A DNA stretch of 62,669 nucleotides, counting the filler, from Octopus bimaculoides (Eukaryota), in the NCBI RefSeq assembly GCF_001194135.2. It is 7 parts of 6 records of this genome, joined end to end, with 100 filler letters (N's around TTAATTAATTAA, not from the genome) between each part and the next. Parts side by side here need not be neighbours in the genome. Positions count along the whole stretch, not along the records: positions 41,740 to 47,794 come from NW_026355773.1; 6 more parts are not named here. One strand, written 5' to 3'. A program made the position numbers and the translations under genes. The notes under the pieces were generated by a model. It was given only the letters and a program-made list of their open reading frames with translations. It was not told the origin of the DNA and made no database searches. This document shows positions 1 to 62,669 of the stretch, piece by piece (the first letter of the stretch is position 1; every line of letters begins with the position of its first letter).

Positions 1-159
1 ATATATATACATACGTATATTTGCGTTTATGCTGTTACAAAACATTTTTACATTAAATTGAAGGATTACCCACTACGTTTAATCCAGGACACATTTATTA
101 TTCTTTAACAAGCGTAGTATTGACAGTGACTTCGAATAAATGTAGCTATGAACGTATGC

Positions 160-345
160 TAAATGCATTTGCATGTGTGTGTGTGCGTGTGTGTGTGTGT
201 GTATTTGTTTGCGTGTGTGTCTGTGTGAATGTGTATGTGTGTGTGTGTGTACGTGTGTATATGTATACATATACACACGTACGTACATACAAGTGTATGT
301 ATATACGCGCACATAGATATGTATGTATATATTGGTATGCATGAC

Positions 346-376
<31 letters not shown>

Positions 377-1210
377 GTATTAATGGTGTGGTTAATGATA
401 ACGACGACGAGGACTTCAACGATGAGGATGTTGACACTGATGATAATGATAATGAATAATGAATAATGATGGTGGCGTTGGTGATGATTCTGACGAGAGG
501 AGGAGGAGGAGGAGGAGAAGCGATGGACAGAAGGAGGAGCAGCAGAAGGAGGAGTGTAATGCTGATGGTTGTGGTGATTGTTGATGTGAGGATGTGAAGT
601 AATGCTAACACGGGTGGAACAAATATGTGTCCGCGATTGTACTATGTTCATTTAATCCTGTTACAAACTGCGTATATAAATGTGTGTGTGAGTGTGAGTG
701 AGTGTGTGTGTGTTGTGTGTGTGTGTGTGTGTGTGTGTGTGAACGCGCAGACGCGTGTGTCTGTATACACGCACGCTTGTGTTCGTTGCACGTTAGCGGA
801 ATTACATGCGTTCATGGATGTGTATTTACATAAAATTGTGTGCGTTCGCGCACCTGCATACGCGCATCAGCATGTGTTTTGCGTATGTGGCCTTGTGTTT
901 GTACGTGTGAGTGTGTGCGTGTGTATGCGTGTGTGTGCGCGAGCACGCTTGAGCGTACTGTGTGAGTGTAAATGCACATTTCGCTTTATAAATGTGAATG
1001 TGAAGTGTGCGTTTGTTTGTGTGTATAGTTGCGTGTGAATCTGTTGTATCTACGCAAATTAGTATAACTTTATGCATTCGTAATTTAAGTTTGTGTGTAT
1101 GATCTTGCATGTTTTTGTGTAAGTACACGTGTGTGTATGCAAGTATTGTGTATGTACCTTCAACGTACACCAACATACACCCTCATGTGTGTGTGTGTAT
1201 ATATATGTGT

Positions 1211-1273
<63 letters not shown>

Positions 1274-1300
1274 TGTATATATATATATCATCCCCATCAT
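160..1300. repeat. Compound microsatellite / low-complexity block: (GT)n, (GAT)n at ~343-460, (GGA)n, (GATA)n at ~1211-1272
   Basis: Directly visible tandem di-, tri- and tetranucleotide runs; explains the His/Thr/Cys/Val-rich ORFs in the track. Confidence 0.95.
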
Positions 1301-1309
1301 CATCGCACC

Positions 1310-1468
1310 CAGTGTAGATGTGTGGTAGAAAGCTTGCTTCCCAACTACGTGACTCCGGGTTCAGTCTCACAACATGTCACCTTGGGCAAATGTCTTCCAC
1401 TATACCCTCGGGCTGACCAAAGCCTTGTGAGTTGATTTGGTAGACAGAAACTGAAAGAGGCCCATTGT
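1310..1468 (+). mobile_element. SINE family B, 5' half (tRNA-like head plus conserved middle domain)
   Basis: TGTGGTAGAAAGCTTGCTTCCCAAC...GGGTTCAGTC...CACCTTGGGCAAATGTCTT...GACAGAAACTGAAAGA matches the copies at 7660, 8415 and 59806. Confidence 0.85.
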
Positions 1469-1471
1469 ACA

Positions 1472-1595
<124 letters not shown>

Positions 1596-1597
1596 AT

Positions 1598-1986
1598 AGT
1601 GATGGCCAAGATGGACTTATTCTTTGTAAGCCTAGTACTTATTCTATCGGTTTCTTTTGCCGAACTGCTAAGTTACGGGGATGTAAACACACCAGCATCG
1701 TTTGTCAAGCGATGTTGGGGGGACAAACATAGACGCACAAGCATACACACACGCACACGCACGCACACGCACACACACACACATATACACACACATATAT
1801 ATACACACACATATATATATATATACACACACATATATACGACGAGCTTCTTTTAGTTTTTGTTTACTCACAAAGCTTTGGTCGGCTTGAGGCTATAGTT
1901 GACGACACTTGCCCAAGGTGCCACGCAGAGGGACTGAACCCAAAACCATGTTGTTGGTAAGCAAGCTATTTACCACTCCTGCGCCT
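1598..1986 (-). mobile_element. SINE family B, near full length, with central CA/TA microsatellite
   Basis: Reverse complement has the head (GGCGCAGGAGTGGTAAATAGCTTGCTTACCAAC), middle domain, SSR and 3' domain (CGCTTGACAAACGATGCTGGTGTGTTTAC...ATAGAATAAGTACTAGGCTTACAAAG). Confidence 0.85.
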
Positions 1987-2008
1987 ATATTAACTGTTTA
2001 GATCTTAA

Positions 2009-2285
2009 CCCATTACCTACCAGTGATCTCATATGAGATCACTTAAAAATTACAAATTTCGTAATTATCTGTCAATATTTACACATATCTAACCTTTTTG
2101 CTATATCTACTAGGTATATTTCTCTGATATTCAAATGAGGTTTGCTAATCTCGTATATTTTTATTTAAAATGTTATTTTGAAATGTTATTTTGATCATTC
2201 CAGCGTGTTTCTAAGGCTGTTTTATGCTAGAAATCAAAGTTTCATTAAAAAAATTCCAGTTAATAGAATTATGGCAGGTAATGGG
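2009..2285. mobile_element. piggyBac-type MITE (copy 1)
   Basis: TTAA|CCCATTACCT ... AGGTAATGGG|TCAA: 10-bp TIRs and a TTAA-like target; nearly identical to 12701-12979. Confidence 0.85.
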
Positions 2286-2394
2286 TCAATTATAAAAAAA
2301 ATGTGAAACCATTATTCTATGTTAATTTAGTTAATTGTAAAATATAATTTTAAACGTATAAAATGTTTTAAAAGAAATTTAAAGTGCCTACGTG

Positions 2395-2426
2395 ATAACT
2401 GTAAACCTACTTTTTGGGCCACCCTG
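2395..2426. mobile_element. Solo right TIR of the Tc1/mariner-type MITE seen at 14684
   Basis: ATAACTGTAAACCTACTTTTTGGGCCACCCTG|TA matches the right end at 14875-14905. Confidence 0.75.
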
Positions 2427-2439
2427 TACATAAATAGCT

Positions 2440-2476
<37 letters not shown>

Positions 2477-3013
2477 TCTCCCTCTCTCTCCCTCTCTCTT
2501 NNNNNNNNNNNNNNNNNNNNNNNNNNNNNNNNNNNNNNNNNNNNNNNNNNNNNNNNNNNNNNNNNNNNNNNNNNNNNNNNNNNNNNNNNNNNNNNNNNNN
2601 NNNNNNNNNNNNNNNNNNNNNNNNNNNNNNNNNNNNNNNNNNNNNNNNNNNNNNNNNNNNNNNNNNNNNNNNNNNNNNNNNNNNNNNNNNNNNNNNNNNN
2701 NNNNNNNNNNNNNNNNNNNNNNNNNNNNNNNNNNNNNNNNNNNNNNNNNNNNNNNNNNNNNNNNNNNNNNNNNNNNNNNNNNNNNNNNNNNNNNNNNNNN
2801 NNNNNNNNNNNNNNNNNNNNNNNNNNNNNNNNNNNNNNNNNNNNNNNNNNNNNNNNNNNNNNNNNNNNNNNNNNNNNNNNNNNNNNNNNNNNNNNNNNNN
2901 NNNNNNNNNNNNNNNNNNNNNNNNNNNNNNNNNNNNNNNNNNNNNNNNNNNNNNNNNNNNNNNNNNNNNNNNNNNNNNNNNNNNNNNNNNNNNNNNNNNN
3001 NNNNNNNNNNNNN

Positions 3014-3165
3014 GTTAAGTTCGTTCGAATCGGGTCGAGGTCGCCTTTGCTTTTCAACATATCGAGGTCGATAAAATATGTACCAGTTGACCACTGGAAT
3101 CGATTTAATCGTCTTAACTCCTCCCCGAAATTGCCGGCCTCGTGCCAAAACATTAGAAATCAATA
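3014..3165 (+). mobile_element. SINE family C (CORE-domain, OR2-like), 5' lost in gap
   Basis: GCTTTTCAAC...GGTCGATAAAATATGTACCAGTTGACCACTGG is the CORE-SINE-type motif shared with the other family C copies. Confidence 0.7.
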
Positions 3166-3177
3166 TTAATCATGGCG

Positions 3178-3390
3178 AAGGCTTACGAGCTGGCAGAACG
3201 TTTAACACGCCGGGCAAAATGCTAAGCGGCATTTTGTTCGCCTTTGCGTTCTGACTTCAAATGACGCCGGGGTTGACCTTTCTCTTTCATCCTTTTGGGG
3301 TGGATAAAATAAGAACGAATTGATGACCAGGGTAACATGTAACCGACTGACCATCTCTCCTGATATTGGTGGTCTTGAAACCAATAATAA
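3178..3390 (+). mobile_element. SINE family C copy
   Basis: GAGCTGGCAGAACG...CACGCCGGGCAAAATGC...TTCATCCTTTTGGGGTGGATAAAATAAG. Confidence 0.75.
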
Positions 3391-5125
3391 TGATGGTGTT
3401 AAGGTGGCAGCAGTGGTGGTGGTGGTAGTCGTCGTCGTAGTAAGTTGTGCTCTGCATAGACATGTCACCAAGGCTGTCCAACCGTGACCGTCACGTTTTT
3501 ATTTCCCACGTCATTCAATGTGTATCTTTATCGATGTATTCATTCATTATCTTTTTTTTTTCCTTTTCATTTTTCTTTTGAAGACAAGGTGAATTTGAGG
3601 GCGATTTGCCTGTTATGTCTAGCAGATGCTGTGAGCACATAGAGGTTTCCTTGTTGGCTCCTAGATGTTCTTTTGGTAGTGTTGTTGTTGTTGGTGGTGG
3701 TGGTGGTGGTGGTGCTGGTGGTGGTGGTGGTTGTGGTGTTGGTAGTGGTGGTGGCGGTNNNNNNNNNNTGGTGTCGGTAGCGGGAGTGGTGGAGGCCACA
3801 GTGGATAATATGAAGTAAAAAAAAAAAAAAAGTATAACCTCATCTTACATCAAAGAACATCTCTTATCTGAAGAGGATCGACTTCATTAAGGCTTTGATG
3901 ACGAGTTGGTCGTCACGTCACACACACGCACGCACACACACACACATACACACACACACCCACATACACACACAGTCACGCGCATACTCACTCACACTCA
4001 TTCACACGCGTCACATACACACGCATACATACATACACATTGACAAATGCACACATATACCTCAAACGCTCACATATATGCATTGAATTACACATGCGCA
4101 AACACGCCAAACAAGCCGTAAACGTACGCACGACCAATTACAAAGACACATACATATACATTTACATCCATATATGTATATACGCGTACGTGCATAAACA
4201 CATATATGCATACACACAAACACAACCATATACATATATATAAACAAATACGTGTGTGCGTATATATATATATATATATATATAGCGAGAGAGAAAGAGA
4301 GAGAGAGAGAGTGAGAGATAAATATATAAATATATATATGCATAAATATATATAGGTGTGTGTGCGTGTGTGTGCTTATGTATATATACACATTTATATG
4401 TGTATGTATGTATGTATGCATGTATGTATGAATGTAATCCTTTCCTTCCTTGGCTTTCGCCAAGCAACGCACGCACCACTTTGTCCTTCTCGGGTCCGTG
4501 CCTCATCGCGTTCTTACACACATAATTTTTCTCGTCTGGCCGTAAAGCCTTTTCTGTTTGTTTTCCTGTCTTGTTTTTTGTCCGCCACTACATTCCTCCA
4601 TGGCTAGATTTAATTTGCGTATACAAATTTAATCTGCGATCCATGGGACGAGCCGTTTTAGCGATGCGTCCTGCACAAGCTCGTCGAAACGCCGGTGTTA
4701 AAACGTGGGTAGCTGATGAAGGAGAACGTTCTCTATGTGGCTCGTGTGTTCTCGTCTACGTTTTGTTTGCAATGTCCTGTACCCAGATATGCACCTATAC
4801 ATACAGNNNNNNNNNNNNNNNNNNNNNNNNNNNNNNNNNNNNNNNNNNNNNNNNNNNNNNNNNNNNNNNNNNNNNNNNNNNNNNNNNNNNNNNNNNNNNN
4901 NNNNNNNNNNNNNNNNNNNNNNNNNNNNNNNNNNNNNNNNNNNNNNNNNNNNNNNNNNNNNNNNNNNNNNNNNNNNNNNNNNNNNNNNNNNNNNNNNNNN
5001 NNNNNNNNNNNNNNNNNNNNNNNNNNNNNNNNNNNNNNNNNNNNNNNNNNNNNNNNNNNNNNNNNNNNNNNNNNNNNNNNNNNNNNNNNNNNNNNNNNNN
5101 NNNNNNNNNNNNNNNNNNNNNNNNN

Positions 5126-5160
<35 letters not shown>

Positions 5161-5712
5161 CGTATACACACACTCACATTAACAAAGGTGCAAAGTACTA
5201 CGATCATGCATACACACATAAACACACGCACACATGCACGCACACAAACATAATACCCCTTCACGCACACATAAACACAAACACGCACCCAAACACAGAC
5301 ACACAGACACACAGACACACGCAAACACAAATACACACACAAATACACTCATGCACACACAGACACACGCTCACATGCACACAGATACTCATGAAATTTT
5401 TTGAATAAATATATAGAAACAGATATATACACACACACACATACACAAACATGAATTTAAATATTCCCACTTATGCACACATGTACAGCCATATATACTC
5501 ATACACACATTTATGTGAATGTATCTCTCTGTCTTTGTATGTGTGTGTGTGTGTGTGTGTATGTCTATCAATCTATCTATCTATCTATCCGTCCCCTCTG
5601 TGTTGAGCCCTGTGTGGTTAATAAAGAAACATATCTATCCATTCATCCATTCACTCATCCATCCATCCATCCATCCATCCATCCATTCATGTATCTAACT
5701 ATCTATCTATCT

Positions 5713-5778
5713 ATCTAGCCTCGGCCGACCGAAGCCCTGTGAGCGGATTTGGTAGACGGATACTGAAAGAAGTCTTTC

Positions 5779-5780
<2 letters not shown>
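5713..5780 (+). mobile_element. SINE family B middle-domain fragment
   Basis: TAGCCTCGGCCGACCGAAGCCCTGTGAGCGGATTTGGTAGACGGATACTGAAAGAAG followed by (TA)n. Confidence 0.75.
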
Positions 5781-5824
<44 letters not shown>

Positions 5825-5954
5825 GTATATGTATGTATATATATATATAAATGAGTGAAACAAAAATATATAAGAAAGAATAAAGGATATATATATACAC
5901 GTGTGTGTGTGTATGTGTGTGTGTGTGTGTATGTGTGTGTGTGAGTGTATGTGT

Positions 5955-6318
5955 GTTTGACCGCTACCACCGTTTGACTTTGTAAGTCTAGTACTTATTC
6001 TATCAGTCACTTTTCCTGAACCGCTAAGTTGCGGGGACGTAAATATAGCAACATCGGATGTCAAGCGGTGGTAGTGGACAAACAGCGATGCACAAATACA
6101 TTCATATAACATACACACATATGTGTGTGTGTGTATGTTATATATTTATGGGTTTCAGCCAAGTGGCTGCGGTCATGCTGGTGCACCACCATGAAACGGG
6201 CTTCTTCCAGTTTTCCGCCTACCAAATCCATTTGCCCAAGGTGCCATGCAGTGAGACTGAACCCGGAACCATGTGGTTGGGAAGAAATTTTCTTACCACA
6301 GAGCCACTCCTGCGCCTA
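5955..6318 (-). mobile_element. SINE family B, rearranged/composite copy
   Basis: 3' domain at ~5955-6090, 3' tail piece at ~6140-6200 and head at ~6210-6318, all in minus orientation. Confidence 0.7.
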
Positions 6319-7121
6319 TATACTAATTTCTATTCAATTTGTCACGTATAAAGTGCACCACGCTGTATCTTTATGTGCCTCTATGCGAACACTCGACCGG
6401 CGACAGATAGCTGCCAAATATCGGCAAAATCACAAAACAGTCTCTCTGTTCACGTTTTTTGTTTGAGCAAGGTATTTGAATTCACGTTACACTAGATTTC
6501 TCACCTGACAGATGTACTAGACGAGTGCTGATACAGCTCTCACTCTCTCTCATTCCTTCATATGTTGGACGTTACGCTTGCTCAAGACACGGGGAGGGGG
6601 TAGGTCGATACATATATCTAAATGGTCACCCAAAACAATAAGCGAAAATATAGTACATGCTTTTAAGCTATCCTTGGTTCTGAGGGTCAGGTGCGGTACA
6701 GTTTTATTTTGTTTCTTTCTAAGGTAGAAAACATTGCATAACGTAATCTTAACGCATGGTTTCGGGAGCAAATATGAAATAACCACTGGATGAAAGCTTT
6801 CTACCACAAAACTGGTTAATCAGAGTTAATTCGAGGTTCAACAACAGTATTAACATTTGCAACAAACACAGCATCAACTGCATACGAATTTATATCTGCA
6901 TACGAAATTATGAGTGAAAGAAAAAAAAAAACAAAAAAGAAAAAAAGAAAATCAAATAACGGAATGGTCCCAGCTGGAATTTCTTTGATCAAAGAAAGAA
7001 CTCTTTGAATGGTGTTGAGATGCGGATAGAAAAAAAAAAACAAAAAAAAAACGAAAATTAACACAATATCTACTATTACTTCTAATACTACCACGAGTAC
7101 TAAAACTACTACGATGAATGT

Positions 7122-7166
<45 letters not shown>

Positions 7167-7659
7167 CACTACTGCTACTACTACTACGCTGACCAAATTT
7201 ACAACGATGATTTCTCATCCAACTACTACTCCTGCTACTACCACTACTACATATAATATGGTGGCCTACTCTGGTCTCTAACGTTAATTACACAAAATGT
7301 CGTACTCTGACCAATGTCCACTGGTAGTGGTCATATCATATTTCGTAACAGTTCTTCTCTTTAATCTCTATATATGTTAACGGTCATTGGAGTGTAATGA
7401 TGTTCCGGTTATGTTATATATTAAAACAATGAGGCCGTTTGATGCAACAGTAATATTTCATTTGAGTAACGCACTCAAACTGGCAAACGCACGCACGCAC
7501 GCACGCACACACACACATATACGCGCGCACACAAGCACAAGCACAACGTGCATAAACGAATACAAACATTCATGTACACACACACACACGTACACAAACA
7601 TGCACATACACACACGTGTATATTTGAAACTAGTATATATAATGTATGTGAATATATAT

Positions 7660-7803
7660 AGGAGTAGCTTGCTTACCAACCACATGGTTCCGGGTTCATT
7701 CCCACTGCGTGGCACCTTGGGCAAGTGTCTTCTACTATAGCCTCGGGCCGACCAAAGCCTTGTGAGTGGATTTGGTAGACGGAAACTGAAAGAAGCCCGT
7801 TGT
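7660..7803 (+). mobile_element. SINE family B, 5' half (low divergence)
   Basis: GGAGTAGCTTGCTTACCAACCACATGGTTCCGGGTTC...GGCACCTTGGGCAAGTGTCTTCTACTATAGCCTCGGGCCGACC...GAAAGAAGCCCG then (TA)n and a gap. Confidence 0.9.
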
Positions 7804-7804
7804 A

Positions 7805-7849
<45 letters not shown>

Positions 7850-8344
7850 NNNNNNNNNNNNNNNNNNNNNNNNNNNNNNNNNNNNNNNNNNNNNNNNNNN
7901 NNNNNNNNNNNNNNNNNNNNNNNNNNNNNNNNNNNNNNNNNNNNNNNNNNNNNNNNNNNNNNNNNNNNNNNNNNNNNNNNNNNNNNNNNNNNNNNNNNNN
8001 NNNNNNNNNNNNNNNNNNNNNNNNNNNNNNNNNNNNNNNNNNNNNNNNNNNNNNNNNNNNNNNNNNNNNNNNNNNNNNNNNNNNNNNNNNNNNNNNNNNN
8101 NNNNNNNNNNNNNNNNNNNNNNNNNNNNNNNNNNNNNNNNNNNNNNNNNNNNNNNNNNNNNNNNNNNNNNNNNNNNNNNNNNNNNNNNNNNNNNNNNNNN
8201 NNNNNNNNNNNNNNNNNNNNNNNNNNNNNNNNNNNNNNNNNNNNNNNNNNNNNNNNNNTATATATAATATATATACATATATATATATATTATATATTCA
8301 CGACATATATATGTACATACGCACACACACGTAAAACCAGATAA

Positions 8345-8413
<69 letters not shown>

Positions 8414-8414
8414 C

Positions 8415-8585
8415 ATTGCCGCAGGCTTGGCTGCATGTTAAGAAATTTACTTTCCAATCACATGGTTCCCGGTATGAGTCCACTGCGTGGTACCATGGGC
8501 AAGTGTCTTCTACTAAAGCCTCAGGCTGACCAAACTCGTGTGAGTGGATTTGGTAGACGGAAGCCGAAAGAAGCCCGTCGTATGT
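8415..8585 (+). mobile_element. SINE family B, 5' half
   Basis: Same motif order as 7660-7803. Confidence 0.85.
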
Positions 8586-8779
8586 ACGGCACATTGATAA
8601 AAAGGAAAGATTACAAATTGTGGTAGCAGTTGCTTTGCTTATTTCTCAATTTATTCACTAAAGGGTATCATTCTGTATTCTGGGAATGCAATATGCAGTC
8701 TGCGCAGTGTGCATTCTGTCTTTTATACATACAACCACGTGCTTTCACATACCAACTCTCTCACCTATATCGGTACCAT

Positions 8780-8930
8780 TTTCCTCTTTCTCCGTTCTTC
8801 CATTCTCCGAACTTTCCATCTTTCCGACGAAGGGCTACGCCCGAAACGTCATACACTCTCTCTTTCCTTTCCTGAGCGTCCAATAATACTATCCATATCA
8901 CGTCCTCACTTTGTTGTTTTTTTTTGTTTT
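8780..8930 (+). mobile_element. Penelope-like terminal repeat fragment
   Basis: CCGACGA-AGGGC-TAC-GCCC-GAAA-CGTC resembles the CTGANGA...GAAACGTY motif of PLE pseudo-LTRs (inference). Confidence 0.45.
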
Positions 8931-9259
8931 TTTGTTATTGTTTATTTGAACTATATATATATATATATNNNNNNNNNNNNNNNNNNNNNNNNNNNNNNNN
9001 NNNNNNNNNNNNNNNNNNNNNNNNNNNNNNNNNNNNNNNNNNNNNNNNNNNNNNNNNNNNNNNNNNNNNNNNNNNNNNNNNNNNNNNNNNNNNNNNNNNN
9101 NNNNNNNNNNNNNNNNNNNNNNNNNNNNNNNNNNNNNNNNNNNNNNNNNNNNNNNNNNNNNNNNNNNNNNNNNNNNNNNNNNNNNNNNNNNNNNNNNNNN
9201 NNNNNNNNNNNNNNNNNNNNNNNNNNNNNNNNNNNNNNNNNNNNNNNNNNNNNNNNNNC

Positions 9260-9473
9260 AAAGGGCTACACATAGAGGGGACAAACAAGGACAGACAAAC
9301 GGATTAAGTCGATTATATCTACCCAAGTGCCTAACTGGTACTTATTTAATCGACCCATAAAGGATGAAATGCAAAGTCGACCTCGGCGGAATTTAAACTC
9401 AGAACGTAGCGGCAGACGAAACACCGCTGAGCATTTCGCCCGTCGTGCTAACGTTTCTGCCAGCTGCCGCCTT
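9260..9473 (-). mobile_element. SINE family C (CORE-domain, OR2-like)
   Basis: Reverse complement: AAAGGCGGCAGCTGGCAGAAACGTTAGCACG...GAGTTTAAATTCCGCCGAGGTCGACTTTGCATTTCATCCTTTATGGGTCGATTAAATAAGTACCAG. Confidence 0.9.
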
Positions 9474-10649
9474 TCACACATGCATATATGTGCATGTGTG
9501 TATGTATGTATGTACGTATGTATATGTGTGTGTATGTGTGTATGTAAGAATGGGTTAATTTTTCATTTATAAACTTAATTACGCTGCTTCCTGCAAGAAG
9601 AAATGTACAGAACTCAGATATGTATGAGCCCAAATATAAGGCCATATACTCTTTGAAATGCGGTAGCAACTGTAATATTGGAATTTTGTAATTATTGTAT
9701 TATCCTTTGAATGAAAAAAAGAGGATGGTCGCGAATAGAAGAACAGTAATTGCAGAAAAACTCCATTTATGCATCTGGGAATAGAAACGATAGCAGAAAA
9801 AGAACTCAATATATGTGCAAGAATTCGCTTAGGAAATCACCCCAGAATGGCCGCATCGAAAACACTGAAACAAGTAAATGATAACAGATATGAATACGTA
9901 AGTTATTCTGTATACACACTATAAACACTATGTATGTATGGCTTTAGGGGCATCGCATATGGCCGAGTTCTTTAACAGCGCTTAGAGAAACTGAAGGAGC
10001 GCTGCAATTAGTGTGTGAATCTGAGAGGAGAATACGTTGAATAAAATCATAATTATCTGATCCTGCTCTAGTTTCTTTTACCTAAAGCTAGGACCTTTTC
10101 AGCATCCCTCGTATATACCGTTGATCGAACTCACCATCCGTACATGTGGTTTGTTTATTTGGAAAGAAACTCACTCGCTTAGGCAATCACCGCGCGATTT
10201 GAACTAAGAGAAAGAGATTTCCATAATGTTTAGCATGTAGCCACTGCGTTGCTGTTTCTGCCGCGCCATTGCACGCGATTATGGAAAAATAATTAAAACA
10301 GTTAATTAAAATATTAACATAGTTATGAAGTTACAATAGTTAATTAAATAGTTAAAAGATAAAATGGTTAAAATATTAAAACTGGAATAAATAATTTAAT
10401 TAAAATATTTGAAAAAGTTCTAAAGTTAATGAAGCTACTTTATCAGAATGTGAATGTCAGATATTGTGACACATCGTATTCGTTTGTCTTTAACACCGAG
10501 TAAAATTGTCACGTGTACTCTGAATTAGGAGTTTAGCTTTAGAAGTACTCTTTATAGCCGTGATAATCATTGGCTTATAAAAATGGTATTGCAAACTAAT
10601 GAAAGAGTCTCTATAATTTCGTTCAGCTTGACTGAAATAGCAGTTAAAT

Positions 10650-11036
10650 GTTGTTGTTGGCACTCCGTCGCTTATGGCGTCGAGGGTTCCAGTTGATCCG
10701 ATCAACGGAACAGCCTGCTCATGAAATTAACGTGCAAGTGGCTGAGCACTCCACAGACACGTGTACCCTTAACGTTGTTCTCGTATATATTCAGCGTGAC
10801 ACAGTGTGACAAGGCTGGCCCTTTGAATTACAGGCACAACAGAAACAGGAAGTAAGAGTGAGAGAAAGTTGTGGTGGAAAAGTACAGCAGGGTTCGCCAC
10901 CATCCCCTGCCGGAGCCTCGTGGAGCTTTAGGTGTTTTCGCTCAATAAACATTCACAACGCCCGGCCTGGGAATCGAAACCGCGATCCTATGACCGCGAG
11001 TCCGCTGCCCTAACCACTGGGCCATTGCGCCTCCAC
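10650..11036 (-). mobile_element. SINE family A, full length (~385 bp), with 11-bp TSD
   Basis: tRNA-like head GGAGGCGCAATGGCCCAGTGGTTAGGGCAGCGG...GGTTTCGATTCC, (CAA)n tail, flanked by direct repeats AGCAGTTAAAT (10639-10649 and 11037-11047). Confidence 0.95.
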
Positions 11037-11559
11037 AGCAGTTAAATATCCCTCAAAAACACACCCTACCATCTATGAAGAAGACTCGTTGGATAACATG
11101 TTCTGAGTGTTCTCTGCTTGAAAGAAACATGCAGAATGGTCACGACTAGAATGTGTTTGATCATAGATCTTTTCAACCACAGATTACTTGGGGCTATATG
11201 ATATCTACTATTAACAATAACGACAACCAGATTATAAGTATTAACGACACCATCAGTCTACGAGTGAGCTGTCACTCATCCGGCTAAAAATAGCAACCAA
11301 ATTTCCCTCAAATAATGCCTCTACTGTTTCAAAACAAAATGTGTGGCGGGTACATTGAATAAAGTAGTTACATTATTTTTTAACGTAGACGGAGTGTTTG
11401 TGGCTAGAATACCAACGATCACAAATCTGTTTTCTACAGACTCACCGATGGTGAAACAACTCTCGTCATTCAAAACCAGGGATATCTAGATTTTGTAAGA
11501 ATATTATCTGGGCCCACAAAGTTTTAACATAGTACAAGGTCTTTTCGAGGGATGAACAC

Positions 11560-11710
11560 AGCTGATTCAATCAGTACTTGACTGGTACATTATTTTATTG
11601 GTCCCCACCTCTAGAACTATAAAAGCATTATCGTAAAATTGGTGTCGATAGCATTTGAGCTCAGAATATACAATGCCGTAACTAAATACAGCTCTAGCGC
11701 TTCTGCCAAT
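11560..11710 (-). mobile_element. SINE family C, decayed
   Basis: ACTGGTACATTATTTTATTG...ATTTGAGCTCAG...TTCTGCCA resembles the reverse complement of the CORE and head. Confidence 0.5.
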
Positions 11711-11869
11711 ATAATGTTGGTCAAAAGTATTACTTCCAAACTCTCTTGTCCATGTATTGAACATTGTATTTGTGTCGTTTATGTAAGAAGATATTTCATT
11801 TGAGGCAGTTTACCTGCTATTTCTAGCTGGTAGAACGACCATATAGATGCTCATACACTGCTCTCACAT

Positions 11870-12000
11870 TTCGGGGCAAGAATAAGGTTAGTCGATTAAA
11901 TTGACCCTGAAGGGATAAAAAGCAGAGTCGATCCCGGTTGGATTTCAGCTAAAAACTTGAGGAGCCTTGACAAATACCGCAAGTCGCCTTGACGATTCTG
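11870..12000 (-). mobile_element. SINE family C, decayed and internally deleted
   Basis: AGTCGATTAAATTGACCC...GGGATAAAAAGCAGAGTCGA. Confidence 0.45.
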
Positions 12001-12204
12001 CTAGTATGAAACGGATATTCAATACTACAAAGTGACAATTGTCAACGAATAACAATTGGTTTGTTGGATGAACCACTATCGGTGAAACCATGAATTCACA
12101 GCCACGCTTCATTTCGTTCAAGTAAAATATTTAAACCCGACATTTCAAACGGGTCCTTTATCAGTTAGCGTACTCTGTTGTTTTATGATTTCTTATAAAC
12201 AGCT

Positions 12205-12286
<82 letters not shown>

Positions 12287-12700
12287 GCTCTGGGTGGGAG
12301 AAAGAATCGATTGGAGCACTTGGCTGGTGTATCAATACTAAACATCTGTTGAACTGACAGATTAGTTTCAATGATACATGGGTAGAATCACTCGGAAATA
12401 AATTTTAAGCAGTCATGGTCATGTGGTTAAGAATATTACTTCGCAAGCAACCAAGTGATAGCGTGGTCGATTCCACCACTGCACAACCCTTATAGAATAC
12501 ACATCTGGGTCATGGTGTACCACAGTGTGATTGAACCTGAAATTATATGGTTGAGAAACGAACTGCCTAACCATATGACCAAATGTTAAACTTTACATGA
12601 CATGTTTAGTGTAAAGAGCAACTTTAAATGAAGTAGAATTGGCTTATCTCATTGTAAGCTTGCAGTAGTTTTTTCTCTTTCCTCTTTTCTTTTTCTTTAA

Positions 12701-12979
12701 CCCATTACCTACTGGTGATCTCATATGAGATCACTTAAAAATTACAAATTTCGTAATTATCTGTCAATATTTACACATATCTAACCTTTTTCCTATATCT
12801 ACTAGGTATATTTCTCTGATATTCAAATGAGGTTTGCTAATTTTTCACCCAATATCTCGCTTATTTCTATTTAAAATGTTATTTTGATCATTCCAGCGTG
12901 TTTCTAAGGCCGTTTTATGCTAGAAATCAAAGTTTCATAAAAAAAAAATCCAGTTAATAGAATTATGGGAGGTAATGGG
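12701..12979. mobile_element. piggyBac-type MITE (copy 2)
   Basis: TTAA|CCCATTACCT ... AGGTAATGGG|TTAA with a perfect TTAA duplication. Confidence 0.9.
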
Positions 12980-13127
12980 TTAAGAAAACGCAGTGACAAG
13001 CGGACGAACCTGACAATTATGAATGAGCAGAATTTAGGCAGTCCGATATTACGACATTTTTTTGACGAGAATGTGAAAAAAAGATATCTGCAAGAATTAT
13101 TCTGCGCAATATTTATAAAATGTAATG

Positions 13128-13343
13128 CAGTGAGCTGACAGAAACGTTAGCACGCCGGGCAAAATGCATAGCGGTATTTCGTCTGTTTTAACGTTCAAAT
13201 TCCCCCGAGGACGACATGGCTTTTCATCCTTTCGTAGGTCGATCAAATAAGTACCAGTTGAGCACCGGGGGGGGGGGCGTCGATGTAACCGACTTCCCCC
13301 CTTCCCCGACCTTGCTGGCCTTATGCCAAAATTTGAAACCAAT
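13128..13343 (+). mobile_element. SINE family C copy
   Basis: GAGCTGACAGAAACGTTAGCACGCCGGGC...TTCATCCTTTCGTAGGTCGATCAAATAAGTACCAGTTGAGCAC...TGCCAAAATTTGAAACC. Confidence 0.85.
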
Positions 13344-13781
13344 ATTTATAAAATGTTTAATACACATACATCTGGTTATTCATTTCTAACCATATGATGA
13401 TATTATACAAATATAATATCGTATGCTCACTAATGAAATGAGCTGAAATAAAAATAGGATGGAAGAAATTATCTTAGATATTTTTATTTATTTATTTATT
13501 TATTTCGTCTGTATGCACATATTTCTCTTCTGTCTCCCCTCTGTCTCCCCTCTGATTTTACTTATCTATTGACTTATCCTATCACTATCTATCTGTCAAA
13601 ATTTCTACTTTGTACGCGCGCGTGTGTATCTACTACTGTACCTCTAAATCAAATCACACACACACACACACAGACACGTATATATCTTTCTATATAGCCA
13701 TCTGTCAATCTGTATACACACACACATATATACATATTTAGATGCATACAAACACATATATACACTCACATGCACATACAA

Positions 13782-13813
<32 letters not shown>

Positions 13814-14683
13814 ACACACACATTCACATTTATATATATTCTGTGTCTATCCATCTAAAATCGCTCTNNNNNNNNNNNNNNNNNNNNNNNNNNNNNNNNN
13901 NNNNNNNNNNNNNNNNNNNNNNNNNNNNNNNNNNNNNNNNNNNNNNNNNNNNNNNNNNNNNNNNNNNNNNNNNNNNNNNNNNNNNNNNNNNNNNNNNNNN
14001 NNNNNNNNNNNNNNNNNNNNNNNNNNNNNNNNNNNNNNNNNNNNNNNNNNNNNNNNNNNNNNNNNNNNNNNNNNNNNNNNNNNNNNNNNNNNNNNNNNNN
14101 NNNNNNNNNNNNNNNNNNNNNNNNNNNNNNNNNNNNNNNNNNNNNNNNNNNNNNNNNNNNNNNNNNNNNNNNNNNNNNNNNNNNNNNNNNNNNNNNNNNN
14201 NNNNNNNNNNNNNNNNNNNNNNNNNNNNNNNNNNNNNNNNNNNNNNNNNNNNNNNNNNNNNNNNNNNNNNNNNNNNNNNNNNNNNNNNNNNNNNNNNNNN
14301 NNNNNNNNNNNNNNNNNNNNNNNNNNNNNNNNNNNNNTATATATATATATATCAGAAATACCCTCATGCATAAATACACTGTCATATAAATTGAGATGTA
14401 CTCTGACACACGGACGGTTTTCCACAACCATAATCTCGCAAAGACACATAGACGCATATGCGCGCATAGAAGTATAAACATATACACACTCACAAAGCAA
14501 CAACACAGAAGTGGAAATATGTATTGCAAACGTCACCGCATACCGAGACACTTTGCAATCGTGTACACTGAGCAATGGAAAGAGATTTTCAGTTATGTAC
14601 ACATTCACATTCCTATGTAGATCCGTATACTTTTGTTCATAATTCTAAAGTCGCATAAAGACAGGCATATATATATACATATA

Positions 14684-14905
14684 CAGGCTGGCTCAAAAGT
14701 AGGTTTACAGTTATCACGTAAGCACTTTAAATTTCTTTTAAAACATGTTATTCCATTTAAATTTCTATTTTACAATTAAATAAATTAGCATAGAATAATG
14801 GTTTCATATTTTTTATTTTTTATTTATAATTAAGATCTAAACTGTTAATAAATGAATGTGAAAGAGATGGTTGAATAACTGTAAACCTACTTTTGGGCCA
14901 CCCTG
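14684..14905. mobile_element. Tc1/mariner-type MITE, 222 bp
   Basis: TA|CAGGCTGGCTCAAAAGTAGGTTTACAGTTAT ... ATAACTGTAAACCTACTTTTGGGCCACCCTG|TA: ~31-bp imperfect TIRs with a TA duplication. Confidence 0.9.
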
Positions 14906-15224
14906 TATGTATTCCTCAGAATCAGAAATCTTAAAACTCAGCTACGGTGATAGCTTCATTCCTGATTTCTTTATATAGCAGCTGATTTTCTATGCTATTA
15001 AGAAGTACAGGTGGTACTTCTTAATAGCATAATTATATGGGGGTTTGTATCAGATATGCCCAATGAACTATGCCTTTGTACTTGTAGTTACACGGCGTGT
15101 TCGTGAAAATACGAACGTCGATTTTATATGTAATTATGACATTGGCTTTGTAAAAGTTTTCGATCGTCTACATAGTGCATGAAATATCAAACCAGACATA
15201 AAATCATGAACAACATTGTTACCT

Positions 15225-15610
15225 TCTCACCACCACCACCAACAACAACAACACCAACAAAAACAACAACACAACTACCACCGCCATCCTCAACACCACC
15301 ACCACCACCACCACCAACATCACCATCACCACCACCACAACCACTATTGTCAACAATACCAGCACCATCATCAAACACCCCACTACTATGACAACCACCA
15401 TTACTACCACTACTACAACCACCACTTCCACCACCACTACCACCACCACTACCACTACCACCACCACCACCACCACCACCACCACCANNNNNNNNNNCCA
15501 CTACCACCACCACCACCACCACCACCACCACCACCTTCATTATCATCACCATCCGTCTCTTCTTCGTTTTCTTCCAGCCAATATCATCATCATCACCGCA
15601 TCATCACAAT
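15225..15610. repeat. (CAC/CAA/CAT)n trinucleotide microsatellite
   Basis: Visible; source of the poly-H/P/T/V/G ORFs. Confidence 0.95.
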
Positions 15611-16101
15611 AATCATCGCCATCATATATCCGTCATCTCCATTATCGATATTACTCAGCAACTAAGTGTAACGTATTATGCTTTAGAGTACCGGATCCTC
15701 TCGAGAATATGTTTGTAGTTGCAGAAAATACCGAATACCCACAACCCGCCTACCTAAACTCATAATACAGGTTGCTTGCAATCGATTTCTTACCTTTTTT
15801 AATTTCTCACTATCACGCTATTGTATTTTGTATGCTATCAATAAGGACGATTGTAAGTTTGGGGTACAAGTGTACGTTAACAGTGCACGATCCCCGAGTA
15901 CTACAAGTAATTTCGCCCCAGATAAGCCAATAGCACATTATCGTGCCTCTTAAAGCACTCGGTGCAAGCTCTACTAAAAGACAGCGCCCTTAAACTTTAA
16001 GAGTACGGTTAAGGGTACGTAACTATGAAAAAGACTACTAGAGATGACCTAGGTCCGAAATTGGGTCATGCAAAATCCGCACGCATGCTGCTACGCTTTA
16101 A

Positions 16102-16320
16102 CCCTTTAGCATTCAGAATACTCCATCACAAGTAATGTTTATTCATTCAGATTGCTTTGAATTAATCATGCATTATCCCACAGCTTTCAGATTTCAAGGA
16201 TGTGATTGGTTACTTTTAGAATGACATTGTAGAGTAGGTGTGAGAAGAGTGATCTGGTTAGTTTGGACACAAAACAGGTAGAATATTTGAGCTTGCTATT
16301 TGGGTTTGTGTGCTAAAGGG
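16102..16320. mobile_element. Second piggyBac-type MITE family
   Basis: TTAA|CCCTTTAGCA ... TGCTAAAGGG; a partial inverted copy lies at 60417-60507. Confidence 0.75.
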
Positions 16321-16327
16321 TGAAGGC

Positions 16328-16709
16328 AGGAGGCGAAATGGTCCAGTGGTTAGGGTAGCGGACTCGCGGTCATAGGATCGCAGTTTCGATTCCCAGACCG
16401 GGCGGTGTGAGTGTTTATTGAGCGAAAACACCTAAAAGTTCCACGAGGCTCCGGAAGGGGATGGTGGCGAACCCTGCTGCACTCTTTCACCACAACTTTT
16501 TCTCACTCTTACTTCCTGTTTCTGTTGTGCCTGTAATTCAAAGTGTCAGCCTTGTCATACTGTGTCACGCTGAATATCCCCAATAACTACGTTAAGGGTA
16601 CACGTGTCTGTGGAGTGCTCAGCCACATGCACGTTAATTTCATGAGCAGGCTGTTCCATTGATCGGATCAACTGGAACCCTCGACGTCGCAAGCGACGAA
16701 GTGCCAACA
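16328..16709 (+). mobile_element. SINE family A, full length
   Basis: Collinear with the 10650 and 39125 copies; TGCTAAAGGGT is duplicated on both sides. Confidence 0.95.
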
Positions 16710-17984
16710 TGCTAAAGGGTTAGTGACCAAAATCCAATCCTAATTCATAGATTATGATGATTTTCCTCAATGGAGATGCGCTGTATCAACAAGCCTATAC
16801 TACTCTGCAAACAATAAAACCTGTTAAAAATCGATGGGAGTTGTTTACTAGTACCCATGGGTTACTAATGAATGAGAAGAATTGGGGCAAATGTTGAGTT
16901 GTAAATTCTTTAATACAAGAATATATTTGTCGCAGAAATTTTTTCAAGTCAGTGGAACACACTCACAGCAAGTCAAATAATTCTAATAGTAGCACGATAT
17001 GTAAAAGAGAAAACCCAAGTAATTATGGATCATGATTTTGTTGCTTAACACCATGTCAACTTTTATTGAACAGAAATATGATCAAAGGGATTCCAGCTAT
17101 GACCATCTGGTCAGGTATATATATATATATATATATATNNNNNNNNNNNNNNNNNNNNNNNNNNNNNNNNNNNNNNNNNNNNNNNNNNNNNNNNNNNNNN
17201 NNNNNNNNNNNNNNNNNNNNNNNNNNNNNNNNNNNNNNNNNNNNNNNNNNNNNNNNNNNNNNNNNNNNNNNNNNNNNNNNNNNNNNNNNNNNNNNNNNNN
17301 NNNNNNNNNNNNNNNNNNNNNNNNNNNNNNNNNNNNNNNNNNNNNNNNNNNNNNNNNNNNNNNNNNNNNNNNNNNNNNNNNNNNNNNNNNNNNNNNNNNN
17401 NNNNNNNNNNNNNNNNNNNNNNNNNNNNNNNNNNNNNNNNNNNNNNNNNNNNNNNNNNNNNNNNNNNNNNNNNNNNNNNNNNNNNNNNNNNNNNNNNNNN
17501 NNNNNNNNNNNNNNNNNNNNNNNNNNNNNNNNNNNNNNNNNNNNNNNNNNNNNNNNNNNNNNNNNNNNNNNNNNNNNNNNNNNNNNNNNNNNNNNNNNNN
17601 NNNNNNNNNNNNNNNNNNNNNNNNNNNNNNNNNNNNNNNNNNNNNNNNNNNNNNNNNNNNNNNNNNNNNNNNNNNNNNNNNNNNNNNNNNNNNNNNNNNN
17701 NNNNNNNNNNNNNNNNNNNNTATATATACACACACATAATTGCTATCTGTTGGAGTTTCAGCATTTTAGCTGCTATTTCTGACTTCGGTATATGGTGAAG
17801 CAACTTGTTACTGATCCCTTAATTTTGTTTATAAATGTATAAGAACTTTTAAATAAGTTCCTCACCGATAATGGTGCTTACATACCGAAGGGCTTGGTAA
17901 AAATTATTAATTTATTTATTAATAAATTAATAAATTGATAATCCTTTACCCTTTTAATTGTAATATATATATATTTATCAGACA

Positions 17985-18341
17985 CTACGTTTTCCAGGTT
18001 CTTCTTCTACATTTAAGATAGTTCGCTATGTTTTGAGGGAGATATTGACTGATTTTTCTTGAAAATCGAAAGACCACACTGAGGTCTCTCGACTGTCTCA
18101 CTATTGAAAAATAAGTCTCGGTTGGTGTTTCGTATCTTTGTTCCGGTACTGCATTTAATCTATTGCCTATATATTTGACAGATAACGGCAGAACCACTTG
18201 CTTCAGGGTGTTGTTGCTTGTAAAATTCGCTACTAAATTGACGGGCGATTTTGTGGAGTGCATTGACAATCCACAAAACTCATCCAGTGATACGAAGCGC
18301 TGCATTTCATAGAACATTGCCTTATCAAGGTTCATAGCCAA
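17985..18341 (-). mobile_element. Possible Penelope-like RT-thumb/endonuclease linker fragment
   Basis: 118-aa non-repetitive ORF containing ...SVKYIGN...SVVFRFSRKISQYLP, resembling the PLE LPY+G...VVF pattern (recall, not searched). Confidence 0.35.
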
Positions 18342-18349
18342 ACATTATA

Positions 18350-19280
18350 CTTATTATCGCCATCATCATTGCCATTGTAACATAAACATCATCACCATTA
18401 TCAATATAATCATCATGAGTATATAACATCAGCATCACTACCCGTTGGTGATAATGTTATAGATAATATCCTCATCGAATTGAGAGTCGTGGTGATAGCG
18501 TTATCACAAATCCTACCACTAGTATTACCGTAAATATCCTATTATATCGCTATTACCATCACGGCCGTCAACATCCTCACGACCGCCATCAGTAACATCA
18601 TATTTACCACAAGTCTCTATCGGCATAATCACATCCAATATTAATTACAACTGCGATCACAATCACCACCACCTCCACCGCAACCGCCGCCACGACAACG
18701 ACGACGACAACCACCACCACCGCCGCCACCGCCACTACCATCACCACCACCACCACCACCACTACCACCATCACCGTCACCGCCACCAACATCACCGCCA
18801 NNNNNNNNNNNNNNNNNNNNNNNNNNNNNNNNNNNNNNNNNNNNNNNNNNNNNNNNNNNNNNNNNNNNNNNNNNNNNNNNNNNNNNNNNNNNNNNNNNNN
18901 NNNNNNNNNNNNNNNNNNNNNNNNNNNNNNNNNNNNNNNNNNNNNNNNNNNNNNNNNNNNNNNNNNNNNNNNNNNNNNNNNNNNNNNNNNNNNNNNNNNN
19001 NNNNNNNNNNNNNNNNNNNNNNNNNNNNNNNNNNNNNNNNNNNNNNNNNNNNNNNNNNNNNNNNNNNNNNNNNNNNNNNNNNNNNNNCAATCAACATCAT
19101 CACTAACGTTTTTATGATCCCCGAAACCGTCACCAGCCCCACCACAATTATCATTCCCCACCATCCCCGCACTATCAACACTATTGTCCCTATCACCACC
19201 AACACAAAATAACATCAACACCATCACTGCTATCACCAACGTTGCTATCGTTATTGTCATCACCACGACGACCAACATAG
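18350..19280. repeat. Degenerate (CAT/CAC)n low-complexity tract spanning a gap
   Basis: Visible trinucleotide periodicity. Confidence 0.85.
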
Positions 19281-19645
19281 TTTCTGAAGCGGACACCCAA
19301 TAAATGCAATTGTAGATATGACAAAAAAAAAAAAAAAAGATTGGGTAATCACAGCTGGGACATTTTTCAATGCTAAGTTTGTCTATCTAAGCTAACCAGT
19401 GATTTTATATCAACAACATCACCAGCAAATTTTAAGAGATTAACAATATTTTGACTATGTGCTGGAAAATTCCATATATTCTGTTAAGACAGCAATCGTT
19501 CTATGTAACAGGACAGCCGTGATCAGATATTTATCAAAAGCGCTCAGTTGTGGTCATCCCGTTCTTTTTCTGATACACAGTGTATCTGGGACTGCATTAC
19601 TTAATGTTATCCTTTGATTTTTAAACATGTTATGCATAGAGAATC

Positions 19646-19886
19646 CAGGCAAAAAAGTCACAGGCAAAAAAATCACAGGAAAGGAAGTCACGGAAAAAAG
19701 TCACAGGAAAAAAGTCACAGGGGTTTTGTCCGGATTCCATAAATTAATTGTGACATTTTTCCTGTGATTTATTACCGGCCACCATAAATTAATTGTGGCT
19801 TTTTTTCCTCTGATTTTTTTTTCCTAGCCAAAATTGTGACTTTATTACTGTGAGATTTTTTTCCTGTGACTTTATTACCGGTCACC
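19646..19886. mobile_element. Mini foldback-like element of ~15-bp subrepeats in inverted arms
   Basis: Left arm (CAGG(C/A)AAAAAAGTCA)n; right arm (TTTTCCTGTGA(C/T)TT)n. Confidence 0.7.
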
Positions 19887-20329
19887 TGTAGTGATTCAAG
19901 GAAGTTTGGTTGCTTTTTCTAGTACGTAAAACAGCTCTGTAAAGTATCTCACCTCCACTCAAAGTCTGACTTTTACTTGTTAATAAAAGGTTTGAGTATA
20001 CGCTCAGACGCTCTCTCGCTGATTTTACATGTACAATGATTGTAAAGCTATGAATTAAAATTTACTACTTTGATATCAAACAGACGATATATATGCATAT
20101 CGCAATTTTGTAGATAATGGTCATTAACAGTTAAATATGATTTTAAGTAGTATAAGTAACTGTTGTCAATGAAAGGAAGAGACATCAAAAAATTTCAGAA
20201 CGTATAAAAAGGTATCAGAATATTTAATATGTGTTTTGTTATTGCTTAGTGTTTTAATCTTTAGCCGCATTGACAGATAAGTGACAAAGACAAGTAGGTA
20301 TTTAAAGCAAAAGTGACTGAGGCTGGAAG

Positions 20330-20708
20330 ATTGCTGGATGGGGGGTCGGCTGGTTGGCTGGTTGGTTGGATGGTTGGTTGGTTAGTTGGTTGGTTGGATG
20401 GATGGATGGATGGATGGATAGATGGATGGATGGATGGATAGATGGATGGCTGGATGGCTGGATGGACTGGTAGATAGATAGACAGGCAGACAAACTAGTA
20501 GAAAGACAGACAGTAAAATAGATAAGTAGATTGACTGATTGATTGATTGATTGATTGACTGAGTGAGTGAGTGAGAGAGTGAGTGATTGTTCGATTGATG
20601 GTTACACTTTGAATAAATAAATAGCTGGAATGAAAGGTAGATCGACCGATCGATCGATCGATAGATAGGTAGACACAGACAGATAGACAGATATATATAT
20701 ATATATAC

Positions 20709-20770
<62 letters not shown>
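20330..20770. repeat. Compound tetranucleotide series followed by (GT)n
   Basis: GGTT, GGAT, AGAT, TGAT, TGAG, CGAT, AGAC runs. Confidence 0.9.
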
Positions 20771-20814
20771 NNNNNNNNNNNNNNNNNNNNNNNNNNNNNN
20801 NNNNNNNNNNNNNN

Positions 20815-20826
20815 TTAATTAATTAA
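20815..20826. other. Artificial six-frame-stop scaffold linker TTAATTAATTAA (N44 each side)
   Basis: Identical 100-bp N44-12-N44 structure occurs six times. Confidence 0.95.
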
Positions 20827-20870
20827 NNNNNNNNNNNNNNNNNNNNNNNNNNNNNNNNNNNNNNNNNNNN

Positions 20871-20938
<68 letters not shown>

Positions 20939-21429
20939 GTAAATGAAGTATAGAAGATGGAATATGCAAAAAATTTATCAACCACGATAATTCTTTTGAC
21001 ACATCAAGCATCTGTCCCTCACGGGTGGGACACTTAGCAACTGATTCAAGAACATCCGAATGTGGAGATGTGTCTAATCAGGTGATAAGTAGATACAATT
21101 CGTTAAAATAAGAGTTCCGTAATGTAGCTCCTCATCTCGTAGAAAAAAACAGCAAAACGAAGGAAATATTTTTATATAGCAAATCAAAAATAAAATCACA
21201 GATGCAAAAAAGAAACGAACTCACAATAAAACGAGAAAAGTACTAAAAATAACCGTTAACAGATATGAATGTATAAGCTGCATAGCGCGTGTACAATCGC
21301 TAACACAAGCATCCACGAATATGTAAGCATAGCCATCCGTGTAGTTTGGTAGGCACATTATCACAAGGCGAGTTAAATAGTCACTTTGTGTTTATAAGAA
21401 TGCAGACGTTAAAAGTGAACTAAATTCAT

Positions 21430-22070
21430 CCATACCTTAAAGTATATTGTGTTAATGGTTTCCCAAATTCATTCCCAATGCATGGTACGAAAGTACATTT
21501 ATATGTTTGTAGGCCTCCTGAGAGTCTTTCAGAAACTCTATTAATGATCTTCTCATTGGTCCTCAGAATAGACACAGATTCCTCGGAGCAGAGTCGGCAT
21601 CTCCTGGAAATGATATTATATGGTTTTTCGTGGCTTACTATGGACCAAGTTATGTTATACTTAATTTTGTCTTCCTTCATTTGCCACACAAAATCGGCCA
21701 AATGTTGAATGTCTCTTATTGATTCTCTTGAAGCTGGTGACATGTTTGCCGTAACGAATCTTAACTGAATCAGCCATCTGCTCAATATAAACACACGGCC
21801 CGCCCCATGTGTGCACTGTATATTTATATACAGGATTTGTACTCAAACAGAATTTCATCAATGGGAATTTCGACTTTTCTCTGCATGGGGATTTATCAAA
21901 TTTATTTGTACTAGCAAATCTACCCATCTACGATCAAGGCATAAAATGAGGGAGGGAAATCATAATAGCACTATGTGTTCAGAAATGTATAAATGGGCTT
22001 GATTGATTCCTGGGTGATGTCTTAAAAAAATCACATTATTTTTGGTGAAACAGCATTCTATTGAAGTTAT
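21430..22070 (-). mobile_element. Penelope-like element, GIY-YIG endonuclease region (frameshifted)
   Basis: PCREKSKFPLMKFCLSTNPVYK...KIRYGKHVTSF and LADFVWQMKEDKIKYNITWSIVSHEKPYNIISRRCRLC..E match the PLE endonuclease C-terminal pattern. Confidence 0.85.
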
Positions 22071-23020
22071 ATGACGTGTTTGCGACTGACATATGATCGC
22101 GATTCGCTGCCAAACTGAAATTGGATCGAAGACTCTGTATCATAAAGGTCCATGTGGACCACTCCTAACAAAAGCCAGACCTTCCTTGGACCACTACATA
22201 AAAAAGTATTTTGAAAAAATTGTTTAGATATACTTTTATTTTAGTTGTTTACACTATTTTACACTTGTTTATACATTAAGTATATTCAAAGTTCACAAAT
22301 GCTCTTGCTTGAACTATGAATCATATTCCTTTCGATAATATCAATATGATAGCAAAACTTCTTTATAGACGATATTTTCAGTTTGGTCGGCACTTCCAAA
22401 TTACTGGAGTCCGTTGCTCTACTCATAGCGAGTGTAAACATCGGCGTGCTACTCTACTCATAGCGTGTGTAAACATCTGTGTTTACACGATCAAAAATCT
22501 GGCAGTGTGCCTTGTTTGTTGTGAATGTGCGAGCGAAATCTTTAGGATTGCAAAAACTCAAGCTTAGATTTTCCTCTCACACTTCTATGCGAATAATATT
22601 TGGATGTTCTGGTACCATGGGTTATTTTGATTGACAAAACTGTGATGCAAACAACAGTCGCTTCGATTAACCGTTTCGAATCCTGCTCGAGACTGACACA
22701 GTTCAATAAATAATTGCACACATTATATAGTGACACACACTTTTTCCATTTTATTTTCGATATTAACCGTCCTCACGACCCCCTTCGTATCTACGATGGG
22801 GCCACGAACTATACGATGAAAATCCAAAGTTACTCGTGGCCTGTGACTTTTTAATAAAAAGGCGAATGTGGTTTATCAATTCAAACATCGATATCTACGA
22901 AATACTCATACTTTCTAATGATGTAATGCTAAAAACCTTCCTGACGACCGTCTTTGTAATCCAGAAAAATACCGTAACCATTGGTTCAGCTCTTAACCAT
23001 ACGCCATATGCAAGTAGACA

Positions 23021-23300
23021 TATGGCGTAGTGGTTAAGAGCGCAGGCTACTAACTCCAACATTCCGAGTTCGATTTGAAGCAGTGATCTGAATACTAATA
23101 ATAATAATAATAATAACATCGAAAAATACCTCAGGAATGAGAACCCAGGTTCGAAATTTCCCCAAGACATCTGAAGAAGGCTGGAGGGTATATCAGCCGA
23201 AACTGTTGTACTAACAACAAACAAGATGAAGAAAAATCTCCGTCGAATGTAAATAATGTAAATAATCTACATAATTCCTCATCTCTTAAATATAGAACTG
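23021..23300 (+). mobile_element. tRNA-headed SINE with internal (AAT)n and PLE-like 3' tail (family D)
   Basis: A-box TGGCGTAGTGG and B-box GAGTTCGATT, then (AAT)n, then ...CTGAAGAAGGCTG...CAGCCGAAAC...; the tail is repeated inverted at 23853-24040. Confidence 0.8.
23166..23212 (+). ncRNA. Degenerate minimal type I hammerhead-ribozyme-like motif
   Basis: CUGAAGA core, stem II GGCUG/CAGCC, GAAA; this copy's stem I/III are imperfect. Confidence 0.5.
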
Positions 23301-23852
23301 TAGAATCACTTCGATAATTAAAATTTTATAAATATTACATATATTCATGTGTGTGTGTGTGTGTGTGCACGCGTATGTGAGGTTGTATGTGTGTTACGGA
23401 CAATTTTACACATGCATCATCTTATATCATAAATATAAGGAGTCCAACTTTATTAATGTTTTCTTAATTTTACATTCAATTTAATGGAACAGAAACATTA
23501 TTTGAGCATGACTGACAATATTTTCTGTACATGCAGAGAAATAACTTAACCAATAATAATATGTAAATTTAAACAATACTCCTAAGCAATCATATATTTC
23601 AGTTTAAGTTCTCTAGATTACTTTCATTTTCTATTATTAAGTGTTTCATAGGAAACTAATCGGTGAAAAAAAAGAGAATGAATTGTTACACAAATTATCT
23701 AGTAGACTGGTATTCAGCTACTTTAACAAACATTTCTGTCAGAAATTGACAGGAAAATTTAAGCTAATGATATAAAACCAATCTCTTATAACTGAAATAT
23801 TTAATATAATCTGTACATATTCACTAGATTCTACCTGAATTATTCACCTTGA

Positions 23853-24005
23853 TTTACATTATTGACATTTGACGGATATTTGTCCTCATCTTGTTTGTTG
23901 TTAACACAAGGTTTCGGCTGATATAAACTCCAGCCTTGATCAGCAGTCTTAGGAAAATTTCGATTCTGAATTCTCATTCCCAAAGTACTTTTCGATGTTG
24001 TTATG

Positions 24006-24040
<35 letters not shown>
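23853..24040 (-). mobile_element. Family D SINE, headless copy
   Basis: Reverse complement matches 23100-23260, including CAGCCGAAAC..GTGTTAACAACAAACAAGATGAGGACAAATATCCGTC. Confidence 0.8.
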
Positions 24041-24085
24041 CATCATCATCGTCATCATCATCATCATCATCGTGATTATTATTAT

Positions 24086-25208
24086 TGTTCAGTCGTTTAT
24101 CTTTATAACGTGATTTCACTGCACTACACCAAGCGCAGCTCTTTGTGCCTTGGGTTTGCTGTGATGCTCTTATGGTTCCTGGATTGAAATTGTTTTGCGT
24201 AGGATATGTGCAGTGCCCAGTAGTGACATTTTCTGTAAGTTATATATATTTGTAAGTTCTAGCGTTTTTATTATGTATATGTCTGAATATTATTTTATCA
24301 TACCTAATGCGACCACTAAGATAATAATTGTTTCTGTTTTTAGATTCCACATTCGAGTTACCACTATTTCCAGGTCTTTTGTGTTTTGAAAGTTTCTCCT
24401 TTTCTTTTAGAGAAGTGTTGTCATCTGCTTCAATAAGAAAGCATTTTTTTCTTCATGATCTCTGACAACTATATCTGGCCTTTTGACCTTAATTTCTCTA
24501 TCTGTGTGTATTGGCATATTCCAGTTTATGGTTACCTTCTCGTTTTCTGTGACCTTTTCTGGTGTGTTCCAATACCATCTATTTTCTGTTGTTATTCCAT
24601 AGTGTTGGCATAGCTTCCAGTGTATGTAGGTCCCAACTCTGTCGTGTCTATGAATACATTCCTTCTTAGCCAGGACTGGGCAGCCAGAGATAATATGATT
24701 TATTGTTTCTTGTCCAACTCCACATATTCTGCAGTTAATTGTTATGTTTCTTTTCATTATATGTTTTTGGTAATTTCTGTTGAGTAGGCGTTGGTCTTGT
24801 GCTGCAATTAAAAATCCTTCAATCTCTGCTTTGAGTCCTACCATTGCTGGGACTTTCCTCCGTCCATTTCATCTGCATGTAGTTTAGCCCAGTATTTGCA
24901 ACGAAGCGGCTTATCTTTCCATCATTTTATCATGGTCCGTGGCTATTCTAGTTTTAGTTTTGATTTCATTTGTTTTATAGCTTTTGTTGCTTCTTCTTCT
25001 TCTTCTTCATATTTGTTAGGTAGTAGCACTTATTGTCTGTTTTTCTTAGCTTCCTTAACGACTGAAATATATTTATTGTTTTTCTCGTGTTTTGTGGCTA
25101 TTTGTATTCGCTTTCCTTGCTTCTGAAGTAGGTAATCTTGCAGTCCTATGTTAGTTATTTTATAACGGTTTTCCAGCTGTATAAGGCATCTACCACATTC
25201 TTTAGGTC

Positions 25209-25242
<34 letters not shown>

Positions 25243-26520
25243 CCTTTCTACGTCAGATTGTGGGTGGTGCATCCAGATCTTGTCATTATTTTTCTTGTTT
25301 TACTGTCTATTTTGTTGAGTTCATTTAGTGTCCAATTAAAAATATTGTAACTGTAACTTATAACTGACACGGCTAATGTGTTAATACCTATTATTTTGTT
25401 TTTATCATTGAGCTTTGTCTATAGTAGTCTTTCATTATCTTCTCTTTCAGTTTTGTATGTTCTATTGTATTTACCTCATTGCTTCCGAAAGATTTCTATG
25501 TATGACTTTCGTCTAATTCTCTTATTTCATTGGCTTTATCTAGTGTGAGGTTTCTACTCTTAACTAGATTTCCTCTTTTCAGGGTCACTTTGGTACATTT
25601 TTCTAATCCAAATTTCATATTTATTTCTTTGCTAAATCCCTGTACTATCTGTAGTATTGTTTCCACCTGTTTACCATTTGTAGCGTATAATTTTAGGTCA
25701 TCCATATATAGGAGGTGGCTGATGGCTTCACCGTAACATTTATATCCACAGTTCTATTTAGCATGTCAGATAAAGGTGTCATTGTCAAACAGAACAGGAG
25801 TGGAGAGAGCATGTCTCCCTGGAATATTCCTCATCTAATGGGGATGGCTTTGGTGTTCACGAGTCCCTCTTTTGTTTGGAGATGTAGCACTGTCTGCCAT
25901 TGATTCATAGAGTGTCTTATGTATTTTATAATTATTTGCGCTACTTTGTCCATGGCTAGTGTTTCGAGGATCACGTGTGGGGAGTACTATCAAAAGCCTT
26001 TCGGTAGTCAATCCAGGCCATACTGAGGCTTTCTACTTTCTGTGGCTGTTTTCAGTTATGGCTTTATTGATTATTAGTTGATCTTTACAGCCGTATGAGC
26101 CCTTGTAGCATCCCTTGTGCTCTTCTGGAAACAGGTTGTTTTCTTCCAGATTCTTGCTCAATCTCTGCGATATCATTGCAATAAAGGTTTTGTAAATTGT
26201 AGGGAGACAGTTTATAGGTCTGTAGTTTTGTGGTTCTGCCGTTTCAGTGGATTTGGGAATTAGGATAGTTTTCCCTTCCGTGAGCCATTCAGGCATTGTA
26301 TCTGGATCTGCTAGTATGTCGTTAAAGTTTTCAGCCAGCTTTATATGTATTCCTGTCAAATGTTTTAACCAGAAGTTGGGGATCTTGGTATGTCCAGGTG
26401 CCTTCCAGTTGCTTAGTCTTTGCAGTACCTGGTTGACCTATTCTGTTGTTATAGGTGTCCAGAGTTGTTCAGGTGCTAATTTTGTTGTTTTAATAGTCCT
26501 TTTCTGAATATTAACCAAAT
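24086..26520 (-). mobile_element. R4/Dong-type non-LTR retrotransposon (RT, CCHC, restriction-like endonuclease), 5' truncated, inactivated
   Basis: NWKAPG; PEWLTEGKTILIPK; NYRPINCLPTIYK; AWIDYRKAFDS; GIFQGDMLSPLLF; YMDDLKL; EGFLIAAQDQ; CRICGVGQETINHIISGC; RPDIVV; 3' end in (AAT)n. Multiple frameshifts and stops. Confidence 0.93.
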
Positions 26521-27165
26521 TATGCATAAATTTGTTTACACTCATGTGTTTATTTGCTAGCTATGTGAACTTCAAACACCATGTGAGAAATATATCAACT
26601 AAATGGAGATATCTGATCTGAAATACTATGATGCAATATAGAAAGAAGTGGCAGGAAACGCTCAATAAGAAGGTACACAATATCATGAACAAGAAAAGGG
26701 AATATAATAAAAACGGCAACAATAATCATGATGGTGAGGAGGAATCCATGAATACGATGCAAATACTCATAGATATAAAGATGGCGTAGTAGTGAGTAAA
26801 AATAAAGGTGAAAGAGCCTTGACGAAGCGAAGGTGTAGGAGTGGAAGTGCAGTTACACTGCAACACATTTTGTCTTTAAGAATTTTAAGTAAAAATCATA
26901 ATAAAATGTCCAGCAAATAATGAACACGAAATACTTAAAAGAGAGATTGAGAATTTTTCTCTGATGTATAGATATATGAGACTTAGTTAAACAGTTAACA
27001 CATTTAAATATCACATGATTGGAAAGATAGAAATAAACAAATAATTTTTTTTAACACAAAGTTGATTTTTTATCTGCAAAATCAACAGGTTTTTTCTTTT
27101 AAACTTGCTGAATTTATCATACGTACTTTCGTAATCATAAACCGGAAAAAAATTAAACAAAGAAA

Positions 27166-27167
<2 letters not shown>

Positions 27168-27228
<61 letters not shown>

Positions 27229-27323
27229 TAATAATAATAACAATGATAATAATAATAATAATGATAGTNNNNNNNNNNATAATAATAATAATAATAATAA
27301 TAACAATAATAAATATAATAATG

Positions 27324-27385
<62 letters not shown>
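27168..27385. repeat. (AAT)n microsatellite
   Basis: Visible. Confidence 0.97.
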
Positions 27386-28109
27386 CGATTTCATTTCAGT
27401 CGGTTTCTATTTTCTCGTTTACAAAACACAAAACTGTGTAAGCATTAACAAAAATGGAAAACTTATGTATTTATTGATTTAGTTGATATATATTTTCTTT
27501 CTTATAATGTTTTCAATGTTTTTCTTATTTTTCGTTTTAATTTTAATTTTCGTATATTCTATTTCTCAAAAACTTTACTAGTATGAACGTTTTAGCAGTT
27601 TTACCCATCACTTCTCAGTTTAATGATGACAACATAAGAAATATCTTTGAAAATCTGAAAATGCAGCAAATTTGAGCTCCTCCTCCTCATTTTCTTTACA
27701 TACATACATACATACACATATACCACACGCACGCACACAAACACATACACACATACATACACACACACACACATATATATGTCTTTCCATTTTTCAGATG
27801 TTTTCCTCTGCTACTGAATTTTTTGTCTTCCTCAAACACTGACATACACACTTTATATGCATATATCTAGGGAGAGAGAGATGGGAGAGAGACGGAATAG
27901 AGGAGAGAGATGGAAAGAAGGAGAGAGAGAAAGGAAGGGAGAGAAATACATACTTGTATAAATGAACATTCACACGTATACATACGTATAAGATATTATT
28001 AGTTACTGAGTTACATAGTGCGTCTGTGTGTTGGCGTATACGATGTTAGTAGAACTTAAGATATGACACCAAATCTTACATGGACTATGTGTTCAAATGT
28101 TACATATAC

Positions 28110-29100
28110 CTGATGTTTTCTGTTTAATAGATTCTTGAATTCTGTTTGTATGTATAGGTGCAAAGATCGAAGATATTTACTTGAACTTAACTTTATTCTT
28201 GAAATTATACATTTTCATCTCTTTTTATGAATACCCTAAACTGACATTTCTGCGCATATATCTAAAGCCTTGATTTTAGATATAATCTGATATAATCCTA
28301 GATGCATATGCACACTTTTCAAAGAACTTATCCTGGCGGGAGATATCTGCTTCGGCAAAACGTTCTGAACTGATGTAAAATATATCGTTACCCATTTCTG
28401 CAATGTAGTACCTGTCAAATAACAGTTATATTTAGTTTTGCTACGTGTCTACATAGCTATCATCACGACTGCAGTGTATCTTTCCAAACGGAAAACATTT
28501 TGGTGAGATGGATCTTGGACGCAACATTTTTATAACCATACAGCTATATAGAAAAAAACATAGGTATTTCTGTTACCAGTAATATAATGAATTCTAATTT
28601 CAGAACTTTTCTGAATTTGTATTTACCTGTTACACTAATACTTGTGAACCATTCACCACTGGCCAAAATTCATTTCTGGTTACTTTTCTAATTTTCTCAA
28701 TAAAGCAGTTCATATGCTGCACTGTTTTCAGTATGCTTTGGTGAAGTTCACTACAGAAATTTTTACCCTCAGTAATGTCATGTGCTTGGCTAAATGAATG
28801 TCCTGACATATTTGTTTGAGATATAATTTGTTTTTACCTCATAGCTAGATTGTAGAATGTAACTGTTTCAAATTTTCTGTTTTCCTGTCGAAATACTGGT
28901 TCATTAATCTTTCAGGATTTTACAATTTTCTTCGGAAGTAATTAAGTACAGGTTTTCAAAAATTACTGCGTAGACTTCTTTCCGGTAGTTCCACCTTAAC
29001 GCCCATGTCTCTTGAGTTTTTAAACTGGAGCACGACACGATTGGTGGCGATATGTGGATCTCCTATGAAGAGTATGCCAGAACTTAGAGGAAATCAAAGC
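28110..29100 (-). pseudogene. Possible decayed coding exons, family unassigned
   Basis: Non-repetitive sequence with canonical sites (TTATTTGACAG|G at 28411, CAG|GTATAT at 28110, ACAG|GTAAAT at ~28627) but every frame is interrupted by stops. Confidence 0.25.
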
Positions 29101-30023
29101 TCATGATTTGAGCTTATATTTGGTCATACTGGCAAATGATCCACACTGTATGAGCATATTCAATATTAGTTATGAAATATACGCATTCAGTTTCGTCTTC
29201 ATATCATCATCCTTATATATATCGTCACCTTTATATATACATTTCTCGCTATTTTATTTTCATAAGTGTCGAGCAATTCATCCACATTTATTTCGATTCT
29301 ACCCCAACACCTCTTTTATTTGTCATTATGTTTTAATGACTTATTAATTAGCACACTCACCTGTTCATTCTCCACTCATTTATTTATTATATTTTTGAAA
29401 AATTTTCGTTGATTCTTGCAAATTTTCAAAAGTCGTTGACTCTCCGTTTTCGGAGCTACGTTCTTATTTGTTTGTTAATGCTCGTGTATACTCGTCAGTG
29501 TACATGTGTATACACACATGTATGTATGTTTGCATGTATGTATGTATGTATGTATGTATGTATCTATGTATGTATGTATGTATGTATGTACGTATGCGTG
29601 TGTGGATTTTGCGTGTGTGTATATGGTCATGTGTTTCCGTCTCGTTTTGTGCATGTATGTGTTTATGCTTGTCTGTCCGTATTGCCTACGTAGCTATCTA
29701 TCTACTTATTTATATTTGCCTACATATCCATTTACCTACCTACCTATATATNNNNNNNNNNNNNNNNNNNNNNNNNNNNNNNNNNNNNNNNNNNNNNNNN
29801 NNNNNNNNNNNNNNNNNNNNNNNNNNNNNNNNNNNNNNNNNNNNNNNNNNNNNNNNNNNNNNNNNNNNNNNNNNNNNNNNNNNNNNNNNNNNNNNNNNNN
29901 NNNNNNNNNNNNNNNNNNNNNNNNNNNNNNNNNNNNNNNNNNNNNNNNNNNNNNNNNNNNNNNNNNNNNNNNNNNNNNNNNNNNNNNNNNNNNNNNNNNN
30001 NNNNNNNNNNNNNNNNNNNNNNN

Positions 30024-30670
30024 GACTGGAAGTCAATTCGCAAAGAGATTCGAAATCAGAACTGGCACGGCAGCCTTTCTATACAAGACAATGACCTCAA
30101 ACTAAATCATTTTATGTCAACCATACAAGACATATGCGCCAAATGCGTACCAAAAAGAAAGACCAGCAAACGTGCCAATAGGATTCCCAGAGAGACGAAA
30201 ATCCTTATGAGACACAGAACAAAGGCCTCAAAGTTGACAGCAAAGTGCAGACAACTGGCAGGGTGGATACTGAGGACATTCCTAACAAGGGATCAATAAG
30301 TCAGGTTGACTCTATGGAAGACACTTGTTCTGAGCCGCCTAGTGTCAAGCGGACAGCAGAACTCGAGGCAATTCAGCGTCACTATACAAAAAAAGATTCC
30401 CACAGTCCAACAGATGAACTCCAGGGAGCGACTGAAGGCACTAGGTCCCTACTCTCTGGAGCGCAGGCGGGAGAGACATGTAATAATATGCATATGGAAA
30501 ATACTGGAAGGACTGGTAACAAACTTTGGCATCAAGTGCTACATGAATGCCCGCACAGGTCGCCACTGCATGGTACCAAGGGTACCGTTCAATGCATCTC
30601 ACATAAAAACAAGGTACTGCAACAGCCTCGGTTTCAGAGTACCTTAGCTTTTAATGCGCTGCCAAAACAT
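30024..30670 (+). mobile_element. CR1/L2-like LINE fragment with the RT core deleted
   Basis: DWKSIRKEI...ICAKCVPKRK...IPRETKILMR (EN-RT linker) is fused to GWILRTF...TLWKTLV...RERLKALGPYSLERRRER..II.IWKILEG (post-RT). Confidence 0.85.
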
Positions 30671-30673
30671 TTG

Positions 30674-31064
30674 ATATGGTCCAGTGGTTTGGACAGCGCA
30701 CTCGCGGTTATATAATCGCGGTTTCGATTCCCAGACCGGGCGTTGTGAGTGTTTATTGAGCGAAAACACCTAAAGCTCTACGAGGTTCCGGCAGGGGATG
30801 CTGGTGAACCCTGCTGTACTCTTTCACCACAACTTTCTCTCACNNNNNNNNNNCTAACTTTCACTTCCTGTTTCTGCTGTGCCTGTAATTCAAAGGGTCA
30901 GTCTTGTCACACTGTGTCACGCTGAATATCCCCGATAACTACGTTAAGGGTACACGTGACTGTGGAGTGCTCAGCCAATTTCACGTTAATTTCACGAGCA
31001 GGCTGTTCCGTTTATCGGATCAACTGGAACTCTCGACGTCGTAAGCAACAGAGTGCCAACAACA
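30674..31064 (+). mobile_element. SINE family A copy (head eroded, 10-N gap inside)
   Basis: Collinear with the other family A copies from ATGGTCCAGTGG to GTGCCAACAACAA. Confidence 0.9.
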
Positions 31065-31699
31065 ATGTATTTATGTACGTCTATAGATATGTATATNNNN
31101 NNNNNNNNNNNNNNNNNNNNNNNNNNNNNNNNNNNNNNNNNNNNNNNNNNNNNNNNNNNNNNNNNNNNNNNNNNNNNNNNNNNNNNNNNNNNNNNNNNNN
31201 NNNNNNNNNNNNNNNNNNNNNNNNNNNNNNNNNNNNNNNNNNNNNNNNNNNNNNNNNNNNNNNNNNNNNNNNNNNNNNNNNNNNNNNNNNNNNNNNNNNN
31301 NNNNNNNNNNNNNNNNNNNNNNNNNNNNNNNNNNNNNNNNNNNNNNNNNNNNNNNNNNNNNNNNNNNNNNNNNNNNNNNNNNNNNNNNNNNNNNNNNNNN
31401 NNNNNNNNNNNNNNNNNNNNNNNNNNNNNNNNNNNNNNNNNNNNNNNNNNNNNNNNNNNNNNNNNNNNNNNNNNNNNNNNNNNNNNNNNNNNNNNNNNNN
31501 NATATATATATATATACTTATGTATAGACACACACACACACGCACACACACACACGCACACACACACACGCACGCATCTTGTATACAGGTATGAATGTGT
31601 AATAAAAATAATTATAAACAGGCAAATAAATGATTTAAGTTTAGATTATGCTATTTATATAACTAAGCATGTGTTGACGTCTTACAGATGTATAGATCA

Positions 31700-33060
31700 T
31701 AAGGCATAATCAAGTAAAATGTTGTGCAGATAGTCACCTAGAATTGTTTGAAGTGTAGATGCACAGATGGTGCCTTATCTGAAAACGACTGATAGCTATT
31801 CATATAATTGCAATGCACATGGATAGCGCTCCTTGGAGTGGGAATGGACTAGATTCTTATTAGAGAGATGTAGTCTAGTGTCAATGAGTCATAGTGGAAG
31901 GCCGAACGGAAAAAAGGGGCAGAAAATGCGAGTTAGTAATATGAGAACAGGTATAAACTAACAGTTATGAGAAGAGTAGATACATAAATTTCTAGATCAA
32001 CAGAAAAATATACAAAGAATAATAACCGGGGCCAATATGGACAGGGATTTTTGAATGTATGATGTGAGGAAGAGGATGCGTATACTGAAGCCAGCACGTG
32101 CGGCAAGTATATTTCAACTATGAGTTAGAATAGATTATCGAACGTTTGGGTGGTACAAAAAGAAAAAAAAAACCTATATGGTATGGTCAATAGGACGCGT
32201 ATGGGTAGGAAAAGCTTATCGTAAGAATAGGGAGAGATGTTTTAGGGTTACGATGTTATTGAAATATCAGTTTCGAAATCAGCTAATTAGAATGTAGTTT
32301 CTGAAAAGAGTGAGTGCGCTGTAGATATATGTGTTTATGGGTAATTACCAAAATGAAGAAATTATTTATTGTAACTCTTAGCAAATAGTATTTAAAATTG
32401 TAGTTTAATGAAGAGAATGCGAACATTCAAATATTGATATAGGAAAAGCAATGAAGTAAAAACAGACAGATTTTAAAGTTAATACATTAGGAGAGACTAT
32501 CTTGAGTGGTTGCTAAAATATGTTAATTGGTTGCTCGAGAATATATTTCGTAGAAGCGTTGTAATGTAATTCCAATCAGAGTGGATAGTCTAATTACGAA
32601 TTATGTTATATAAAGTTTTACAGAGTGCGGGTAAGTAGTGTGTTCAGAATATAGGAATCGAGTAAAGATTTAAGAAACTTACATAGAAGGTTAGTCAAAT
32701 AAAAATGAGGAATAAAGTTGTTGGTTACAAACTAATTTAAGTTCAATTAACTTAATCAAATAGACGAGTGGAGTCTATCTATTTTATACAGGTGGGAATT
32801 GTATTCAGTGATTGAAAAAATCTACATTTCGATTTATGAAAACAGTGAAGCGTTTAGAAGAATATGTGTACTCAGCGGGCAAACTTTTAACCCATGTATA
32901 CAACATTATTGTAGATCATACACCTAGTAATATTAAATGGTACGCTACTTATCATAGTTTTATGTACGTAATTACCTAGTGGGTTAGACTTATTTAGCTT
33001 AACAGAATTAAAGGAGATCGGGGTTGTTACGTGTCGGCTTTCAACATTGTTGGCTGCACC
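31700..33060 (-). mobile_element. Heavily decayed Penelope-like RT region
   Basis: Ordered remnants across frames: TINNF, RPIDH (RYIDD-like), LKYT (IKFT-like), SIP...C...F (SIP.S..LR..RICS-like). Many stops. Confidence 0.4.
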
Positions 33061-33519
33061 AATATATATCTTGATAGAGGATTTTTGTTTTTATCAAATC
33101 TTCAGAAATTGCCTTCTAACGGACAGATACTACGCATTTTAGGATCACATACTTTTCTTAACGGAGAATGATGCTGTTGTAATCATTGGATTACCACATA
33201 CGTAGATATACTAGCATAGCAAGTGACCTGATTTGATATCGTGTGCCGAAACATACACAATCGCAGCGTGGAAGGTGTTTATAAGCCATTAAAAAAAAAA
33301 ACACAAATACCGTTAGATTCACTTCAACATTTCAATTTAATTTGTCAAAATATTTTTGTCGCTTTGAAACCGCGACCTGTTCACTGTCAAAAGATGCAGC
33401 ACGGAATTTTGCCATCTAAAGGAACGGTCATTTGTCGCTTTAAGAAACCCCTCTTCAGGACGATCATGGAAATCCTGAGCGCATGAAATCATCACAAAAA
33501 TCCATGAACTTAACCTGAA

Positions 33520-33936
33520 GGACCGTCACCGAACAATTGACGAATTTGAGTGAAGAATTGCAAATGAAAAGAGTTGAAGCAATATTTGTTCCTCACTTGC
33601 TCACGGAAGATCAAAGGCAGGCACGATTGAATGCGTGTCGTGAACTGAAAGAACATTTGGAAGTTGATCTTGTCATTTTTTCGGCAGGTCATCACTGATG
33701 ACGAAAGCTAGTACTACGGAATTTGCAGATGTGGAAAAGGCAGAAGACAAAAGGACAGAGGCGTTAAAAGGAATCACTTGCGAAGTGTTTCAGGGCTGCT
33801 TCAAATAGTGGAAAACGCATCTAGACCTTTGCATTGCTTCAAATGGAGAATACTTTGAATGCGATAAAATTGGAAACCTGTAAATCTGTGAATAAAGTGA
33901 TATTGCAAGATCCAGTTTCTTTTGGTTACCCCCTCG
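33520..33936 (+). mobile_element. Mariner transposon remnant, catalytic core deleted
   Basis: KRVEAIFVPHLLTEDQRQARL..CRELK..VITDDES joined to FQGCFK*WK..LDLCIASNGEYFE; ends ...TTACCCCCTCG|TA. Confidence 0.85.
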
Positions 33937-34019
33937 TATATGCACATCTATGTCTTTATACTACTTTATTGCAGAGCATATTTTCGTCAACATTGTGTTA
34001 TTGTTGTTTCTTACTGCAC

Positions 34020-34202
34020 TGGCGAAAATGCTGAGCAGTGTTTCCTCCGTCTTTAAGTTCTGAGTTAAAATGTTGCAATAGTCGGCTGTGTCTTTCATCC
34101 TTCTAAAGTCAATGAAAAAAGTACCAGTTGATAACTGGGGTCAATGTTATCGAATTATCGCCTTCCCCACCTAAATCACTGTTTGTGCCAAAATTTGAAA
34201 CC
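34020..34202 (+). mobile_element. SINE family C copy (diverged)
   Basis: GGCGAAAATGC...TTCTGAGTT...TTTCATCC...AAGTACCAGTTG...GTGCCAAAATTTGAAACC. Confidence 0.75.
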
Positions 34203-34212
34203 TTTATTACTA

Positions 34213-34245
<33 letters not shown>

Positions 34246-34413
34246 TCATCATCATCATGATCATCATTGTTATTGCTGTTGCTATTGCTACTATAGATGC
34301 TAATACTTTGTTGATTATCGCCGAAACTGAAGGTAATTTGGAAGCTCCATGATTTTGTGCTTACTCTTAAGTCTTGAATTTGTTTTACCATTCTGTGTGG
34401 GGCGTTTGAACAG

Positions 34414-34947
34414 TTATTGTTGTCCATTCAATTGGTCAATCGTATGGCAATTTATTTCAAGACACAGAAGAATGTGAAAATAGCTTTGACATTGTCGACA
34501 AATCAGTAAGAGTGGAAGGTAGGACGAGAATTTGAAGATGAACCCATTATACGCAATCAACTCCTCCACATAATGTTGCAGAGTTAGTTGTAATTTAAAA
34601 TAATTAAAGACAGTAGAATTAGTTGTAGTAAAAAGAGAAGTAATAAAAACGATAACTATACAAACAAAGAAGATAGCATCAGAGATAACAATGATATGCC
34701 ATGCAAAAGAACTCATAAAATTGCCAGCAGAAGCACGTTATTCATTGCTACTACCGGCAACGCCGCTTGAAGCTACCAAAGAAAAAACAATTAAGATAGC
34801 GATATAGATAATACTAATAACACCATTTGCAACAGCATTTAAAACACAGCAAAAAAAAAAAACAGTCGTTAAAATCACAAACGTGTCCAGTTTCATTTCA
34901 TTCAATATGAAATATGAACATTTAAATGAGTATAAGAGACATATCAA
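34414..34947 (-). pseudogene. Possible multi-pass membrane-protein pseudogene (one frame, single internal TAA)
   Basis: Track ORFs 34738..34947 and 34414..34716 are in the same frame, separated only by TAA at 34738-34740; three hydrophobic stretches. Confidence 0.3.
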
Positions 34948-35537
34948 TTGATGAAATCGGTGAGAAGTTACTTTAAATAGCCATAATGCATTTTACGTTA
35001 GAGAATATTGAAAACAATTCTCTATAAATGCTTATCGAAGGAGAGCTTAAAGTTTTTGATACGTTCGTAACGGATCTGGGTGCCGTTTGCGCTCATTGTG
35101 AAGTTCGTTCAAACGTCTTCCTTTAGCTGTTTCGGAATAAGGAAAGAGGTTGTCGGGTGAACTAGCCTGATACGGAAGTGACATTTCTCTTTCGCCAAAA
35201 CATTGTCACCTTTTTTGTCAACGAAAATAAAGGCAGGGAACAATGTGCTGCCAAGCAGCAAATTTGAAGGTGTTTATTGAACGTAATAATTATGGTCTGA
35301 GTAAAATGGTATGATCTGAACATTCACCTGTTGATTGATAGAGAACGCCCACTCTTATTTTATTGCGAATTTGTATGTTGCTTGAATATGTTAGTTTCTT
35401 TGTATTACATGCTTTATATAAACTACCATCGTATTGTATTACATGCTTTATATAAACAATCATTGTATTGTATGCTTACATGCTTTATATAAACCATCAT
35501 TGTATTGTATCGTCCTCTACTACGCTCAATAACAGAA

Positions 35538-35577
<40 letters not shown>

Positions 35578-37191
35578 GGATGATTACAATCACAATAATA
35601 CCGTTATCAACATCAACATTATTATCATGATTGTTGCTGTTTGTCACGAAAGTTGAATGTATTTCGGAATGTCTATCATATTTTTGCATTAATTTCATTA
35701 TTAGTAGCCTGCTTTTGTATTTCTTTTGTTATTGATTTTCAATTTCTGTCTTGTTTCTCTATTTCACAATAACCGTCAAGGACTAAACAAGGATTTTGTT
35801 ACACGAATTAAGGGCAAAATTTAATGGGAAAGACATTTTGCGAGACATAAAAATGTAATTTCAAAATGGCATCGTCTTCGTCGTCAATCCAAGAATGGAT
35901 GAATGTAGGAAGCGATTTGAAGGTGATTTTTTATTTCGCAATCAACTCCTCCCATCCAAGTATTCAGCTGCAATTAAAAATATCAACAGTCATATGTGTA
36001 GCAGCAAAAGCAACTGCAAAAACAAGAATCCCAACAGCAGTAGCAACAAGAACAAGAACAACGACGACCATAACAAGATTAGCAGTGGGAAACTCACTAA
36101 CATGTGAAGTAAAGGCAGTCTAAAAATAACCAGAAGCAGGAAATCTTATATTCTCAACAGAATTGCTACTACTAGTATCATTGCCGCCAATAATATAAGA
36201 ATTAAGTGTAGCAGTGACAACGATGGTTTTAACACTTTAAAAATTCAGCGCAAAATATTTCTTTTGCAAAACTCACAAGCATGTTCGGTGGAAGTTCACT
36301 GGAGAAATGAAATGAACATTGAAGTATGGCACAGAAGGATGTAAACCAAATAAAACAGAGAAAACTGATGCTAAATTATCTACAGATTTTCTTAGACAAA
36401 AGAGAATAAAAAATGTCTAAATGTTAAACGTTAGAGTACATATATTCAGTAGCAAATGGCTTCTTAAGGAATATGTAGCCTGACAATTTCCTTTTGGATC
36501 CTACCCACTAATTTGACTATATTAAAAATTTTTTCAAAGTGGATACCCTGGCACAAAAGTTTTCCACCATCCCACTATAAACGAATGTTTTCACATTAAT
36601 ACCCATTTACCTGCAAGGAATGGAGAGTGATACGAGTAAATTCTTAGACATAGAAGCAGATCGAGATTACAAATGGGGAAAAGAGTGGCTTAGGAAAACT
36701 CCCACACGCTTTTAGAAATAAAAAAGAGATTTTATGATGATAGTTGAGTCAAGTGCATATTCTCAAAAAATATTCTGAATCTACCCCACTTTCACTTCTC
36801 AGAATGTATGAGGAGAAATATGTTTGCGGGTTATTAAAATCATGCCCTGGAGGAATGAATAAGATGACAGGAGAATATCATAAAATTTATACAAAACTGT
36901 TTGTTTGAATATTCTTCTTTCTCTCTTTTTCTTTCCTTTTTTTCTGTCGTCTTCCTTTTTCTATTTTTTTCTTTCTTTCTGCCTGTTATAAAACTTAAAA
37001 ACTGATGATGTCATTCCATCAACGTATGGACGCTGGTTACTCTCGTTCATAGTTTACGTTTAGTTTTCTGACTTTTTTAATTTTTAATCACCTTTTGTCT
37101 TGAACTAGACAAGGACAGACGTACTGTCGAAATATTGTTCAACGAATAAAACATTTATACAATCGAATCGCGCTCTTCGTCTTGACTAATG

Positions 37192-37269
<78 letters not shown>

Positions 37270-37279
37270 NNNNNNNNNN

Positions 37280-37700
37280 GAGTGAGAGAGCAGTGCATGT
37301 CATCAAAGTGACACTGGGGTAAAATAAGCCCTGTATACCCATCATGACTACCCGTCTGATAAGGGTACACCAGGCACAAGCATCACAACCATATGTGCGC
37401 GACATGGTGATTTCATATCAAGATAAACAGCGTATGACTTCGTGGGTGGGGGCCTAGTTAGAATGTTCTTTAGATCGAGTGGCCTATCCCGCTCAAAAGG
37501 TCCCTGAATAAGGTTTGTTTTAAGGATGTTGAGCAAAACACCTATGTTTCCAAAGGTGAATTACTCAAACCCCAAAGCATTCCTCTCAACACATGGCTAT
37601 GATGCTCCCCCACTACTTCTGCTCATGATCAGAGATGCACTTATCATCAATCACCAAGGGACATGCTCAACTGGTAAAAGTCAAACAACTGACAAGCAAA
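37280..37700 (-). mobile_element. Non-autonomous retroposon-like repeat ending in an (AAT)n tail
   Basis: GC-richer block whose minus-strand 3' end (...GCTCTCTCACTC) abuts (ATT)n; no coding capacity recognised. Confidence 0.55.
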
Positions 37701-37999
37701 TCTGTGATATTAAGCAGAATATTTGCTATAGCCCATCTTTTTATACCAAGACAAAACAATGTACATGATAACACTTCCAATCAATTAAGATCAGAAGCTA
37801 TGAGAGCCAAATCAAAACGTTATGGTCAAGCGGCTAAGAAACAAAGCTGCGTTATTGAGCAGAAAATCTGTTGCAGTCTATCTTTTTCACTGTCTCAAAA
37901 CAGGCATATGTTATCACTCCCAATCATTAGGATCAGGAGACATGAGAACTACCTCGTATTACATGATGGCATTTCTTGTTGTTGTAGTCATCATCTTAC

Positions 38000-38354
38000 T
38001 CCTCCTCCTTCTTCTTCTTCTTCTTCTTCTTCTTCTTCTTCTTCTTCTTCTTCTTCTACATATTCTGCTTCTCATTTGGCTCACGTTCGGTTTTATTTCT
38101 GGTAGGATTTATGTGGGCAGCGGGTTACCACCCGTGAACTTAGGTATCCATAAGTTTTCTGCAGTGTTTCAAGTACTTAGACCACTCATAATCATTGCTG
38201 TTCCAAAAAGACAAACTTTCTGTGGAAGTTCTACCGTGCATTCTATTTCAATCTTCTTCAGCCATTTCTCTATATCTTTCCTTACGGTTCCCAACGCTCC
38301 AGTTATTATATATACGACATTTACGGCAGCAGCAGCAGCAGAAGCAGCAACAAA

Positions 38355-38424
<70 letters not shown>

Positions 38425-38524
38425 ATAGTAAGGCGAAGAAAATCGAACATTTTAGTATATTTACTACTACTACTACTACTACTACTACTACCACTACTAC
38501 TACAACTACTACTATTACTACTAT

Positions 38525-38587
<63 letters not shown>

Positions 38588-38590
38588 AAT
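38000..38590. repeat. (CTT)n, (GCA)n-(GTA)n and (CTA)n microsatellites
   Basis: Visible; explains the 256-aa poly-L/A/V ORF. Confidence 0.95.
38100..38312 (-). mobile_element. R4/Dong-type LINE 3' fragment (RLE C-terminus)
   Basis: IITGALGTVRKDIEKWLKKIEIECTVELPQKVCLFGTA matches the GALG...QK..L.GTA end of this clade. Confidence 0.8.
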
Positions 38591-39124
38591 AGCTGCAACG
38601 ACATGCGTTTTTATCATCATTCTCATTATCATTATTAACAATATTAGATTACCAAAAAAACATTCGTTTGACAATGTTTGGACAATACTGCTGGTAATAG
38701 TGCTTATTAATTCCCTTCGGGCCTCCATTTAACTGCGGTTACTCCCAGTTGCATAAAACAGAGCATTTATTTGAAGGAGAATATTGATAAACGAGAGGTG
38801 TCAACGAACTGAACAAACAAATGACAAATTATATCAATAAACGGCTTCGAAATTGAATTTTAAACTAAATGAAAAACAACTACAAATGTTTAGAAGGAAA
38901 TGCGTTTATACATGTTTAGTTTAGAAGAATCTGATCCCATGCAATATTATAGTCATGGAAATAAAATAAGATTGAGAAGATTTTTAATTTAGCCATGGAT
39001 TTTATGATTTGCCCACTCGAAGAACATGAATGGGTGTATTGTAGCACGTGTACTTTTAAGGCTACAAGTTAAATGCAGCAGGAAAAGTTTTAACAGATTT
39101 TATAATAGTTGATATCCATTTAAT

Positions 39125-39513
39125 GTGGAGGCGCAATGGCCCAGTGGTTCGGGCTGTGGACTCGCGGTCATAGAATCGCGGTTTCAATTCTGATACCGGG
39201 CATTGAGAGTGTTTATTGAGCGAAAACACCTAAAAAGCTCCACGAGGCTCCAGCAGGGGGGGGGCGAGCCCTGCTGTACTCTTTCATCACAACTTCCTCT
39301 CACTCTTACTTCTTGTTTCTGTTGTGCCTGTAATTCAAAGGGTCAGCCTTGTCACACTGTGTCACGCTGAATATCCTCGAGAACTACGTTAAGGGTACAT
39401 GTGTCTGTGGAGTACTCAGCCACTTGCACGTTAATTTCACGAGCAAGCTGTTCCGTTGATCGGTTTAACTGGAACCCTCGACGTCGTAAGCGACGGAATG
39501 CCAACAACAACAA
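39125..39513 (+). mobile_element. SINE family A, full length, 11-bp TSD
   Basis: Flanked by ATCCATTTAAT (39114-39124) and ATTCATTTAAT (39514-39524). Confidence 0.95.
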
Positions 39514-39580
39514 ATTCATTTAATATGAAATTGGTGAATTGGCAGATTTATGTGACTCTCGAAGAGAATGTGGTTCAATA

Positions 39581-40741
39581 TCATTTCAGAAGTCGTATGC
39601 CCTGGCTTCTATTCCTGTCGATATCAACATTGTTCTTCATCTTCCTCTTAATCGTAGAATAAAGTTTCAGTAGCGGTTCCTCGTATTTCGTTTTCTTTGG
39701 GAAAATTAGCTCTTCCCATACGGAGATATTCTGTCACACATAAATTCGCAATGCACGCAGTAAGAGATGATAGCATCTCTGTGATACACCTGGTGTTTTG
39801 CGTATAATACAAGCGGGACACATTAAGTTCATTCATAGTCGTACTTTCCAGATTAGAATACGTTTTATGCTATGAGGAAAAGGTTGTATAATGGGGTTTT
39901 CAGATCCGTGTAATAGTGTTTAACTGATGCAAATAATGTCTGTAACTTTCTTTGTGAAAGTGAATGCATTAAACGTGAAGATATATTCATAACGCCACAG
40001 TTGCCATTTTAATTATTTTAAAACAAATTAATTTTACTATATTTATTTACAGAGGTGCTTTAACATAATCGTTGGAGTATTTAATAAAATGCCTAGTGAT
40101 AGTACTTCTGAGACCTTACAATCTTTGTTAAAATTTCGCTGTTTAAATTCGTGTTTCATATTACTAGTATCGAAGAAATCTATACTGCAAAGTATTAAGT
40201 TATCACAATCAACTACTTCCATTCCTCTTAAAATTTCTGGCCATGTGTCTGAGTTGGAAACCATTATTGAATGAAGGAAATAATTAGAGCGTGCACAAAT
40301 GTTGCAGGATTTTCTAGATAGACACATTCGATGGATTTCAACTTAAGCTTCATCTACTCAAATTGATGCCTTTCAGATAAGCATAATTTCAAAGGAATGA
40401 ATTCCCCAATATTATGTTAGGCAGAAACATTATTATACAAGCTGTTTATCTTAAGTGTATATAGTGGATAAATTAAAATAAAAGCGGATAGAGGAGTTTT
40501 TATCAAATTGTATTGGCTGAATATAGTCTATAGCTTCCTTGTTCAGAAGAAAAGAAACGACAGCTGCATAAGTATGGATGAGTAAAAATGTAAAACTTGG
40601 AGTATAGTTGTAATGTGTTGATATGTTAGTTTTGCAAATAAGCCTGATAATTATGTTCTTCATGCAATCTACTTGTCTGGTATAAATACAATCGGTATGT
40701 TTCCAATAGAGCGAATCAACAATATAGTAGGGACACAGCAC
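39581..40741 (-). pseudogene. Possible decayed TIR-domain (TLR-like) sequence
   Basis: In order on the minus strand: Cys-rich plus hydrophobic ORF, SAFILIY, PLKLCLSER, LILCSIDFFDTSNMKHEF, LIFPKK..EEPLLKLYSTI; interrupted by stops and frame changes. Confidence 0.35.
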
Positions 40742-41605
40742 TTAGTCCCTATGAACAGACAGCATTATAATTTGAGTGCATCTATATACTTATTGTATAC
40801 TAGACGCTGCTACCATCGGAATTAATAATAAAATTTAAATGGTCACAAACATTGTGAATTTGAAGATATTAGTCGAGTTCTATTTACTTATAGTGACGAC
40901 GGAATTAGAGAATACATGTTTGATGCTTATATATGTTTATTCTACAATTGGTCATCATGCTGACATTGGATGCTATGGTTGATGCATGTACGTAATGATG
41001 TACATGATGTATAGTGGGCTAGTTGTAACTACGTCTATATATATAAAATTAAAAATGCGTGTCTCTCTATCTGTCTGCCGGCATGTATGTATGTGTGTAT
41101 GTATGTATGTATGCATCATAAAAACTCGAGAACTACCCAACCGATTTCATTCAAATTTTACAGGCATTAGTTAGGGTCCATGCAGTCTCATGTGCCCAAA
41201 AACATTCTCAACTTCTTCCCTAATCTCTTATTGCATACTCTTTTTCAGTATTACATGACAAAAGTGAAAAATTAACATCCCTCATGGTATGTGAGATACA
41301 TTCAGTTTTAATATTTTCACAATAAATACTGAAACTATTATCTCACTTACATATATACATGCAGACGTACATACACACACACACACACACACATACACAC
41401 ACACACATGCATACACACACACACACACACACACACATGCACACACACACATATATATATATATGATGTATATATCAATATATAGATATGCACATATATA
41501 CCAATGCATATATAGATGTAATACATCCTTTTGTTATTTACACCACCTGTACTCGTCTGTTGTTTTTTCGTACATTCTCCCACATATATAGATGTATATG
41601 TATAA

Positions 41606-41639
<34 letters not shown>

Positions 41640-41683
41640 NNNNNNNNNNNNNNNNNNNNNNNNNNNNNNNNNNNNNNNNNNNN

Positions 41684-41695
41684 TTAATTAATTAA
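41684..41695. other. Artificial scaffold linker
   Basis: N44-TTAATTAATTAA-N44. Confidence 0.95.
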
Positions 41696-41804
41696 NNNNN
41701 NNNNNNNNNNNNNNNNNNNNNNNNNNNNNNNNNNNNNNNGAGGGTGTCATAGAATTGGTCTTTCAGACCATCTGGTAGCCCAGGTTGAGGTGCATAGGCT
41801 GAGG

Positions 41805-43515
41805 GTCATAAAGTCGGGGACCAAAAATTGCACACAGTCCATTAAGTCGGGGACGCAAAATGGAACACTGGCCATAAAATCGGTGACTAAATATTGAACG
41901 CTGGCCATAAAGTCGGGGAGCAAGAATTGAACGCTGGCCAAAAAGTCGGTGTCCAAACATTTGCACACTGGCCATAAAGTCGGGGCCAAAATTTGCACAC
42001 TGGCTATAAAGACGGGGACCAAACATTGCATACTGTCAATAAAGTCGGGAACCAAAAATTAAACACTGGCCATAAGGTGGGGGACCAATAACTAAACACT
42101 GGCCATAAAGTCGGGGACCAAATATTTGCACACTGGCCAAAAAGTCGGTGTCGAAACATTTGCACACGGGCTATAAAGTCAGGGACCAAAATTTGCACAC
42201 TGGCCATAATGTCGGGGACCAAAATTTGCACACTGGCCNNNNNNNNNNNNNNNNNNNNNNNNNNNNNNNNNNNNNNNNNNNNNNNNNNNNNNNNNNNNNN
42301 NNNNNNNNNNNNNNNNNNNNNNNNNNNNNNNNNNNNNNNNNNNNNNNNNNNNNNNNNNNNNNNNNNNNNNNNNNNNNNNNNNNNNNNNNNNNNNNNNNNN
42401 NNNNNNNNNNNNNNNNNNNNNNNNNNNNNNNNNNNNNNNNNNNNNNNNNNNNNNNNNNNNNNNNNNNNNNNNNNNNNNNNNNNNNNNNNNNNNNNNNNNN
42501 NNNNNNNNNNNNNNNNNNNNNNNNNNNNNNNNNNNNNNNNNNNNNNNNNNNNNNNNNNNNNNNNNNNNNNNNNCCAAAATTTGCACACTGGCCATAATGT
42601 CGGGGACCAAAATTTGCACACTGGCCATAAATTCGGGGACCAAAAGTTGAACACTGGCCATAAAATTGGGGACCAAATGTTGAACACTGGCCATAAAGTC
42701 GGGGACCAAAAATTGCACACTGGCTATTAAGTCGGGGACTGAAAATTGAACACTGGCCATAAAGACGGGGACCAAACATATGCACACTGGCCATAAAGTC
42801 GGGGACCAAAATATGTACACTGGCCATTAAGTCGAGCACCAAAAATTGAAAACTGCCAATAAAGTCGGGGACCAAAAATTAAACACTGGCCATAAAATGG
42901 GGGAACAATAACTGAAAACTGGCCATAAAGTCGGGGTCGAAACATTTGCACAATGGCCATAAAGTCGGGGACCAAAATGTAAACACCGGCATTAAAGTCG
43001 GGGACCAAAAATTGAACACTGCCAATAAAGTCGGGGACTAAAAATTGAACGCTGGCCATAAAGTCGGGGTCGAAACATTTGCACACTGGCCATAAAGTCG
43101 GGTTCCAAATATTTGTGCACTGGCCAAAAAGTCGGGGACAAATATTGAACGCTGGCCATAAAGTCGGGGACCAAATGTTGAACACTGGTCATAAACTCGG
43201 AGTCGAATCATTCGCACACTGGCCATAAAGTCGGGGTCCAAATACTTGCACACTGGCCAAAAAGTCGGTGTCCAAACATTTGCACACGGGCCATAAAAAT
43301 CTGGTACCAAAGATTGGACACTGGCCATAAAGTCGGTGACCAAACATATGCACACTGGCCATAAAACCGGGGACAAAACTTTGCACACTGGCCTTAAAGT
43401 CGAGGACCAAAAATTGAAAACTGCCAATAAAGTCGGGGACCAAATGTTGAACACTGGCTATAAAGTCGGGGACGAAAAATTGCACACTGGCCATTAAGTC
43501 GGGGACCAAAAAGTC
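41805..43515 (+). repeat. 33-bp minisatellite, left arm (CACACTGGCCATAAAGTCGGGGACCAAAAATTG)n
   Basis: GGCC at 42590, 42623, 42656, 42689 gives a 33-bp period; 11-aa periodic ORFs. Confidence 0.97.
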
Positions 43516-43518
43516 AGC

Positions 43519-44648
43519 GACTTTTATGGCCAGTGTGCGAGTTTTTGTACCCGTCATTATGGCCAGTCTTCAATTTTTGGTCCCCGACTTCATGGTCAGT
43601 GTTCAATTTTTGGTCTCCGTCTTTATGGCCAGTGTGCAATTATTCGTCCCCGACTTTATGGCCAGTGTGCGATTTTTTGGTCCCCGACTACATGGCAAGT
43701 GTACGATTTTTGGTCCCCGACTTTATGGCCAGTTTTAAAATTTTGGTCCCCAAATTCATAGCCAGTGTTCAATTTTTGGTCCCTCGTCCTTATGGCCAGT
43801 GTGCAATTATTGGTCCCCGACTTTGTGGACAGTGATTGATTTTTGGTCCCCGACTTTATGGCCAGTGTTCAACTTTTGGTACCCGACTTTATGGCCAGTG
43901 TGCGAATTTTGTTCCCCGACTTTATGGCCAGTGTACAATGTTCGGTCCCCGTCTTTATGGACGGTGTGCAATTTTTGTTCCCCGACTTTATGGCCAGTAT
44001 GCGAATTTTGGTCCCCGATTTTATGGCTAGTGTTCAATTTTTGGTCCCCGACTTTATGGTCAGTGTTCAAAATTTTGGTCCCCGACTTTATGGCCAGTGT
44101 GCAATTATTCGTCCCCGACTTTATCGCCAGTGTTGAATTTCTGGTCCCCGACTTTATGGCCAGTGTACAATGTTCGGTCCCCGTCCTTATAGACGGTGTG
44201 CAATTTTTGGTCCCCGACTTTATGGCCAGTGTGCGATTTTTGGTTCCCGTCTTTATGGCCAGTGTGCAATATTTGGTCCCCGACTTTATGACCAGTGTGC
44301 GATTTTTGGTCCCCGTCTTTATGGCCAGTGTGCAATATCTGGTCCCCGACTTTATGGCCAGTGTGCGATTTTTGGTCCCCCATTTTATGACCAGTGTTCA
44401 ATTATAGGTCCCCGACTTTATGGCCAGTGTACAATGTTCGGTCTCCGTCTTTATGGCCGGTGTGCAATTTTTGGTCCCCGACTTTATGGCCAGTGTGCAA
44501 TTTTTGGTCCCCGTTTTTATGGCCAGTGTGCAATTATTCGTCCCCGACTTTATGCCCAGTGTTCAGTTTTTGGTCCCCGTCTTTATGGCCAGTGTTCAAT
44601 TATTCGTCCCCGACTTTGTGGCCAATGTCCGATTTTTTTGTCCCCGAC
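43519..44648 (-). repeat. 33-bp minisatellite, right arm (inverted), running into a ~950-N gap
   Basis: Units read ATGGCCAGTGTGCAATTTTTGGTCCCCGACTTT, the reverse complement of the left arm. Confidence 0.97.
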
Positions 44649-45599
44649 NNNNNNNNNNNNNNNNNNNNNNNNNNNNNNNNNNNNNNNNNNNNNNNNNNNN
44701 NNNNNNNNNNNNNNNNNNNNNNNNNNNNNNNNNNNNNNNNNNNNNNNNNNNNNNNNNNNNNNNNNNNNNNNNNNNNNNNNNNNNNNNNNNNNNNNNNNNN
44801 NNNNNNNNNNNNNNNNNNNNNNNNNNNNNNNNNNNNNNNNNNNNNNNNNNNNNNNNNNNNNNNNNNNNNNNNNNNNNNNNNNNNNNNNNNNNNNNNNNNN
44901 NNNNNNNNNNNNNNNNNNNNNNNNNNNNNNNNNNNNNNNNNNNNNNNNNNNNNNNNNNNNNNNNNNNNNNNNNNNNNNNNNNNNNNNNNNNNNNNNNNNN
45001 NNNNNNNNNNNNNNNNNNNNNNNNNNNNNNNNNNNNNNNNNNNNNNNNNNNNNNNNNNNNNNNNNNNNNNNNNNNNNNNNNNNNNNNNNNNNNNNNNNNN
45101 NNNNNNNNNNNNNNNNNNNNNNNNNNNNNNNNNNNNNNNNNNNNNNNNNNNNNNNNNNNNNNNNNNNNNNNNNNNNNNNNNNNNNNNNNNNNNNNNNNNN
45201 NNNNNNNNNNNNNNNNNNNNNNNNNNNNNNNNNNNNNNNNNNNNNNNNNNNNNNNNNNNNNNNNNNNNNNNNNNNNNNNNNNNNNNNNNNNNNNNNNNNN
45301 NNNNNNNNNNNNNNNNNNNNNNNNNNNNNNNNNNNNNNNNNNNNNNNNNNNNNNNNNNNNNNNNNNNNNNNNNNNNNNNNNNNNNNNNNNNNNNNNNNNN
45401 NNNNNNNNNNNNNNNNNNNNNNNNNNNNNNNNNNNNNNNNNNNNNNNNNNNNNNNNNNNNNNNNNNNNNNNNNNNNNNNNNNNNNNNNNNNNNNNNNNNN
45501 NNNNNNNNNNNNNNNNNNNNNNNNNNNNNNNNNNNNNNNNNNNNNNNNNNNNNNNNNNNNNNNNNNNNNNNNNNNNNNNNNNNNNNNNNNNNNNNNNNA

Positions 45600-45742
45600 A
45601 TCTATTTACAATTGAGTGGACTGCAGCAATATGAAATGAGGTGTTTTGTTCAAGAATACAATGTACTGCTCAGTATGGGAATTGAACCCACAATCTAGTC
45701 ACTGTGAGTGCAACACCCTAACCACTAGGTCACACGCCTTCA
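45600..45742 (-). mobile_element. tRNA-derived SINE head fragment
   Basis: GGGAATTGAACCCAC...AACACCCTAACCACTAGGTCACAC is the reverse complement of A- and B-boxes. Confidence 0.6.
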
Positions 45743-46089
45743 CACACACACACACACACACACACATGTATACATATGCATATATATAGAAGTATATATG
45801 TATGCATATGCATGTATGGCAATCATTTTTATGTCTGTTTTCCATGCTAGCATGGGTTAGATGTATATATATTTGATGATTTTTATTTACTTCTGGATCC
45901 CATTCATAACCCTTACCTATTGCTCAAGTAAGGGATCTCTTATTCTAATGGTTTATTCATTAACAGGGAAAACGATAACAATCTAATCGCTCATAGCTAA
46001 GAAATTGTCCGAGACAGCAAATGTAAACACACGAAGTATTGAGTAGAAGCTGTAATTAAGGCGAAAGTGAGAGAATGTTTTGGTTCTGT

Positions 46090-46165
46090 CTGAAGTCCGG
46101 ACGGACGGAAGCGCAGATGGGAGCATGCGCAATGGTGAGCGGAAGTGATCAGACGGCAGTTGGTT
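46090..46165 (+). promoter_or_regulatory. Candidate CpG-rich promoter
   Basis: Clustered CGGAAGCG (46106-46113), GCATGCGCA (46123-46131, NRF-1-like) and GCGGAAGTG (46139-46147, ETS), just upstream of a strong splice donor. Confidence 0.6.
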
Positions 46166-46229
46166 ATGATGGAATTAAGACGTGTTTGCAACGAAGAGAA
46201 GAAAACCTTCCCCTCCAGATTGTTGACAG
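46166..46229 (+). CDS. Candidate first coding exon (MMELRRVCNEEKKTFPSRLLT-G), phase 1
   Basis: ATG at 46166; donor ACAG|GTAAGA at 46229/46230; phase matches the Ig exon at 52034. Confidence 0.45.
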
Positions 46230-46869
46230 GTAAGAAGAAAAGCTCATTTCTCCTTGTTTTTGTAATGTCAACCCTCCTGTTTCTTAATTTTCCCTTTATA
46301 CCACAACACACACACGCTTTTGTGAGAAGCAGAGTAATGTTTATAATCGGTATATAACTTATACTGAAAAAACAAAAAAACAGAAAGAGACACTCAACCC
46401 TTTAATTTCTTCTGACTCTCCTCCCATTTCGTTTAATCTCACTTGACGCAGAAATACCCGAAGTCATCCAGTTATATTGTTTTGTTTGCAACGTCCTGTA
46501 CCCAGATATGCATATATATATATATATACAGGTAGATGAGGGTATGTACATGTATATATGCATATATATATGCATATACTTGCCTATTCCCCTTCTATAG
46601 TTGATTAATTTTTTCCTTCCCAGTATTTACAGCTAAGGCTACCTCGCATCACCAACTGCTTAGCCATAGATCTGACCGTCTCCTTATGAGCATGTGTTTT
46701 GTCATTTATTATTATTTCTCAGCAAACACCCTATACTTCGGTTTTACACTGATTAACGCTAACATAAGGATACTAATATATAACAGGGTAATGATATTTC
46801 TTTTATCATGTTTATGCTCTTCGCTTTAAATCAGTGTGGTATTAATCGTATTATTTTTTTATAGCCTTA

Positions 46870-47570
46870 AACAAAACACGTGTGTGTTTTTGGGTACATA
46901 CATGCATACGTGTGTTTGTGAGTGCATGCGAGAGTGGGCGTGTGTGAATGGGTACTTGTGTGTGTGTATGTGTTAGTATGTTTATGGGTGTATACTTATG
47001 CATACATACAAGTGTGTGCAAATATATACAAATGTGTGTACGTGTGGGTATGTGCATGCGTGCATATGTAGTAAGTGCGTGTGTGAGTATTGGCACGTCT
47101 GTATATATACAGGAATGTATGTATATAGACAGGCAAGCAAGTTAAGGCGCGCGTGTGTGAGCACATGTATTGGCGAAAGTCTCGATATGTGGTGTGTGTG
47201 TGGGGGGTGCTTGTGTTTGTGTGTATGTACGGGCATGTGTGTAGGAGCGTAGGTGTATGTTTGTATATGTGCATATATATATGTATATACATGTATAAAT
47301 GTAGGCGCATATGGCGGTGTACATGCATATATACATGCATGCATGTGTGTGTGCGTGTATACGTATGTATGAGTGTGCAGGTGTGGATACTTGCATGTTT
47401 GTACATATACAGGAAAGTAGGTATGGATACAGGCACGTATGTATAGGCGAGCGCGTGTGTGTGTACATATGTGCATGTGGAGGTTTCTGTGTGGGGGTGT
47501 GTATGTGGGCATGTGGATATGTACACATGGGTATGCGCATATGTATGTATGTGTGTGTGTGCGTACACGC
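46870..47570. repeat. Degenerate (GT/AT)n low-complexity tract
   Basis: Visible; explains the HT/YI/CV-rich ORFs. Confidence 0.9.
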
Positions 47571-47838
47571 ACGTTTTTGTAAATAGGTGTCTGCACGCTA
47601 GCAGACGCATATGTAAACACTCACTTTAATTACCTCCCCTCACCCACCCGAATGACTCCTTGACCACAACCTTTAGCATCACATCAGAGACACCCTCCCT
47701 TTATATTTCTATGTAAACTGGCTTTCTTATGCCTCTAAAGCCCATGGAATAATATCGGTGACCCCGTCGTAACTCTATGTAAACAAACCTTCTGNNNNNN
47801 NNNNNNNNNNNNNNNNNNNNNNNNNNNNNNNNNNNNNN

Positions 47839-47850
47839 TTAATTAATTAA
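47839..47850. other. Artificial scaffold linker
   Basis: N44-TTAATTAATTAA-N44. Confidence 0.95.
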
Positions 47851-47920
47851 NNNNNNNNNNNNNNNNNNNNNNNNNNNNNNNNNNNNNNNNNNNNTATATA
47901 TACAGAGAGAGAGAGAAAGA

Positions 47921-48076
47921 GACGACAGGCTTCTTTCAGTTTTCGTCTACCAAATCCACTCACACGGTTTTGGTCGGCCCGAGGCTTTAGTAGAAGACAC
48001 ATGCCCAAGGTGCTACGCAGTGGGACTGAACCCGGAACCATGTGGTTGGTAAGCAAACTACTTACCACACAGCTAG
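47921..48076 (-). mobile_element. SINE family B, 5' half
   Basis: Reverse complement of the 7660 copy. Confidence 0.9.
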
Positions 48077-48164
48077 ACACACATATATATATGCATGTGT
48101 GTGTATGTGTGTGAGTGAGTGAGTGTGTATGTGTGTGTGTATATGCATTTGTATATATACATCT

Positions 48165-48360
48165 GTGTCTTTGTATCTGACAACTGGAGTTGTGCTTACA
48201 TCCCCTAATCTAACAGTTCGGGAAAAACAGATAGAATAAGTACCAGGCTTTAAAAAAAAAATTAAGTACAGGGGCCTATTCATTCGACTTAAGTTCTTCA
48301 ACGTGGTGCTCGAGCATGGCCACAGTTTTATGACTGAAACAAGTAAAAGATAAAAGATAA
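48165..48360 (+). mobile_element. SINE family B, 3' half
   Basis: GATAGAATAAGTACCAGGCTT...GCATGGCCACAG...ATGACTGAAACAAGTAAAAG. Confidence 0.8.
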
Positions 48361-49277
48361 ATGTTTGGAAAATATAATCCTTGAAATGATGCGTTGCGAA
48401 GCTACACCTATAAATAATGGCTATGAAAAATATTTAGATAAAATAGTGATAAATAAGTAATGTTTGTTCCCACTTCAACGTGGCTGTTCCGTACGGAAAT
48501 TATCTTAATAATACTAAAACTTCTTTTTTTTATGCGTATTTATTTTCATACTTATCTTCGGCAGTACACGTTTTTGTGATATTTGGACCGCTATTTATGA
48601 ATGAGAACGATTAAACACACAAAAAAAAACAAGGCTTCCGTGACGTCAACACACATACACACATACAGAATGCACACACATATAATGAATGTCATGGTAT
48701 GTCAATCAACACAAACACACGTCCGCTATCTGTGACATATACTCCCACATAATCTTCACGCATTCTAAGAAAAGAAAAAACGTCGACTTTTTGACGTACA
48801 CAACATTTTAATCATTTAGAAAGATTTTTAACTGAATGTGATTTCAAAAATGTAAGTTATTTGTTTAGTAAGTATTTATATTTTAGCTTTCTTTAAACAG
48901 ACAATGTTTCTTTTTAATTATTTTCAAATGAATGGTAATATTTCGCTTGTCATCCAGAGTTCGTTAATTTCCGTAAAAGATTTTTTATTTATTTACTTTT
49001 TGTTTTAAAGTGAAAGAGAGGAGAAAGTGAAAGATGTATGCACGTGTTTATGAAATGGACGTATGTGTGTGAAAGAGAGACAGAGAGAGGAAGAGAGGAG
49101 AGAGAGAGAGAAAAAGAGAGAGTGAGTGAAGGGGTGTGTTGTCATGTATACACATACATACATCAATACATATCCGTACATCTTTTTTGTATGTACGTGT
49201 GCATGTGCGTGTGGGAGAGAGAGAAAGAGTGAGTGAGTGAACGTGTGTGATCTCATGTATATGTAAGTGCCACACTA

Positions 49278-49309
<32 letters not shown>

Positions 49310-49310
49310 A

Positions 49311-49363
<53 letters not shown>

Positions 49364-49407
49364 NNNNNNNNNNNNNNNNNNNNNNNNNNNNNNNNNNNNN
49401 NNNNNNN

Positions 49408-49419
49408 TTAATTAATTAA
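49408..49419. other. Artificial scaffold linker
   Basis: N44-TTAATTAATTAA-N44. Confidence 0.95.
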
Positions 49420-50148
49420 NNNNNNNNNNNNNNNNNNNNNNNNNNNNNNNNNNNNNNNNNNNNATATATATATATATAGCGGCGTACGTACACTTTGGTC
49501 TCTTATATGTAAGTATACATTTTTCTAAATCTTGTACGACTCTATTTCTGTCTATCAACCCTTTCACGCTTATTCGTTCATTCCACTGTTCTTTCTTTCG
49601 TTCCCCCTCTCTCACATTTCCTTGCCTTCTCTTGTTTCCCTCTACTTTCCACTTCACTGTGTCCCTGTCATTTTCCTCGCCCCACCCTTTGCCTCTACCT
49701 CTCTCTCTTCTCTTCCCACTTGTCCGGTGTTCGGCCAAGCGTGATCTTTCTTTCTTGGGCGGCCGTTGTCCGTACAACATCGATATTCCTCCCTGTGCCT
49801 GTGAAATCATGTATCCATGCCGTAAGGCTTTATTTCCACACATGCCAGCTTAATTTAATTCGTCCTTAGTCGAAAGACATGTCCGTTTTTTTCTGTCCTT
49901 GGTTTTGTATACATTCGCTGCTTTCTACCAAGGAATTTAATGCTCTTAGCTTAGTTTTTCCTTGGGGCTGGCCATATTGGAGCAATCTCGAGCATAATCA
50001 GCCGAAATTGCAAAGATAATCTGGTACTCGACTGAGGAAAGAAAACTTCGAATGACCCGTATGAAAGAGAGAAAGAAAGAGAGAGAAAGAGAGAGAGATA
50101 ACTTCGTATGAAAGAGAGAGAGTGAGAGAGTGAGAGAGAGAGAGGGAA

Positions 50149-50179
<31 letters not shown>

Positions 50180-50285
50180 GAGAGAAAGATAGAGAAAGAG
50201 AGAAAGAGAGTGAATGGGTTGTGTTGTCATGTATGCGTACATACATCAATACATAAGCGTGCATATTTTTTTGTATGTACGTGTG

Positions 50286-50323
<38 letters not shown>

Positions 50324-50429
50324 AGAGAGAGAAAGAGAAAGATATAGATAGAGAGAGAGATATAGATAGAGAGAGAGAGTGAGTGAACGTGTGTGTTGTC
50401 ATGTATATGTAAATGGCACTCTCTCTCTT

Positions 50430-50461
<32 letters not shown>

Positions 50462-50578
50462 TTCCATTTCATATACACGTCCATACATCTTTCACTTTCT
50501 CCTCACTTCCGAACTTGTCTCGTTGTCTTTTATTTTGATATCGATATGTACAACTTTTCTGACATTACTTCAATGAAA

Positions 50579-50611
<33 letters not shown>

Positions 50612-50883
50612 TTACCGGTTGCGAATTCTAACATGATCTTTAAAAACAGTTTGAAATAAAACGGTCTAAATCATTAATCGTCAATTTCCATTTTAATTTC
50701 GACATTTAAATATTTGAATAAGGGAAATAACTTTAAAAGAACTTCTGCAATTTTAGAGTGATTTCCCTTGTAAAGTAAGCTATTTTAAAAAGCACAGCCG
50801 TGCTTGTAAATTGTGTTAATATACATAGCCAAATGACGCGCGAAACTTAATCAAGAGAGAGTGATAATTCTTTCTACTAAGAC

Positions 50884-51075
50884 GGCAGAATCGTTACTGT
50901 GTTCTAAAAAAATGCTAGCGGCATTTCATCCGACGTTATGTTCTCAGTTCAAATGCCGCCGTGGTCAACCTTACTGTTTATATCTTCGGAGTCAATAAAA
51001 TAAATACCACTTAAACACTTGGGATCGATGTAATCGACTTATCTCCTTCTCCGAAATTGATGGCCTTTTACCAGA
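50884..51075 (+). mobile_element. SINE family C copy (diverged)
   Basis: GGCAGAATCGTT...GTTCAAATGCCGCCGTGGTCAACC...GATCGATGTAATCGACTT. Confidence 0.7.
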
Positions 51076-51122
51076 ATTGTATTGCTTCAGATATACAAAG
51101 ATACGCATACATAAACATACAT

Positions 51123-51158
<36 letters not shown>

Positions 51159-51177
51159 ATATATATATATATATATA

Positions 51178-51370
51178 TACTCTCTTTTACTTGTTTCAGT
51201 CATTTGACTGCGGCCATACTGGGGCAGCGCCTTTAGTCGAGCAAATCGACCCCAGGACGTATTCTTTGTAAGCCTAGTACCTATTCTATCGTTCTCTTTT
51301 TTCCGAACCGCTAAGTTACGAGGACGTAAACACACCAGCATCAGTTGTCAAGCAATGTTGGTGGGGGACA
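51178..51370 (-). mobile_element. SINE family B, 3' half
   Basis: CTTTTACTTGTTTCAGTCATTTGACTGCGGCCAT...TTTGTAAGCCTAGTAC...AACACACCAGCATC. Confidence 0.9.
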
Positions 51371-51389
51371 CACACACACAGACACACAA

Positions 51390-51432
<43 letters not shown>

Positions 51433-51476
51433 NNNNNNNNNNNNNNNNNNNNNNNNNNNNNNNNNNNNNNNNNNNN

Positions 51477-51488
51477 TTAATTAATTAA
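51477..51488. other. Artificial scaffold linker
   Basis: N44-TTAATTAATTAA-N44. Confidence 0.95.
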
Positions 51489-51637
51489 NNNNNNNNNNNN
51501 NNNNNNNNNNNNNNNNNNNNNNNNNNNNNNNNAATTTGTTTTCTCTCCTTAATTTTATATTCCTGAAACTCTGTCAGAGCGGTAATTGGTTGAGCTGTAT
51601 AAAATGGATATCTATATCACATATTTCTTCATTGTTT

Positions 51638-51688
<51 letters not shown>

Positions 51689-51699
51689 TTATATATGTG

Positions 51700-51915
51700 T
51701 ATATGTGTCCCTGTGTTTATCCCCCACCACTGCTTGACAATCAGTGCTGGTGTTTTTCTTTCCCCTTAACTTAGCAGTTAGGCAAAAAAAAATTGATAGA
51801 ATAAGTACCAGGCTTTTTAAAAAAAGTAAGTACTGGACTCAGTTCATTTGACTAAAAATATTCCTCAGTGTAATGCCCCAGCATGGCCACAGTCTAATGT
51901 GCGAATCAAATAAAA
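51700..51915 (+). mobile_element. SINE family B, 3' half
   Basis: TTATCCCCCACCACTGCTTGACAA...ATAGAATAAGTACCAGGC...CCAGCATGGCCACAG. Confidence 0.8.
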
Positions 51916-52033
51916 GATATATGCATGTGTGTTCATTTTATTACTTTCATTTCTCTCACTGCTAAAGGAATGAAAGTCAGTGTCCAATCTCATATTTAAC
52001 AGTATTTACATTTTTTCATTTTTTTTATTTCAG

Positions 52034-52354
52034 GTGCTCCTATTGTGGATCATCTAGAAAATGTCATTGAAGCTGAAGAGTCAGAGAGCAAAATTGTTAA
52101 GTGTTTCATTTATTCGTACTCTCAGGAAATTAATGTTAAGTGGTGCCATAACAATCATCTAAAAGAAGGGGTAATTTTATCAATTTCAAATCGTCAAGCA
52201 ACTGTGGTAAATGAAACAGTTCAGTTACCAGGATATATTACTCAATTAGAATTAAAAAATATCAAAGAGAAAGATTTTGGAAAATACACACTATATGTTC
52301 GCAATAAAGAAGGTGAATCAAATGCTACATTTATTTTAAGAAATGCAGCTACAG
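52034..52354 (+). CDS. Ig-like domain exon of a single-pass IgSF membrane protein (321 nt, phase 1-1)
   Basis: Long polypyrimidine TTTCAG| acceptor and ACAG|GTAAGG donor; open frame APIVD...VKC...VKW...TQLELKNIKEKDFGKYTLYVRNKEG.SNATFIL matches the Ig I-set/C2 pattern. Confidence 0.92.
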
Positions 52355-52384
52355 GTAAGGTTTATTTATCTTTTATTTTCTATT

Positions 52385-52770
52385 TGTCTCAGTTCTTGGT
52401 CTGTGGCCATGCTGGTTTACTTGAACAAATCAACCCTGTACTTATTTTTAAAGTTTGCTTCTGCTACTAATTCTATTGGCCTCTTTTGTTTTTTGCTGAG
52501 CCACTAATTTACAAGATGTAAATAAACCAGTACAGGTTGTCAAGTAGTGGTGGTGGTGGTGGGGGATAAGCACAAACATACAAACATACATACACATACA
52601 CATGCATGAATATATATATATGACAGGTTCCATCTTCCAAATCCACTCACAAGGCTTTGATCTGCCCAGGACTATAGTAGGAAGCACTTGCCCAAGGTGC
52701 CATGCAGTGAGACTGAACCCAGGGTCATATGGTTGGAAAGCAAACTTCTTAACACACAACCACATCTATG
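52385..52770 (-). mobile_element. SINE family B, full length, diverged
   Basis: 3' domain, central SSR and head (GACTGAACCC...AAGCAAAC) in minus orientation. Confidence 0.8.
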
Positions 52771-52836
52771 TGCACATATATACATATATAATACCTTCTA
52801 AGTGAATTTAGTAGGCAGAAACTGTAGTGAAGCCCA

Positions 52837-52874
<38 letters not shown>

Positions 52875-53089
52875 TCTATATTGTTATAATTATTGCTAAT
52901 ATACACTCCAGGCAATATTACTATCCAGTGAAGTGAATATGGAGTTACCCATCACAGAAATTTACAGCATCAGTGATGATTAATAGTAGTCATAGACATT
53001 AAATACTAATGGATGTGGTTAGCCGTAACTGAAAGCCACCATGGTATCCACCTGAATGATATATCTCTCTAAACTCACACATATATATA

Positions 53090-53945
53090 CAGAGTGTGGT
53101 GAATAAATTGTCATTTAAATTACACAAAAATTAAAATAACACTGACATCTCATTTTAACAGATATATTTATCAAAATTACAAAGAAATATCTTGGAATAC
53201 TAAGGAGTAAATTTATTCAATAAAATTGCCATCGACTTCAACCATGGCCTCCAGACGACTTCAGAATCTCCTGCAACTCTTCTGGATGGTTTCCTTGTTT
53301 AAGTTGGTGACTGCTGCCATAATCCTTGCTTTCAGTTCATCTTTGGTGTTACAAGGAGTTTTGTTGGTCTCTCGCTCAACTGCGCCCCACACATAATAAT
53401 CAAGGGGGTTGCAGTCTGGGGAGTTAGGTGGCCAGATGTTTGGGGTGATGTGGTCACAGGAATTGTCTGACAGCCATGACTGGTTTCTCCTGCTTGTGTG
53501 GCATGGTGCAGAATCCTGTGGCCAGACACAGGGTCTTCCAGCAGCCATCCTCTTGACCCAGGTCATCACTACCTCCTCCAGGCACTTGATGTAATACTCT
53601 GTGTTTGAGTCTGAGGCCATGTGGGAAAATGAATGGAGGCATAGCATTGCCATCACTAGTGATCACTCCAAGCACCATCGTGTTGACTTAATGTTTGATT
53701 TTTATCATTCTCAGAACATGTTTTGGGGACACAGCAAGTCAACGGTTGTTCTGTGTGTTCACCATCTGATCCTGGCAGAAATTTTTCTCATCTGAGATAA
53801 ACCAAAGCATGTTCGGTTGGAGGGGATGCTTGAATTTGTTCAAAAGCTTTGTAGCATTGTCTTTCCTCTTGTCCTTGATGACTTGGGATAAAAATTGGCC
53901 CTTTCTCATCTTGTATGAGGAATATCAAATGTCTTCATGCACTAC
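53090..53945 (-). mobile_element. maT/Bmmar1-type (DD37D) Tc1/mariner transposon remnant
   Basis: SDEK...MVLGVITSDG...QDSAPCH-(37 aa spacing)-WPPNSPDCNPLDY; one terminus TA|CAGAGTGTGGTGAATAAATTG; 5' part missing. Confidence 0.92.
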
Positions 53946-55034
53946 CTGCACTCAAGTTTTACCCAAATTATTTCTTCATTGACAGAGTTATGTATTGATT
54001 TCCCAAACAAGTTCACATTATGTTAACTTTGTTCATTTTTATGATACTCTGTTACATAGCCATTAGCCTCTAACTTTTGATCCTGTGATATGGACCATCC
54101 CATTAACCTCACTCCACAACATCTTACCATTGCTATTTCCCCCAGTAAATTGAAATAGGATGTAACTCTCAGAACCAATGTAAATTACTTTTGGAAGTGA
54201 CTAAGTAATCCCATAAATTATGGATATTACCTTAGAATTGACTTTTTTTACCATTCCTTACTATTTTTTTATTTTTTTTATTTCATTATTTTATTCTATT
54301 ATTTTATATTACTTCATCACATGTTAGATTCCTAACATTATGATCTCTCTGATGAAGCTCTGGGGCTCAATTATTGTCCAACCCCTGTCCAATGTTTGTT
54401 CAACCTTTATACAGTCCCTGTATATTACTGGTATGATGTGGAAACTTTGGCAAGTTGGACATCCCAAAGTAGAAACAGCTGTAAGAGTTTAGTATTTTTT
54501 CACTCATTTATTCTTTTTTTTTTTTTTTTTTTTTTTTTTTTNNNNNNNNNNNNNNNNNNNNNNNNNNNNNNNNNNNNNNNNNNNNNNNNNNNNNNNNNNN
54601 NNNNNNNNNNNNNNNNNNNNNNNNNNNNNNNNNNNNNNNNNNNNNNNNNNNNNNNNNNNNNNNNNNNNNNNNNNNNNNNNNNNNNNNNNNNNNNNNNNNN
54701 NNNNNNNNNNNNNNNNNNNNNNNNNNNNNNNNNNNNNNNNNNNNNNNNNNNNNNNNNNNNNNNNNNNNNNNNNNNNNNNNNNNNNNNNNNNNNNNNNNNN
54801 NNNNNNNNNNNNNNNNNNNNNNNNNNNNNNNNNNNNNNNNNNNNNNNNNNNNNNNNNNNNNNNNNNNNNNNNNNNNNNNNNNNNNNNNNNNNNNNNNNNN
54901 NNNNNNNNNNNNNNNNNNNNNNNNNNNNNNNNNNNNNNNNNNNNNNNNNNNNNNNNNNNNNNNNNNNNNNNNNNNNNNNNNNNNNNNTACACACACATTT
55001 ACATATATAAACACATACATATATATATATATAA

Positions 55035-55074
<40 letters not shown>

Positions 55075-55195
55075 AAACACACACACACACAAACACACAC
55101 AAATTCTCTCTGCCTTTATATAGCTCTCTTTCCCTCTATCTTTACATCCTCTTTCTTGTAGTTCTCAGTAACCCTTACTTGTTATGTACTTTCAG

Positions 55196-55303
55196 CTAAT
55201 AATGTACTAACCATTGGAATTACGTGTGGCGTGATAGTTCTCATTCTTGTTACACTTATCATATGCTGCTTTTGGTACTTTTCTATCAGGAAGATCTCAT
55301 CAG
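55196..55303 (+). CDS. Transmembrane exon (108 nt, phase 1-1)
   Basis: TACTTTCAG| ... TCAG|GTAAAG; ANNVLTIGITCGVIVLILVTLIICCFWYFSIRKISS is a TM helix followed by RK; in frame with the Ig exon. Confidence 0.9.
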
Positions 55304-56580
55304 GTAAAGTATAGCCAATTTTGCTCTATCATGCTGATTTAGACTTGGATTTACATTAAGTGGGCATTTGGCTGTGGAATCTCCAGGGTATGACATTAAA
55401 CTGCATCCAGTGGTGAGGCAACTGTTCAGGAGTTCTTATGTTGTGGGTAGTCACCCTTGAATAGCCATTAACTTCCGGTTGATCTTGACACAGAGCAGTA
55501 GTATCTGTCAGGTCTCATCTATGAGTTAAATAAATTTTTGTAAGTGTAGATTGAGTGCCTTAGCTGTGGTGAAAGCAATGAATCATGGAGAGGGAAAATT
55601 CCAAAATTAGGACCTTCTTCCAACATGCCAATATGGAAGAGTATGGCTGATGAAACTTACATGAGGTATGTCGAATAACATAGATTCATACTATTGTAGG
55701 TGTGACATAAATTGAAACAAAATTCTGTCATTGTTCTATTTACGGTTCTCCGGAAGCCAGGGGATTCAACATCAGCAACCTCCCACTCTAGAATGTTCCA
55801 AGTATAGCGGATTTATATCCTTTTTAGTAATTGCACTATGGCACGGGACGTTCTGGAAGGGTTTTGTTCACTGGGGGGGGGGGCAGCAGCAGTCTTTCAG
55901 CCTGTATATGGGACAGAGAGATTCGTTCTTTCTCTCTTTGCTATGCCTAATCCAACATGTTCACATCCATGTTATGGAGAGCAACAATACTTGTCTACAC
56001 GTGGTTTAAGCTAAGAAGATGGCCTCTACCACCTATGTTACACCACATGCATTCAGATTTCTTTTGTGCCACTAGCGAATCATTTGTAGTGTGAATTTCT
56101 ATTGCAATTCTTTCATGCAGAACGCAACTGGGCAAAATATTGTATGTAACTTTTCACATTTCTCTGCTGGTTCACTGGAAACATATTCTTTGTGAACTTG
56201 TATCTGTTCTTATCTATGATTAAATTATTTGTGAAGTTTAAGAATGACTCCTTCGTTATTCCTAACCTTGCACCTGCATTAACATTTAATACAGAGAAAA
56301 CTACTACTAGAGTGATGACCAAACAACACTAAACTATGGAGCCAAGCATCTCATGTTAGTGCACATTCTGCCACAGGTGGACATAACATAAAACAATGAT
56401 GTCTGAGGGATACCCAGCTACTTACATTTTGATTGAATGATTTAGACATTCAGTTAATCAAACTTAACAGCAAAACCAATAAAGACTTTACTTGGTTTTA
56501 CTATTATTTTGTTAATCTAATTAAGTAACGAGCAATCATGTTAATTCTTCGGTGTTCATTATCATTATTTTTATGCCTGC

Positions 56581-56768
56581 AAAGGCGACAAGCTGGCAGA
56601 ATCATTAGAATGCTGGACAAAATGTTCAACAGCATTTTAAGTTCAAATTCTGTCATGGTCAACCTTGCCTTTCCTCTTTTTGGGGTCAATGAAATAAGTA
56701 CAGATGTAATTGATGATCACCACCCCACTAAAATTTTAGGTCTTGTGCCAATATTAGGAAGAATTACT
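56581..56768 (+). mobile_element. SINE family C copy
   Basis: AAAGGCGACAAGCTGGCAGAATC...CTTGCCTTTCCTCTTTTTGGGGTCAATGAAATAAGTAC. Confidence 0.75.
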
Positions 56769-56859
56769 TTTATGCCTGTTTTTTTTCTCAAATTAGATAA
56801 ACATTCCATGAGGGAGATATGCCTTTTGTGACCAGATATCACACAGACAGTCTTTTGGT

Positions 56860-57050
56860 CTTGCTTCACAATCGTAAGGTTGCGGGTTCAATTCATGGAT
56901 CAGGTGAAGCATTGTGTCCTTGAGAAAGACACTACTCCAGTTTACTTTGCTGAAAATGAGCAGCCTTCTCTTCTTCCAGGGATTACATTTTCCATGTTCG
57001 ATTGGATCCTGACTGGGAAGTCCAAAAAGAGGCCTATACCTGCCCACAAC
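56860..57050 (+). mobile_element. Decayed tRNA-SINE
   Basis: GGTTGCGGGTTCAATTC...TGTGTCCTTGAGAAAGACAC...TACTTTGCT. Confidence 0.45.
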
Positions 57051-57514
57051 CACATAGATTGCTTATTTTTTCCTAGACATAGTCTACCACAAACAATTAA
57101 CCAATGTGCTCTTCCATTCAGAGGGAAACTTGGCTTCTCTTTCTAGATGGTCAAGTGACAATGTAGAGGTTTCTTTGTAGGCTCTGAGACTTGATTGTTG
57201 TTATAGCTGTTGTTGTTTAGCCACATGTTGACCTTGATTGAGCAAACCTATGATCATAAGCATTCCATCTCATCATTTTCTTTTTTTTTTTTTTGAGCTA
57301 CAGTGTACCTCAGACTACATTTTCTAAGGTAGTAGTGAGTGATATGAAGGAGATTTAGATTCTCTAAGTGTGAATGAAATGAAAGCAATTAAAATCACTT
57401 CTTAATTACTTTTATGCAGCTTAAATACTTCCACATAATTTTTTTTCCAAATTCATTTGTGATATTACCATCTTATTCTTATTCTTTATTTTTGTTTTGT
57501 TTTGTTTTTTACAG

Positions 57515-57539
57515 TTACTGAAAGAAAGGAATATTCAAG
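57515..57539 (+). CDS. 25-nt cytoplasmic micro-exon (V-TERKEYS-, phase 1-2)
   Basis: Very long T-rich tract TTTTTTACAG| and CAAG|GTAAAT donor; in frame after the TM exon. Confidence 0.75.
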
Positions 57540-58693
57540 GTAAATTGTTTTCTTTTTTAACAATTCAGATTTCTTTTTCTTCCTTTTCTAACATCTATCA
57601 TAATAATTCTAACACTTAATGTATAACACTGTGTAACAAAATTTATATTTTATTTTATTTTATTTTTATTTTTTGTCTTTGGCCAGTAAGAGTTATTTCT
57701 TATTTTCATCTGTCTAGAAATCAAAGGAAATGACTACTATTCCCTTCAAACTTTGATGTTGTAACCTGGACGTAAATGTTTTGAAACTGACCTGTTTTCT
57801 GTTACATTCTAGACAGATTCAGCACTGAGTTACTGAAGCAGAAATATCATTATAGCACATATTCTGCTCAATACTATAGATTTCCTTGTCAGTCATTTGA
57901 CCATAATCACTTGAGTATGTCCCTCAGAGGCAGACAATATGTGCATTTCTGATCATGAGTAAGAGTTGTTGGAGAGCATCATAGCCATGTGTTGAGAGGG
58001 ATTATTTGGGGGTTTGAATAAATGTAATAAAAGCAAAATTTGAAGGAAATATTAGCCATTTTTCATACTTTCTAGGAGTAAGCAAATAGGAAATAACAGT
58101 TGCTATCCAAGGACAAAAATCATGTTACCCTCCAATTAACTCTATCTAACTATTCAATATAAAGAGCTAATAATGTTGGATTGTACAGTGCTGAATTAAA
58201 ATATAAGCTAAAAAAAATAAAAGAAACTGAAAGAATAGAAAATGTAAAGGATAGTAGCTTAGTCTAGTAATCACCTGTTATACCAGTACTCCATCATGAA
58301 AATCTGTTACCCTATAATTTGTTACTGTTAGGCCTACATTTGCTACCCTCTACTCAGCCAGGCCTTTGCTGTCACTTCACCTAGCATCCTTGCTCCCTAC
58401 TAACTAATGTTCTCTGCCACCATGTCTTTTACCTCAGAGCTCTCCATCCATCATGTCCTTACCACCTGTGCTGATCACACTATCCTCACCACTGCCCACT
58501 TACCCTTCAGTAGTATATAAGATGTGGCATTAGGCTACCATCATCTTCTATCCAATACACTTTAACTTCACTATGCTGTGTTGCCAGCCAACACACCCAT
58601 TTCTCTCTGAATAACCTCTGTTGCAACCCTTTATCTACTCTTGCCTTTATCTCAACACCCACTTCTACTTTTGTCAACTGCTGTTATTGCCAG

Positions 58694-58845
58694 CTAGTAA
58701 AACCAGTGATATCTTCTCCATATCATATCTGACTGTTTTAAGAAAATCTCAGAACATATTGGAGAATGATACAGAAAGAGAGAATGGTTATGGTTGGAAT
58801 GAGAGTCAGGACAAATTTTGTGAGGCATTCTATCAGATGCTCTAA
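58694..58845 (+). CDS. Candidate alternative terminal exon (phase 1)
   Basis: Pyrimidine-rich ...TTATTGCCAG|; frame ASKTSDIFSISYLTVLRK...FYQML* fits only if spliced directly to the TM exon. Confidence 0.25.
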
Positions 58846-59037
58846 CAACTTAGACTGCTTACTACCTTAGTATAAAAGCTGAAAGTCAGTTAGTAGATAG
58901 AAAAAAAAGCACTGTACATTCTGCTTACTATTCAGCTTTCTTTTTCTCTGAGGATATGAGCTCGATCAGGCTAAAATCAGTTACTAACTTTTCTTATAAC
59001 CCATACTGAAATTGTTTCATCAATATCCCAAATCTTT

Positions 59038-59253
59038 AGGGCAGCAAGCTGGCAGAAATGTTAGCATGCTGGTCGAAATGCTTAACGGTATTTAGTCTGT
59101 CTTTGCATTTGAGTTCAAATTCCGCTGAGGTCGACTTTGCATTTTATCCTTTTGGGTCAATAAATTAAGTACCAGTTGCGTACTGGAGTCAGTCTAATCA
59201 ACTGGCACCTCCTTAAAAATTTCAGACCTTGTGACTAGAGTAGAAAAGAATAT
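59038..59253 (+). mobile_element. SINE family C copy
   Basis: GCAAGCTGGCAGAAATGTTAGC...GAGTTCAAATTCCGCTGAGGTCGACTTTGC...AAGTACCAGTTGCG. Confidence 0.85.
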
Positions 59254-59805
59254 TTCAAATCTTTCTCACTGCTGCTTGTTTATTGCTTTCTTTGTTATAT
59301 CTTGTTATTTTTTATTAATTTCTTTTTACTTTAAGGTTTTTCATTTCATCTTGTTCAACAAAAACATCTTCTCTTGAAAATCATTGGAATAATAAAGTTT
59401 TGAGGTTGTCGATTTTAATATTTTATGCTTTGCATGGGTATTTTGCTGGAATGAAAAAACGTTGAGGTTGTCAACTTCAACATTTTATTCTTTTGCATGG
59501 GTAACCTTATTGAAATATCATTCTGTATGCATTTATATATTTTTAGCATTCAAAATATTTTGTTTTGTCTTATGAGGGTGTGTGAATGTGCCAGTTTTCA
59601 GGTGAGTTACTATAAAGCCTCTGATAGTGAGGGATGATCATGTATCTACACCTGAAGTTCTGAGCAAGACTTATTTTGAGGAAAACTCGCAATTGTTCAT
59701 GCATGCAAATATTTCCTCTCCACACCACTGATTCTGTTTTGAGAATGACCGATTCAGTGGTACCAACACCAACACTGGTGTTGCTGGAACAAACACCACA
59801 TAAGC

Positions 59806-60208
59806 ACAGGTGTGGTCTGTGTGGTAAGAAGCTTGCTTCCCAACCACATAGTTCCAGGTTCAGTCCTATTGCATGGTACCTTGGGCAAGTATCTTCTACT
59901 GTAGCCTTGGACTGACAAAAGCTTTATGAGTGGATTTGGATGACATAAACTGAAAGAATCCCATTCTGTATGTGTGTGTTTGTGTGTGTGTGTGTTTGTG
60001 TCTGTGTTTGTCCCCTATCATTGCTTGTCAACCAGTGTTAGAGTGTTTATGTCCCTGTAAGTTAGCAGTGTGGAAAGAAGAGTCTGGTGGAATAAGTACC
60101 AGGCTTTAAAAAAAATTAGTACTGGCATCAATTCATTGAACTAAAAGCAACTTGTTCAAGGCAGTGCTCCAGTATGGCCGCAGTTTGATGTCTAAAATAA
60201 GTAAAAGA
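59806..60208 (+). mobile_element. SINE family B, full length
   Basis: Head, middle domain, (GT)n centre and 3' domain ending AAGTAAAAG. Confidence 0.85.
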
Positions 60209-60416
60209 AGGTACCCTGTGCAATGATCTAATAATTCCACCAATCCCCTATGCTATATTCTTTTTTTTTTTTTGTAATCATTCGTGAGAAGATGAAAAGC
60301 AGCAATTGAACTCAGAGGGCTGAGAGTTGAAACAAAACTATGAGGCATTTTATCCAGCCCACTACATGACCCTGCCAATTCATAACCTTAGCCGGCTGGA
60401 TTCAAGCATCAGTTGT

Positions 60417-60507
60417 CTAACCCTTTAACATTCAAACTAGCCATATTTGGTTCAAATATTCTATCTTTTTTTTATGTTGAAACCAACTAGATCAAGTCTC
60501 TTACACA
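60417..60507. mobile_element. Partial copy of the 16102 piggyBac-type MITE, opposite orientation
   Basis: TAACCCTTTAACA...CAAATATTCTA...AACTAGATC..TCTTACACA is the reverse complement of 16225-16320. Confidence 0.65.
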
Positions 60508-60552
60508 TGCGAGGTAGTGTCAAAAGGTTCCCGGACTAGTTATGTTTAATAA
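60508..60552 (+). mobile_element. Mariner-type terminal inverted repeat (left end)
   Basis: TGCGAGGTAGTGTCAAAAGGTTCCCGGACT resembles TACGAGG..TCAAAAAGTTCCCGGAC mariner ends (recall). Confidence 0.55.
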
Positions 60553-60596
60553 NNNNNNNNNNNNNNNNNNNNNNNNNNNNNNNNNNNNNNNNNNNN

Positions 60597-60608
60597 TTAA
60601 TTAATTAA
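60597..60608. other. Artificial scaffold linker
   Basis: N44-TTAATTAATTAA-N44. Confidence 0.95.
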
Positions 60609-60652
60609 NNNNNNNNNNNNNNNNNNNNNNNNNNNNNNNNNNNNNNNNNNNN

Positions 60653-60857
60653 TGAGAGCTTGGTTGGATCAATTTTTCGAGTCGAAATCGGGTGATTTCT
60701 ACCAACGATGTATTGAAAATCTTGTTGAACGTTGGAAAGAAGTTGTAAACAGCAAGGGTGAATACATTATTGATCAATTAGTTGTTATTTTTTATTAAAC
60801 CTTTTAAAAAAATTAAATTAAAAAAAAAACGGTGAGAACTTAGTTGCCAACGCAATA
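60653..60857 (+). mobile_element. Mariner transposase C-terminus and right TIR
   Basis: RAWLDQFFESKSGDFYQRCIENLVERWKEVVNSKGEYIID; end AAACGG...ACTTAGTTGCCAACGCAA|TA. Confidence 0.88.
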
Positions 60858-60964
60858 ATTAATTGTTTTTAACAAAAACATTTTCAAACTTCCTATACTG
60901 GTACAATTATGTCACATAGAACAGGGTTTACTCTTAACGTTTTTGACAAAATTTTGTATTTTAG

Positions 60965-61073
60965 AAGTTATTCCGTCAGAAGTTACAGAGTTACAAAGGA
61001 CAAATTCGTGTTTGATAAGCGCCAATACATGAAACTCTCAGCTTTTGACTTACTCTCTATCTTCTGCCGATGA
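60965..61073 (+). CDS. Candidate terminal exon after the micro-exon (phase 2)
   Basis: TTTTGTATTTTAG| acceptor; R-SYSVRSYRVTKDKFVFDKRQYMKLSAFDLLSIFCR*; crosses a scaffold linker, so tentative. Confidence 0.4.
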
Positions 61074-62003
61074 TATATATACATATTACATATATGTGTA
61101 AAAAAATCTTATTACGAAATCGAACCGATGAAAGAGCCCCTACCTGGTCGCTCGACACGCCAAAAATAGCAGCCAAAGTATCTCCCTACCTAAATCACAC
61201 GCCCATTGCATGTAATGTCCTAGATTATCCCTAAAAAGACGGTTTGCTGAAGGCTGGAATGTCTTTGATGATATGTTTGCAGTATCACAATTTATTTAAG
61301 GTTAAATAACAACAGTATGGTCAATTTCTATATTAACACCAGCACGATTTTCACTAAGGAAAAAAATCTTGATTTTTTACGTGGAATCAAGTACCCTGAC
61401 CTCCTAATATGCTGCAAATCCCTTATTTTGGTTCGGAAAAAAATGAGGAATCATTGGATTTTATTTTTCGTTGAATGAATTCCTGTGACCTCCTAATATT
61501 GCAAAATTCGGTTACTTAAGGTGAGCCTGGTAACTGATGGCTTTGGGGTCTTGTTTGTAACTTTTGGTGAGCTATGGTGCAACCAACAACATGGTAAATA
61601 TCCCTGCCATTAATTTGGTGTGGATGGGTAATATCAAATAATTCAATCACAACATATATTTAAATTAAACACGAAAAAAATCGGAATATTATCATCACTT
61701 ACATGGAAAAATTGAAATAGTATCTTTCAGTATTTTTTATAAGGTAAAATCTTAAATTATTAATTGACACATTATTAATTATCTTATAACAGCAATGCCT
61801 GGAAAAATCATGGATTACATGGAAAAATGCGAGCATGGAAAGTCATATTCAAGATTGCAAACCTGGAAAAGTACAGGACAAGTTATTACACCTGTAGAAG
61901 TATAGGACAAGCTATTACTTCTAGTAAAGTAAAGAATAAGAAACTTTTTACTTAAAATACTGCAGCTAAAATTAAAATTTGAATATTAAAACATTTTGTT
62001 ATA

Positions 62004-62636
62004 CAGACTGTCCTCAATTAAGGACCGAGTTACGTTCCAACAGCCCCGACGTTAAGAAAATTCGTCGTTAAACGAATATTCATAGGTACGTATTTTTTAA
62101 TAGGTATAGTGTACTGTACGTACATATGAAAACAAAATACCGTACTGTATAAAGTATTTGCAGTACAGGGCCAAGAATCATGAACATAAATTGTTGAAAA
62201 ATGAATAAGTAACAGTAAGATTATCACAAGGAAAACCTTAAAAGTTAGGACATGGATACTGTATTATTGTAGCACAGACATCGTAAGTATGTTTGTGATT
62301 TCAGGCCCAGTACTTAAGATTCCTAATAAACATTTCTCAAAGGTGAAAAGGTTTAAAGGAAACTCAAAATAATAATTTTGTTTTACTTTGGATAAAGATT
62401 ACAAAAGCAACTCATTCTTGACATCAAAATGCATGAAAAATCCCGTCAGCTTTTTACCACACAGTCCCGTCAGTGTTGTTTGCTTCGTTAACTTATATTT
62501 TTCGCCATAAATTTCTCGATGACATCGGAAAAGTTCAGTTGTCTGCCGTTCGAACTTGGAAAATCGCTCAAAATTTGGATCCATCGCATCAAGTTCTAGC
62601 ATAGAAACAATTAATCTTCGAGAAAACACTCGCAAA
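62004..62636 (-). mobile_element. Tigger/pogo-type transposon 3' end
   Basis: TA|CAGACTGTCCTCAATTAAGGACCG is a Tigger-like TIR; ELDAMDPNFERFSKFER...CHREIYGEK...QTTL..FF matches the Tigger C-terminus. Confidence 0.78.
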
Positions 62637-62669
62637 TCGTTCGTTCGTTCGTTCGTTCGTTCGTTCGTT
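62637..62669. repeat. (TTCG)n microsatellite
   Basis: Visible at the window end. Confidence 0.95.

What the first reader, a model, noticed from the sequence alone, without database searches (positions are those of the whole stretch)
41740..45598. Giant foldback palindrome made of a 33-bp tandem unit
About 1.7 kb of units in one orientation flips within contiguous sequence at AAAAGTC-AGC-GACTTTT (43509-43525) into at least 1.1 kb of inverted units. The arms carry different diagnostic variants rather than mirror copies, which argues against a simple read-foldback artefact. The left arm shows higher-order repeats (e.g. 42038 and 42860). A short unique leader (41740-41805) precedes the array. The architecture resembles Drosophila Foldback-type elements whose long TIRs are tandem ~31-bp units, or else an inversion made by template switching at microhomology.
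Basis: partly seen in the sequence, partly recalled or inferred. Interest (0 to 1): 0.8.

Follow-up and report, generated by a model that had tools for sequence, protein, structure and literature searches.

The report
Satellite array that switches orientation
A short block of a 33-base tandem repeat in an unidentified animal genome reverses direction once; the two halves are diverged arrays of one repeat family, not mirror copies, which is a known and fairly ordinary layout whose origin cannot be settled from this piece.

Summary
About 75 units of one 33-bp repeat (consensus CATAAAGTCGGGGACCAAAAATTGCACACTGGC) run on the + strand over 41807-43512. They then run inverted over 43513-44648.

It is not a palindrome in the strict sense. 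Mirror-position units are no more alike than random unit pairs (0.817 against 0.812 ± 0.006, p = 0.18). Unit order is not mirrored either (p = 0.41). Each arm has its own variants, and the right arm has its own 66-bp dimer pattern.

The junction is a left unit cut after column 21 abutting a reversed unit cut after column 15, with no foreign bases. The 7+3+7 mini-palindrome arises by chance in about 13% of simulated joins.

The edges of gap 1 share an exact 53-mer, so that gap is either spurious or a collapsed run of identical units. Gap 2 hides the right end, and its far edge is a SINE-like element.

I found no transposase, no second terminus, no testable target-site duplication and no other copy in any searchable collection.

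Best reading (confidence about 0.5): an old inversion-type rearrangement inside a short dispersed satellite array. A Foldback-like transposon and an assembly artefact remain live rivals. Interest is low to moderate.

The parts
41740..41806 (.). Unique 67-nt left flank ('leader'); the piece begins here, so nothing further left is available
   Evidence: There is no meaningful alignment to the unit in either orientation (best local scores 5-6). It has no counterpart in the right flank. The array starts abruptly at 41807 with a unit matching the consensus at 31 of 33 positions.
41807..42238 (+). Left arm, outer part: 13 units of the 33-bp repeat
   Evidence: Tandem Repeats Finder, period 33, 13.0 copies. 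Unit table.
42239..42573 (.). Assembly gap 1 (335 N), inside the left arm
   Evidence: The flanking 53 nt are identical (42186-42238 = 42574-42626), the longest exact repeat in the piece. The gap is either a spurious or negative gap, or a collapsed run of identical units (CATAATGTCGGGGACCAAAATTTGCACACTGGC).
42574..43512 (+). Left arm, inner part: about 28 units, ending in a unit truncated after column 21 (43492-43512)
   Evidence: The column 14 A>T variant (8/40 left, 0/33 right) and the 34-nt units (12/40 left, 3/33 right) mark the left arm.
43492..43528 (.). Inversion segment. Left unit columns 1-21 (CATTAAGTCGGGGACCAAAAA) abut a reversed unit truncated after column 15 (GTCAGCGACTTTTATG). 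It contains the 7+3+7 mini-palindrome at 43509-43525. In unit register the hairpin tip is GAC-CAAAAA-GTC (43504-43515)
   Evidence: Unit alignment. DNA fold of 43459-43575: -34 kcal/mol, z = -9.5, with the in-register tip. There are no extraneous bases. A chance stem of 7 nt or more has P = 0.13.
43513..44648 (-). Right arm: about 34 inverted units. The outer 15 units form a 66-bp dimer pattern (column 8 alternates T/A)
   Evidence: Best 99-nt direct matches are 0.95-0.96 at lags of 66, 232 and 264 nt, all inside this arm.
44649..45598 (.). Assembly gap 2 (950 N). It hides the right end of the array and its flank
   Evidence: The left edge is satellite and the right edge is non-satellite SINE-like sequence.

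Best explanation
This is a short, dispersed, non-coding satellite (minisatellite-scale) array of a 33-bp unit in an animal genome. The seen sequence totals about 2.5 kb, at most about 4 kb with the gaps. The array contains one real head-to-head orientation switch.

The switch most likely came from one old rearrangement inside or between arrays of this family. It could have been a two-break inversion joined end to end, or a fold-back or template-switch inverted duplication. The join put a unit cut after column 21 directly against a reversed unit cut after column 15. This step is inferred.

Since then each arm has turned over on its own through unequal exchange, conversion and local amplification. 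That erased any mirror symmetry and gave each arm private variants, including a private 66-bp dimer in the right arm. The pattern is shown; the process is inferred.

The structure has no demonstrated function. Its only direct physical consequence is that either strand, or a transcript across it, can fold into a long imperfect hairpin.
For: - The same consensus is found in both arms. Unit-to-unit identity is 0.81 within the left arm, 0.83 within the right arm and 0.81 between arms.
- There is no mirror symmetry. Mirror pairs score 0.817 against a null of 0.812 ± 0.006 (p = 0.18). Unit-order alignment gives p = 0.41.
- The arms are differentiated (p = 0.03), whereas the halves of one arm are not.
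- The best direct matches inside an arm (0.95-0.96) exceed the best inverted matches between arms (0.90).
- The junction has no foreign bases and lies mid-contig, 939 nt and 1131 nt from the contig ends.
- No coding signal was found. Five of the six consensus frames are open purely because 33 = 11 codons. There are no homologues among 5.8 billion proteins and no Pfam domain.
- The same anatomy is described for satellite arrays of Tribolium freemani: an abruptly terminated monomer followed by a reversed monomer truncated at another position, with no intervening sequence (bioRxiv 10.1101/2024.12.02.626372).
Against: - This is a single locus. No reads are available and no other copy of the family can be retrieved, so neither the reality of the junction nor its uniqueness has been checked.
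- The sharp left boundary with a near-consensus first unit, the roughly equal arms, and the euchromatin-like setting (a SINE, a microsatellite and a CpG-rich putative first exon within 1.5 kb) fit a discrete inserted element as well as an in-situ array.
- The mechanism of the join is not resolved. The microhomology is not significant (P = 0.13), and neither is the 6-nt phase offset (13/33 by chance).
Confidence: 0.5

Rival explanations
1. It is a non-autonomous Foldback-like DNA transposon, of the kind of Drosophila FB, Tetris or Rehavkus. Its long terminal inverted repeats would be built of the 33-bp unit, with essentially no middle domain, inserted near a gene.
For: - Two inverted tandem-repeat arms of similar size: left 1.3-1.7 kb, right 1.13 to at most about 2 kb.
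- An abrupt left boundary with a near-consensus first unit.
- A dispersed, euchromatin-like context.
- Foldback elements are defined by long inverted repeats with internal tandem repeats. Complete copies often lack ORFs and have 8-10 bp target-site duplications (PMC4079207).
Against: - No second terminus is seen. The reverse complement of the leader is absent from the right flank.
- A target-site duplication cannot be tested because the right end lies in gap 2.
- There is no transposase or any Pfam domain.
- No other copy was found in any collection.
- Units are only about 81% alike, which is low for repeated transposase-binding sites of a recently active element.
Confidence: 0.2
2. It is an assembly or library artefact. 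The junction would come from chimeric reads or a wrong path through a tangled short-read repeat graph, joining two differently oriented arrays that are not adjacent in the genome.
For: - The piece is a gapped short-read-style scaffold. Its contig ends break at a repeated 53-mer.
- Satellites are the regions most prone to misassembly.
- Non-mirror arms are exactly what a chimera of two loci would give.
- No reads are available to check.
Against: - The junction sits in the middle of a 2,075-nt N-free contig.
- No exact repeat of 42 nt or more occurs inside that contig, so the path is made of locally unique k-mers at the apparent k.
- The classic artefacts (missed-adapter reads, hairpin graph paths, fold-back end-repair products) give mirror-identical arms, which are absent here.
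- The join is clean, with truncated units on both sides.
Confidence: 0.2
3. It is a recent fold-back inverted duplication or true long palindrome. A double-strand break would have been followed by intrastrand priming at the unit's GTC-N3-GAC mini-dyad, and the arms would still be copies of each other.
For: - A very short spacer (3 nt, or 6 nt in unit register) and 7 nt of inverted identity at the centre.
- The flip coincides with the unit's only internal dyad, GTCGGGGAC.
- Fold-back junctions typically carry 2-8 bp of inverted microhomology (PMC3907307; PMC10622511, listed by title and abstract).
Against: - The arms are not mirror copies at any offset from -4 to +4 units, nor in unit order.
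- The innermost unit pairs are 0.79-0.85 identical, which is the background level.
- The microhomology is not significant (P = 0.13).
- An old fold-back event that has since been scrambled is not excluded. It is included in the best explanation.
Confidence: 0.03

Closest known systems
Inverted sub-arrays ('macro-dyad symmetry') in satellite arrays, e.g. TfSat01 of Tribolium freemani (bioRxiv 10.1101/2024.12.02.626372 = PMC12581902). Rarer orientation switches in mouse and human centromeric satellites are cited there.
   Same: The array consists of two inversely oriented sub-arrays of unequal length. The inversion segment is an abruptly ended monomer followed by a reversed monomer truncated at a different position, with no foreign sequence. 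The hairpin stem runs almost to the tip, with a short loop.
   Different: TfSat01 has a 166-bp unit, makes up about a third of the genome, is (peri)centromeric, and reuses six conserved inversion-segment types on many chromosomes. Here the unit is 33 bp and the array is 4 kb or less. The setting looks euchromatic, and recurrence of the junction could not be tested.
Foldback-type DNA transposons: Drosophila FB, Tetris of D. virilis (PMC4079207), Galileo, Rehavkus (PMC6446971)
   Same: Long inverted arms built of short tandem repeats, a possible absence of coding capacity, and a modest total size.
   Different: Those elements have defined terminal domains in inverted orientation, 8-10 bp (or 9 bp) target-site duplications, multiple dispersed copies and usually a middle domain. 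None of these could be shown here. One of them, the inverted copy of the left terminus in the visible right flank, was looked for and not found.
Fold-back inverted duplications formed at double-strand breaks (human germline: PMC3907307; yeast: PMC10622511)
   Same: A head-to-head junction with a short spacer and a few bases of inverted identity.
   Different: Those events give mirror-image arms, and in the human cases spacers of 766 bp to 70 kb. Here the arms are not mirror images and the spacer is 3-6 nt.

Membership tests
Foldback-type DNA transposon | Long inverted arms containing tandem repeats | tested here: met
   Units are on + over 41807-43512 and on - over 43513-44648.
Foldback-type DNA transposon | The same terminal sequence in inverted orientation at both ends | tested here: inconclusive
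   The left boundary is sharp at 41806/41807. The right end lies in gap 2. The reverse complement of the leader is absent from 45599-47794 (score 11 against a null of 12.2 ± 1.7).
Foldback-type DNA transposon | Target-site duplication of 8-10 bp | not testable with these tools
   The right end is hidden by 950 N.
Foldback-type DNA transposon | Several dispersed copies sharing termini | not testable with these tools
   No eukaryotic genome collection is on hand. The 24-mer found nothing in metagenome, prokaryote-genome or viral contigs. The 18-mer found only single chance hits in the metagenome and prokaryote-genome contigs.
Foldback-type DNA transposon | A transposase in the element (autonomous copies only) | tested here: not met
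   No Pfam family was found in any ORF of the piece. The array ORF has no homologues. Non-autonomous copies lack a transposase anyway.
Satellite array with inverted sub-arrays (macro-dyad type) | One monomer family in two inversely oriented sub-arrays | tested here: met
   The consensus is identical in both arms.
Satellite array with inverted sub-arrays (macro-dyad type) | Inversion segment made of two differently truncated, oppositely oriented monomers with no foreign sequence | tested here: met
   The left unit is cut after column 21 and the right unit after column 15, and they abut directly.
Satellite array with inverted sub-arrays (macro-dyad type) | The same inversion segment conserved at many loci, in a high-copy (peri)centromeric setting | not testable with these tools
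   Only one locus is available. The flank (SINE-like element, microsatellite, CpG-rich patch) argues against deep heterochromatin.
Fold-back inverted duplication / true palindrome | The arms are mirror copies of each other | tested here: not met
   Mirror pairs score 0.817 against a null of 0.812 ± 0.006 (p = 0.18). Unit-order alignment gives p = 0.41.
Fold-back inverted duplication / true palindrome | Inverted microhomology at the spacer boundary beyond chance | tested here: inconclusive
   There is a 7-nt stem with a 3-nt loop. A stem of 7 nt or more appears in 13% of 20,000 simulated joins of the same arms.
Read or graph fold-back artefact | Mirror-identical arms around the junction | tested here: not met
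Read or graph fold-back artefact | Lack of read support across the junction | not testable with these tools
   No reads are available.

The most novel reading that the evidence does not exclude
The structure is a discrete functional or mobile unit rather than a scar. It could be a Foldback-like non-autonomous transposon family whose arms are a 33-bp satellite, in an animal lineage where none has been described. Or it could be a hairpin-RNA locus: a transcript across 43370-43660 folds into one long imperfect hairpin (-180.8 kcal/mol, z = -18.9), and such a locus next to a gene promoter could feed small-RNA pathways.
Probability: 0.15. Interest if true: 0.5.

Novelty: new member of a known kind. 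Interest (0 to 1): 0.25.

Why it matters
If the junction is real, it adds one more example of a satellite array with inverted sub-arrays. That layout has been proposed to matter for satellite spread and chromatin structure in beetles, and it connects satellites with Foldback-type transposons. On its own, one unreplicated locus in a gapped scaffold of an unidentified species opens no new question. Its practical value is as a marker. The 37-nt inversion segment and the 67-nt leader are specific probes. With them, anyone holding the genome or its reads could quickly tell whether this is a local scar, a propagated unit or a mobile element.

Tried and rejected
1. **Related sequences.**
   - The 24-mer ACACTGGCCATAAAGTCGGGGACC occurs 10 times here. 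It has 0 hits in metagenome, prokaryote-genome and viral contigs.
   - The 18-mer CTGGCCATAAAGTCGGGG occurs 19-20 times here. It gave only 14 and 10 single-hit contigs, all prokaryotic or metagenomic, which I take to be chance matches.
2. **Protein route.** The 202-aa array ORF has no homologue. Exact look-ups of two ORFs are not on record. There are no Pfam domains. A coding reading is rejected. The ORFs exist only because 5 of the 6 consensus frames lack stops.
3. **Literature by sequence string.** The unit 12-mers hit only five papers on unrelated subjects, judged from their titles and abstracts. The SINE strings hit nothing. The organism stays unidentified.
4. **RNA families.** Only sub-threshold low-complexity 'mir-297/466'-type hits and a weak tRNA-like hit turned up. 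ARAGORN found no tRNA.
5. **Mirror symmetry.** Rejected at unit offsets -4 to +4, and also with unit insertions or deletions allowed.
6. **Strong higher-order repeat in the left arm.** Lag profiles are nearly flat, 0.78-0.835. Only scattered 3-unit blocks stand out.
7. **Centromere or telomere cues.** There is no CENP-B-box-like motif and no TTAGGG or TTAGG runs.
8. **Leader as degenerate units, or as an inverted terminus on the right.** Both rejected.
9. **Search not run.** I ran no further search on the 35-52 aa putative exon merely to name the organism.
Full report
**What is there**

The piece 41740-47794 consists of three contigs joined by two N runs, 42239-42573 (335 N) and 44649-45598 (950 N).

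Tandem Repeats Finder finds a 33-bp period at three places:
- 41807-42238 (13.0 copies)
- 42574-43512 (28.2 copies)
- 43518-44648 (34.1 copies), with a reverse-complement consensus

I cut the arrays into units against the consensus CATAAAGTCGGGGACCAAAAATTGCACACTGGC. This gave 40 complete units on the + strand and 33 complete units on the - strand, plus truncated units at the contig edges and at the junction. The 33-mer with up to 3 mismatches matches 28 times against 0 in shuffles. There are nine '+' matches left of 43512 and nineteen '-' matches right of it.

**The gaps (tested first, as asked)**

*Gap 1.* It lies inside the left arm. The 53 nt before it (42186-42238) are identical to the 53 nt after it (42574-42626). 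This is the longest exact repeat anywhere in the piece; the next longest is 41 nt. So it is not chance. There are two possibilities:
- The two contigs overlap, and the gap is a scaffolding artefact of length -53.
- A run of identical units (CATAATGTCGGGGACCAAAATTTGCACACTGGC) collapsed in a short-read graph.

By sequence the two sides are in the same unit register. By coordinates they are not, but the N-count is only an estimate. The left arm is therefore 1.3 kb if the contigs overlap, about 1.7 kb if the estimate holds, or longer.

*Gap 2.* It has satellite on its left edge. On its right edge is a tRNA-derived SINE-like element on the minus strand, whose tail runs into the gap (Rfam tRNA 21.9 bits at 45675-45732, below the threshold of 29). 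The right arm ends somewhere inside gap 2. Its terminus, its flank and any target-site duplication are invisible. All ORFs listed across either gap are meaningless.

**It is not a mirror palindrome**

Both arms have the identical consensus. Mean unit-to-unit identity is 0.807 within the left arm, 0.829 within the right arm and 0.812 between arms.

I tested for mirror symmetry in two ways:
- Units at mirror positions (innermost with innermost, and so on) are 0.817 identical. Random pairings give 0.812 ± 0.006 (p = 0.18). Offsets of -4 to +4 units give 0.805-0.817.
- A local alignment of unit order that allows unit gains and losses scores 0.324 in mirror order. Permuted order gives 0.317 ± 0.045 (p = 0.41).

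The arms are two diverged arrays of one family facing each other, not copies of one another.

They are mildly but really differentiated:
- Column 8 T>A: 10/33 right, 2/40 left.
- Column 23 T>C: 9/33 right, 0/40 left.
- Column 14 A>T: 8/40 left, 0/33 right.
- 34-nt units: 12 of 40 left, 3 of 33 right.
- A permutation test of within-arm minus between-arm identity gives p = 0.03. Splitting either arm in half gives p = 0.82 and p = 0.18.

The outer 15 units of the right arm alternate T/A at column 8, which is a 66-bp dimer pattern. The best 99-nt direct matches (0.95-0.96, at lags of 66, 232 and 264 nt) all lie inside the right arm. The best inverted match between arms is 0.90.

Higher-order periodicity in the left arm is weak.

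**The junction**

The left arm ends with a unit truncated after column 21: CATTAAGTCGGGGACCAAAAA (43492-43512). The right arm begins immediately with a reversed unit truncated after column 15: GTCAGCGACTTTTATG (43513-43528). Read on the other strand this is CATAAAAGTCGCTGAC, with two mismatches and one extra A relative to the consensus. There are no foreign bases.

The thermodynamically preferred fold pairs the arms in unit register, with the tip GAC-CAAAAA-GTC. For 43459-43575 as DNA it gives -34 kcal/mol and z = -9.5.

The mini-palindrome exists because the unit carries its own small dyad, GTC-GGG-GAC, and here that dyad abuts an A-run. I simulated 20,000 random head-to-head joins of the same two arms. 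A perfect stem of 7 nt or more with a loop of 6 nt or less near the join occurs in 13% of them. The 6-nt phase offset between the truncation points is also unremarkable (13/33 by chance, my arithmetic). The junction therefore does not discriminate between blunt end-joining, fold-back priming and template switching.

**Coding and other signals**

Five of the six frames of the consensus lack stops simply because 33 = 11 codons, so long ORFs appear mechanically. A 202-aa array ORF has no homologue in the 5.8-billion-protein collection. No ORF in the piece has a Pfam domain, so there is no transposase. There are no CENP-B-box-like motifs and no telomeric repeats.

A transcript across the junction would form one long imperfect hairpin. 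For 43370-43660 as RNA the fold is -180.8 kcal/mol with z = -18.9. That is an automatic consequence of the architecture, not evidence of function.

**Relatives elsewhere**

None could be found.
- The most frequent 24-mer has no match in metagenome, prokaryotic-genome or viral contigs.
- The most frequent 18-mer gave only single-hit contigs in the metagenome and prokaryotic-genome collections, which I take to be chance matches.
- Exact-protein look-ups failed.
- Literature string searches found five papers on unrelated subjects, or nothing.

The flank (a tRNA-derived SINE-like element, CA and TG/TA microsatellites, and a GT-AG-style putative exon) indicates an animal genome. This is my inference.

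**Interpretation**

*Shown:* one satellite family, two orientations, a clean truncated-unit junction inside a contig, independent variant profiles and no mirror symmetry.

*Inferred (confidence about 0.5):* a single old inversion-type event within or between arrays, followed by independent turnover of each arm.

The closest described anatomy is the inverted sub-array organisation of Tribolium freemani satellites. [quoted passage not shown] The differences from that case are scale, copy number and the unknown recurrence of the junction.

*Foldback-transposon reading (about 0.2).* It remains open.
- The architecture fits the definition used for Tetris and FB: long inverted arms with internal tandem repeats, often no ORF, and 8-10 bp target-site duplications (PMC4079207).
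- The abrupt left boundary and the euchromatin-like context are suggestive.
- Every feature that would actually define membership is either hidden in gap 2 or untestable. These are the inverted termini, the target-site duplication and dispersed copies.
- The leader's reverse complement is not in the visible right flank.

*Assembly chimera (about 0.2).* It cannot be excluded without reads. However, the usual fold-back artefacts predict mirror-identical arms, which are absent. The junction also lies mid-contig in locally unique sequence.

*Recent fold-back palindrome.* This is refuted by the mirror tests. Fold-back junction features from the literature are short spacers and 2-8 bp of inverted microhomology (PMC3907307; PMC10622511, listed by title and abstract). 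They are compatible with what is seen here but not significant.

**Verdict**

The label 'giant foldback palindrome' is not: this is a satellite array with an orientation switch. It is a new member of a known kind, of low to moderate interest (0.25). The decisive tests need the source reads and genome.

Noticed in passing
window 45599-45766: A tRNA-derived SINE-like element lies on the minus strand. Its tRNA-like head is at 45675-45732 (Rfam tRNA 21.9 bits, below the threshold of 29; ARAGORN finds no tRNA). Its tail is cut by gap 2. A (CA)13 microsatellite follows directly at 45741-45766.
   Followed up: partly
window 46000-46260: A small CpG-rich patch (CpG observed/expected 1.02, GC 0.46) carries an ORF at 46075-46233 (+). 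The ORF ends at a GTAAG splice-donor-like site (46230-46234). This could be the promoter and first exon of a gene about 1.5 kb from the array. There is no Pfam match, and I did not search for homologues.
   Followed up: partly
window 46850-47600: A TG/TA-rich low-complexity tract of about 750 nt contains an internal duplication of about 300 nt (47075-47159 against 47375-47459, 75%). It produces sub-threshold Rfam hits of the 'mir-297/mir-466/mir-3149' type, which are composition artefacts.
   Followed up: partly
window 42186-42238 and 42574-42626: The two edges of gap 1 are an identical 53-mer, the longest exact repeat in the piece. This suggests the assembler broke at a k-mer-length repeat. 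The gap is either spurious or a collapsed run of identical units.
   Followed up: yes
window 41756-41770: The unique leader contains a perfect 6+3+6 hairpin, TGGTCT-TTC-AGACCA. The leader as a whole does not fold better than shuffles (z = -0.9).
   Followed up: partly
window 41807-44648: The unit's CpG (column 9-10, GTCGGGG) is well conserved: C in 37/40 and 31/33 units, G in 38/40 and 33/33. The right-arm variant T>C at column 23 creates a second CpG. CpG observed/expected is 0.69-0.70 in the left arm and 0.85 in the right arm.
   Followed up: no
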